From: the human T2T-CHM13v2.0 reference genome, Homo sapiens
DNA: 64,000 bases
Reading direction: 5' to 3' (one strand)
Assembly: GCF_009914755.1 (NCBI RefSeq)
Contig: NC_060925.1
Positions 1 through 64,000 of this stretch are shown one piece after another. The notes below the pieces were generated by a model, which did no database searches, was not told the DNA's origin, and saw only the letters and a program-made list of their open reading frames with translations. Position numbers and translations under genes: made by a program. Numbering within the stretch: the first letter of the stretch is position 1; the number at the start of each line of letters is the position of its first letter.

Positions 1-100
1 CACTTGAACCCAGGAGGCAGAGGTTGCAGTGAGCCGAGATGACGCCACTGCAGTCCAATCTGGGTAACAGAGCGAGACTCCATCTCAAAAAAATAAATAA
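1..100 (+). mobile_element. Alu 3' end, cut by the window start
   Basis: cttgaacccaggaggcagaggttgcagtgagccgagat...gagactccatctc followed by an A-rich tail. Confidence 0.95.
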
Positions 101-114
101 AGCAAAAGCATTCA

Positions 115-660
115 TGCAGCCCATTTACCTGTCATTTCAGAGTGGCCCATTCATAAAGAGCCTAGAGCCTGAAAATATCTGAACATAGCATCTCATACAA
201 ATTCCTCACTGAAGATGAGATGCTTAATAATCAGAGCATCAGGAGAACTATTTTGTTGTTGATCCCAACTCTTTTTCTGGCCAGCACATTCACTGCTAAA
301 TGAACTAATAAATTAAAGGCCGTGATGGAGGATATACATGGACTTACTAGCATGGACTTCCACTCACCAAATCTGACTTGGTTACTTAATGCTAAACTCC
401 TGACATGGAGAAAGAGAAAATGGCATTATTCTCTATCATGAATAGGGTAGCAGTTCGTCCTCAAGAATAGACATATTACGGGTTTAGATTTGTTTCCCTG
501 CTCATCAAATATCTGTCAGCACCACCTTTGGTGGTTATACTAAATTTCTTATGCATCATTGTGGCATCCTACATAATAGTGCCTCTGACAGAGGAACACA
601 TTTCACAATGAAAGAGAGGAATAATCTGATGCCCATGGAGGGAAATGGCCAAATTATTTT
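115..660 (+). mobile_element. ERVL internal (pol/integrase) remnant; further fragments at about 1520-1660 and 1900-2400
   Basis: Degenerate GRDGGY..HGLPLTKSDL (318-380) and GILHNSASDRGTHFT (564-607), resembling the ERVL integrase core. Confidence 0.75.
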
Positions 661-698
661 CTAATTATTATGGACTTATAAAAGGCTTTTGCAATGAG

Positions 699-699
<1 letters not shown>

Positions 700-740
<41 letters not shown>

Positions 741-748
741 CTGTGTGT
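700..748. repeat. (GT)n microsatellite
   Basis: Directly visible. Confidence 0.95.
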
Positions 749-2576
749 ATTTGTGGCTGCTGTAGAAATTTTTAAAGTTTTTTAATTTGTATATAAAATA
801 CGATAAATAAGTTTTAAAATTTGATCACTATATTATTAAATATGCAAAGATTCATTTTCACACTATCTTTAATAATTTATAATATAAAAAGACATTTTTA
901 CATTTAACAAGTGACATGCTACTTAATTTGCTTTAAGTTACATGTGTGTATCTGACTATATTATAAATAAATTCTTAAAATTGATATTATGCTTGATTTA
1001 GAACCCAAATGTAGGTCTTTGTAACACATTGTTAGATACAATCACGACAAATTTTCTATCTTAATACAGAGAACGCTTAATGTGCCACATAAGAGTTTTG
1101 ATTAGCTGAATGCCACTTAAAGATTTGGTAAGATCATCTTGAGATGAATTTGCTGAATTATTGTCATTAACTTATACTTCAACATCAAGCTTCATTATGT
1201 TTCTTGTATTTATCAACAGTTCATTATGAGTATAAATTAAATAGCATGCAACTATGAATAAAATAATTTAAAACTGTTTAATGGTCAAAACTATTAAACA
1301 AGAGTTTCTGAGTACATTCATCTGATTGCCATCAGCCACAGATAATGTTCATTCTATATCTGCTCAAGAATGACAAACTGTCCCATTTCCAAAAGGCAAA
1401 CTAGAAAATGTTAGTTTATTAGATACTTAGCCAAATTTCGTTACTATCTTTATCCACACAAACTTCCTTGAATACATCTATGAACCCTGGGAATTTGTGA
1501 GCCACCAGATAGGGAAGGCTGGTATACTCTACCACAAAAGTGGCATCTCATGATGCCAGCTCTGAGACACAGGCTAGGCTGCTGCCTTACAGCATGCCAT
1601 TAAACTCTGACCAGTCTCACAGCCAACAACCAAGGCATGGAGGTGGGAGTGACACTTTTACCTGTTTATGCTTACCTTGACTAATTCTAAAAAGGGTTTG
1701 AGGCAGCTTGAAAAAAATTCGGGGAACATTAGTTCACAAATAAGCAAATAAGGCAATAAGGATAAAGGAAAAATAAGGGTAAATAATTAAGTGTTATAGA
1801 AATTGTAACACCTAAGGGAAGAAAACTTACACTGGAAAACACAACAAAGATTTTCCATATTTGGTACAGAGACAACCACAGGGCCACTAGAAGGAAGTTG
1901 CAGAATCTTGGCTTGTGTGATTGACTAACTCTCCACAGGAAATAGGGTTGCTATTCTGAAAAGGGAACTAAACATCTAGGGAGTCTTGGAGATCAAAGAA
2001 GAGGCTCTGACCATGTTCCCCTTTCTTTTTGCAAACACTCCTGTTTAAATTGGTGAGCCAAGCTTGGATATATTAAACTCCTACCACCAAAAACATATTA
2101 GAGCATATTAGGATCAAGTCATATATGCCTTAATGCTGCCACAACACCAAGCTGCCAGGAAAATTCTTTGTTCTATTATGCACAAATTTAAATATTAAGA
2201 GAAGACAATCCAAATTCTTAACAGGTAGTAACACTAGTTGCTCAGACCCTCAGGATTGAGGATCAACCCACCAAGAGAGAAAAATCACAATCCAATGATG
2301 TCATAAGACAAAGAGAACATAGAATTACCGAAGTTAGAAAAAAGTCAAAATTCAAGAAAGTCTTGTGACCAATAAAATAAATGAAGATTGTGGTTTCCTT
2401 TTATTTTTCCTTGCTTACTATTTGGATATAATTATCATCCCCTTTTCTTTATCTATCTAAAGAGGGATTATATTTTTTCTTCTTTTTCCTCCTCTTTCCA
2501 CTGATCATTGCATATACAATGTGATTTTTGGGGGGATAACTTTATCCATAGGTGGCAGAATATTTTAGATGAATCA

Positions 2577-2990
2577 CAAAAAACTAGAGAAATGATCATT
2601 CAAAGAGGTAGAATCGGGGAAACAGTGGCAGAGGACGTTGCCCTGAGATGCAGTAAATATGTATAACTTTGGGTTGTCGCCAAAAATGGGGCCCAGTGGT
2701 GACACCTCTCCTATCAACTGTGTTGCCTGATCACACCTGATGATATAGGGGCAGACATAGCACCCATGATGAAACAATCAAATTCTCTCTCCTATGAATC
2801 TGGAATTTTTACTGGAGAGCACAGAGACTGGCACAGAGACTGGCAGTTGAAGGCTCTGAGTCATATTCATGGCAAAGACCTAGTGAGCAGATCCACAGAC
2901 TCAGTTACTAAGGATGCAAGAATCATCATGTCACCACCTTTCCTCACAGCAGTTCTTTAAGTTCTCTGAAATACTCCAATATCTTTTCAC
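2577..2990 (+). mobile_element. Old ERVL-class LTR-like element, copy 1
   Basis: Follows the ERVL internal remnants and is alignable to 7506-7920. Family not determined. Confidence 0.55.
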
Positions 2991-3099
2991 TTAATTCCTT
3001 TGTTGTTAAGGTCGTTTGTGTTTTAGATGGTCTTAAGTTAGTAAGACTGACAGATTTTATTATAATACAAATATAATAACCAGTACAAAGGTAATAAAA

Positions 3100-4200
3100 T
3101 TCTAATCAAATTTTCAACATAATTTTTTATGAAATATAAAAAGTGCATTCCAAAACTCACCTGGAAGACCAAGCTCACAAGAATAACCAACAAAACATGA
3201 AAGAGGGAAAATACTGATTGGAGAATTGCCTTGCCAAACATCAAAATGTACTATAAAACCATAGTAATTTAAATATGTGCTATTTATATGATAATACGCC
3301 AAAGACAAAAGGAAGAGCAGTTTCAGAAGCAAATTCATTTATATGTGAATTTAAAATATTTTAGAGGTAAAATTTTAAATAAGTAAAAGAAATTCAATAT
3401 GCAATTTTCTACCCGTATAAGAGAAAAAAAGTTGATCATCTTTCACAATATACATAAAATTGAGTTGAAAATTATTTAAGCTTTAAAAGAGATTTTGTAA
3501 ATGGTAAAAATATTAAAATTTTAAAGACTATATTTATAATCTTTGAGTGAGTAAGGTTTGCTTACATAAAAAAATACATAAAAATTCTACTCTCTAAGAA
3601 ATTGAAATTTCTACACAGCAAAAAAATAAAAAATTATAAAATTTTTAAAATGCCATAGGGTTAAAAATTAATTGACAAACTTGGAAAAATATCTGGCACA
3701 CATCAAATAAAATAGACAAAAATTAATTAGTTTAATATATATAGAATTCCTAGAAATCACTGAAAAATAGATTAATAATATGGTAGGAAAATGAGCAAAG
3801 CATTTGAAAAGACTACTCATATCGAGGAAAGATACTCAGCCTTGGAAATTAGGGAGGTGCAAAATGATGTACTTTTTTATGCATCATATTGGCAAACCCT
3901 TTAAAGTTCGAAAATATCAGGTGGGAAATACTGGAAATGGGAGAAAAAGCACTTATATGCCCATTTGGTGGGAATGTCAATTTTTTACAGCCTTTATTAA
4001 ACAATTAAGCAACATCTAGTAGAATGTTAAGTCATATAGCCTTTAATCTAGCAATTTCACTTCTGGGTACTTGTTATGAAAAATATGCATACATATATAC
4101 AAAGAGATATGATTAACAATATTCTTGACTATAATAGCAAAAAAAAACGGTAGACATAACACAGATGTTGGATAAAATTAAAGGCATCTCAAATACCAAG
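3100..4200 (+). mobile_element. Old L1M ORF2 / 3' fragment
   Basis: ttgccttgccaaacatcaaaatgtactataaaaccatagtaatt and tttaatctagcaatttcacttctggg are L1-like. Confidence 0.75.
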
Positions 4201-4654
4201 GATGACAAGCTAAAAAAGCTGGAATGGAAAGTGAGGGTTGTAAAGGGCTGCTCAGAATCCCACAGTGTCCATTCCAGCTAGCGAACTCTGCAAGGTCTCT
4301 GTTGATAGCAAAATCCAGGCCTGTGAGAGAAGCTGGTAGAAGAAATATACAGGAAAATGGTAGGCCCAAAGAGCACTTGTGAGCACAGGCTGGCTGGAGC
4401 CTGATAGCACAATGTTAATTATGGGAGCAGTAACCTGGGCATGATAGAGTTTGTAGGAGAAAACAAACCTTAAAAGGAAATAAATAACCTTAAAGTTCAG
4501 ATGGAAGGTCCATTAGCCAGCAAAATTGCTATGACCATGAAAACAAAATGGTTACTTCAGGCAGCAGATCAAGAATAGAGAGGAGAAAATTGAAAGAATT
4601 GCCAAGAAGCCATTAGAATAATGAAAAGGAAGCTAGATAATGAATTTGACCTCT

Positions 4655-5030
4655 GCATTAGTTTGCTGGGGATGCACTCAGTACTACAGATTGGGTGGCT
4701 TCACATCAGAAGTGTATTTCCTTTCAGTTCTGGAGGCTGGATGTCTGAGATCAAGGTGTGGACAGGATTTTCTTCTAAGGCCTCTCTCCTTGGCTTGTCA
4801 GTGGCCATCTTTTCCCTGTGTCTTCACCTAATTTTTTCTCTATATGTGTCTGTGTCCTAATCTCTTCTAATGAGAATACCAGTCATATTGGATTAGAGCC
4901 CAATCACATGACCTCATTTTACCTCCATTGCCTCTTTAAAGGCTCTATCTCCAAATAGTCACATTCTGAAGTACTGGGACTTAGAACTTCAGCATATGAA
5001 ATTGCTGGGGATACAATTCAACCTGTAACA
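4655..5030 (-). mobile_element. MLT1-family MaLR LTR
   Basis: tgcattagtttgctgg...cagttctggaggctgg..gtctgagatcaagg...atacaattcaacctgtaaca. Confidence 0.85.
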
Positions 5031-5039
5031 GCCTCCTCA

Positions 5040-5580
5040 TAGTTAGAGGTCATCTGCCTGGAATGCATCCCATGCTCCTTCCCCACTACACTTTTCCATG
5101 CTAAAGCTACAAAATCCTACAGGACTCAACTTAGATGCGATTTCCTCAGAGATATCTTTCCCATTCCACATAACGTCAACCGAAATTGAGCTCCTCTGTT
5201 TTACTTTCTCATATCACTTACAGTCTGCAAAAACCATTATTTATTCTTTATATTAGTTGTCACAGTTTACAACACTATAGCCATGCAACTAGGGTGTCAG
5301 TTGTTGTTGTTGTTGAATCACTCACCATCTCAAAATGTAGCTCTGTGGACTTTCAGTTCACTACCACCCCAAAAGTAACAAAGTCCCTAATACATATGAA
5401 TAATAATAACAGTTAGCAATTATCGAGACTTTACTGTGCGTCACTTTGCTAAGCACTTTATGTTAATTCTTTATTCCTCTATCTCTATGATGTAGATAAT
5501 ATCGTTATCCTTATCTTATAGATGCAAAAATGGTAGGTTAATAAATATGCTCAAAACTACACAGCAAGCAAGTAGAATTT
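5040..5580. mobile_element. L2 and MIR fragments
   Basis: tctgcctggaatgc..ttcccc (L2-like); aataataacagttagcaattatcgagactttactgtg (MIR-like). Confidence 0.6.
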
Positions 5581-5841
5581 TGGATGCTCAATAGGTATCT
5601 GTTGAACTGTTAATACATGAATAAATAAGCCTAATTGCACATAAATATAGGGAAATACAATAAATTATGGCTTACTTACATTATGGAATATTATATAATT
5701 TTAGAAAATTTTAGAAATTTTAGAAATATAATTTTAGAAAATTATTATATAATTTTAGAAAAGAGAAAGATTTCTATGTAGTAACATGGGAAGAAATGAT
5801 ATATTATTAAATTAAAGGAGCAATCATATCTCCCCATTTGT

Positions 5842-5843
<2 letters not shown>

Positions 5844-5872
<29 letters not shown>
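5844..5872. repeat. (GT)n microsatellite
   Basis: Directly visible. Confidence 0.95.
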
Positions 5873-6016
5873 GTGTGCATGCACGTGCATACACATCTTT
5901 ATGAATGCTAAGAGAAAGGCTGAATAGATGTACCCCTAGGTTACATTGGAGAATGGTAAAATAAATTTAGGGGAAGGGAGACAAAAAATATATATAAGCT
6001 CAAATTACTTACATAT

Positions 6017-6319
6017 ATTTTTTTAGATGGAGTTTTGCTCTTGTTCCCCAGGCTGGAGTGCAATGGCACCATCTCACCTCTGCGGTGCAGAGGCACCGCA
6101 ACCTCTGCCTACTGGGTTCAAGTGATTCTCCTGCCTCAGCCTCGCGAGTAACTGGGATTACAGACATGCACCACTATGCCCGGCTAATTTTGTATTTTTA
6201 GTAGAGACGAGGTTTCTCCATGTTGGTCAGGCTGGTCTTGAACTCCCAACCTCAGGTGATCCACCCGCCTCGGCCTCCCAAAATCCTGGGGTTACAGGCG
6301 TGAGTCACCACATCTGACC
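6017..6319 (-). mobile_element. AluS with an internal templated insertion
   Basis: Full dimeric Alu with flanking TSD TTACTTACATAT. Confidence 0.95.
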
Positions 6320-7249
6320 TTACTTACATATTTTTAAATATTTTATAAAAAGACTCTCTGATACTTAAATTCTTTAAACTACAGAAAAGGAAGAAAAATA
6401 AGTGAATAATTAAGCTATTTTACTGAGTTTATAGTTAAATTTTTTAGAGATAGCCCCAGAACAGTTTTCAAGATGGTAGATTGTATAGTCTTCCTTTCCT
6501 ACCATCGCTTTGCAGTAAAACAAAAAGAGAGGGACTACTCAGATGTCTAATAAATTTTTTAATCTCTTTTTAAGCAGTTGAAAGTTGACAAAATTGAATA
6601 TTAAAAGCAAACCAGAAGCCACAATACACACAAAATAATACTGCTTCACAGGGTGGGGATAGCACCAATGTGTGCAATGATTGGAGGGAGCCGGAGGTGT
6701 TCCAGAACATGCAGGAGGTCATTAGTTGAAGTACCCACAGAAGCTAATAGATAGACATCCCCAGTCCCTTCTTGCAATAGCAGGAAGCAGCAAGTATGTG
6801 GGCTTCCAAGTTGAGAGACAAGGCAAACATCCCAGGTGTCCGACAACAATTTGGAAAGATGGCAAATCGCCACTCCTAGAATATTTAAAGAAGTATCAGC
6901 ACTTAATGGCAAATATTGCCTGCCCCTCACCCTCTTTCACAGAGTAACATTGTTACCTCTTCGCAGAATGACATATCAAAATAAGTATAGCAGGCAGACT
7001 GAGAGGGTACCTCAATTACAAAGGCGAACAAACAACCAAAAATCTCCAAATATTCACAAAAGCCAAGAACATAAAAGACAAACACAAAACTCAGTAAACA
7101 ATAGCACCTATATCAAATGAAACAAAGCAAAGAGTAAAAATAACAGAAATTTAACATAAGACTATAATACCCCCGAGAGGTACAAGATATTTTACCCATT
7201 TAAAAAAACAAGATAACAGAAATTTAAACCTTATTAATTGAAATAGAAT

Positions 7250-7347
7250 ACATATATATACATGCTGAATATACATATATAGACTGAATAACATATTTAG
7301 AATACATATATATATATATACACACACACACACATATATATATATGT
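7250..7347. repeat. (TA)n/(CA)n compound microsatellite
   Basis: Directly visible. Confidence 0.9.
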
Positions 7348-7505
7348 GCTGAATAATAACCTGGACACAAACACAAAATCAAATAGTGAGCTATACATCA
7401 AGCCTTAAACTTTTACTCTGAAAAAACAAAGCTGAAAAGTATGAGATAATGATAAGAAATAAGAGACAAGGTGCAGAAGTTGAACATCCACTCATACGAC
7501 CTACA

Positions 7506-7920
7506 ACAAACTAGAAAAATAATGAGCATAACCCAAACAGCCTAGATTCTGGGAAACAGTGGCAGAGGACAGAATCCTGAAATCCAGTAAAAGGATATGA
7601 CATTGGGTCATTTCCAACAAGTGGGCCCAGCAGTGATACCTATAGTATTAAACTCTGCCGCCTCATCACAGCTGATGATGTAGGGGCAGACACAGCACCC
7701 AAGCTGAGACAACAAAATTCTCTCTCCTAGGAATCTGGAATGTGGAGTGGAGAGCACAGAGGCTGAGATTTCTACATCATGTTAACAGCAAAGAGCCAGG
7801 GAGCAGATTCACAGATTCAGCTGCTAAGGAATAAAAGAACAGTCATATCACCATCCTTCTTCACATTAATCAATTTAAACAATACTTTCAATTCTCTGAG
7901 ATACTTCAGTATCCTTTTTA
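7506..7920 (+). mobile_element. Old ERVL-class LTR-like element, copy 2
   Basis: Shares blocks gggaaacagtggcagaggac, ggggcagaca.agcaccca, aaattctctctccta.gaatctggaat and tggagagcacagag with 2577-2990. Confidence 0.55.
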
Positions 7921-8009
7921 AGAAGTATATCTTGTATTTTATTATATATAATATACCTTATATTTTATTATATATATCTTAACATAATATAATAAATAAT
8001 AAATTCTGC

Positions 8010-8965
8010 CCATTTCTACAAATTATTTTTATCTTCTTTTCTCTTTCCTCTCCTTCAGAGACACCCATCAAATGTATGTTGGTATGTTTGATCTGTCTCA
8101 AAGGTCTCTGAAATCTGTTCATGCTTTTTAAATCTTTCTTCCCTCTTACTCAGTTAGATAATTTCTTTTTATCTATCTTAGAGTATATCAATTATTTTTC
8201 TGCCATCACAAATCTGGTGTGAAGACCCTGTAGTAATATTTTTTCTTTTGATTATTGTACTTTTAAACTCCAGAATATAGCTTTGGTTTTTTAAAAAATA
8301 ATTTATATCTCATTATTGAGATTCTCTATTCATTGAGTCATTCCCAGCACACTTTTCTTTAATTCTTTAAAGATGTTTTCCTTTAGTTCTTTGGGCCCAC
8401 TCCAGTCTCAGCTGCATACACACACAGCCTCCAGTCAAGCCAAGAAATATGAAGGCTTTATCAAATTCTTTATGGCAGTCTCACTTCCCAGTATTCCTGT
8501 TTAAATTCTGGCTAGTCTGCTAGTCTGTGAGTTGCTCCAAACAGGAGCATAGCTTCAGGCTAGTGAAGACATTAGCCCTCCCTGTTTGCTTGCCACTGAA
8601 ATCACTTGACAGTGTTTCTTTTTTTAAAAAAATTTTATTATTATTATACTTTAAGTTTTAGGGTACATGTGCACAATCAAATGAGTCCTTTTAGCTGTGG
8701 ATGCAAAGTTCCTGATTTCATGGCCTGCTCCATGGTATGCCAATAGACCTGGGAGTGGGGAGTGAGAGAACCCAAGGAAAGACTATCACAGGCTCACGCT
8801 GTTTTTACACAAAGTTCAGCTGCTTTTCAAGAATAAAAGCTTCAACATTTGTGGTATGCTTATGGTAAATTTCTAGAGTACTGAAACGGTTATTTTTGAC
8901 AATTTTGTCCAGCTTCATAGTTGTTTTTTAGGAAGAGAATCTTACCTTCCTAACTTCATCATGTT
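8010..8965 (-). mobile_element. Old L1M 5'/ORF1 fragment
   Basis: T-rich sequence including acacccatcaaatgtatgttgg...ggtctctgaaatctgttca, typical of antisense L1 ORF1. Confidence 0.65.
8620..8677 (-). mobile_element. Very short L1PA 3' terminus
   Basis: ttattattatactttaagttttagggtacatgtgcacaa is the reverse complement of the L1PA 3' end. Confidence 0.85.
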
Positions 8966-10077
8966 GGATACTGAACCATCTAAAATTCATTTTAAACTAA
9001 ATGTTATTATTGTGAAACATTTATTAAACAATAATCTGGCACTCAGAATCAAAATATTAATATAATGATAGTAGATAAATTTCCTAGAGAATAAAAACTG
9101 GCAAATTTGCTTGATTGATTAATTTGAGGCATTATTAAATAAATATGTTTATCATGTATGTTAATATACGAGGATAATCACTTGAGGAATAGAATAGTTA
9201 ACTTCTAAATTATTAGAAGATAAATACCAAATAAATAAAATTTTGTCAACCCAAACAAGATAGATGGGGGGAGAAGGAAATCATTTAGAATTGTAAATTG
9301 AAAACCCAGAAATAAGTCCAAACATGTCAATAATTATATTACATGTGCTTAGGTAAATCTAATCTATTAAAACTCAGAAATTCTCTATGTTAATACAATA
9401 AAACTACATGCTGTTTACAAGAGACATGTTGAAAACAGAATGACACAGTAAGGAAAACATAAGATAGGAAAGGAAATACCAGGCAAGTAATAAGACAAAA
9501 GAAAAATAGCATAACTATGTTGAGAGTAGACATAATAGAGTTCAAGGCCAAATGCATTTAAGAAAGAGGAAAAGGTATATTTATATTAATAACTGAAATA
9601 ATAATATAGAAACATACATATTTTATATAACAATATTTTATATTAGTATTTATTTAAAATCATAAACACCAGTCACAAAATTCTATGTAGCAGCAACACA
9701 GCTTTGAAAAGAAGTAAAAAAAGAACCACAATAAGAAATGACCAGATGCACAGTTATAGTACTATGAAACAGCTCTTACTGAAAACAAGAGCTCAAATAA
9801 TCTTTTCAAAAAAACAGAGAAAGGTATAGTTAAAAATATTTAAAAGTATTAATTATATACACACAGACACATACACATGCATATGCTTATGTGTAAACCA
9901 AGAATAGGTGGCTGTTCACAGGAAACAGGTGTATATCTGACCACTTATTAGCCACAAAGTAAATTTTAACAAATTCCAGAAAACTGGCATCATATGTGTC
10001 ATATTCACTAACTATAATACAATTGAATTGGAAATGTAAAACTAACAAATGACATTCTTCCTCTACCTCCCCAAAAC

Positions 10078-10360
10078 ACTCTTTAGTGATTTTCAAATGT
10101 ACAGTACATTGTTATCAACTATAATCACCATGTTGTACAATAGATCTCTTAAACTTATTCCTCTTGTATAACTGAAAATTTGTATCCTTTGAATTGAAAA
10201 TTGCTAAAAGAGTAGATTTCAAGTGTTCTTACCACAAAAATATGTGTTAATATGCATGTTAATTATCTTGATTTAGCCATTCCACAACCTATATGTATTT
10301 CAGGACATCATGTTGTATACCATAAATATATGCAATTTATATTTACCAATAAAAAACAAA
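10078..10360 (+). mobile_element. 5'-inverted L1MA 3' end
   Basis: 10078-10192 is antisense L1MA 3'UTR; 10194-10360 is the sense continuation ending in aataaaaaa. Confidence 0.75.
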
Positions 10361-10947
10361 TTTTTAATGTTAAAATGAGAATAATAATTTAAACTTAGAA
10401 TGAGTTAGAGTAACACATAGCAAGACTTTGGAAATGTGCAAAGAGTATACACAAAAACATTTATAGTTACAAATACATTCATTAAAAATTATCATAATTT
10501 TAAAAATAATCTGCATTTTAATTCAAAGAACTAAGGACATGTAAAATAAAGAAAATGGCATACAAGAAATAATGAAGGTAAATTCAAACATTATTAAAAT
10601 ATTAAGACTGTAAGATCTATCAGTAGACTCAAGTATTAAAAGCCAACACTATTTACTGAAAAAGATCAATAAAATAGATCATATGTTTGATCAGAGGAAG
10701 AGTAAAATGGTGTAAATAAATAATAATAGAAATTAGAAAAGAAACAGAACTATAGAGAGAATACTACATTTAAGTTTGTACAATAAAATGAAAACTAAAT
10801 AAATTGGACAATTTCTAGGAAAAAGGTGATTTCTTTAGAAAGAATAGGAATAAATTTTTAAAAGACCTATACCATAGAAGATATTGAAATGCTTACAAAG
10901 ATTCATTCCTCTTTAAAATGCGCTAGACCCAGATGGATTATTGATAA

Positions 10948-11259
<312 letters not shown>

Positions 11260-12621
11260 TAGCTTATTATTAAGAAATAGAGCATTCCCAACATACACCA
11301 ACTGTTTCAGAATATAGAAAAAGATAGAAAGCTAAACAACTATTTTACATTGCTAATATAACACTGTTACAAATTTCAGACAAGAAGAGTATAAGAAAAC
11401 TGTATATCAATCTTATTTAAGAATGTAAATATTAAAATTAAAATTACATAAAATTAACAAATTAACCAGTATATCTAATGGAAAATACATATACTTTTTA
11501 TAACCAGGCAGTATTTATTCCAGGAATGGAAGAATGATATGGGAGGGAAAAAACTATCAAAACTTACTTTGTTTCTTTAACTTAGGAAAAAATATATGTA
11601 TCAAATATATACATAAATAAAATTTAAATTCTATTTTTGATTTGCAAGTTATCAATAGACAAAAAATTCATTTGAGAAGCACATTTAAGAGTAAACCTGC
11701 AAGTATCATACTTAATGCTGAAATATTTTAAGTATTACAAATCAGAAATAGAAGAGACGCCTTCTGTCACATCCATTATTCAAATTTCCTAGAGGTCTTA
11801 GCCACAGGAACAAATACAATTTTTAAAAAGCATAAATATTGGGAAAGAAGATATAAAACCATAATTGTTTCTAAGCAATAGAATTATTTATCTAGAAAAT
11901 CCAAAACAATCAACTGACAATTAGAATAAGAGAGGAATCAAACACGATCAGCAAACAAAAAGTAATAGCATTCCTTTACAAAGGCAATAACCCATTAAAA
12001 TACTAGAGTAAACAATAAGATCTTTAGTAATAGCAAAAAGCAATAAAAATAATTCAATACTATGAAATCAAAAGTGCAGAGACTCATCAGATATCGAAAA
12101 ATATTATAAAGTATATCATCTAGATTAGCAAATTACTAGAGCTACAATAGACAAGTAAAGCAATGAAACACAATGGAGATCTAAGAGCAATTCAATATAA
12201 TTTAATGTATGATAAAGGTGACCTTCAAATTTGTAGGAAAAAAAAGCCGTATGTTCAATAAATAGTACTGACATAACCAGCTATCAATTTAGAGACAAAA
12301 TTATTGTCTAACCTCACATCATTCTGAAAAATAAGTTATAAAAATCTACATAAGCATAAAAACAGAAATTTAAAATTATAAGAAATACGTGAGAATATTT
12401 TATGACTTGGGTATAAAAGACCTTGAAATAACAGAAAGCAAAAACTAAAAAAGTAAACAATTGATATATTTGGCTACACCAAACTTTTAACATCTGTAAG
12501 ACTAAAGAAAGACTTCATTAAAACCTTGCAAGATAATGTACAAATGAGGAGAAAGTATTTGCAATATTCACAACTCACAATGAATTCATTAGTATCTAAA
12601 CTCTAAAAGATAAAAAAATAA

Positions 12622-13066
<445 letters not shown>

Positions 13067-15470
13067 AGGAGAAGAATTTTTAAATGAACTATCATTTATA
13101 TTACAAAATACTTACACAATAATTTTTTTAAATGAGGTAGCCGTGTTTACATTCACAGGGAAAGATCAGCAAGATATATTGTTCAGTTAAAAAAAAAGTG
13201 TTGCTGAAAAACACCTACACTCTTGCATGTGTTTAAGATGGATGGAGGAGAAGAGAAAAAGAGATCCTGAAAGGATATATAACAAAACTAAGATAATATG
13301 CCTCTAGAGCAGTAAATGGTATTACTGGGAGTAATTAATGATTTTTTAACTTCTATAGGGTTTGAATTGCTTGCAATGAGAATGTATTCATGCATCATTT
13401 TGTGCAATCTTACTATTTAATATTTAAAAAGAAGATCTAAAACTAGCCTCACATTCTCACAAGACCCACCCCCAAAGCAAGCAAGCAACATAGCTAAGAG
13501 ACACCAAAAGTGGCTCTCTTGTTCTTGATCTTGAACTTGTTCTTGTTCTTCAGGGTTCTTACAAGAATATACTGTGGAATAAACATCTGCAGTGACCCTG
13601 AAGAAGGACTCTAATGGGCAACATCTTATGTTCTAAAGTTTGATAAGTTGGGAGGAGAAGAAAGTAGGAACAGACTGAAGATTAAAGACTGTGCAATGAG
13701 GTAATCTTTGCTAGTCTAGAATGTAGCCTCTTCAAAGAATTTCGGGGAGCCACTGACTTGTGGGAAAGTCCACCCTTCACTCTGGGGCAAAAATCATTTG
13801 AAGTTCCTTTTAGTTTTTTGATGTATTTTAGGCCCTCCCATTGAACTTGGAAAACATATTGAAATAATCAAATGTACAATGTTTCAGCTGAGCAGGTTAT
13901 ATTCTGTTAAGTGATATAAACTGCATGTGCCATTTAGCATATCTTTATCTCTGCAGATTGTATCTAATAGGCAAATTTATTTTCCCTGTGTGAAAGTTTC
14001 TTGCTGATTCTTGGAAGGTTTGTGTGTTATTATTCATGTCCTTACTCACCGAAGAGGTGAGTGGTAGGATGGCTAGAAAAGATGTTCAGACATAACATTT
14101 CATCACCGGAGAAAAGAGTGGGAAAAAGACTTGGCCAGACTGTTGCCTGTTCTGGACTGTAATTGTCCCATATGTGATGTTATTTAAGAAAAATAACCCA
14201 GATGGTGTCATAGGTACTGTCTACCATGTTTTATTGCCTTTGGGAAGTCTAAGGGTAAAACGCCACCTCCTTGAATAGGAATAAATTTCAGCTTTCCAAG
14301 AGAAATAAGCAGTCACACTGTTATCCTCATAAACAGGCAAGCTTTCACAAATAGTAAAACTTGGAACCTCACCTGAGGAGAGTAGAAAACTGTTCCATAT
14401 ATAGCCCTGTCTTCTAGAAGCTGAAGCACTAGATTTAAAAAGAGAGTTGGGTTCAAAGGGTCTCCCACTGAGTCAGGGAGGGAAAGGAAGTTCCCCCTTC
14501 AGTGTGAGTTCGGGGGCCTCAATATAGTAAAGGAACCCAGATCCAAGCAAAGACCAGCTCATATCCAACAGTGTGTGCCCATGAACTCTAAATCTGTATT
14601 TATCTGAGGTCTATTTACCTTCCCTGTATGTTCTTTACCTAATTTTCTTATTCTCAAAGTTTGAGAGGTTGAAACTAGGCACTTAGAATAAAGTTTAGGG
14701 CAATGGCTGTAAGTTTGCTTTTTTGGATTGTTGTCATTGTTGTTACTTGAGAGTTCCCTAAAAGAATTTAGACAAACCTATGAACTCTATCATATATTTT
14801 AACATTTTTATGTCTTTATTATTTTATTAACATACAATATAGGTACATACTTTCAAAGCACATGTGATAATTTGGTATTCTCATATAATGCGTAATGATC
14901 AAATCAGGTTAACTAGTATATCCATCACCTTAAATATTTATCTTTTCTTTCTGCTAGGAATATTCTTATTATTCTCTACTAGCAATTTGAAATGCTCAAT
15001 ATTTGAAATGTTCCATCTATGCTCAACAGATTGTTAACTATAGTCACCCTACTGACCCATGGAACTTATTTCTTTTATCTTGTTTCTTCTAACTTTATAT
15101 TTGTACCCATTAATCAACTTCTCTTCACCCCTCCTGCCTCCTACTCTTCCTGGCCTCTGGTAACTATAAAACTACTCTCTATTTTCATGAGATTCAGTTT
15201 TTTGGCTCCTACATGTAAATGAGAACATGTAACATTTGTCTTTCTGTGCTTGGCATACTTCACATAATGACGTCTGGTTCCCATCCATCCATGCTGCTGC
15301 AAATGACAGGATTTCCTTCTTTTTTGTGACTGAATAATATTCCATTGTGTAAATAGACCACACCTTCTTTGTCCATTCATCCACTGATTGACACTTGGAT
15401 TGATTCCATATTTGGCCATTGTGAATAGTTCTGCAATAAAAGTGGGAGTGCAGATATATCTTTGATATAC

Positions 15471-15839
15471 TGATATGGTTTTGTCCTGTGTTCCCATGCA
15501 AATCTCATCTCAAATTGTAATCTCCACATGTCGAGGAGTGCCAGGAGGGGAACCGGTGGGAGGTGATTGGATCATGGGGATGGTTTCCCCTATGATGTTC
15601 TCATAATAGTGAGTGAGTTCTCACAAGAGCTGATGGTTTTAAAAGTGTCTAACAGTTCCCCCTTCACTCACTCTCTCTCTTGCCGCCATGAGAAGATGTG
15701 CCTTGCTTCGCCTTCATCTTCAACCATGATTGTAAGTTTCCCAGCCATGTGGAACTGTGACTTAATTAAACCTGTTTTATTTATAAATTACCCAATCTCA
15801 GGTGGTAGCTTTATAGCAGTGTGAAAACGGATTAATACA
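15471..15839 (+). mobile_element. MSTA/THE1-type MaLR LTR nested in L1
   Basis: TGATATGGTT...ATTAATACA termini; 5-bp TSD TATAC/TATAT. Confidence 0.92.
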
Positions 15840-18013
15840 TATATTGATTTCCTTTCTTTGGGGTCTATACTCATTAGCAGGACTGCTAAATCACCTGGTT
15901 GTTCAAATATTTTCGAATTTGTTTTGCTAGTATTTTGTTGAGAATTTTTGCATTTATTTGCATTAGTGATACTGGCCTGCAGTTTTCTTTTCTTTGTGTG
16001 TGTGTGTGTGTGTGTGTGTCCTTGTCTGGTTTTGATATCAGGGTAATACTGGCCTCATAAAATGAGCTTAGAAAAATTCCATCTTCTTCAATTTTTTTAA
16101 AAGTTTGAGTATAATTGGTATTAGTTCTTTAAGTGTTTGTTAGAATTCAGCAGGAAAGCCATCCACTCTTTGGCTTTTCTTTGATGAGAGACTTTTTATT
16201 ATGGCTTCAATCTCATTACTTGTTATTGGTTTCTTGAAGTTTTCTATTCCTTCATAGATTAATCTTGGTAGGTTGTAATGTGTCTCAGAATTTCTCCATT
16301 TCTAGGTTTTCCAATTTGTTGGTGTGTAATTGTTAACTATAGTCTCTAATGATTCTTTGCATTTCTGTAATCTCAGTGGTTTTTTTCTTTTTCATTTCTG
16401 ATTTAATTTATATAGATCTTTTTTTCTTGGTTGGTCTAGCTAACAATTTGTGGATTTCATTTATCTGTTCAAAAATCTAACATTTTGTTTTAATGATCTT
16501 CTGTATTGTTTTTTAGTCTCAATTTTATTTACTTCTACTCGGATGTTTATTATTTCTCTGCTTCTACTAATTTTGGGTTCTGTTAGTTCTTGCTTTTCTA
16601 ATTCCTTGGGGTTCATTATTGGGTTGTTTATGTGAAGTCTTTATACTTTTTTGATGTAGACATTTATTGCTATAAACTTCACTCTTAGTACTGCTTTTGC
16701 TGTGTCCCATAGATTTTGGTGTGTTGTATTGCCATTCTCATTTGTTTTAATAAATGTCTTAAATTTTTTCTGAATTTCTTCATTGACTTTTTCTTCATTG
16801 TTCAGGAGCATGTTGCTTAATTACCATGTGTTTGTGTATTTTCTGAGGTTCCTCTTGATATTGATTTCTAGTTTTATTCCATTGTGGTCAGAAAGGTACC
16901 TGATGTCATTTCTACCTTTCTGAATTGGTTGAGTCTTGTTTTGTGGACTTAGATATAGTTTATTCTGGAAAATGTTCCATGTGCTGAGGGGAAAAAAAGT
17001 GTACTCTGCAGTTATTGGATGAAATGTTCTGTAAATGTCAGTTAGGCCTATTTGGTCCAGTGTGTAGTTTAACTCTGATTTTTTTTTATTGATTTTCTGT
17101 CGGGAATATCTGTCCATTGCTGAAAGTGGGTTGTTGAAGTCCCCTACTAATATTGTATTGCAGTCTGCCTCTCCCTTTAGATCTATTAATGTTTGCTCTA
17201 TACGTCTGGGTGCTTCACCATTGGGTACATATATACTTAAAATTGTTATATCCTCTTGCTGAATTGACCCCTTTATCATTATATAGTGACCTTCTTTGTC
17301 TCTTCTTATAGTTTTTGTCTTAAAATCAATTTTTTGTGATGTATAGATAGATAGCAACTCCTGCTCTTTTTTGGTTCCATTAGCATGAAATATCTTTGTC
17401 CATCCCTTCACTTTCAGTCTGTGTGTGTCTTTACAGATAAAGTGAGGTTTTTGTAGGCAGAATATAGTTGGATCATCTTTTCGTATCCATTCACCCACTC
17501 TGTCTTTTAATTGCAGAATTGAGTTTACTTACATTCAGTGTTATTGTTGACAAGTAAGGACTTACTACTGCCATTTTGTTGCTTGTTTTCTGGTTGTTTG
17601 ATCAATTCTCTCTTCCTTTCTTACTGTCTTCCTATGTGGTTAAATGATTTTCTATGGTAGTATGTTTTCATTCATTGCTTTTTATTTTTGGTGAATCTAT
17701 TATATGTTTTTGCATTGTGGTTATTATCAGATTTAACAAAAAAATCTTACAGATATAATAAGTTATTTTAAAGAGATGACAACTTACTTTAGATTACAAA
17801 TACAAGAATAGAAACAGAGGCAAAGAAACACTAAGAAAACATCTAAACTTTAACTCCACTCCCATTACATTTTGACTTTTAGTCACCTCAATTTACATAT
17901 TTTATATTACCTATCATTTAGCAGGTTGCTATAGCTATTATTGTTTTTGATCAATTTTTCTTCATACTAGAGTTATGAGTGGATTGCACACTATCATTGC
18001 AGTAATAGAGTAT

Positions 18014-18530
18014 TGTATTAGTTAGGCTTCTCTAAAGGGACGAAACTAATAGGATAGAGATATATAAAGGGTGAGTTTATTAAGGAGTATTGACTCACAC
18101 AATCACAAGGTGAGGTCCCACAGTAGGCCATCTGCAAGCTAAGGAGCAAGGAAGCCAGTCCCAGTCACAAAACCTCAAAAGTAGGGAAGCTGACAGTGCA
18201 GCCTTCAATCTGTAGTTGAAGGTCCCAGAGTCTCAAAGCTGAAGAACTTGGAGCCCGATGTTCGAGGACAGGAAGCATCCAGCATGGGAGAAAGATGTAG
18301 CCTGGGAGAATAAGCCACTCTTGACTTTTCACATTCTTCTGCTTCTTTTTATTCTGGCCAGGCTGACAGCTGATTAGATTGTGACCACCCAGATTGAGGG
18401 TGGGTCTGCCTTTCCCAGTCCACTGACTCAAATGTTAATCTCCTTTGGCAACACCCTCACAGACACACCCAGGAATAATACTTCGCATTCTTCAATCCAA
18501 TCAAACTGACACTCAATATTAACCATCACA
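18014..18530 (-). mobile_element. MLT2 (ERVL) LTR nested in L1
   Basis: TGTATTAGTTAGG...ATTAACCATCACA; perfect 5-bp TSD AGTAT. Confidence 0.92.
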
Positions 18531-20653
18531 AGTATTCTGGGTTTTATGCCTTAAAAAGTTTTCTTTCTGCAAGTTAGTGGGTTTTGTTTTTGTTTGTTTG
18601 TTTTTGTTTTTGTTTCAGATTGATGAACTCCCTTTAACATTTCATGGAAGACAGGTCCGGTGGTGATAAATTCTCTCAGCTTTTGTCTGGGGGAGACTTT
18701 ATCTCTCCTTTATATTTGAAGGATAATTTTGCTAGATAAAGTATTCTTAAATGGTGGTTTTCTTCTTCAGCACTTTGAAAATGTTGTTTCACTTCCTTCT
18801 GGCCTGTTTCCTGTTGAGAAGTCTGTTGCTAGACAAATTGGACTTCTTTTTTTGTTGTTGTTGTTATTTGTTTCTTTTTTCTTGCTGCTTTTAGGGACTT
18901 CTCTTTCTCCTTGACCTTTGAGAGTTTGATTACTATATGCCTTGTGTTAGTCTTATTTAAGTCAAATCGGTTTGGCATTCTCTGATCTTCCTGTATCTGT
19001 ATATTTATATCTTTCTCAAGTGTTGGGAAGTTTTCTATTATTATTTTTTGAGCAAGATTTCTACCCCTTGCTCTTGCTCAACTCCCTCTTGAACACTAAT
19101 AATTCTTATATTTGGTCTTTTCTGTATCTTGTAGTCAATCTTTATTCTTTTTCATTTTTTTTTCTTTTTTCTCCTCTAACTGTGAATTTTCAAATAGCCT
19201 GTCTTCAATCTTGGTGATTATTTCCTCTGCTTGATCCATTTCGCTATTGAGAGTCTCTAATAAATTTTTCAGTTCAGCAAATGTATTTCTCGCTTCTAGG
19301 ACTTCAGTTTGATGTTTTTAAATTATTTTAACCTCTTTGTTAAATTTCTAGATAAATTCCTGAATTCCTTTTCTGTGTTATCTTAGAGATCACTGCGTTT
19401 TCTTAAAATCACTATTTTGAATTTTTGAGAAAGCTCACATGTCACTGTCTCATTAAGATCAGTCACTGGTTCCTTGCCTCATCCATTTGAGGAAGTCATG
19501 GTTCCCTGTTTGCTGTTGTTTCTCATTGATGTACATCTGTGTCTTTGCATTGAATGATTGGTTGATTATTCTAGTCTGTTTAGTTTGTTTTGTCTTTATT
19601 GGATATGTTTGCTTAGAGATTTTTTGGAATTTACTCGTTAGATTTCTTTTTTATTTTTCCTGTCAGGTCACTGCCTCCATTTAGCACTAGATGGTCCCTT
19701 AATCCCAGCTTTGCCTTAGTTCTAGTAACTGATCAGAGCTTTACCCATCCTGTATGGGAAAGATCTCAAAGAAGACATTTCAGCAGTTTGAGAAGCGCTG
19801 GCTAAGGGCTCATGACTGGCAGACCCATGGAATGTACTTCCTACTGCATGGTGCTGCTGAACAGCCACTCTGATTTGGTGTCTCCTTTGGTAGAATTACA
19901 GAATAAAGTTACCAGGACATGGGATGGTCATCCTACCTCACCCCTTTGTCCCTGACTGTCCTCAGAGCTACTTCTCCCTTCAGGGACTCCCAATAATTCC
20001 TTTGAGCTGAGGCAAGGACAGGTCTTTTGCCAGGGAACTCAGGTGGGGAAGGTAATTGTCTACCTTGATCTCACTTATTTTCAGTGTAATAACTGAGTCA
20101 GAGGAATTTTCTACACACTTGGTATCATGCAGATTGTGGGAACTTGCACCAAAGATATGGAAGTCTGATTCTCTTACCATCTTCTCAAAGTTTTTTCTCT
20201 TCTCTGTGGCCCTGGGAACTGTCTCATTCTCATCTTTGAGTTCTCGGATATTGTTGGTAATAATCTCAGCACTATGTATTTGGTGTTTTAGTGTTCTTTG
20301 CGGGTGGGGTATAGTGAAGCCTACTTGCTTCTACACTGACATTTTGGTTCCAGAAATCTACAGGAACTTCTCATACAAATCTGGCAATTAAAAGTTTTCA
20401 TGATAAATTTAAAAATAATTTCAAAGAATATAACTAACACGTTTTAAATATTGACATTTTCAGATAAAATATTACATTATTTTTTAAATATATTACATAG
20501 AATATTGAAATTTTATATTCTTCATCAATTTGAAAATATATAAACAAGCTCTTCAACAGTCAAAATTTTACATCATTTCTTTTCTTCTTTGAACTCATAT
20601 TTCCATTCCGCTTCCCCCATAGAATTTTGTCATGATGTAAATTGTATGCCCTA

Positions 20654-20984
<331 letters not shown>

Positions 20985-22253
20985 TCACCTTATCCTAATT
21001 CTCTGCAAAATAAATAAATAAATAAAAATACATTTTTATTTTATTTCCAGGAGCTATAAGGATCTAAATGCTAAAGCATTTTTTCTGGATTAACTTATTA
21101 TTCTAATTTTTATTTGTATGTGATAAAAAGTATATTTTGTCAGGAAATATATTTCCAAATGAGATAGATGTGGTTTTTTAAAATATATAATTAACATATA
21201 CATGGATGAACATTTTTTATTGCTAGAGTGAGATAGGATTTATCATCAATTTTATTCCTTTTTTAATGTAAGCCCTGAGACAACTGCTTATATATATAAG
21301 TAAATGCAAATGCAGGAAGCTTTACTGTAGTAATGTCTTTCACTTTCTTTTAATTCTTTACAAGTTATAGACAAAACAAAAACAGTAATCAATCAACAAA
21401 AAAAAATTTAAATCCTCTATCCACTGACAACTCCATAAAATCTTCCTGTAGTTTTAATGAAAGCAAAGAATTGGAACCACCTGAGTTGCAAAAGGATTTG
21501 TTACCAATCATCATACTTGTTTCCTTTCTCAACACCAGCTCCAGTATTTTGAATTACCCCTTTGGCTGGCCCATAGATGCTTTTCCTGTTACTCCTTAGC
21601 ATGCCTTCAGGTACCTCCAGGGAAATGTACACCCTAGTTTGAGATCATCTGGGATAGGTGAGAGCAGTAACACCCTGAGGAAATTGGTCTCAAGATAGAT
21701 AAATACTATTTGCAGAATGGCTGACAGTACCTGAGGGACAAATGACTAGCTGAGGTAGCAGTGAGATTCAGGGCATATTTGTGGAACTATTTAACATTCC
21801 ATGAAGACTCCCAGAAATATTAGGTGATAAAGAAAGAATTTCTTGAAGTCACTGTGATGGGATCCCACGGTGTTTTGAGCATGTAAATAAAGTAGCATTT
21901 AATTTTAACTAACAGAGAAAATACAGCTGTTTTTCTTTATTCTCTCATGAATCACTCAAAAACAACAAGAAAAGAACAAAAAGACAAACATCATCCTCAA
22001 TAAAACCATGAAATATCTGTCTCTGATCCTCATATGAGAAGTGGAGTGGCCATATGCAACGAAGATTTTTTTAAAAAACATTTGAAGCGATTTATTCTGA
22101 CCCAAATATGAGTGACCATGGCCCGTAACACAGCCCTCAGGTGGTCCTGAGAACATGTGCACAAGGTGGTCGGGGTACAGCTTGGTTTTATATATTTTAC
22201 AGAGGCATGAGACATCAATCAAATACATTTAAGAAATACATTGGTTTGGTTCA

Positions 22254-22679
<426 letters not shown>

Positions 22680-24233
22680 TTAGGTTAAGCTAAAGGATTG
22701 TGGAGACCAAGTTTTATTGTGCAGAGGAATCTCTCAGCTGACTTCAGAGAGAGAGCAGGTTTTAAAATGTTTCCTATAAGACCTAAAAGGGTGCCTGGTT
22801 CTTAGTTGATTATCTACTGGATCTGCAAAGAAAGGAAGGAAAACAAAGGGGGAAGGGGATTCTCTATAGAATGTGGATTTTTCCCACAGGAGACTTTGCA
22901 GGGCAACTTCAAGGTATGGCAAGGAAATATATTTTGGGTTTAAATATTTTTTCCTTGTCTCGTAATGTTATGCCACAGTCAGACTGAAAAGTAAGTCACG
23001 ACATATAGGGTCAAATAAAACCCATCTGATGACGATTTATGGTTTGTAAGGCATGACTCCCTAGACCCCTTAGGTAGGAATTTGGGCAAGATAAAAAATC
23101 AGAGCTTAGTCCTCAGTCCCTGCTCTTGGCCAAAAAGGATTCCACAGAATGTACATGCAGGCCCACAGCAGCGGGTCCCATGGCACTAGGAAGGGTTATT
23201 CCTAAAGTTGTCTGATCTGGTCATTTAGTGAGGTCCCACAATGCTAGGAAGGCTCATTCCTAGAGTAGTCTGGTTGATGGTCATAGTTTTGAATATTAGC
23301 AATTTGGATAATGGGGGGAAGACATGGTTTGATCTGATGTAATAGCCAATTGTTTAAGGGGTGAGATGGAGTCAGGTCTAGGGTTTAGTCTAAAAAAACA
23401 CATCCCAGATTAGATCCATTTTCTGAGCTATCATGATCTGGGTCTTTAATTGTGCCTTTCCTTCTGTTGTATCTGGCATAACATTTACAGGAAATATATA
23501 ATGCTAATACAGTGACAAATACCATAAAGATAGCAAGGATTAGGCATCCAAGGAGGTTATAGGTAGAGTCAAAGGGCTGTAAACAACCTAACAAGCCAAA
23601 AAATCACTGCATGCATCATCATACACTCTGATCAGACTCCCAGTGTATTTACCCTCCTCATCGAGGGTTATTTGAACCTTGTGATAAATCTTACTTGAGA
23701 ATTGTAGGACCGACATTAAATTAGAATTTAATAAATTTAATCTCTTTTCCAGCCAATGTATCTCTATTGGCATAGCATCCTGAGGAGGGTATAAATTAAA
23801 TGCAAGAAATGCCTGGTCCTCGGTGTCTAAATTGTTATAGACTTCTTAACAGTAGACAAATCTATTTTTCCCCCACTTTTGTATTGCACCATATACTAGT
23901 ATTTGGAAGAAAAAAGGTTTGGTCACAGGATAAGTCATATAATTCTTCAGTGTCATTTTTCCCTCGGCAGGATCCCTATGGCTGAGGGCCTGAAGAGTCA
24001 AAAGATTTATAGCCAATTAATCGGTCTAGGCCAGATAGGAATGGATGTGGACAGGCATTTGTTACCTCTTAAAATTACTATTTTAAGTAAAAAACCAACA
24101 GAAAAACCAAAAGGAAAAGTTATAAGATTGACTTATTTTTAATTTCAAGCTCAGCTGCTGTGAGCTTGGTTTTTGTTACAGACTTATAGCCATTAGCTAT
24201 ATAAAACATAAGCATTGTTCTGAAAAATTAAAA

Positions 24234-24245
24234 AGATAGACAGAC

Positions 24246-24288
<43 letters not shown>
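24234..24288. repeat. (GACA)n(GATA)n tetranucleotide STR
   Basis: Directly visible. Confidence 0.95.
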
Positions 24289-24289
<1 letters not shown>

Positions 24290-25649
24290 TTATCTTCACA
24301 GCTCTTAATTGTGAGTACTATATCCAGGAGGCTTTTTTACAAGGTATTTTATCCTGTTAGTAAATATTTTCCTTTAATTTTATAGTAAGCAGAAAATTTT
24401 TATGGTTGGGGTGAATGCAAAACTGACACATTAATAGTTTAGAAGGCAACTAAACTTGTTTTACCAGCTGTTTGGGCATTCTTTTGTACCCCCTTCTTGA
24501 TTTGGAGGGTTTGATCTTGTCCTAATTTTATCCCTCAAAACCGGCCCTTCCAATCTTATGTACCCAGCTCTTTTGCAATAGTGCCTGGGCCTAGAGGGAG
24601 GTAGCTTGTTTAGTTTTAGCAACAGAGGATTAGCAGTGAAACAGGTCTGAGCCCAGTGGGATGCCAAATGAGGGAGATTCATGTCTCTGGTCTTCAGAGT
24701 ACCATGATTTTTGTTTCCTTGGAAGTAAAACAAAAACAGATAAATAATATTCATAATTTGACAATTTTAAGAGTAACTTGTAAGTCAGAACAGAAAAAGG
24801 AATCTATTCCATTTGGGCACCAACTAAAAACATGAAGAAAAATTACAATCTGGTACTTTCTAGAGGATTATTGTAGCCAAGAAATAATGATTTAATCTGC
24901 ACCTAAAAATTTAGGGCTGAAGTCTATTATTAAATGTTATGCTTGCCCTTGAAACAATTTCTTAGCCAGCTTTTTTATTACAGGGAATATTACAGCAAGG
25001 CCAATTTGTGTGCAAGGTTAGTTTTTGGCTTATTATGCTTGCCTGATTATTTGCATAAAATGCAGCAAGAAATTGACTGGCCATATAGACTCCTTTTAAA
25101 GTTGGTTTTGCTGAAACTTTACCTTAAAATAGAGTATTTTAGTTTCAGTCTTGGTAAAATAATCAGTGTTTCCAATTGTTAAAAAAAAAAACTACTATTG
25201 AACTTATGCAGACAACTACATTGCCATAAAATTACAATCTGAATTTTGGAGGATTCAGAAAGGTAAATTTGCTTATAAAAACATACTTTACCCAAATGAC
25301 TTAAAAGGAAAAGATTTTCCTGATCCTCCTTTAACCAGAGCAGCAGCTTTTAAGATAAGATGTTTGTTTACCTTGGAAATGTTATTTACGAACCAAACAG
25401 TTTATGAGAGTTATTAGACACTATAGAATGTAGCAGCTTTTCACAATTAGTCCTAGGAAAAAAGCTCTCTGCTTATTAGATGCCAATATTTTATGGAAAC
25501 CAATTTTATTTCATCATGGAACTTTTTGAAAAACATAGTTTCCATCAGTATAGGGGTAGCTTCAGTTAATATTCCATAGCAATGCAGTAAATGCCCCATC
25601 AAGTGGAAATTCTCTAGCTCAGTTGTTATTGAAAAGTACTCACAGCTTT

Positions 25650-25971
25650 TTTTGTTGTTGTTTTTGTTGTTGTTCTTGCTGTTTTTCTGAGACAGAGTTT
25701 CACTCTTGTTGCCAGGCTGGTGTGCAATAGCACGTGATCTCGGCTCACTGCAACCTCCACCTCTCAGGTTCGAGCGATTCTCCTACCTTCAACTCCTGAG
25801 TAGCTGGAATTACAGGTGCATGCCACCACGTCTGGCTAATTTTTGTATTTTTAGTAGAGACAGGGTTTTGCCATGTTGAGCCGGCTGCTGTCGAACTCCT
25901 GACCTCAGGTGATCTGCCCGCCTCGGCCTCCTAAAATGCTGGGATTACAGGCATGAGTCACCGCGCCCAGC
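25650..25971 (-). mobile_element. AluS inserted in the MER4 internal region
   Basis: TSD AGTACTCACAG; (TTG)n tail. Confidence 0.93.
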
Positions 25972-26689
25972 CAGTACTCACAGTTTTTGCAATCAGCCCC
26001 CATAAATGCTCCACACAAAGGGCTATGCAGTGGAGGATTTACATGAGCAGATTTACATGTCTTCAGTTTTATAGTACTAGAAAGGGGAAAACATCCCCCA
26101 GTTATAGTTCCCATTTTCATAAGGCATTTAGGTAAAAAGGGTTACAACTACCTTACATAAAACTTGTTTAACCATTTTACATTTTATAGTTCTATTATCT
26201 TTTATGTTTTTTATGTTCTGGCCCCAGGAAGCCTTTTTTACCCCCCAGACCGTTTTACCTTTTCTGGTGAAAAAGTTTTGGGTTCCTAGCAGGGAGTTGC
26301 ATCTGTTAGACTTTAGATAATTAGTAAAAGTTACAGGAGCCAAGAAAAGATGAAGGAGAGAGCCATCATTCAAGGCCAGCTCCACCAGAGAAGAAGCTCA
26401 AACTCGGTGGGGCTTCAATGGGCCCTGCTTGTACCTTATCTCTTAGCTCCAGTTTTGGGCAACTCTTTCAGGGTCTTGAGTCTTCTCTGAGGCTCCACGT
26501 GTTTGGGCACCAGATTACCGTCGATGAAAAGAGTCAAACTCTGTAAAGTATTTGAAGAGATGTATTCTGAGCCAAATATGAGTGACCATGGCCGGTGACA
26601 AAGCCCTCAAGGAGGTCCTGAGAACATGTGCCCGTATAGATTTTTTTTAATTGGGGTATGGGGAAGATACCAAGTCAAGATGCATGTGG

Positions 26690-28960
26690 TTACAAATCAG
26701 AATTTTTAAAAAGGCAGAATAAACATCTTGTAATAAACTTAATAAGAAATATGTAAAAGAAGAAAAACATATTGAAATGTATATCATGTTCTTAAATAGA
26801 AAAGTTCAGTATAACAATGTCAGCTCTCCCTTAGTTAATCTACTATTTTTATGTGATCCTGATAAAACAGCCAACAGGAAGTAAAGTTAACAAGCTGATT
26901 ATAATATATCTATGGGGAAAAGAAAATTCAAGAATGAACATAGAATTCTAAACAGGGAAGATAATAAGGAAAGAATGTAATTAAAACACTGTGCTGCTAT
27001 CACATGAATAGACAGACATATCAATGAAACAGATTAGAAAGTCCAGGAATGGACACAAAAAAACCACACAGGAATTATAATAAAAAATGAATTTTCAAAT
27101 CAACGGAGAAAATATGGATTATTCAATAAATGGTATTAAAACATCTGACTAGTAAAGCAGGAAAAAGAAACACATTTGGATGAATACCTTATATTATATA
27201 TCAAGAAAAAGTCCAAGTTGATCAAATATCTGAATCCTAAAACCAAAACCATAAAAGCACTAAGAAAAAAATGGAAGAATTTTGTTTAATCTCAAAGTTG
27301 GAAAGGTCTTCCTATACGTGAAGGAAAAAACTGAAGTCACAAAGGAAAATATTGATAAATCCAACTCTGTAGAAATAAAAATGCATACATAAAAACATCC
27401 AGTATAAATCAGAAGATAAATGACAGACTGGGAAAAAGTATTTGCAACTCATATTCAAAGGCCTAATTTCTTTAACGAATAAGAAACAAAATCAATGATT
27501 CAAAGAAAAACATGAAGAAGAAATAGCAAAAGACAATTTGTAGAAAGGAAAATCAAGCAATTATAAAAATTAAGGGGTATTCAATCTCAGTCCTTATTTT
27601 TTAAAAGTGTTAATCAAAACTACAATGAGCTGTAAGTTTTCATCTATTGCATCATCAAAGAGCAAAAGTTTGAGAATTCACCAGATTGCTCTGCCAGTTT
27701 TAGGGTTATTGTCCCTCAGCTCCAATCCCACCTTCTGAACCTGTGATGCTGGTGCTGGCACTCTGCACCCCACATTCATCATTGCCATCTGGCTCCCTGG
27801 TAGGCTCAGCCAATGAGAGGTACAAGAGGTAGAGAGCAAAGCTGAAAGAGGAAAAAGGGACTTATTCCTCCCGGTCCGCTTCCTGTTCCTGTCAACTTCA
27901 CCTCAGCGCATTCTTTCACCTGCAGCATCAGTTCTTCGCCACTGCAGCAGCTGAGCCCAGTTTACAGTTTTTCCACCACCTGTAGATTCAGCCTGATTAT
28001 TCTCCCCTCAGAGAACCATCACTAGCCAACCAGTGCTCCCTGCTAGAAGTCTGGTCACAGCCCCAGCGGGTTCCTCCCCCAAGCTCACGGTATCAGATGA
28101 ACCATACTCCATGCTCAGAGATCTGGGTTTCAATACTGGAGGTCCCTCCTCTGAGTTTCTCAATTTTAATAATTTCAACTTCTTCACTTGTTCTCCTTAC
28201 CCCTAGAGATGGTGGCTGTTTTCTGCAATTGCTACTTCCCTGATACCTTAGTATTCCATTCTTGCCTTAATTTTCTTCTTAACAACTTTACACGTAGTCA
28301 ACAATTCTTTGTATTAAATTCTTCCTGTTGAAATAGTTGGTGCGGCTTCTGATTGGATCTTGACAGTACAAGTAGCCAAAGTTGTGGAAACACTGGTAAT
28401 TTTGTACATTGTTGGAGGGAGCATTAACTGATACATCCCCCACCCCTTGCCCTCTTCTCCCCAAGAAGGCTGGCAATTGACTGGCAATTTTACTTCTAGG
28501 ATTTATCTTACAAATAGATATATATGTGTGAAAATACTGTGTATAAAAAGAAATTAATTGTAGCTTTGTTTGTAAAATCAAAAGAGTGGAGAGGAAATTT
28601 AAATTCAACAACAGGAAATGTAAAATAAATTACAGTCTATTAATTAGTGAAACACTGAGTAGAAATCAAAAGTAATCTTTAAAAAGCTCTATACAGCACC
28701 AATAGGGATGATCTCCAAGATATTGGTAAATACAAAGAGGGAGGTGTGAAACAATGTGTCTGTATGTTTCTCCTTGCATTTTTTAATTTAAAAATATATA
28801 TTTGCACAGAATATTTCTGGGAGGATACACAAGAAACTATGTGCCTAGAGAAGGGGGATGATGAGAAAGATTTAGATTTTACTGTGTACTCTTTTGGACT
28901 TCCTGAATTTTGTAGTATATACATGTATTATCTATTAGAAAAAATTAATGCAAATAAAAT
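26690..28960 (+). mobile_element. Old L1ME-like ORF2/3' remnant, interrupted by an LTR
   Basis: ggattattcaataaatggtatt, gacagactgggaaaaagtatttgcaact, gcaattttacttctaggatttatc. Confidence 0.75.
27692..28370 (+). mobile_element. LTR33/LTR16-like ERVL LTR
   Basis: GC-richer TG...CA block within the L1, ending attaaattcttcctgttgaaata...ctgattggatcttgacagtaca. Confidence 0.7.
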
Positions 28961-28999
28961 TAAAATATCTAGTGGGGGAGAAGAAGTACAGAGGATTTT

Positions 29000-31210
29000 T
29001 CAGTTCCAATTGCAAACTGTGTAAAAATATATATCTTTTCTCCCTCTCCCAAGGCCACATTAAAAAGATGTTAAGAGAATAAAAATTATATATACTCACA
29101 ACAATGAAGATAATAAGGAAGAAACTACTAGCAAGTGAAATATTTCTAAACATGTCTGGAAAAGGAAAATGTAGATGGCAGATTCTGACACTGGGCAACA
29201 AAAAATTATACACTAGAATATATGAGGGAGTTGGGGGAGCTGCAGCCAAGAAGGAAGAAAATCAACCCCGGGGAACCTAGAAAAACACAGCCTGTCTCAG
29301 AGGCTTCCAACCACAGACAGTAGGAACTAAGCCCCGAATACTTAACAAAATCAACTCTAGCTATCCTTCCTCTAATCCCTTGTCCAGAATGGTTGATATC
29401 GAAGTGTTTTGCTTTTAGGCCAAAAATAAATACATAAACAAAGGACGCTTTTCTAAGGAAATTGACCAAAATAGCACAAAGGGAGCTAGTGATGGAGTTG
29501 AGGTCCCAAAGGTCTAGGAGCCCTTCAGATTGTGTTATTTAAGGATCCCTGGCCTGCAAGCTGGCTCCCCATACTCATCTGAAAAAGAAATCTCACCGAT
29601 GGATGCACGCACTGAACTCTCTCTGTAGTCCTGTTTTTAAATATGATGCATAAAAGTCCATTAGATAATCGAGGGAAGAATGCAACATGTAGGTAAAAGA
29701 CCGAAATAAGAGGAGAAAAGTAACTCTAAAGGTGGCACAGATGATTTAGGAAACAGAAGAGAATTTTAAAATAGAACTCTTATATTCTCAGAGATTATAA
29801 TCAAGTGGATACTATGAAAAAGGAGCAATCAGAGAACCAAAAAAGGCACTTCGAAATAAAATATATTATTGCCAAATTAAGAATTATTAATTATTAATAT
29901 AAAATTGAGAAAATATCTCTGAAACTAGAACTTAACGTGTTCAAAGCAAACACAAAGAAGCACAAAATAAAACCATAAGAAGGCCAATCCTGAAGTTCCA
30001 ATATTCAACCAGTATGAACTCTAGAAAGAGAAAACAGAGATTGGGTAAGAATAAAATAAATAATATAAGAAATTCCCAAAATTAGATAAACAATTTTCCA
30101 GACTGAGATGGACTACTAAGTAACCAAAACAATGAATGGAGGAAAAAATGCCCACATCTGGTCCCAAATTTTTGGAATTTCAGAACAGCAGGGATAAGAA
30201 GAAAATACTAAAAATTTCTAGAGAAGAACAGAACAGTTCACTAAGTAATGAGAAACAGATTGACATCAGACTGGGCAAATCAGTGCAAATTTTAGTAGAG
30301 AAAAACCTCCAAAGTAATAAAACAAAAAATACTTTCAATTTAGAACTCAATAGTCATTTTGACATCAATCCAGATGTCGTGAGAGCAGAAATAAAGACAT
30401 TTTTAGACATTTAAGATCCCAGGGTATCCATCTCCTTCACACCATTCCTTGGAAATTACTACAAGACATGCTCCAGAAAAGAGTATAAGAGGCAAACCAA
30501 AAAAGACAAAGATATGAGATCAAAGACTGGAACTCCAATATAGGAAAGTAATGAAAGGAAGACTCAAAATGACACCTTTTAGGCCAACCTAAATAATAAT
30601 CAGCCCTGATTAGAGATCAGGGTTCCACAAAAGAGGTATCAATAGGTCAGGGTTGTGTGGAGGGAAATAAAAGGATGCCTTTGGTTTGATAGTATCGTTG
30701 CTGCTACAAAGACAGATAATAGGGGAACAAAAGATAATTAGACAAAGAAAAACAATAGGGGAACAAAAGATAATTAGAAACTCCAAGAAACAAACAACAA
30801 CAACAAAGAGCTGAAAAGGAAACACAGTCATACCATAATATTTGGCTCTGCAGTGAACAATAGTCACAAAATTATAATCATGTAAACACTACTGAGCCTC
30901 TGCTTTTAAAATTGATCAGTAAACAAAACTCATAATTTTTATTGTGTTAAGAATAGATCATAACACTATTACATTTAGTGATCTAAAAATATAAAACAAG
31001 AGAGAAATGAAAAGGGAAGGAAAGAACTAAAAGAAAGTATAGGGATACTGATTGTTTTGTTCTGTAAAATGTAACGTGAGGTGCAAAGAAATACTGGATA
31101 CAGTTTCTCTGCTGTCTAGAATTAAAGTAAATGTTGCAAAGTAATTAGCAGACTAAAATGGTGACACACCTTCATTTAGGGGAGAGGGAAAGATAAGCTG
31201 ACTCTTTATC

Positions 31211-31256
<46 letters not shown>

Positions 31257-31750
31257 GTTTTGAGATGGAGTCTCACTCTGTCTTGCCCAAGCTGTAGTGC
31301 AGTGGCATGATCTCGGCTTACTGCAGCCTCTACCTCCTGGGCTCAAGCAATTCACCTGTCCCAGCTGCCTGAGTAGCTGGGACTACAGGCATGTGCCACC
31401 ACACCCGGATTATGTTGTATTTTTAGTTAGAGACAGGGTTTCACCACTTTGGCCAGGCTAGTCTGGAACTCCTGACCTCATGTGTTCCACCTGCCTCGGC
31501 CTCCTAAACCTTTTCTATTATAATAGGAAGTCTATAGATAATGTTTAAAATTGGTAAAATAAGAAATAGCAACGTAAGACTTTTTTAGAGAAGTGGAGGC
31601 TACCTCCGTAAAATTATAAATAATTTTCAAAGTTCAAAGCGATTACCTCCATGGAGTGTGATTGGGAGTGGAATGGTAAAGCAAGAGACTGCTGTTTTTC
31701 TTTAAAACACTTCTGCACTATTTCACCTTTTCGTTACAGGCATAAATTGG
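29000..31750 (+). mobile_element. Old L1M/HAL1-like 5'/ORF1 remnant
   Basis: The 30136-30414 translation (KFLEFQNSRDKKKILKISRE) resembles L1 ORF1. Confidence 0.6.
31211..31507 (-). mobile_element. Alu, 5'-truncated, with an (ATT)n tail
   Basis: Alu body ends at ctcggcctcctaaa; tail converted to a trinucleotide repeat. Confidence 0.92.
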
Positions 31751-32177
31751 TTGGATAAAATGTAAATATATCTATAAAATTGTAAAGGAAGTGCTACTTC
31801 ACGTATTTGTGAGAGTTTGGACATTGGGGATTTCACATAGATGTGGGAAATGTAAACAAGACCAATAAATATCTTATGTGATTATTTAAACTGGCCTAAT
31901 AATCTTTCCACTATTTTCTTTGAGGTTTTCAGTCAGAATAAAATGAACAATTTGAAAAGTGCATGAAATTTTCTAGCGACGCAAAAAACTGTTCCTTCAA
32001 TTCCCAAAGTGTTAGTAAATTAAGATAAGGAAAAAATAAAAACAAAACAAAATACTGAATAGGCTATGAGAAGACCGAGGGTTTTTGCCCCACATCTGAA
32101 TCTGACTCACCATTGGATTTTTAGAAAATCAGTGTTCTGCTGGCATTTGGTAAGTGCTTCTGCAAAGTGCTTCTAGA

Positions 32178-33152
<975 letters not shown>

Positions 33153-35037
33153 CTAAGTAGTTGTTACAACTCTTTCCAAGCATATGGTTCTCATTTTTAA
33201 TAGCCCCTGTTTTGCAATATGTTTTTCATTCTAATATGGAGCAGAGTGTGCTCTCTAGATGGTTATCTAGTGATAAAAAAATAAAGGGCAACCTAACTAT
33301 ATGGCCAGTTGGGCATCAGATGACTATCTAGCAAGATTATAGTCACCCAAACATCTAGGAAGTATCCAGATAGTCTAGAATATTGGTTGCTTTCTTCCTC
33401 CTATCCGTTCTTGTGTAGAGGCCAAATGCAATGAGCATGGATGTTCCAGGCACCTGGTGGGTCTCCTTCAGCATCTGTTGTACCAAGTGGGATAGATATC
33501 CCACCGCCTTCCTATACCCATTGCAAACATGTCACTAAATATCTGTTGTTAAGCAGCCAATCCATACCTTATCAGATCTCAATACCCTACTCATACTATT
33601 TATTCTACCTAGAATTTTCTTCTCAAAGTTCTGCACTAAGCAAAATTCGACTTGACTTTCAAATTTTACTAAAATACAATGTCTCCTGTGAAGACTTCCT
33701 TGGCTGCTCTTTTCTTGCTCTCCTCCCTCCCTATTGTCTAAGAAGAATAGATCAAACTCACCAGTCTTTACTTACACACACACACGCCCCAACCTATATA
33801 TATACACACCTACATGTATATCTGCATATACATCTGATATAGGTAACACACATACATGTGTATTATATGTCATACATATACATATATGTACCAGAACATT
33901 TATATCATGAAAGCATAGCCATATGTTTATATGAGTCCTCTCTTGCTAGACTGAGGGCTATCGAATGGCAAAGACTGTCTCATTCAAGTCTTTAGCTATA
34001 GGGTTTCATTCAATAAGAGGCTCTCAGTAAATACGTATTAGATCAGTGGGGGAGTAGATGAAAAAACTGAAGGATTTCCTGAAATTTTTACGGAAGTGTT
34101 TCTGTTTTCATTGCTGTCATTCTTAATATTTTCTCATGACGCATCATATCCCTTTACTTATCTGTAACTTACAAAGTCTTTTTGTGTTGGGTTTGCAGGA
34201 CTACAAAAATGTGTCTCAGGACACATTGACAATGGGGATTCCCACCTCTGTAATCTTTTGTAGGCAGCTGCTTATCTCCTCTGTACTACAAATGTCAGAG
34301 AAAACTTCCCATTGTCAATATTCCCTCACGCCTTGTACTGATACCTCTAGAAACGCTTTAAGTGCCCCAGTGCCTTTTATGGTAGATGGAGCAGAAATGG
34401 CAATAGGCATCCTCCACATCAGTATTTATCCCCATGATTTTGTCTTTCTTGTTCCTTACTGACACTCTCTGTTTCTTCTCTAACTCTTCTGTTGCTTCCT
34501 GCAACTTGAGCCTAATTCTATTCCTACTGGGTGCTCCTGGCTAAAGGTCATCCTGCCCTGTTGACACCAAGTGTATATGATCCTCCACGCCCTATTGCAA
34601 AAGCTTAGGAAGGGGGCTGCTCATTGGGTTTTTAATCTCCTCCAAAGCCCCTTTATTGCTGTTTATCCTGGGTCCATTTCCTTAGTTCCAGGACCTGCTT
34701 CAGAGATCGGCCTCCCCATCCTCTCAAGACAGCCATCTGTCTTGGTCACCGCACACTCCCTGCCTCTCAGTGAGAGCCACACTTAACTTTGTATCAGAGA
34801 GACTGCATGTCTTTTATTGAAATATCTTAGACCCACATCCTGATACCAAACATTCTCATAACGCTGTATTTTCTCTCCTACTTGAAGCATGAAGTTTTCA
34901 TATCATCTCAGATCCTTAAAATAAAACCTATCCAGGGTGCAATTTTGACTAGCAATACATAAAATGTCACAACAAACATAACGTTTCCTGGAGTACCTTT
35001 GATACTCTAGGCCTCACAGTCCCGAGAGAAAGAATAA

Positions 35038-35457
<420 letters not shown>

Positions 35458-35834
35458 CACTTTTTTTAAACTAAATAGCAAATATAGATAAACTCACCTC
35501 TAATGAAGAAAGGGAAAAATAAAATACAGTAGGGTCCTAAGAAAAATACTGCCCCAAACAAGGAATAAATACATAAAGTGCATACTTCTAAAGATTTTCC
35601 CCAGAATACTTTAAACAATTTGATAACAACTTGCTTGCCCTCTGGTAGAAACAAGAGAAAAGTAGGCCCTCAGCGTGATAGTAGGCAATTTTTAAACCTA
35701 CCCAAATTTTATCTTTTTATTATTCCAGTGAAGGTCTCTACTTCCTTGCTCTCCTAATTATAAGGTTTTATGATTGAGATTACTCTCGCTTTCACACTAC
35801 ACTTATTTTCCTTTATCTCAAGGAAGGAGTCTAG

Positions 35835-36210
35835 TTTTGCTCTATTCAATACAATATCTGCTAGCCACATGTGGCAATTTAATTTTTAACTAAAATTAAA
35901 TAAGATTTAAAATGCAATTCTTCAGCCATACTCGCCATGTTTCAAGTGCTCATAGCCACATTTGGCTAGTGACTATTTGGAAAACGCAGATAGAAAACGT
36001 TGCCACCTAACATTAGGTATATCTCCTAATGCTATCCCTCCCCCCTCCCCCCACCACACATGGGTGCAGCACACCAACATGGCACATGTATATATATGTA
36101 ACTAACCTGCACGTTGTGCACATGTACCCTAAAACTTAAAGTATAATAAAAAAAAGAAAGAAAGAAAACGTTGCCATCACCATAGAAAGTTCTACTGGAC
36201 AGCACTGGTC
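35835..36210. mobile_element. MER3-like hAT-Charlie element, split by an L1PA insertion
   Basis: ctagccacatgtggc...tttcaagtgctcatagccacat...gaaagttctactggacagcactg. Confidence 0.8.
36006..36162 (+). mobile_element. 5'-inverted (twin-primed) L1PA 3' end
   Basis: Antisense part 36006-~36058, sense part to the A-tail; 14-bp TSD AGAAAACGTTGCCA at 35992-36005 and 36163-36176. Confidence 0.92.
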
Positions 36211-36934
36211 TAGAGGAATTCCCATTTCAGTTAGGGTTGATTAAAGTCCCTTTATAATAATAGTACAGAAAGGTAATATTGCCACAGAGGATTTATAAAA
36301 CTCAGAGCCAAAATGTCTTGCCCTTTTAAATGTGACTAAAACTCCTAGTGCCATAGAGTATGGTGCAAGCAGTTCACACATAAAAAGATAGGAGCTCTGC
36401 CTGGGCATAGACGTTTATGGACACTGATGAGGTGGAACAGGAAGAGGATTAATAAAATATTGATTTTTAAAAAGTGATAACTCGTGAGCTGAATGCAAGG
36501 TACTCAGAGGCAGCACTGAAAGTGGCATGACGTGATCACTTTAGGAGTAGTCAGGACATGTCCTAAATTCCCTTAGCCAGCTTTTCAGAGATCATCCCTC
36601 AGTTCAGCTATGAAAGGGTGGAAAGCAGGGGTAAGATTGTAGAAATGAGCACTGGAAATCATAAGATCAGGATTCTATTTCCAGTATCGAAACTCACCAC
36701 TCCAGAGCCTGTGTGTGTGGTGTGCAGATGTGCACACAGTGTCTAGCCAAGGGAATGAGTGGGGACTGCTATCTCCCCACACTACACTCACTGAGCCATG
36801 CACCATGGCATAACATTAACCCATTCATTCATATAAAAGCACCATGTGGGCTAGCAGGAGCCCAAATGAGCCTTGCGGATTTTATTTAATTCTTCTTCTC
36901 TAGCATTCCAGTTATATCTTCTGTAAAATAAATG

Positions 36935-37345
36935 CAATAGACTGAATAGCTATATCCTAATTCTTGAAAACAGTGAGTATGTTTCCTCATATGACAAAAG
37001 GGACTTTGCAATTGTAATTAAATTAGGGATCCAGAGATTATCGTGGATTATATAGGTGAGCTTGATGTAATGACAAGGGTCTTTATGAAAGAAAGGCAGG
37101 AAGTCAAAGACAGAGAAAATGCTGTAACACTAGCTCTGAGGATGGAGGAAGAGGCCACAAACCAAGGAATACAGGCAGCCTCCAACTGCTGGAAAAGGCA
37201 GGAAAACAGATTCTCCCCTAAAGCCTCCAGAAAGAATACAACCCTGAGGATACATCCATCTTACACTTACAACGTCCAGAACTGTAAGATAATAATGTCT
37301 GTTGGTGCTGTTTTAAGCCACTAAACTTGTGGTCACTTGATACAG
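36935..37345 (+). mobile_element. MLT1-family MaLR LTR
   Basis: aaaagggactttgca...ggaaaaggcaggaaaacagattctcccc...ttttaagccactaaacttgtgg...cagcagaaatagaaaact. Confidence 0.85.
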
Positions 37346-37488
37346 CAGAAATAGAAAACTCAACCAATGGCATGTTGAGTTATGTCTAAAATCCTTTTCA
37401 ACTTAACAAACTAATTCCACAGCTTCGATTCGTTCTGAAAAAAAAAAATGTAGAACATATGGCTTACTTTTCACTTAAGAAGAAACAC

Positions 37489-37944
<456 letters not shown>

Positions 37945-37977
37945 TCAGGACCTCTGCTTTTTAGCGGGATCGCAGCC

Positions 37978-38859
37978 CCAGAACCGCAGCCGGGGCTTGG
38001 TGAACACTCCACTGTGCACCTCAAACACCAGCACTATCCAGTCCAGGACACTAAAACTGAAGGCCACCCCCCCACCCCCCGACCATGATACACTGTGTTT
38101 CTCTCTTCTGGTCACAACACATAGTACTACATGTTCACTTCAATGTCTCCCACAAGGACTGGTTCTTATCAAAGACCACCTGCAAGGAATCTGCTCCTGC
38201 CCCCAGAATAATGCTTATCTCTGTTCCCACAGAGCATTGCTTTTCCAAATACCTCTTCACCACAGGCTTCCCATCGACCCAGAGCTCAGTAATCCCTGAA
38301 GTGGACCCCCTGGAACCCACAGATGTGCAGCAAAGTAAGAATGGCCCAAAGACCTTGAAAAGGCCTCCCATCCCACTCAATGAGTACAATATAAAGCAGT
38401 CTCTTTCCTCATAAGGCAGTCTTACTAGCTTGGGTCTAGGCATCACAAAAAGAGGTTGCACCCACAGGCAGAGTCAGGGTGGACTTCAACTGACTAGTGA
38501 ACACCACTCTTGATTTCTATTGTGCTTATCTGGTCACAAAGAAATTCTTGCTGTCTTTGGGAAACACGAGAGCCTTTTTGCCCATGTCTGTGGAAGAAAT
38601 AAAAGGTTGGACGTAAGAAATTGAATTATCTAGTATATTTATAAAAGACAATATAAGAAACAGGAGATTCACTCCTTCTCTTAATCTCACAATTCTGGGT
38701 GTTCTCCACTCCGTGCATCCTCTCTCCAGCCCACACAAGGCTCTTCAAAGTCTCAGACCAGGGACTGGCTCTCAGACGTAGCCTGGGGCTACAAACTGAC
38801 TTCTGAGCCAAGGTACAGGAAGGCTGATGAGGACCAGGAAACAGTGAGAGTTTTGCCAG
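37978..38859 (-). pseudogene. Second, highly decayed non-processed CRP-like pentraxin pseudogene: exon 1 38859-38801, intron 38800-38588, exon 2 38587-37978
   Basis: Exon 1: (CTG in place of ATG) AKLSL/FLVLISL/CTLAQ, then donor gtcagt. Acceptor atttcttccacag, then DMGKKALVFPKDSKNFFVT...VFT...NLF...LHICG/STSGITELWVDGKPVVKRYLEKQCSVGTEISIILG/QEQ/DS...FDKNQSL/GDIE-VNM*YYVL*PEERNTVYHG/AFSFSVLDWIVLVFEVHSGVFTKPRLRF; the ancestral stop position reads TGG. Many stops and frameshifts, but all pentraxin blocks are present in order with near-correct spacing. Confidence 0.9.
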
Positions 38860-38961
38860 TTCAGTCTTCCTGCTGTTATTCTCTATGGTGAGAATGTCAG
38901 TATCTGAATTCTCAGGGCATAAATGTCTTAGACACCCTTGAATCCAAATATTAGCAAATGT

Positions 38962-38975
38962 GTGAATCATTTTCC
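38962..38975 (-). promoter_or_regulatory. Proximal HNF1-like element upstream of the second pseudogene
   Basis: Minus strand CAGTTTTGGAAAATGATTCAC, directly alignable to 61110-61130. Confidence 0.6.
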
Positions 38976-39046
38976 AAAACTGCCTATGAAGGCATTAATT
39001 TGGAGACAAAGTGCAGGATCATTCTCAGGCTGGGAAATTGAAGAAA

Positions 39047-39059
39047 GTCATTTATTAGA
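39047..39059 (-). promoter_or_regulatory. Distal HNF1-like element upstream of the second pseudogene
   Basis: GTCATTTATTAGA is 12/13 identical to 61206-61218 and at a similar spacing from the proximal site. Confidence 0.55.
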
Positions 39060-40044
39060 GTTTCTGGCATTCCCAGAGCACCACATTTCTATGGTCATAA
39101 TTAAAAACTTGGGGAAAATTAATTCCATTCACCATTTTAAGGAAACTATTCAAAATATGAAGACCCTTTTTTCATTCTAGCATTATTTAAAGGGGTAAAC
39201 AAGTAGACCAAATACTCATTCTGCCCACTGATTCAAGCCAGAAACCCCTCAACTGCCTTGTCTTCCTAACTTCCAGTAACCTCTTCCCCCATAAGCACTT
39301 TTCAGATCTTTATATCCCTCCAGCATCACTGATTAGAACCATGTAATCTCCCACCTGGATCTCAACAAACCTCTGCTTTATGTCTTCACAGTCCTCCTGT
39401 CCCTCTCCAAACTAGTTTTCACAAAGCAGCTAGAGCAATCATTCTAAAATAAAACTATCAATTCTCACACTTGAAATATTTCAGTGGATCCCTATATTAG
39501 GATTTTCAATCATCTGCATGAAATCCACTCCAGGGGGCTTAACCAAATGTGGGTTTTTTCACCTCACTCCATAAACAGTCTGCAAGGAGGGAGCTCGGTA
39601 CTGGTACAGTAGCTCTGCAGTGACATCCGGGAAGCAAAATTGTTCTGTCTCTGTTCTACCCTCCCTAGCGATGACTTCTAGCCATTGCTGCCATTTGAGA
39701 AAGAAGAGTAAGGAAATAAATCAGCAGAAACTGCAAACTTCCACTCGGTATCAATTGGCCACACTGGTTCACACAGCCACTCCTATCTCCAAGGAAGTAT
39801 AGAGAAAGTTGAGTATTTTAACCTTCTAGTCACTAAAGAAAAGCAAGGCAAGGAAAAAATGGGATTGGAATGAGTGTTAAGTGAGCCAACCCTCTTAACT
39901 CTTAAGAACCTCAGGACGCATTATAAGCTCCTTAACAACTGGAGCCATGTTTGATCCTCTAGCTTCATTTCTCTCAACACCCCAGTGTTGACTTCTCAAT
40001 TCTTTTTGATTTTTCAATGCTTAAAACATGGCAGTATCTCTCTT

Positions 40045-40268
40045 TTTTTTTTTCTTTTTTTTTTTATTATACTTTAAGTTTTAGGGTACATGTGCACATT
40101 GTGCAGGTTAGTTACATATGTATACATGTGCCATGCTGGTGCGCTGCACCCACTAACTCGTCATCTAGCATTAGGTATATCTCCCAGTGCTATCCCTCCC
40201 CCCTCCCCTCACCCCACCACAGTCCCCAGAGTGTGATATTCCCCTTCCTGTGTCCATGTGATCTCATT
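40045..40268 (-). mobile_element. Young (L1PA2-like) L1 3' fragment
   Basis: Minus strand GATCACATGGAC, AATATCAC, GCAGCGCACCAGC and GCACAATGTG, with GAG (not ACA/ACG) at the Ta-diagnostic site. Confidence 0.9.
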
Positions 40269-40938
40269 ACCCCATGTGTTTGCACATGCTATTCATTCTC
40301 ATTCATCCTCATTTGGCCAGCTAACTCCTGCTCTTCTTCCATTCTCAACTTACATGAAACATCCTCTAGGAATGATTTCTGCCCCTCCCAACTCTAGATT
40401 AGGTGATTACCCCACTTATCAACTGTGTTGACATTGACTATTGGCTTGTGCATATCATCCGCTATGACAAAATCCTTGAAGAGGGTGACCAGGATCTGTC
40501 ATGTTCACTATTATGTTCTCAGTGCCTGGTTCAGACTCTGTCACATAGTTAGGGGTTATCATTGTTTATTGTATAAACAAGTCAGAATACTCATTGAAGT
40601 AGTTATTTGTTAATGCTATTCCTGAATATATTGGAATATGTCTTATTCTAAGCAAGTAACATTGAGCTTCCTTGTCTCAGGCGAAGTTTGTAACACAAGC
40701 AACCAAATATGTTGGAGATAATCCCCTGTTTAATATTTGTTCTCCAAAACCGTGAGCTCTTGCAGAGATTATGCTGGGAGTTAAGGGAGGCAGACACATG
40801 GAGGCTTCCTGGGGGAATGAAGAGCACACCTCAGGCTGGCAGGTCTGGTGGGCATCAGGGACCTGGCTCACTTTCTGCCAGCCCTCTGGGAAAGGAACAG
40901 AAGCCCTGAGAAGATGGCTACAAAATGTACCTCTAGAT

Positions 40939-41166
40939 CAGGGGTGTCCAATCCGTTGGCTTCCCTGGGCCGCATTGGAAGAAGAAGAATTGTCTTGGGC
41001 CACACATAAAATACATTAACACTAATGATAGATGATGGGCTAAAAAAAGGAAAATCACAAAAAAAAATTCATAACGTTCTAAGAAAGTTTGTGAATTTGT
41101 TTTGGGTTGCATTCAAAGCTGTTCTGGGCTGCATGTGACCCACAGGACATGGGTTGGACAAGCTTG
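40939..41166 (+). mobile_element. MER30 hAT-Charlie element
   Basis: CAGGGGTGTCCAA...TTGGACAAGCTTG termini; perfect 8-bp TSD CTCTAGAT. Confidence 0.92.
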
Positions 41167-43654
41167 CTCTAGATCCTTAGGACTCCCAACCAGGACCAAA
41201 ATATCTGTGGCCTACTTGGCAGAAGCAGCAAAGTTACAGACATCAAGGATCCAGGTGGCCTTGGACAATGATCATCTCTGCAGTACCCAGTGGGTCTCTG
41301 AAATTTAAGTGTTAATGTGAGACTCCTAGAACCCTTACACAACCTTGAGGCAATGAATAGGGAATCCCAATGGTGACAAAGTTAAAATTTTTCAGCAACT
41401 CTATAGGACAGAAGCTCAGAGGCTTATTTAATTTGATTTAAACCAAATAGAGATGTGACATTTCTTGCTTACCTGAGTTTATTGAATAAGATTTATATTC
41501 ACTACATAAATGGATGGCTTAGTGATTTATGCTGCACACATGTGATGGATGAAATAATAAGCAGTCATTCAAACTAACAGTGACTTACTGAGAGAGAAAT
41601 AATAAACCTCACAATGACAAAGTCCTGTAAATGGAGCTTATTACCTGGTTTTATTCTCTCTGGACACCTTATTTTAACCTAAAAATTTAGATCCATTCAG
41701 TCAAGATCTTTCAATACAAGAATACCTAAAATATATTTATCAAAAATCCTTACAAAAATAGCAAATGGATCCACTGAGGGTGACTGCACTCACAATCTAT
41801 AATGAGAACAATGTGTTTATTATACCTGTACAGTCATAATTACTTGGCCTTTCAGGCTAGACCATGTGTAATGATTTGCCCCTTCTGTTTCAGCTCACTG
41901 AAGAAAAGGAGAAGCCTTAATCTGTGTAAGATAAATGAACTAGTGTCTGTTCTGGCTACATCTAGATGCTATTTCCTAAGTCCCCCAGTATTCCAAAATC
42001 CCATGCAATTCAATCTACTTCTTTGCTTTGACAACCTGATTATCAAGCCTCAGTATGTGTGCATGCACTTGCTCAAAGTAAAGCTCAGGAGGACTCAGTC
42101 TCTATTGATTTTTCTGTAACATCTGGCTTTTCCCAGGCTTTACCTGCCTGGAAAAGAGAGCTGAATCACATTGACTGAAATGCTCCATGGCCCTTCCCCT
42201 TGGCCAGAGTTATACTCGGTTATTTCTGAGAGTCTCTAGGTGTGTTCATATGAGCTCTGCCCTCTCTTGGACTTTTACTGTTGTCCACTTTTCTGAAGCT
42301 CACAAAACCTCTCTTAGGTAGTGCCTTCAGCCACACACTGCTGTCACTGCTGCCCACTGTGGGAAGCCAACGATCACTCCAGAGATCCCATCTCTAGGGC
42401 TTCCAAAGCCGCCCTCACCAGGTGCCAAGGCTTGATGTTCTCTCTTCCATTCTCAAGGCACGGAAGCTTTGCTATCTTCCCCATAAAGCAGAGTAAACTT
42501 TTTTCTCTGCCACTCGATGGAGTAGCAAATCTGCATTGCTTGTCCTCCCTATATAGCTGAGTTCTCCAAAAATACAGTTTATTTGGCTTCTATGTAGCCC
42601 TGAATCTCCAAATGGCTCATGTATAGATCCATGGAGCCCAACTAGGAGAAAAACATCTGAGATATACACTAAGCTATCCTCCTGTCTCAAGTTTTTCCCC
42701 AAATGTCTCAAACAGGGACAAAAAGTCCTTGGGCAAATGAAGTCCTCCTGGTCCTGCTTCTATTTTATCAGACATGTTCTAATCCTGTTTTATGGTCTCT
42801 GCTATAGAGGGAAGGCTATAACTTGCTGGAATTTAATAGTAGATTACTTGTTTTTATCTCTCTAGTCTCAACCATCTATCCCTGCCTACTTCTAAACCAC
42901 AAACACAAAAACAAAATATCTTCTCTGACAACCAGGATCCCCTGAGATTTACATAAAGCTTTAGGTAAGATTTGCAAAGTATGTGTGTTTTTCTCTTTTC
43001 TACCCATCGTATGGAAAACTCTAAAGCTGTAAGTGATTATATGAGCCTTTTCCTTGTATTGTCCTCTATGCACAATTGAGCAAAATGAACTGATCTAAAA
43101 ATTACATCTCAGAGCCCAGAGACTTTAATCATAAGTTAATCACAAATTATTGACTCATTTATTTTAAGAAGCTGTGTCCTGTGCATTGTAATTTTTCTCA
43201 AATATTCCCCACCAGGAGAAAATACACGTGTCCCCAAGTTCCATTCAAAATCTCACCACATCTGAATACTTGACCCTGTTCCATCCACAATCTTCCCCTC
43301 CTCTATTTCAAAAGTAAAATAAATCACTCTATTAGTTTTTACTCCTGTGATTCAGTATTCCCTAATCTGTTACAACATATATCTCATTGGAATATAGTTG
43401 TTCATATATCTTCCCCTCCTGTAGGCTACAAGGACTGAGACTGCATCATCTTCACTGAATCAGTGATTCATGAATTCACTTATTCAATAAATATCTTCTT
43501 TCACTATGTGCAAGGCACTGTGCTAGGCTCATTAATCAGTCCTCTATCTCAAGAGACATTAAATGACTAATTTTTACCTAAGCAAAAGGGAAGAAAAGAG
43601 TTAATTAAGAAATATAAAGGACTTGCTCACTGAAAAACAATTTTTTAAAAAATG

Positions 43655-43795
43655 CAGCACGCACCTGTAGTCTCAGCAACTCTGGAAGCTGAGGCAGGAG
43701 GATTGCTTGAAGCCAGGAGTTAGAGACTGCTGTGTACTAAGATGGTGCCTGTAACTAGTCACAGCCTAGACAACAGAGCGAGACCCCATCCTTTA
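43655..43795 (+). mobile_element. FAM/FRAM-like Alu monomer
   Basis: cacctgtagtctcagcaactctggaagctgaggcaggaggattgcttga...gagcgagacccca. Confidence 0.8.
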
Positions 43796-43941
43796 AAATC
43801 TAAAACAGAAAGAATTGCCCAGCTCCTCTCTCAAAAAACAAACTTTCACTCTTTAGTTGATTCCTCCAAGTATTTCTTCCATGATACATTGAGCTGTTCG
43901 GCCAGTCTATGATGCTTCTCATCTCTCCAAATCCTTAAAGC

Positions 43942-43990
43942 AGGGGTCTCTAGCCCACAAGCCGCGGACTGGTATCAGTCTGTGGCCTGT
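43942..43990 (+). mobile_element. MER1 5' fragment
   Basis: caggggtctctagcccacaagccgcggactggtatcagtctgtggcctgt. Confidence 0.65.
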
Positions 43991-46699
43991 CATCATGGCC
44001 TCATGGTTTGGAGTGGGGGTTCTCTCTCCCTCTTTTAAGTGAACTCTGAAAATAGACATAAACTCTTTTCTAAATTCTCCGGAACACAGCTAAGTCCATC
44101 CTATTATAGTAAATAAAACATCACTCAATTATCTTAAGAGAAAAAACAATGCAAAGAGAAACTTAGATCTGGTTCTTGGATATGAGTATTCTTGGAACCC
44201 ACAGGTTCTGGCTTCTCCTCACATCACCTCAGCCCACTTCTCTCACAACTCAAGGGATGCCCTGAGGCAAGAGCCAAGGAAGACTCTGAAACATTTCTAT
44301 CCTCCCTCTCCAAGCCTAGGCCAGAGAAATCAAGTACCTAAGATGGGAAAGAGTTCCCTCTCCTTCCTGCTCCACATCTTCCTGTGAGTTAAGATTATCC
44401 TCTTCCCAGAATGATCTACACTGGGAATGCCTACACCCTTTGTGTGAAACTCAAGATCTGCCTTTTTGTGCAGCCTTACCCATGAACCCAAACTCAGAAG
44501 GTAATAGCCCAGCCACACAGTGACAGATAAGCACACAATTACAATTAGAGGGGATAGGTGGATACCTCCCTACACTATCAGCCCCTGTGACCTGCTTCTC
44601 CAAATCAGCTTCTTTTATTACTCTATTTCCCTTCTCTTGGCCATAAACCTCACTTTCCATTGGGCACTTTGTCCCATCACACTCAACTTGCTTTGGACCT
44701 GTTTTTTTTTTTTTTTCACCTTTGACTTCAGAACATCCAAGCTAGAGCATTTTGCTTGTCCACCCACACACACGTGCATGCACACACATATACCACCTGA
44801 AAATAGCCAAGAGTGAACAATATATCCTGCAGGAGACCATGGATTATTACATCATAAAGCAAACCTGCCACAAACATGAAATGTCTTACTAGTTTTGTGT
44901 TTTATCCTAAAATAAGTACACATGTTGCATTCTGATTTCTAACATACTGATTTTTTTCATGTTCAGTTTAGATTTAAAATCACTCAAAATTGCATTAAGT
45001 AACCCAACCATGTCCTATGTCTCTTGGGTAAGAGCTGAGGCTGATATATAGAGCATGTCGCTTTCAAGGTCTGGACTGAACTGAACTGAGCTGATACTTG
45101 ACAAATCAGATTCAACAAGCAGGCAATTGCTGTTGTCTGTCTGGTATTATATTTCAAGAGTCTAGGCTCCCTCATTAGATATAAATAGAATCAGATTTTG
45201 ATGGTGGTGGTTTAGTGTGTTATGGAGAAAAAGTTATTTGTTTGTTTGCTTTTATGTTTTATTTTTATGTCAGTGTAATCACCCAGGTGAGAAACCAAAA
45301 TAATGCTAATGAGGTGCCCACCTTTTCAACTTCCTCTTGGTGAAAATTTTGATCAGCATATTTTCTTACTGAGAAATCAAATAGTTTTTGTCAAAGTGAT
45401 TCTGATCCACTGGTCAGTTTATTTTACTATTTTTGAAAAATCATACCAAATTTATTTTAAGCAAAAAAAGATGGTAGTGTTCTTTATTTTACTATCAAAG
45501 TTATAATTTGTATCACATCCACATGAATAAAGAATTTCAAACAACCCATAGTCTTCACAATCAGTTTTCTTTCATCAGTTCTCAAACATCATCTTCATTG
45601 CGGTGTGTTTGTTATATGCCATAAAAACTTCAGTAGTGTTGCCTTACAGTTGCTTACTGTGAGTATTCAAGCTCTTACAAATTGCTAAATAAGTAAAATT
45701 TGTAGTCTTCTCAATTAAGATAAGAATGTAATCAATTTAACCCATCTGGAAGTTTAACCTTTTTTAAGACACTTTTTTCTGTAAACTTAAGTAATCAATC
45801 TTTAATTTGTAAACTCTAACCAACACCTTTTCAAACTAATTCAGTATGAATATATATGGCTGGTAAGTAGAAACAAACAAACAAAAAGCCGTTTTCAAAA
45901 CTAGTTCCCTATTCATAATTAATTTACCTTAGAAAATAACTTACAATAAGTGAAGACAAAAAAAATTGAGAAAAAACTCTCCCTTTCAAAAATTTTTCAA
46001 GTATAAGAAATATTTGTGCAAAAATTATAGCCAAACCTAAACTAAGTAAGTTACTTTTAGTTAAATAATTTCAAAACCAAGACTATAAAAATTGCTTCAA
46101 ATTTTTACAGGAAAAAACTTATATTTTGAAAGATGGGTAAATGTGAATATTCTTCCTGAGATTTAGGATGGAGCCTCGAAAAGTAAGAGTGCAGCTAAGT
46201 GTGCAGATTTTGAAAAAAAAAAAAAGTTTTCCACTCATTCACATTGAAACATAATAAAATCTGTATTTGGATAGGCATCTAAGAATATCCTAAACCATTT
46301 AACTTTAAATTTGCTGTTTACTGCCAATTAGCAACGACAAATGCTATTTCTGTCATCTTCTCTATTTAGTCCATGAGACCTAACCATGTCAGCCACACTC
46401 TTCTCTGATGACTGCTTTTCTGAATTTCCCTGATGATCCTACTCATTTTTGGTGATTTCAAGCTTGCACTGCAACCTGTCTTCACTCAAACAAGTCCACC
46501 TTGTCATTTGAGTGCCATTTATAAATGTTCATAATTTTAAGAGAGAAATGAATAATGACAGTAAAATAGCAAAATTTGGAAATGTAGTTTTGTGTTCTTG
46601 AAAGTATACAAATTAAATAGAGCTTTAGATAAATATTTGATCAATTCAACTATGGGAGAAATTTCAAATAAATTGTGGAATTAGTCCGTGAGAAAGTGA

Positions 46700-47130
46700 A
46701 AAAGATAAAAACATTGTCCACGGATCCAGCTGCATATGCCTGGATCTGTGAGATTTCACCTCCTTCCTTCCGTTCTTGCATACACCCCCACAACCCAGGC
46801 AGTAGAGAAACCGGGATCAGTGATCCGCCCAGGGATGTACACCTGACCCAACCTAAACCAGACCAGATCAGTTCAACTTTCTGGAGTAAAGATGTGAGGT
46901 GTGAGCCTGGAAGCTGCCAGTGACCAGTTTCCAGCTACATAAAAAAAAACAGGCATGAAAGGATGAAGAGAAATGGAGAGAAGCAAAGGTGACAGAAAGC
47001 CGTGGCAGCATCCTTGAGGCCCAGCCACACCTTTTTCCTCTTAGCAAATTGCTACCTTGGATCAATAGAGTCCTGATTTGTCTTATGGTGTTTTATGTTA
47101 GGTACCCTCCAAACACAACAAACAAAACAT
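46700..47130. mobile_element. Old MaLR/ERVL LTR remnant
   Basis: gtgagcctggaagctgccagtgacca...gaggcccagccacacc motif pattern. Confidence 0.5.
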
Positions 47131-47719
47131 AATATTAAAAAACATCTCTCCCTTATCCTCTCTGTATCTACTTAATTCAGCATTTACAGAACATGTACTC
47201 TTTATAAAGTTCTAGGGTTTGCATTTTGAAGTAGCCTCACTTATAGATTAATCTAACTAGACACAAAGCTCTCTGCTCTCAAAGCACTTATAATCCAGCA
47301 AATAATCCTGCAGCAGTCATATTTGAGCTGGTTTTCAAGATGTGTAAGGAATTTTCCAGTTGTATGAGGCAGGCATATGCATTCAATCTAAGAAACACAC
47401 ATCATACAAAGGCAGAGGCACAAGGCTGCATGACGTTTGGGAACAGCAAATAACTCTGTATTGCTGAGGCTTAACATATGGAGGAAATGGAAAGAATGGA
47501 GAAATAGATAGGCATAAACTCATAAAAGGCTTTGAAGGACCTGCTAAGGGATTTGGATTGATTATTCCTCTAGGTCAGGATCTCCAAAAAGGAGTTTGCA
47601 CAACCCAGGCAGGGACAAGGTGGTTCCATGTTTTTATCTTTTTCTCTTTCTCAAGGAACTACCTTGTCCCTGCCTGGGTTGTGGCAAAGACAAGGGACCA
47701 CCCACATAATTCATTCAGG

Positions 47720-47880
47720 CAAGATCAGCTACATAATTCATAGGTCTCAGTGTAAAATAAAAATACAGGGCCTCTTGTTCCAAATATTTAATCATTTCAA
47801 AATTGCAATAGCAGAGCATTAAACCAAGTATGGTGCCTTTCTGTACACTACACAGGTTGCACATTGATAAAGTTGGCCTG
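47720..47880. mobile_element. MER45-like hAT element
   Basis: cagtgtaaaataaaaatacagggcctcttgttc...agagcattaaaccaag...cacaggttgcac. Confidence 0.65.
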
Positions 47881-48829
47881 CATCCTAGGAAGCAAATACT
47901 GGAACTACCTTATATTTATTTTTATCACATTATTTCCTAATTTTCAATGCCTTATAATGTACATAATTATATTTTATACATATATGTAATTCACAATTAA
48001 ATGAATGTTTTAGCACATATCTATCATTTACTAATAAATGACTATATTTTAGTACATATATGTAATTCACAAATAAATGAATATATAAATATTTGTAGAG
48101 TGTGCCTAAAATTTATAACTGATAGTACATGTAATCAGTCAAGGTTAAGGACTCTGCTATCTTCCCGAGACTGGGCCCAAATCCCTAATGGAGAGAGTCT
48201 AGCTATGCTGGCCTGGAATGTAAAGGGGAGTAGGAAGAGAAGGTAAAAGAGAGAGAAGAGACAGAGAGACAGTGGCAGAGGAAGGCAGAGAGAAACTCTA
48301 GCAAAGAGAGAGAATGAAATTCTAGCTCTTCTTACACTCTAATATCATTTTCTAAAAGCAAAAAAAGGCACTTTTTAATTCAGTAAACCAAAAACTATGA
48401 GAGTCATCAAATCTGACCCATCAATTACGATCTCTCCTTCTCGGATTAGAAAGGATGAATAGTAAGAAACAAGAATATTAAATATTTCTGCATTGCCCTT
48501 CTTGTATTATTTCTGCTGACCCACTGGGCTGAGTAGGATTCGTGGTAAATTGGAGCCAAGGCTATTCTCCCCAAGTAAGACAACCAAAGCTATGTCAGGG
48601 ATGTCCTGATCACTCTCTCATTTCCACTTTTCAGTGTGTCAGTCTGGAACCAGTGAGGCTCCTGTTCAGTTACAGGAACTGTCTTCATAGTGTTTCCCAC
48701 AGAAGCTCATGAAGCGGGTTAGAATATTGCAGTAACTCAAAGGCCATATGATCCAGGAATTGAATCTTCATTCTATGTTTTTAAAAAATGTTTAATATTT
48801 ACTCCACTTTTAAAAAGGAAAATAAAACG

Positions 48830-49270
48830 TAAATGCATATTATGAAAGAAAGAAGCCAATATGAAAAGGCTACATACTAGATAATTACAACTCTATGACA
48901 ATCTGGAAAAGACAAAACTATGGAGACAGTGAGAAAATCCATGGTTGCCAGAAGTTAGCAAGAAGGAAGGGATGAATAGGCAGAGTACAGCAGATTTTTA
49001 GAGGAGTGAAACTATTCCATATGATACTACAATAGTGGATACATGTCATTATATATTTGTTCAGACCCATAGAATGCCCAATACCAAGAGCAAACCCTAA
49101 CATAAACTATGAAATTAGGGTGATAATGATGTGTCAATGCAGGTTCAAGAGTACCACCACGGTGCAGGTTGTCGATAGTGGGGAAGCTGTACACGCGGAG
49201 GGACCAGGGCATATGGGAACTCTGTATTTTCTGCTCAGTTTTGTTGTGAACCTACAACTTCTCTTAAAAA
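48830..49270 (+). mobile_element. L1MC 3' end
   Basis: aaaaggctacatact...atggagacagtg...gtggatacatgtcattata...aaccctaacataaactatg. Confidence 0.85.
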
Positions 49271-50070
49271 ATTATTATTTTTTTAAAGCAAGATATTAAA
49301 GCAAGATATTATTTTTTAAAGCAAGATACATTTTTAGAGAAATGCCTATGATTTTTTAAACTACCTGTGATCCCTTCCTTTTCAAGAAAACCACGTTAAC
49401 ACTTTAGTTTGACACTCTTTAGTATTGTCATGTCTTTAGTATATGTGTGTGTGCGTAGGCTTTCCTTATAAAATGGGAAAATACGAGTATTAATACACTT
49501 TCTTTTTAATGAAAATGTAGCATAGGTATATGTCTATGTCAGAATATTCAAAGACACAATGAAGTGAACTTTATTGTAATCACCATGATGGGTCCTGTGG
49601 ATCGCTCCACTCACTCATTCTCATCCCACCCATGCTGCTGGAATGATGATAAGCTAAACACTACATTCCCCAGGCTACCTTGTAATTCACATTCTGGATG
49701 TCAATCACAGTCTGTCAATTCAGTGAACTTACATGAAATGTGGAAGATGTAATTGTGGTGGGGGCCCTTTTCCTCCTCTCTATCAGGTAGTTTTGGCTGG
49801 CTAACAAGGCCATGGGAATATGAGGTTTCCTGGTTGCCATGTACCAGTGACCATTCTCCAGGACCCTAGATCTTGAGAAATAGCTGCTACTGTTTCATGA
49901 TTCAAACTCTCTGCCTTGGATGGTAGCTATGGGATTATGTTCATGAAATTGGAATTTCTGTGGTGGCTTCAAAGGAGACATTGGTGTGTCACTTCTCAAT
50001 TCTTCTAGGAGTCATTTTATTTTCAGAGGCCAGCCAAGAGCCTACTTAATTTAGTTCTTCTATTAATTTG

Positions 50071-50224
50071 GGCTAGACACAGTGGTTCATGCCTGTAATC
50101 CCAGTGCTTTGGGAGGCCAAGGCAGGAGGATCTCTTGAGCCCAGGAGTTCAAGGCTGCAATGAGTTGTGATCACAACACTGCACTCCAACCTGGATGACA
50201 GAGTGAGACTCTATCTCAAAAAGT
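50071..50224 (+). mobile_element. AluJ-type monomer inside an old LTR16-like remnant (~49580-50320)
   Basis: Left-arm start joined to a right-arm end: cccaggagttcaaggctgcaatgag. Confidence 0.85.
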
Positions 50225-50479
50225 GAAAAATGAAAACACTTAATTCTCCATATGAAATTATTTCCCACTTAAAATATTTAAAATAGTTTCTCCTTTCTAC
50301 ATTGAATACTAACTGACACAATTCAATCACTTTAAAATGTTTATAATAAAGTAATAATAGAGTTCCCCCCTCTGCCTATTTATTGTAACACAAACACAAT
50401 CCTTTCCAATTTATTTTGTCTCTATACAGATCTACCTCTTATCTATCTATCTGCTTGTCTATCTATCAACTGTATGTCC

Positions 50480-51960
50480 GTACAAATAAAAATGCTCTTG
50501 TGTTGCAAAACTGAATTATGCTGCACATACTAATCTGCAATTTGCTTTTTTCCCTGAGCATTTTTCTTGAATGGTACATATAGATCTAGTCTATTATTTT
50601 TAAATAGCTGCACAATATTCCATAGTATAGTGATAGCACAATTTATTCAATCATATTCGAGGATTTCCCTGTTGATGAACACATGTGTTTTCCAAATATT
50701 TGCTATTAGAATGCTGTAATGAATATCTTTTTATGTATCACCTTAAGGACTCTGATCTTATTGCTGTAAGATAAATTTCTTTAAGTAGAATTAGTGGGCC
50801 AAAGAATATGAGCCTTTCAAAATTTTAATACATACTGTCAAATTAAATTCCAACAAGCTTCTACAAATTTACACTCTCAGCACAAATGCATGAAATGGCT
50901 TATTTCCCCATTAAACTAGTGATAACTGGATAGTAAAACCTTTTTTTGCCAATCTAATAACAAAAAAGTAATATACCATTGTTGTCTCTAAATTGCTTTT
51001 CTTAGATTACAAGTAAAATCAATGTTTACCGGGCATCTGCATTTTATTTGCGATGATTGTCCATTCACATCTACACTTTGCCATTTCTTTTTTTCCATCT
51101 ATTTGTAAGCACCTTAAGTATATTAAAGATATTAGCCCTTTGTCTGATACACACACATACACACATGTACACACACACGCACGGAGAGAAAGAGAGCAGA
51201 GGTAATATTCTTCTAGTTTGTCATTTGGTATTTGTTTCTGTTTATATTAACTTTGCCATCGCAAGGTTTTTAGGTAGCTATGGGTAATTGTGTTGCTTAG
51301 AAAAGTCTCCATGACTTTGAGATTTTACAAATATTTTCCTAAATGTTTTAATACTTTTGGTGTTTTGTTGTTTTATATATAAAGATTTAACCCATCAAAT
51401 ATTTAGTTTTGTAGATGGTTAAAAATTAAGATGTAACTTTATTTCAAGTGGATAGACAATAGTTCCAGCCCTAATTATTGTCTGAGCCATTCTTTCCTCC
51501 ATTGAAATGGATTACTGTACTACATACGTACCTGAATCTGTCTCTGAATTCTTATTTGTTTCACTGATTTATTGTCAATTCCTGTTTTAATGCCATATTG
51601 ATTTGATTCTAGTGGCTTTATAGATATTAAGTTCTGGTATCTATTAAAAAAATCCCTACTATTATTTTTCTTTTCAAAAATTTCCTGGCATTTATTACAT
51701 ATTTATTCTTCAAAATCAATTTCAGATTTATTTTCTTTGATTAATATAAGCTGGAAATTTTATTCAAATAATAGTAAATGTATGCATTAATTTAGGAATG
51801 ATTGACATTCTTGGAATGATTGAGACTTTATAATATGAAGTCTCTCATCCAGGAGGATGTCATGTCCCTCCAATTTATTCATGTCTTGTCCTTCAATAAC
51901 ACTCCCTTTTCCTTCATATGGTTCTTGTGACCCTTCTATTAAGTTTTTCCTTGAGAGATT
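50480..51960 (-). mobile_element. Old L1ME remnant
   Basis: tatttgctattagaatgctgtaatgaatat..., attaatttagg..attgacatt, typical of antisense old L1. Confidence 0.7.
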
Positions 51961-52839
51961 GACAGTTCTGTAGACTATGACAAGCTAGCCTGGGCTCAGG
52001 TCTCCTTCCCTTGAGCTGAACTCTAGAGAAACCACAAAAGTGAAAGGGATCCCAATACAAAAAAAAGTAGGGGGAAATACTTGGGAAGAACAGAGGTGAC
52101 AGAACACCAATGTGATAGAAAAAAAGGTTAGGGCAAAAGGAAAACAGGTCCTACAACTGGGGAAGGGACTGGGAAACCACTTTCTAACTGAGTCTTTTAT
52201 TGTCTTTCCCACATTGCCCTGAGAGGATTATTATTCATTCTATCAAAGTGGGTTGGTGAGAAAAACTGCATCCCAGCCCAGCACCAGCACCAGCCTGAGT
52301 TACATCAGGGAGACTCTAGCTGGGGTGAAATGCTTATAAGAAGAAGTTCACAGAGTCTGGCCAATTACTGAGCATCCTCTTCTCCTCCCTTCCTCTCTTG
52401 CCTCACCCATATAAGAATCGGTCGCAACAGAGGAGGACATTCTCTGGAAAACTGAAATTCTTGGGACAGAGGTGTTAGGTGGGTAGGGAGTCCCAAAGGA
52501 CACGGCTATCTAGTGGCAGAAATGAAGTAAACAAAATAATTGAGAACTTATTACAACACTAGAAGCTTTCCACACTGAGATATACTCCGTTCCCACTCCC
52601 AAACTCGCCTAGAGGAGAACAAGCTGGAATAAAGTACATATGACCATCAAGGTACAGATGATCTTTCAAGGTAGTTGATAATTCTAAAGGAGTATGTGTT
52701 TGCACAGAAAAAAGCTAACATAGCAGGCCTGAGGCTGCTACCATTAGAAATGCCTACTGCAAGCCTAAACTTTCCCTTTTGCCATAAGAAAATGCAAGGG
52801 TGCTCTAAAAAAATAAAATAAAATAAAATATAAAATTAA

Positions 52840-54075
52840 AAAACCATAGAGTAGGTATCATACTTAATCTCAACTTATTGAAAGCATTCCTCTTCACATT
52901 AGGAACATGAAATGGATGTCTACAGTTACCATTTTCTTTTAAGTGAAGGTACTAGACAGTAGAATGAGACAAAAAATGATTTAGGATCCATAGCGATAAA
53001 AATAAATGAATGAATAAATGAGGAGAAAATAACACTTTTCACTTAAAAGTAGAAGGAATGATGGAAATGTAAAGTGACCATTTGATAAACTATCATAGTA
53101 ATAATTAATCTATTCAAAAAACATAGATGGATGCTATAACTAGTGAGTGAAAGTATAATGGGAAATGATATATTTACCTAGTCTTAAAATATCACCTTAC
53201 TACAAAATTATTAATTACAAGAAGTAAGTTTCAATGGAGAAAAACATAAAATCACTTTAATCTAATGATCAAGTAATGAGAAAAGTCAAACTTGTGTCTC
53301 CCTTGATAGAACGCAATGAGAAGAAAACAGCCCCAATTCTGTGATATTTCTGCCAAAAATTCATAACCTGAATCTAATCATTAGAAGACATCAGACAAAC
53401 CTGAACCAAGGAATATTCTGGCTACAGCCTTCAGGTGTTAAAGTTTTGAGAGTTAAAGAAAGACTGGAAAGGATGAGGAAATGCTCTAGAAATCAAAGGT
53501 GACTGAAGAAACATGACAACTAAATGCAGTGTATAATCCTGGTTTGTATCTTTTTGCTATAAAGGACATGATTGGATAATTGGTGAAAGTTGAATGGGAT
53601 ATGTAAATTAGATAACAGTGATATATCAGTGTTAATTTCCTGATTTTGATGGTTGTATTGGGGTCATGTAGGAGAAGGTCTTTGTTTGCTTGAATTACAC
53701 ACTAAAGTATTTGGGGATGATGGGGCATCATGTCAACAACTTACTCTTAAATGATTCATAGAAAATATTTCATATAAAGTTCCAAGACAGCCACAACTAA
53801 TCTATGGAATTAGAAGTCAAAATAATGGTTACCTTTGGCTGGAGAAATTGTGACTGGGAAGGGGAGGAGGGGCTTATATGATGTCTTCTAATGATTAGAT
53901 TCAAGTTATGAATTTTGGGCAGAAATATCACAGAATTAGGGCTGTATTCTTCTCATTACTAGAATTACTAGATCTGGGTAATGGCTCCACAGGTATGTTT
54001 GCCTTGGGAAAATTCACCAAGCTACATACTTGTGATTTCTGCATTTTTCTTATGTATGTTACACTTCAATTTAAA
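52840..54075 (+). mobile_element. Old L1MC/L1ME fragments
   Basis: gaaagcattcctct; cataacctgaatctaatcat; atatcagtgttaatttcctgattttgat; ctaatctatggaattagaagtcaa. Confidence 0.7.
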
Positions 54076-54127
54076 AACAAAAGAGGTCCTAGCCTCCTAA
54101 ACATCAATAAATCAGCACATGTGTTAA

Positions 54128-54131
<4 letters not shown>

Positions 54132-54166
<35 letters not shown>
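54132..54166. repeat. (CA)n microsatellite
   Basis: Directly visible. Confidence 0.95.
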
Positions 54167-54167
<1 letters not shown>

Positions 54168-54604
54168 CAGAAATTTCCCTGTCAAGAAGCTGATTGTGCT
54201 GCAACATTTTCAACATCTTTGAGGAAAATTCACCAACATGTATACTGCTTCCTACTGTGGAGACAGCATTTGAATTATTTGTATCTCTTTGAAAAATTTA
54301 GAGATCTGTAGTGGTCTGCAACTGTTACACCTCTCCTGAAGCTACCTGATCCCCTATCTATCCCATGTATTCTTAATAATCTTTTAATTTCCATTTTCCT
54401 GCCTGCTTTATTCCCAGAAGCATAGTGATGAAATAAATGTGGACTCTGTCTCTGGACATTCCCTCCTAAGGAGCAAGCTACCTCACATTTATAACATGCC
54501 ATTCTGTGAGCAGAATTATGGTCTAACAACTCCTTGCTCTTTAAGTATTTTTCCATCCTCAGCAGAATCCAAAGCATTTCTTAGCTGCTACTTCCTTCTG
54601 TAGA

Positions 54605-55280
54605 ATTAATTAATTCATCAAATATTTATTGAGAACATACTAAGAAACCATGCCATTCTAGAAACCAAGAATACAGTAGGGAACAATGTCTCTACTTTCA
54701 TGGAATTTACAGTCTAGTGGAGAAGCCAAACTGTAAAGAAACAACATTTTTTAGGTAGTAATATTTGGTTAGAAAACAATAACAGGATTCTGATCTGAAA
54801 CAGAATGATGTGAAGCCAGCCAGCCACATGAGGCTCTGAAGAAAGAGTGCTTTGGGCACAGAGAACATATGCAAAGGACTTGAGACGGAAGCAAAGCAAG
54901 CATATTGAAACTCACTGCTATACAAGTTCCAGGTGACCGTGATTTTGTCTGATGTGGGCGTGGGGATGTTGCTATTTCTGGTTTTACTGCTTATCCAAAG
55001 CATCTAAAGCTAGTGCCTGTCACATCATAGTCATTCAACATATATTTGTGGAAGAAATGATCAGACAAAATGGCAGAGGGGCTGGAATTCAGAGAGTGAG
55101 AAAGAAGCGTGACAATGTTACAGAAGGAGCAGAGGTCTGAAAACACAGGGCCATGAGGGCCAGGTAAAGGGTTTGCAATTTATACAAAAGGCAGTGGGAA
55201 ACTTTTGCAGGTTTTTCATCAGGAAGGAACTTGATCTTACTTACATTTGAAAAGATCATTCTCCTTATTTAATGGAAATG
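54605..55280. mobile_element. L2 fragments
   Basis: attcatcaaatatttattgag..., catggaatttacagtctagtgg, ttacatttgaaaagatcattct. Confidence 0.75.
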
Positions 55281-55662
55281 GGGAAGCCTGAATGAAAACC
55301 CTTCTTCTTTGAACCCAGCTTCCCAGCAAAGGGCCTGTAGACTCCAGCTTAATTAATACTGCATGGTTAGTGCTTCCAGCCTTTACTCTCAGGAGTCCAG
55401 CAGCAACGATTGTGTCCTGGACTCAGCTCCTCCCCAGCCACCACCGTTCCTCAGATTGAGAGTTTCCAGGCCCAAAGCAACTTGGGTTATTCAATGATAC
55501 AGAAACCTTTCCTTCCTCTTCTTTTCCTCAAAGGCGTGATCTGATGTGCTCCCTCTAGTGCCCCACTTCCTTTCTCTCCACGGCTCCTCTGTTCTTTTGA
55601 AGGGAGCCCTGTTGCTGGATTTTGAAAGCTACAGCCAGTTGCCCCTACAGATCCTGTTCCTC

Positions 55663-56060
<398 letters not shown>

Positions 56061-56419
56061 TGAGGTAGAATAAGGCCTTTTAAGTGGATTTTGATCCTCC
56101 ATGCGTTTCTGATGTCCTCCTAAAAATCTGAATGAGAGTTTTCTGAGTACATGCCAAATTCTGAAGCTTCTTTACCCTCTCACTGACTCTTCTGTCAGTG
56201 TCTGAATCAACCTATTTCCTGTAGCCACAACATTCTAGATATAGGCCTTTCAAATTCTCCCCTTATGCTTTAACTTTGTGATAATTTCTACGATTTTTTT
56301 TCAGTCCAAGCTGACGCATTCTCCCCATACAATCAGGTGTCCCTTCTTCATTATCTACCCATTGATGGATCCCTTCACCATACTGAGGCTCTGACCCAGA
56401 GCCTGGGTAATTGAAATCA

Positions 56420-56622
56420 TGATCACCAGCAATAATATTAGTCATAAAGCATAGATAACATGCATTAAGCACTAGCTTGTGCAGTGAAATGGGCCCTATA
56501 CTATCCCCCATTTAAAAGACGAGGAAACCTGAAGAATACAGCATTTAAGTCATTTACCTAAGGTCACCCAGCCATTATAAGATGAAACCAGGACCTGAAC
56601 TCAGTTAGTCTGGCTATCTTAA
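56420..56622 (-). mobile_element. MIR
   Basis: atccccatttaaaagacgaggaaacctga...catttacctaaggtcacccagc. Confidence 0.8.
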
Positions 56623-56632
56623 CCCTTGAGGG

Positions 56633-57414
56633 TGAGATGGAGCAGGGACCCCACTTAGAAGCCTGCCAGCCCACATCCCTCACCCATGCACAGAAATAAA
56701 GGAAAATCTTGAGCTCCTTCAAGGGAAATTCCAGGTACCTAGCTAGCCCGGAGAATAAATAAGCCACCTGATAAGCAAGAAGGTAATAGTAGCTTAAAGC
56801 AATAGCCAAGGAAATTAGAATCATAGGATGTTTGGTTCCCCTACAGAAACTAAAAATAACATCCTAATATATGTTCCTGAGTTGTTTTTCAGAAACCCGA
56901 CCCCTGACCTAATGCCATTATCTGAGATCTCTGTGCCAGTGGATGGAAAATGCTATCTTCCTCAGATGACCTCAGATAGTGGGGAACTGAGGACTGAACA
57001 CTGACTGCTGTTCTTTGTTCTAAATTTCTTCCTGAGAGGCCTGAAGAAGGTCATGCCCATAGGCCAGAGCTCAATATTTCTGCTGATCCCAAGTTTTTAG
57101 ACAAATCTTAACCAATCACATATCAGAAAATTTTTGAATCCACCTATGATCTTTGGCCCTCCCAACTTGAGATGCCCCCCTTTATAGGCCAAACCACTGT
57201 ATGGCCTCCATGTGTTGATTTATGACTTTGCCTGTAATCTCTGCCTCCCTGCCTTTAAAAACCCTTCCATGTAAGTCATCAGGATGTTTGGGTCTCAGAT
57301 TCTCCTTGTTTGGCATCTTGCAATAAAGACTTCACTTTCTCTCACTGCAAATCCTGTTGTCAGCATTTGGCTTTGCTGCACCAAATGGGCAGACCCAAGT
57401 TCGGTTGAGTAACA
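56633..57414 (+). mobile_element. MER39-like (MER4-group ERV1) solo LTR
   Basis: TGAGATGGAGCAGGGACCCC...aataaa...gacccaagttcggttgagtaaCA; CCAAT box, tttaaaa TATA-like box and poly(A) signal present. Confidence 0.8.
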
Positions 57415-58404
57415 GGGGTGGAGAGGAAAGGTAGGCTTTAAGAAACTGTAAATGAGGCATATAAATGTACAGATTATGCCTTCAAAGTCCCTCTTTGACC
57501 CCAAACATGAGTAAAGCATAGAGAGGAACAGGATCTATTTCTGACTTTCAGACCCAGGCATCAACAATACAAAGGCCAAAGATTCCATGTATCAGGACTC
57601 AGTTTGTTTTGAAATGAGCCTGCCCCAGCTCCTGCAGAACTTCACAGCTTTTAGAGTTGGAGCTCCAGGACAAGTCTGCCCTGATTCTAAAAGTAAACCC
57701 ATCCCTGATGAGGAAAGACTCTTTGTGCTATCTGTGAGAGACTGCCCGCTACACTGTTATTCCTCTTACAAGTCTGAAGTCCTGCCCAGGCTCCACCCTG
57801 GCTGTTTGCAGGTGAGAATCTCTCCATAGAGGAGCTTCCCTCTCTCTTCATGGTACTCTTAGAGTTTTGAGGAAACAATATCACCTCTTTGCCTGTTTAG
57901 AATAAACTGAGAAATAAATACTTGAATAAAAATCACATCAGCCTTGTGGCTAGCAATGCTTGATTTGAAGGACCCAGCTCAGATCTCAAGTGAACATGGC
58001 CTTCCTAAAACATTTTCCCCTGAAGATCTACGCTTCAGGACAGAACTGCAATGAGAATCTCCACTTGCTTCATACCTAGTGAAGAGGGAAAAGTCCCAGA
58101 GCCCCAGAGATAGATGTCATGCGTAGGTGACCTTGGACCTCTTTGGTGGAAACCAATGGATATCAGACATGGGACATGCCACTAGTCTCAAGGAGAGAAG
58201 CCAGACAGAGGAAAGGAAAGCTTCCCAGACTATCGCCCTCTCCAAAAGAACTCAAGACCTGATCTTGTCTGATGCTGCTGGTATTGTTAACTGTGTCTTC
58301 CCCAGCATTCTGAGTCATCCTTTTAAGAGAGACGTAAAGACACAAATACGAAAAAGTGCACCTGGGAGAGTCTGTGACAATCAGAAATTGGTGGAGGTGG
58401 GGAG

Positions 58405-58820
58405 TGTGTTAGTCTGTTTTGCATTGCCATAAAGGAATACCTGAGGCTGGGTAATTTATAAAGACAAGGGGCTTAATTGGCTTCAGTCTTCAGGCTGTAC
58501 AGGAAGCATAGTGCTGGCATCTGCTTCTAACAAGGGCCTCAGAAAGCTTACAATCATGGTGGAAGGCGAAGGGGTGTCAGTGTGTCACATGGCGAGAGCA
58601 GGGACCAGAGAGGGAAGAGAGAGATCACAGGGTCTTTTAAACAACCAGATCTTATATGACCAAACTGAGCGAACTCACTCATCACTTAGGGGATGGCACT
58701 AAATCACTCATGGGGGATCTGCCCCCATTATCCAAACATCTCCCACCAGGCCCCACCTCCAACATTGGGAACCATATTTCAACATGAGATTTTGAAGTGA
58801 CAAACATCCAAACCATTTCA
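58405..58820 (-). mobile_element. MST-family MaLR LTR
   Basis: TGTGTTAGTCTGTTTTGCATTGC...CAAACATCCAAACCATTTCA; TSD GGGAG/GGGAA. Confidence 0.92.
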
Positions 58821-59719
58821 GGGAATCATTTCAAAGGGGAGTTGAAAGAGGCCGAACCTGACTGGAAATTCATAGTATTACCTAAGTCCATCAGCCAACT
58901 TGCAAAGATTCCTAGGGAGCCTAAGTGTGGCCAGGTAGGGAGAAAGGAGACAAACAGAATGCACCCCTCACACTGTATTTGAATAAATAGTGAGACTGAA
59001 AAGTACTAAAATATAAAAGAAAATTATCTAAAGCATGCAAAAGATTTATGTCAAAAAATTTTAAAGATTAATCACAGGAAAATTTAGAAAACTTTAGACA
59101 GTAACTGCATTAAACTTTTAAGTAAATTGAAGAAAAGAGAATTAATGAAAAATAGTTGGAAAAAAACATACTAAATCTAAGAAAGAATTTAAGGAAACTC
59201 AAAAAGCATCACAGAATTTTCAATGGCATTAGAAAAAGTAAGGATCCCAATATGCAAAGCAGAAAATAAATCAGTAATATGGAAGAGAGATTTGAAAAAA
59301 TAAAAGCTTAAAATATAAGGATGCAGGACATAGAAAAAAGTGACCTGAGGGATGATAAATAAGAAAACAAAAACCAATAGAAATTTCACCTAATGAAAAT
59401 TGGCCAGCCTTAAGAAAGAAAATAGAACAAATTAAACAACAACTACAAAACATGTCTTAGATTTATTGAATCTTCAAATAGAAAGGATTAAAAAAGTTAA
59501 AGATAATTCTAATTTATAATGACCTCATTCTAATGATGAGGGCAGAATGCTGGAAAATACTCCTGTATTCCTTAGTTAATACAATAAAGCACAATAAACT
59601 ATGGTAGGTATATGGATAAAGGCAAATGAAAATATTGGCAGAACTATAGTTGGACACGTGCTGTCTTTTTTAGGAGAGAAATTCTGGCTCATTTGCTCTT
59701 AGACATAAAGGCAACAGCT

Positions 59720-59845
59720 GTCAGCTTTGGCAGAACATTGGAATCACTTGAAGAGCTTTTAAAACATGGATGCTTGGGTCTCACCTCCAGGAAATCAGAT
59801 TTAATTGGCCTGGGATGTAGCCTGGTGATTCTAAGCCATGAGTGG
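59720..59845. mobile_element. MER5-like element
   Basis: acattggaatcacttgaagagcttttaaaac...tcagatttaattggcctgggatgtagcctgg. Confidence 0.7.
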
Positions 59846-60025
59846 GACCCTCTGCTCTGCACTGGCCCTTGTGCTGATGAAAGCAGGGTGAAGAAAGAAG
59901 GGAAATAAATACAGGACCCTTGGGGTGAGACAGCCATGTATGCAGGACAAAAAGACCTCAGAGCCAAAGTCAGGGAAATGTCAGGTGTAATCCCAGGAGG
60001 AACCTTTGGGACCTGCAGTCAGGCC

Positions 60026-60930
60026 TCAGGGCCACCACTAGGGCTTGGTGAACTCTTCACCGTGCACTTCATATGTCAGCATCCACCAGTCTGGGACATT
60101 AGGACTGAAGGCCGCACCAACATAGATGGCATTAATCTCATCTGGCTGTCTAATCTAACCTAATATCTAATCTCACAAAGTCCCACATGTTCACATCTTC
60201 AATATCTCCCACCAAGGACTGGTTTGTGTCAAAGCTCTCAGTGAAGGAATCCTGCTCCTGCCCCAGGATGATGCCTGCCTCTGTCCCCACAGTGTATCCC
60301 TTCTTCAGACTCCTCCTCATCATGGGCTTCCCATCCACCCAGAACGCCATGATCCCTGAGGCGGACTCCAGTTTACACGGAGGTACACAGTGCAGGAGAA
60401 CTCTTAGGAGACTTGAAAACTATCCCACTTCCACCCACGGATGTGCTGTAGCCTCCGGTCTTTTCCTTAGAGAGGAGGATTCATTATCTAGTCCTCATGG
60501 CATAAGAAAAAAAGGCTATGTTCACAGGTCAGGTGCATATAGACATGGAGACACACAATAAAGGCCTTGAGTGCCTTCTTTAGCTCTGCAGTCAGGATCA
60601 CAAAGGAATTGTCTGACTCTGGGAAAACACAAAACCCTTTTTGTTCACATCTGTAGGATAGAAAGCAGAGAGAAAAAAGGTCATCAGTTAAGCTTGTCAG
60701 GCCACAAAGATGTATTCCTCGCAATGTACCAAGAGATTGGACTTAGAAACCACAGCCTGAACTCTGCCCCAGGCCACAACCTCTCACCCATGCTGGCCCT
60801 TTTCCCTAACTTGGCTTTGCACAGTCATATTTACAGGACAAGATCTCAGCCATCAGCGGAAGCAATGCCTCCCTGTCTGAGGGAAAGCACTGGGAAGCTG
60901 ATGAAAACCAGGAAACATGGAAAACTCCAT
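60026..60930 (-). pseudogene. CRPP1: Non-processed C-reactive protein-like (short pentraxin) pseudogene: exon 1 60930-60873, intron 60872-60651, exon 2 60650-60026
   Basis: Manual minus-strand translation across frameshifts. Exon 1: ME..CFLVFISF/PSAFPQT. Acceptor ttctatcctacag. Exon 2: DVNKKGFVF/ESDNSFVILTAELKKALKAFIVCLHVYMHLTCEHSLF/SYAMRT/DNE/ILLSKEKTGGYSTSVGGSGIVFK.../ESASGIMAFWVDGKPMMRRSLKKGYTVGTEAGIILGQEQDSFTESFDTNQSLVGDIEDVNMWDFV[insert]PDEINAIYVGAAFSPNVPDWWMLTYEVHGEEFTKP*WWP*. This is colinear with CRP from end to end. It has multiple frameshifts, an in-frame TAG and a donor reading GG instead of GT. The CRPP1 name comes from recall of the locus, so it is less certain than the family call. 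Confidence 0.92.
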
Positions 60931-61109
60931 GTTTAGAGACCAGGAAACTCCGTGTTCCCTCCCTGCTATCGGTGTGCCTGGAATTTGGATCATTCTCTTG
61001 AAAAAAAGTATCAGTGGCTGAGATTCTGGGTTTGCACATCTGAGATCCCTCTGTTTCAAGTCTGCCCCACCTCGACCTCATATGTGCAGCAGTCAGGATG
61101 TCTCAGCTG

Positions 61110-61123
61110 GTAAATGATTTTCC
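61110..61123 (-). promoter_or_regulatory. Proximal HNF1-like element of the CRPP1-like pseudogene promoter
   Basis: Minus strand CAATTTTGGAAAATCATTTAC, matching the CRP proximal promoter motif as I recall it (CAATGTTGGAAAATTATTTAC). A homologous motif sits upstream of the second pseudogene. Confidence 0.65.
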
Positions 61124-61205
61124 AAAATTGCCCCCTTGGAGCCATGAATCAAAGCTCTAAGAGCAAAGAGAGCAAGATAAATCACAAAATGAGAGATCAA
61201 TATGG

Positions 61206-61218
61206 GTTATTTATTAGA
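61206..61218 (-). promoter_or_regulatory. Distal HNF1-like element of the CRPP1-like pseudogene promoter
   Basis: GTTATTTATTAGA resembles the HNF1 consensus GTTAATNATTAAC and lies about 95 bp beyond the proximal site. Confidence 0.55.
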
Positions 61219-63184
61219 GAATGTGTGATGCCTGCTGCTGCTCCAACAACTCTGTGTGGCATCGCCTGGTGAATTAAGACAGTCACATTTTGAGAATCCG
61301 TTCTAGGGAAATGATGCAAAATATTGGGAGGGGGAACCTTTTTCACAAAGACAACCACTTAAAATTACTTAGGATAGCAAAGAGAAAAATGGGGCATGTT
61401 TAAGTAAACTGTATATGTCTACACCCACCAAATAGAATAGATAGCCATTTAAATGTTAGTGGTGAATTTTATGCTATAACATGTAAATAAAAATGCTTTT
61501 GATAAAAGAAAAAATAACAGACTTGTATATACACTATTTTTAAAAGAAGTGACTATTTTAGAAAAAAAGTGTAAGGAATGCTTCCAGACAATATGTTCTT
61601 ATTATAATAATGGAATTATGGAGGATTTTTTTCCTCACTAACTTTTCATAATGGGATTGTATTGCTTCTAAAATGAAGTGTGTGTGTTTACGTGAGTGTG
61701 TGTGTGTGTGCATGTGTAATTAAGAACCAAGGGAAGAGGGAATGAAGATCCCATTTTATGAATAGGACACCCAGTCTCACTGTGGTTATTTGGCTTTATG
61801 CCCAGAATGCCTAAAACAGAACAATATCAGTTGGACATCCTAAGCTATGTATACATTTAGGTACCAAAGTATTTCACAATATATTAATTCCCATATAAGA
61901 CATCATTTCATGTAAAAAGAATCTGGAGCTTATTCATCATGATCTTATCATGAGTTTTCACATTGATATCCAATGAGAAATTGATAATAGAGGCTGTTTC
62001 TCCATTGACTAGGAGAACCAGCTAACATGTGGGCAGCATATTCGAAACGCGCAAGAGAAAAAGGACTATTACAAATGGTGGTACATTTCTGGACTGGTTT
62101 GTATTTTAATGATGTATAGTTTTAAAATTTTTAATATCCTTTTACAAACTTTTTGCATCTATTTTTTTAATTATATGACTGGCTTAAAGTAATTGCTCCA
62201 AAAGCTTTTGTTCTCTCATTCTAACCATTTGCCCAATAAAAGGTACATGTATAATTTAAACAAAAATAAATCATATAGGTGAAAAGATTGGTACAAAGAA
62301 GGAAGAAGATGTTTTTCCAATGCCAAATTGCCTTCTTGTTAGTGTCTGTCTGGGCTCCTTAGGTAAGTTAAAAGAATGCAGCTACCAATGCAATAGGTGA
62401 ACACTGGTAATTTTATTGATTTCATGGAGCCCACTACATTATAGAACTACCTCCAAAATGGATATGCTGTAAAGAAGGCCTAAAATTGAAAAAGAGAGGG
62501 AGAGGCAGAGAGAAATAGAGATGGAGAGAGCAAGAGCTAAAGCAAAAGAAAGAAAAGCGCGAGAGACAGAATGAAAGACCTTCCCACAAACCATTTTACA
62601 ACCCACCCCTGGCTCCAGCAACCCGCCAGTACAGCTCTATAACTGCTTGCAGCATATCACAGAGCATTCAGTGAACTTTATCAGGAGAGAAGTGTAATAA
62701 GCTTGCAATGCAACCTTTACCCTTCCCTCAGATATGTTTGTTTGGGAAGCCTCTTCTCTCTTCCTCCTATATCTGTGATGCTCTGATAAAAATACTGAAG
62801 GATTTCAGCTTTTCAAATATCTTGGCACTTTGGTTTCTCCACACTACAGAGATACAAAGTATTAATTGGGGAAAAAAGAGAACACTCTAAAACAAATACA
62901 ATATTTGTCATCACAGTGAGGCTTTACTGAATAAATAAGAACACACTAAATACAGGGCTGTCGCTTTATTTAATCCTAGAGCTATGACTTAAAACTCCAG
63001 TGCTGAAATGGAGTTTGATATGCTCCCCTGACTCAAACGGAAACTACTATAACATAAGAAAATTAAGAAACAGGGGCATATCCATCAGAAATAACCACAT
63101 GAACTGTCAGGGACCACAGCTGTGACTCTGCAATCTTTTCTAAACTATCACTCACCCTAGAAGAGTGGCACCTAGAAGAGTGGC

Positions 63185-63356
63185 TGTTGGAGACATGGCT
63201 GTACATTGTAATCACTAAGGAGGTTTAAAAATAATGATGCCTGAGTCTCACCGCCAGATAATCAACATAATTATCTGGTTATGGCCTAAGCAACTGGATT
63301 TTTGAAAACTCTCCAGGTGGTTCCAATATTCATAATCGAAGTTGAGAATTGCTGGC
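63185..63356. mobile_element. MER5-like element
   Basis: tggctgtacattgtaatcact...aaaactctccaggtggttccaat...gttgagaattgctg. Confidence 0.75.
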
Positions 63357-63707
63357 CTAGAGTCCCTTGTATGATTCTATGTCTTTGGTGAATGCCACTA
63401 CGATGTAAAGTTACATCTAAGGGTGTGCATGACTGTAGAAGAGATGGAGGTCAGAGAAGAACTTTGACAATATGGCACAATTGTATTCATGCTAAGGCTG
63501 AATAGGATTTCTATGTGCAAGCCATTCTGCTAAGCACATAAGAACAAAATAAAAAGTAGGGTGATTGCCAGTGGACCTGCAATGGTAGCTAACACTGAAT
63601 ATACGGCATCCTGGAATGGCTTCCCCATAAGAAAAAACACACACATCCCCACACCCTCCGTCTTGCACTAGGGGTATAAGTGTAGGGTGTAAGCTTCTGT
63701 TGAATGT

Positions 63708-63935
63708 GGCAGTAGAATACAGTGGTTAGAAGCATAGAACTGAGTAGCCAGACTGCCTAGGTTCAAATCCTAGCTCTGAGCAAGTTAATTAACCTCTCCA
63801 AACCTCAGTTTTCTCATCTGTAAAATGAGGACTATAAAATATTACATAAATCATAGGATTGTCATTAAACAAGTAAATATATGTAAAAGACTCACAACAG
63901 TACCTGGCACATGGTAAGAGCTCAGTAAGTGTAAG
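63708..63935 (+). mobile_element. MIR
   Basis: MIR core cctcagttttctcatctgtaaaatgagg and acagtacctggcacatggtaag. Confidence 0.9.
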
Positions 63936-64000
63936 AAGTTTTTGTTTTTGTTTTTGTTTTGTTTTAAGACTATGTGTGATCTTCCCTGTGTGATTAAGCA

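What the first reader, a model, noticed from the sequence alone, without database searches (positions are those of the whole stretch)
37978..38859. A second, apparently unnamed CRP-like pseudogene with its complete two-exon structure, 22 kb from the CRPP1-like copy
Seen in the sequence: a signal-peptide exon (CTG-AKLSL/FLVLISL/CTLAQ), a GT donor at 38800, a 213-nt intron, an acceptor at the CRP position (cag|AC ATG GGC = D-M-G), and every pentraxin block from ALVFPK through GITELWVDGKP, ILG/QEQ/DS, FDKNQSL and FTKP. Its 3' flank (37910-37955) also aligns with the flank of the other copy (59970-60015). Established knowledge: CRP and APCS are two-exon genes with one short intron just after the leader, so this is a tandem-duplicated gene and not a retrocopy. 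Inference: I recall only one named human CRP pseudogene, and this copy is broken into short out-of-frame pieces that annotation would easily miss. The locus would then have held at least three same-strand CRP-type genes.
Basis: partly seen in the sequence, partly recalled or inferred. Interest (0 to 1): 0.85.

Follow-up and report, generated by a model that had tools for sequence, protein, structure and literature searches.

The report
Old unannotated CRP-type pseudogene relic
This is a real but long-dead, heavily broken extra copy of the C-reactive protein gene lying 22 kb from the known CRP pseudogene; it is an ordinary gene fossil that records a very old duplication at this immune-gene locus.

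Summary
Window 37978-38859 (minus strand) carries a complete two-exon pentraxin gene relic. It has a leader exon, a 213-nt remnant of the CRP intron at the CRP position, a full exon 2 and about 100 nt of 3'UTR-like flank. Homology is far beyond chance: Pfam Pentaxin E 7e-9 and 1e-12, blastn to the CRP gene E 2e-54, tblastn E 3e-14. RefSeq has nothing there, and my literature searches found no second CRP pseudogene; I could not inspect GENCODE.

It belongs to the CRP clade, not SAP or MPTX. It is dead: no ATG, no stop at the CRP position, 4-6 in-frame stops, 3-16 frameshifting indels, and a longest pentraxin-frame ORF of 108 aa.

It is old. K80 distance to CRP is 0.53, against 0.31 for CRPP1. 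Divergence is equal at all three codon positions, which points to neutral decay. Like CRPP1, it lacks a 2-codon insertion found in 33 of 36 informative human-type CRPs from primates, rodents, artiodactyls and afrotherians. It therefore probably arose before the placental radiation by tandem DNA duplication and died early.

This is a new member of a known kind, of modest interest. By-product: placental "CRP" proteins split into two old paralogue groups, and CRPP1 resembles the second.

The parts
38801..38859 (-). Relic of exon 1 (leader/signal-peptide exon). There is no ATG at the homologous position; it reads CTG.
   Evidence: Pairwise alignment to CRP exon 1 gives 38/58 identical with 3 frameshifting gap runs. 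blastn to the CRPP1 exon-1 relic (window 60876-60917) gives 78.6% over 42 nt, E 8e-4, colinear.
38588..38800 (-). Relic of the single CRP intron, 213 nt. It starts GT at 38800 and ends in a polypyrimidine tract plus cag at 38590-38588.
   Evidence: Sequence read. Global alignment to the 286-nt CRP intron scores z 5.0, or 5.7 after removing CRP's poly-A and GT repeats; 0 of 500 shuffles reach it. The core without the 25 nt at each end scores z 3.6, 0 of 500.
37978..38587 (-). Relic of exon 2 (whole mature pentraxin domain), broken by stops and frameshifts. The CRP stop position reads TGG.
   Evidence: blastn to the CRP gene gives 63.2% over 657 columns, E 2e-54. Pfam Pentaxin gives E 7.3e-9 and 1.2e-12. 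The frameshift-aware alignment needs 3-5 frameshifts and 4-6 stops, depending on the reference protein. The DNA alignment has 21 gap runs, 16 of them not multiples of 3, and 5 stops in the CRP-projected frame.
37880..37977 (-). 3'UTR-like flank shared with CRP and CRPP1.
   Evidence: Three-way alignment. blastn between the candidate and CRPP1 runs on to 37814, where a masked repeat (37488-37814) begins.
38860..38890 (-). Short 5'UTR-like stretch just upstream of the leader exon. Evidence is weak.
   Evidence: It aligns with the CRP 5'UTR in the global alignment. The 200 nt upstream as a whole are only marginally above shuffles: z 2.3, with 12 of 500 shuffles reaching the score.
59993..60917 (-). 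Context: CRPP1, the known pseudogene. The RefSeq span is 59993-60639; an exon-1 relic lies at 60876-60917.
   Evidence: Given annotation.

Best explanation
This is a non-functional, unprocessed (DNA-duplicated) pseudogene of the CRP branch of the short pentraxins. An old tandem duplication copied a whole CRP-type gene, from the 5'UTR through the leader exon, intron and exon 2 to the start of the 3'UTR. The copy lies on the same strand, downstream of CRP and CRPP1.

The copy lost coding constraint early and has drifted neutrally since. Today it has no start codon, no stop at the right place, several in-frame stops and many frameshifts, so it cannot make a pentraxin.

The duplication most likely predates the radiation of placental mammals but postdates the split from marsupials.

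What is shown: the homology, the two-exon anatomy, CRP-clade membership, the lesions, single-copy status, and the absence of the human-type 2-codon insertion.

What is inferred: the age, early death, and lack of any present function.
For: **Homology and anatomy.**

**CRP clade.**
- In frameshift-aware alignments of 122 proteins to the relic, the 28 best are exactly the 28 eutherian CRP-type proteins in the set (scores 207-284).
- The 4 marsupial CRP-like proteins score 155-198. SAP and MPTX score 169 or less; human APCS scores 100.
- The protein tree of 59 rows puts the relic in the eutherian CRP clade (100/99), with marsupial CRP-like as sister (100/98).
- The exon-2 DNA tree groups CRP, CRPP1 and the relic at 100/99 against APCS, LOC646430 and MPTX1.
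- An AU test weakly rejects a tree that keeps all other CRP-type rows together without the relic (dlnL 9.7, p 0.024).

**Death.**

**Neutral decay.** The p-distance to CRP by codon position is 0.362/0.369/0.384. For the two working genes CRP and APCS it is 0.376/0.256/0.498.

**Age.**
- K80 to CRP is 0.529, against 0.313 for CRPP1-CRP and 0.536 for CRP-APCS. Terminal branches are 0.46 (relic), 0.20 (CRPP1) and 0.14 (CRP).
- blastn cannot align the intron.
- The relic and CRPP1 both fall outside the clade of 37 human-type CRPs, which has 94/100 support and contains primates, rodents, artiodactyls and afrotherians.
- Both lack a 6-nt insertion. It is present in 33 of 36 informative rows of that clade. 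It is absent from 19 of 19 other placental CRP-type rows, 7 of 7 marsupial rows, APCS, MPTX1 and LOC646430.

**Single copy.** A whole-genome DNA search finds only the relic itself, CRP exon 2 and CRPP1.

**No intact counterpart seen.** None of 58 further CRP-type proteins scores above the lemur CRPs (maximum 256 against 284).
Against: - The protein tree cannot date the copy. Holding the relic together with the 9 primate CRPs costs only 2.4 lnL (AU p 0.46). Its end branch is very long (1.4-1.5), so its exact place is unresolved.
- The p 0.024 is only modestly below 0.05, and I named the group after seeing the tree.
- The 2-codon indel is a single character. It lies in the worst-aligned part of the relic, and 3 talpid rows inside the human-type clade also lack it.
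- Identity to CRP varies along exon 2 from 0.39 to 0.84, and this profile correlates with the CRP-APCS profile (Spearman 0.60, p 0.007). That leaves room for a period under selection. CRP's own constraint produces the same pattern, and CRPP1 shows it too (0.64).
- A constant clock puts the branch of 0.46 before the marsupial split, which conflicts with the tree. The branch is therefore probably inflated by misalignment, or early rates were higher.
- Transcription and regulatory activity were not testable here.
Confidence: 0.85

Rival explanations
1. A young, primate-specific duplicate of CRP or CRPP1 that simply mutated a great deal.
For: The AU test does not reject a clade of the relic plus the 9 primate CRPs (p 0.46). 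The best single scores and identities are to lemur CRPs: P0027 scores 284 with 49-50% identity.
Against: K80 is 0.53 to CRP and 0.57 to CRPP1, as large as CRP-APCS. blastn alignment stops at the exon-2 borders. The relic lacks the 6-nt insertion shared by human-type CRPs of primates, rodents, artiodactyls and afrotherians. It sits outside that clade in the tree. Lemur CRPs have short branches, so they are simply closest to the ancestral sequence.
Confidence: 0.05
2. The remains of a distinct CRP-type paralogue that worked for a long time and was lost only later in the human lineage. LOC646430 appears to be such a case for a second SAP gene.
For: The classic pentraxin blocks are much better kept than the rest: 0.72-0.84 against 0.39-0.54 identity in 60-nt windows. 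The profile correlates with CRP-APCS. Other relics in this cluster do have intact counterparts in other mammals.
Against: Divergence from CRP is equal at codon positions 1, 2 and 3. The terminal branch is 2.3 times that of CRPP1. There are many lesions. No protein among the 180 aligned to it (122, 58; P0179-P0190 were not aligned) matches it better than ordinary CRPs. The search with its 108-aa ORF found nothing, but that search sees only proteins of 59-189 aa from named sources.
Confidence: 0.08
3. A decayed coding sequence reused as a non-coding element, for example a lncRNA exon or an enhancer of CRP.
For: It lies in the interval where published SNPs associated with CRP level map (table seen). 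Nothing here excludes regulatory activity.
Against: RefSeq lists no transcript or functional element in the window. There is no Rfam family in 36000-41000. The neutral-looking divergence gives no sign of constraint.
Confidence: 0.04
4. A processed retrocopy, or a chance resemblance.
For: None found.
Against: An intron homologous to the CRP intron sits at the CRP position. There is no poly-A after the 3' flank; in gene orientation the run there is poly-T. E-values are 2e-54 for DNA and 1e-12 for Pfam.
Confidence: 0.01

Closest known systems
CRPP1 (C-reactive protein pseudogene 1; window 59993-60639, minus strand)
   Same: Same strand, same cluster, same two-exon unprocessed structure, and same CRP clade. 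Both lack the 2-codon insertion of human-type CRP and fall outside that clade. The 3' flank is shared.
   Different: It is a separate locus 21-22 kb away, only 63-65% identical to CRPP1. It is far more decayed: K80 to CRP 0.53 against 0.31, branch 0.46 against 0.20, frameshift-aware score against CRP 230-242 against 497. No sister relation to CRPP1 is resolved.
CRP (the working parent-type gene, chr1:158849333-158851633, minus strand)
   Same: Gene plan: leader exon, one intron just after the leader, one large exon and the start of the 3'UTR. All pentraxin blocks appear in order.
   Different: No ATG, no stop at the CRP position, 4-6 stops and 3-16 frameshifting indels in exon 2. The intron is 213 nt against 286 nt and lacks CRP's poly-A and GT repeats. 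The 6-nt insertion is absent. The promoter region is not significantly alignable.
LOC646430 (RefSeq 'amyloid P component, serum pseudogene') and MPTX1 (mucosal pentraxin pseudogene)
   Same: These are other dead short-pentraxin genes of the same 1q23 cluster.
   Different: They belong to the SAP and MPTX clades, not the CRP clade, and are far less decayed. MPTX1 keeps a 198-aa open frame. LOC646430 scores 594 against APCS with 2 stops and 3 frameshifts. Both are annotated.

Membership tests
Pentraxin domain (Pfam PF00354) | Significant match to the family profile | tested here: met
   E 7.3e-9, 46.1 bits in the six-frame genome search. E 1.2e-12, 48.4 bits against a cut-off of 25 for the 108-aa ORF, profile positions 91-144 of 194. 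The two other ORF pieces (70 and 56 aa) gave no Pfam match at E<=1.
Pentraxin domain (Pfam PF00354) | Intact pentraxin signature H-x-C-x-S/T-W-x-S and the conserved cysteine pair (motif and pairing recalled, not from a call) | tested here: not met
   H-I-C is kept, but a 1-nt insertion follows and the T-S-W-E-S part is lost. The first cysteine (FTVCL in CRP) reads FTSQL. This is expected for a dead gene. It argues against a working protein, not against descent from a pentraxin.
CRP branch of the short pentraxins (as against SAP/APCS and MPTX) | Groups with CRP proteins or genes in phylogeny and scores best against them | tested here: met
   The 28 best of 122 proteins are the 28 eutherian CRP-type ones. 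The eutherian CRP clade has 100/99 support in the protein tree. The group CRP+CRPP1+relic has 100/99 in the DNA tree. AU p 0.024 against exclusion.
Unprocessed (duplicated) pseudogene | Parent's intron kept at the same position; located beside the parent | tested here: met
   The 213-nt spacer is homologous to the CRP intron (z 5.0-5.7, 0 of 500 shuffles). The acceptor is at the CRP position. It lies on the same strand, 29 kb from CRP.
Unprocessed (duplicated) pseudogene | Disabling lesions; no long open frame | tested here: met
   No ATG (CTG) and the stop position reads TGG. Exon 2 has 4-6 stops and 3-5 frameshifts at minimum. There are 16 gap runs that are not multiples of 3 in exon 2 and 3 in exon 1. 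The longest pentraxin-frame ORF is 108 aa and starts with GTG.
Unprocessed (duplicated) pseudogene | Not transcribed or translated into a product | not testable with these tools
   No expression data are available here. RefSeq lists no transcript.
Human-type CRP clade ('A' in my trees) | 2-codon insertion (human ...YTELSSTRGYS...) and placement inside the clade | tested here: not met
   The relic and CRPP1 both lack the 6 nt in the DNA alignment and in the protein alignment. Both are outside the 37-row clade, which has 94/100 support. Caveat: alignment of the relic is weakest in this region.

The most novel reading that the evidence does not exclude
The relic is the only trace in humans of a third CRP-type gene that arose in the placental stem lineage. 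CRPP1 would be the human remnant of a second, 'B-type' CRP that is still intact in carnivores, horses, rhinos, whales, pigs, camels, elephants, manatees, armadillos and sloths. On this reading the ancestral placental locus carried a tandem array of at least three CRP-type genes that were lost differentially. It would also mean that the protein called 'CRP' in many veterinary species is a paralogue, not the orthologue, of human CRP.
Probability: 0.45. Interest if true: 0.55.

Novelty: new member of a known kind. Interest (0 to 1): 0.3.

Why it matters
For genome annotation, this adds one missing unprocessed pseudogene to the human pentraxin cluster at T2T chr1:158,819,978-158,820,859, minus strand. 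A further unannotated SAP-type relic lies at chr1:158,646,105-158,646,533. With both, the cluster would hold two working genes and five dead ones.

For pentraxin biology, the relic and CRPP1 show that the CRP gene was duplicated more than once before placental mammals radiated. The protein trees made along the way suggest that placental 'CRP' proteins fall into two old paralogue groups. If that holds, cross-species comparisons of CRP as an acute-phase marker would need to be re-read with orthology in mind.

The relic itself has no apparent present function.

Tried and rejected
**Things tried that did not help**

1. A specific intact orthologue. I aligned 122 proteins and then 58 more CRP-type proteins to the relic with a frameshift-aware aligner. 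None stood out above ordinary CRPs. P0179-P0190 were not aligned.
2. A search with the relic's own 108-aa ORF. No candidate was found. The tool sees only proteins of 59-189 aa from named sources, so the blank says little.
3. Assigning the relic to paralogue group A or B by diagnostic residues.
   - Under strict thresholds only 1 column qualified.
   - Under looser thresholds 8 qualified. The relic had 2 A states, 1 B state, 3 other and 2 gaps. CRPP1 had 0 A, 2 B, 5 other and 1 gap. This is not decisive.
   - Mean identity of the relic is 0.440 to group A and 0.434 to group B, which does not discriminate.
4. Dating from the protein tree. This failed because the AU test does not reject a primate clade. 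I relied instead on DNA distances and the 6-nt indel.
5. A sister relation between the relic and CRPP1. The DNA tree leaves a trichotomy. The shared 3' flank also aligns with CRP, so it gives no support.
6. Literature.
- Searches were for CRPP1 (23 papers, listing seen), 'C-reactive protein pseudogene' (0), 'CRP pseudogene' (3), pentraxin/pseudogene/CRP/APCS/MPTX (8), short pentraxin/pseudogene/duplication/synteny, 'pentraxin pseudogene'/CRPP2 and similar (6), and 'evolution of C-reactive protein' (68; one listed). None described a second human CRP pseudogene.
   - The word searches in PMC6503050 returned no hits for pseudogene, duplicat, paralog, two CRP or gene copies. PMC11211361 has no hit for pseudogene; its single 'gene duplication' hit is about the CRP/SAP origin. 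I saw only those find results.
   - 'AL445528' led to AL445528.1, which is named as a flank on the other side of CRP (passages), so it is not this relic.
   - Goldman 1987 and Walsh 1996 were seen only as entries in a reference list and were not read.
7. One search printed nothing because of a bad blast flag; one search repeated it correctly.

Full report
**What is there**

Read on the minus strand, window 38859-37978 has the plan of the CRP gene.
- A leader-like exon begins at 38859. CTG stands where CRP has ATG, and the hydrophobic leader is split over shifted frames.
- A GT sits at 38800.
- A 213-nt spacer ends in a pyrimidine tract and cag (38590-38588).
- Exon 2 then begins ACATGGGC at 38587, as CRP exon 2 begins ACATGTCG.

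RefSeq has no gene or transcript at this place. Its pentraxin entries on chr1 are MPTX1, LOC646430, APCS, CRPP1 and CRP.

**Is it more than chance?**

Yes.
- A six-frame search of the whole genome with Pfam Pentaxin listed 18 matches at E<=0.01. One is chr1:158820150-158820314(-), which is window 38150-38314, at E 7.3e-9.
- The 108-aa ORF 38138-38461(-) scores E 1.2e-12, 48.4 bits against a cut-off of 25. The two shorter ORF pieces gave nothing.
- tblastn with human CRP gave two colinear HSPs, aa 82-170 at 40% and aa 195-222 at 54%, summed E 3e-14.
- blastn of the CRP gene gave 63.2% identity over 657 columns, E 2e-54, spanning all of exon 2.
- My frameshift-aware protein-to-DNA alignment laid CRP residues 19-224 on 38594..37975.
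- The spacer is a decayed CRP intron: the global alignment scores z 5.0-5.7, and 0 of 500 shuffles reach it. The core alone scores z 3.6, 0 of 500.
- About 100 nt after the stop position align among the relic, CRPP1 and the CRP 3'UTR. blastn between the relic and CRPP1 runs to 37814, where a masked repeat starts.
- The 200 nt upstream are only marginal: z 2.3, with 12 of 500 shuffles reaching the score.
- The relic is single copy. A genome-wide DNA search found only the relic itself, CRP exon 2 (72% over 336 nt) and CRPP1 (76-77%).

**It is dead**

- There is no ATG, and the CRP stop position reads TGG.
- The minimum damage in exon 2 depends on the guide protein: 6 stops and 3 frameshifts with human CRP, 5 and 5 with aye-aye CRP, 4 and 5 with APCS.
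- A plain DNA alignment to CRP exon 2 has 21 gap runs, 16 of them not multiples of three, and 5 stops in the CRP-projected frame. Exon 1 has 3 frameshifting runs.
- The pentraxin signature survives only as H-I-C, and the first conserved cysteine is gone. The motif itself is recalled, not taken from a call.
- The longest pentraxin-frame ORF is 108 aa and starts with GTG.
- There is no Rfam family in 36000-41000.

**Which pentraxin?**

- I fetched 120 short pentraxins with a CRP/APCS/MPTX1 profile. I aligned them, plus human CRP and APCS, to the relic, each optimised on its own.
- The 28 best scores (207-284) are exactly the 28 eutherian CRP-type proteins. The four marsupial CRP-like proteins score 155-198. 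SAP and MPTX score 169 or less, and human APCS scores 100.
- A 59-row maximum-likelihood tree places both the relic and CRPP1 in the eutherian CRP clade (100/99), with marsupial CRP-like as sister (100/98).
- An exon-2 DNA tree of the six human copies groups CRP, CRPP1 and the relic (100/99).
- Forcing all other CRP-type rows into a clade without the relic costs 9.7 lnL, AU p 0.024. This is a modest rejection, and I named the group after seeing the tree.

**How old, and when did it die?**

*Distances.*
- K80 distances over exon 2 are CRP-relic 0.529, relic-CRPP1 0.569, CRP-CRPP1 0.313 and CRP-APCS 0.536.
- Terminal branches are 0.46 (relic), 0.20 (CRPP1) and 0.14 (CRP), from an unresolved trichotomy.

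*Codon positions.*
- Divergence from CRP is the same at all three codon positions: 0.362/0.369/0.384. CRPP1 gives 0.255/0.238/0.260.
- The working pair CRP-APCS gives 0.376/0.256/0.498.
- Most of the relic's divergence was therefore laid down without coding constraint.

*Patchy identity.*
- Identity to CRP is patchy: 0.39-0.84 in 60-nt windows. The profile correlates with the CRP-APCS profile (Spearman 0.60, p 0.007).
- CRPP1 shows the same pattern (0.64). CRP's own constraint can therefore explain it.

*A larger tree.*
- A second search with CRP alone brought in 70 more proteins. None of the 58 that I aligned beat the lemur CRPs (maximum 256).
- A careful 65-row tree of CRP-type proteins shows a clade of 37 human-type CRPs with 94/100 support. 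It contains primates, rodents, colugo, tree shrew, talpids, ruminants, one pig and one camel protein, dugong, Asian elephant and elephant shrews.
- Both the relic and CRPP1 lie outside that clade. They sit in a basal polytomy with the remaining 19 placental rows. Bootstrap values are rough, because the run had not fully settled.

*A rare change agrees.*
- Human CRP has 6 extra bases (two codons, ...YTELSSTRGYS...) relative to APCS, MPTX1, LOC646430, CRPP1 and the relic.
- At protein level the insertion is present in 33 of the 37 human-type rows. It is absent in 3 talpids and unreadable in 1 truncated row.
- It is absent in 19 of 19 other placental rows and in 7 of 7 marsupial rows.
- Both pseudogenes therefore most likely left the CRP line before that insertion, and so before the placental orders diverged.

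*Against a firm date.*
- The tree does not reject the relic plus the 9 primate CRPs as one clade (p 0.46).
- The indel is one character in a poorly aligned stretch.
- I recall a human-lineage neutral rate of about 2.2e-9 per site per year from the 2002 mouse genome paper; this is not from a call. At that rate the distances give roughly 95-210 million years. The upper part of that range conflicts with the placement after the marsupial split.
- I therefore say only 'placental stem lineage, order of 100-200 million years, dead almost from the start'.

**Mechanism**

The most likely origin is tandem DNA duplication, through unequal exchange, of a whole CRP-type unit. That was followed by neutral decay. 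Retroposition is excluded by the retained intron and the lack of a poly-A tail.

**Annotation and literature**

- RefSeq has nothing at the site.
- A table in PMC6797125 (I saw the one passage returned by the find) lists 5 of 5 intergenic SNPs between GRCh38 159,678,198 and 159,700,546 with OR10J6P and CRPP1 as flanking genes. Two lie below and three above my estimated position of the relic, so that gene set has no entry there either.
- The literature searches found no description of a second human CRP pseudogene. The search and the passages it led to found none either.
- In PMC6503050 the word searches for pseudogene, duplicat, paralog, two CRP and gene copies returned no hits. PMC11211361 has no hit for pseudogene, and its single 'gene duplication' hit concerns the CRP/SAP origin.
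- GENCODE, Ensembl and pseudogene.org could not be consulted, and supplements were closed.

**Verdict**

The object is an ordinary one: an old, unannotated, unprocessed pseudogene in a known gene cluster.

Its modest value lies in completing the map of the pentraxin cluster. It also points, together with CRPP1, to repeated CRP duplication before the placental radiation.

The by-product deserves its own check. Pig (P0121 and P0150) and camel (P0129 and P0173) each have two CRP-type proteins, one falling in each group. Elephants and sirenians are split the same way. This suggests hidden paralogy among mammalian 'CRP' genes. CRPP1 resembles the second group: mean identity 0.569 against 0.547, 2 of 8 diagnostic sites B-like and none A-like, and no insertion.

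Noticed in passing
outside the window: G000 C1:158646105-158646533, minus strand (locus L016): This is another pentraxin relic with no RefSeq gene, lying between LINC02819 and OR10J5. Pfam Pentaxin gives E 7.8e-7 with 10 stops inside the match. The frameshift-aware score is 125 against APCS and 67 against CRP, with 8 stops and 6 frameshifts. It falls in the eutherian SAP clade (98/97) on a very long branch of 2.2.
   Followed up: partly
window 60876-60917 and up to about 61216, minus strand: CRPP1 is larger than its RefSeq span (59993-60639). A leader-exon relic lies at 60876-60917. Homology to CRP exon 1 plus the 5' flank (61.9% over 281 nt) reaches about 61216. The 3' part of the intron also aligns with CRP.
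   Followed up: partly
proteins P0121/P0150 (pig), P0129/P0173 (camel), P0131/P0157 (elephants), P0090/P0159 (sirenians); CRPP1 at window 59993-60917: Placental CRP-type proteins split into two groups. One is a human-type clade of 37 rows (94/100), mostly carrying a 2-residue insertion. The other is a second type of 19 rows without it: carnivores, horse, rhino, whales, hippo, peccary, xenarthrans, pangolin, and one pig, camel, elephant and manatee protein. Pig and camel have one protein of each type. CRPP1 looks like the second type. This suggests an old CRP duplication with differential loss, so 'CRP' may not be orthologous across mammals. I found no mention of this in the two CRP reviews I word-searched.
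   Followed up: partly
outside the window: LOC646430, chr1:158694650-158695246 (loci L004/L008): The RefSeq 'APCS pseudogene' groups at 100/99 with intact 'SAP-like' proteins of ring-tailed lemur (P0048), galago (P0051) and tamarin (P0099, 85% identical). It does not group with APCS itself. It therefore looks like the human remnant of a second SAP gene that other primates still have.
   Followed up: partly
proteins P0121 and P0150 (pig): The two pig CRP-type proteins differ widely in the first half. They are almost identical over roughly the last 85 residues. This suggests gene conversion of the 3' half, or a chimeric gene model. P0150 also carries a 35-residue insert after the leader that looks like retained intron.
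   Followed up: no
window 40055-40268 and 36008-36060: These stretches are 92.5% (214 nt) and 94% (53 nt) identical to a segment 0.5-0.8 kb upstream of CRP (chr1:158852108-158852321). They lie in stretches masked as repeats (40032-40270, 36006-36173). They are most likely copies of an interspersed repeat, not part of the duplication.
   Followed up: no
window about 34900-40800 (by estimated GRCh38 offset): Published SNPs associated with CRP level, listed in PMC6797125 (passage seen), lie about 2-3 kb either side of the relic by my offset estimate. They are at GRCh38 159,679,910, 159,685,728 and 159,685,936. None falls inside the relic. No link to it is shown.
   Followed up: no
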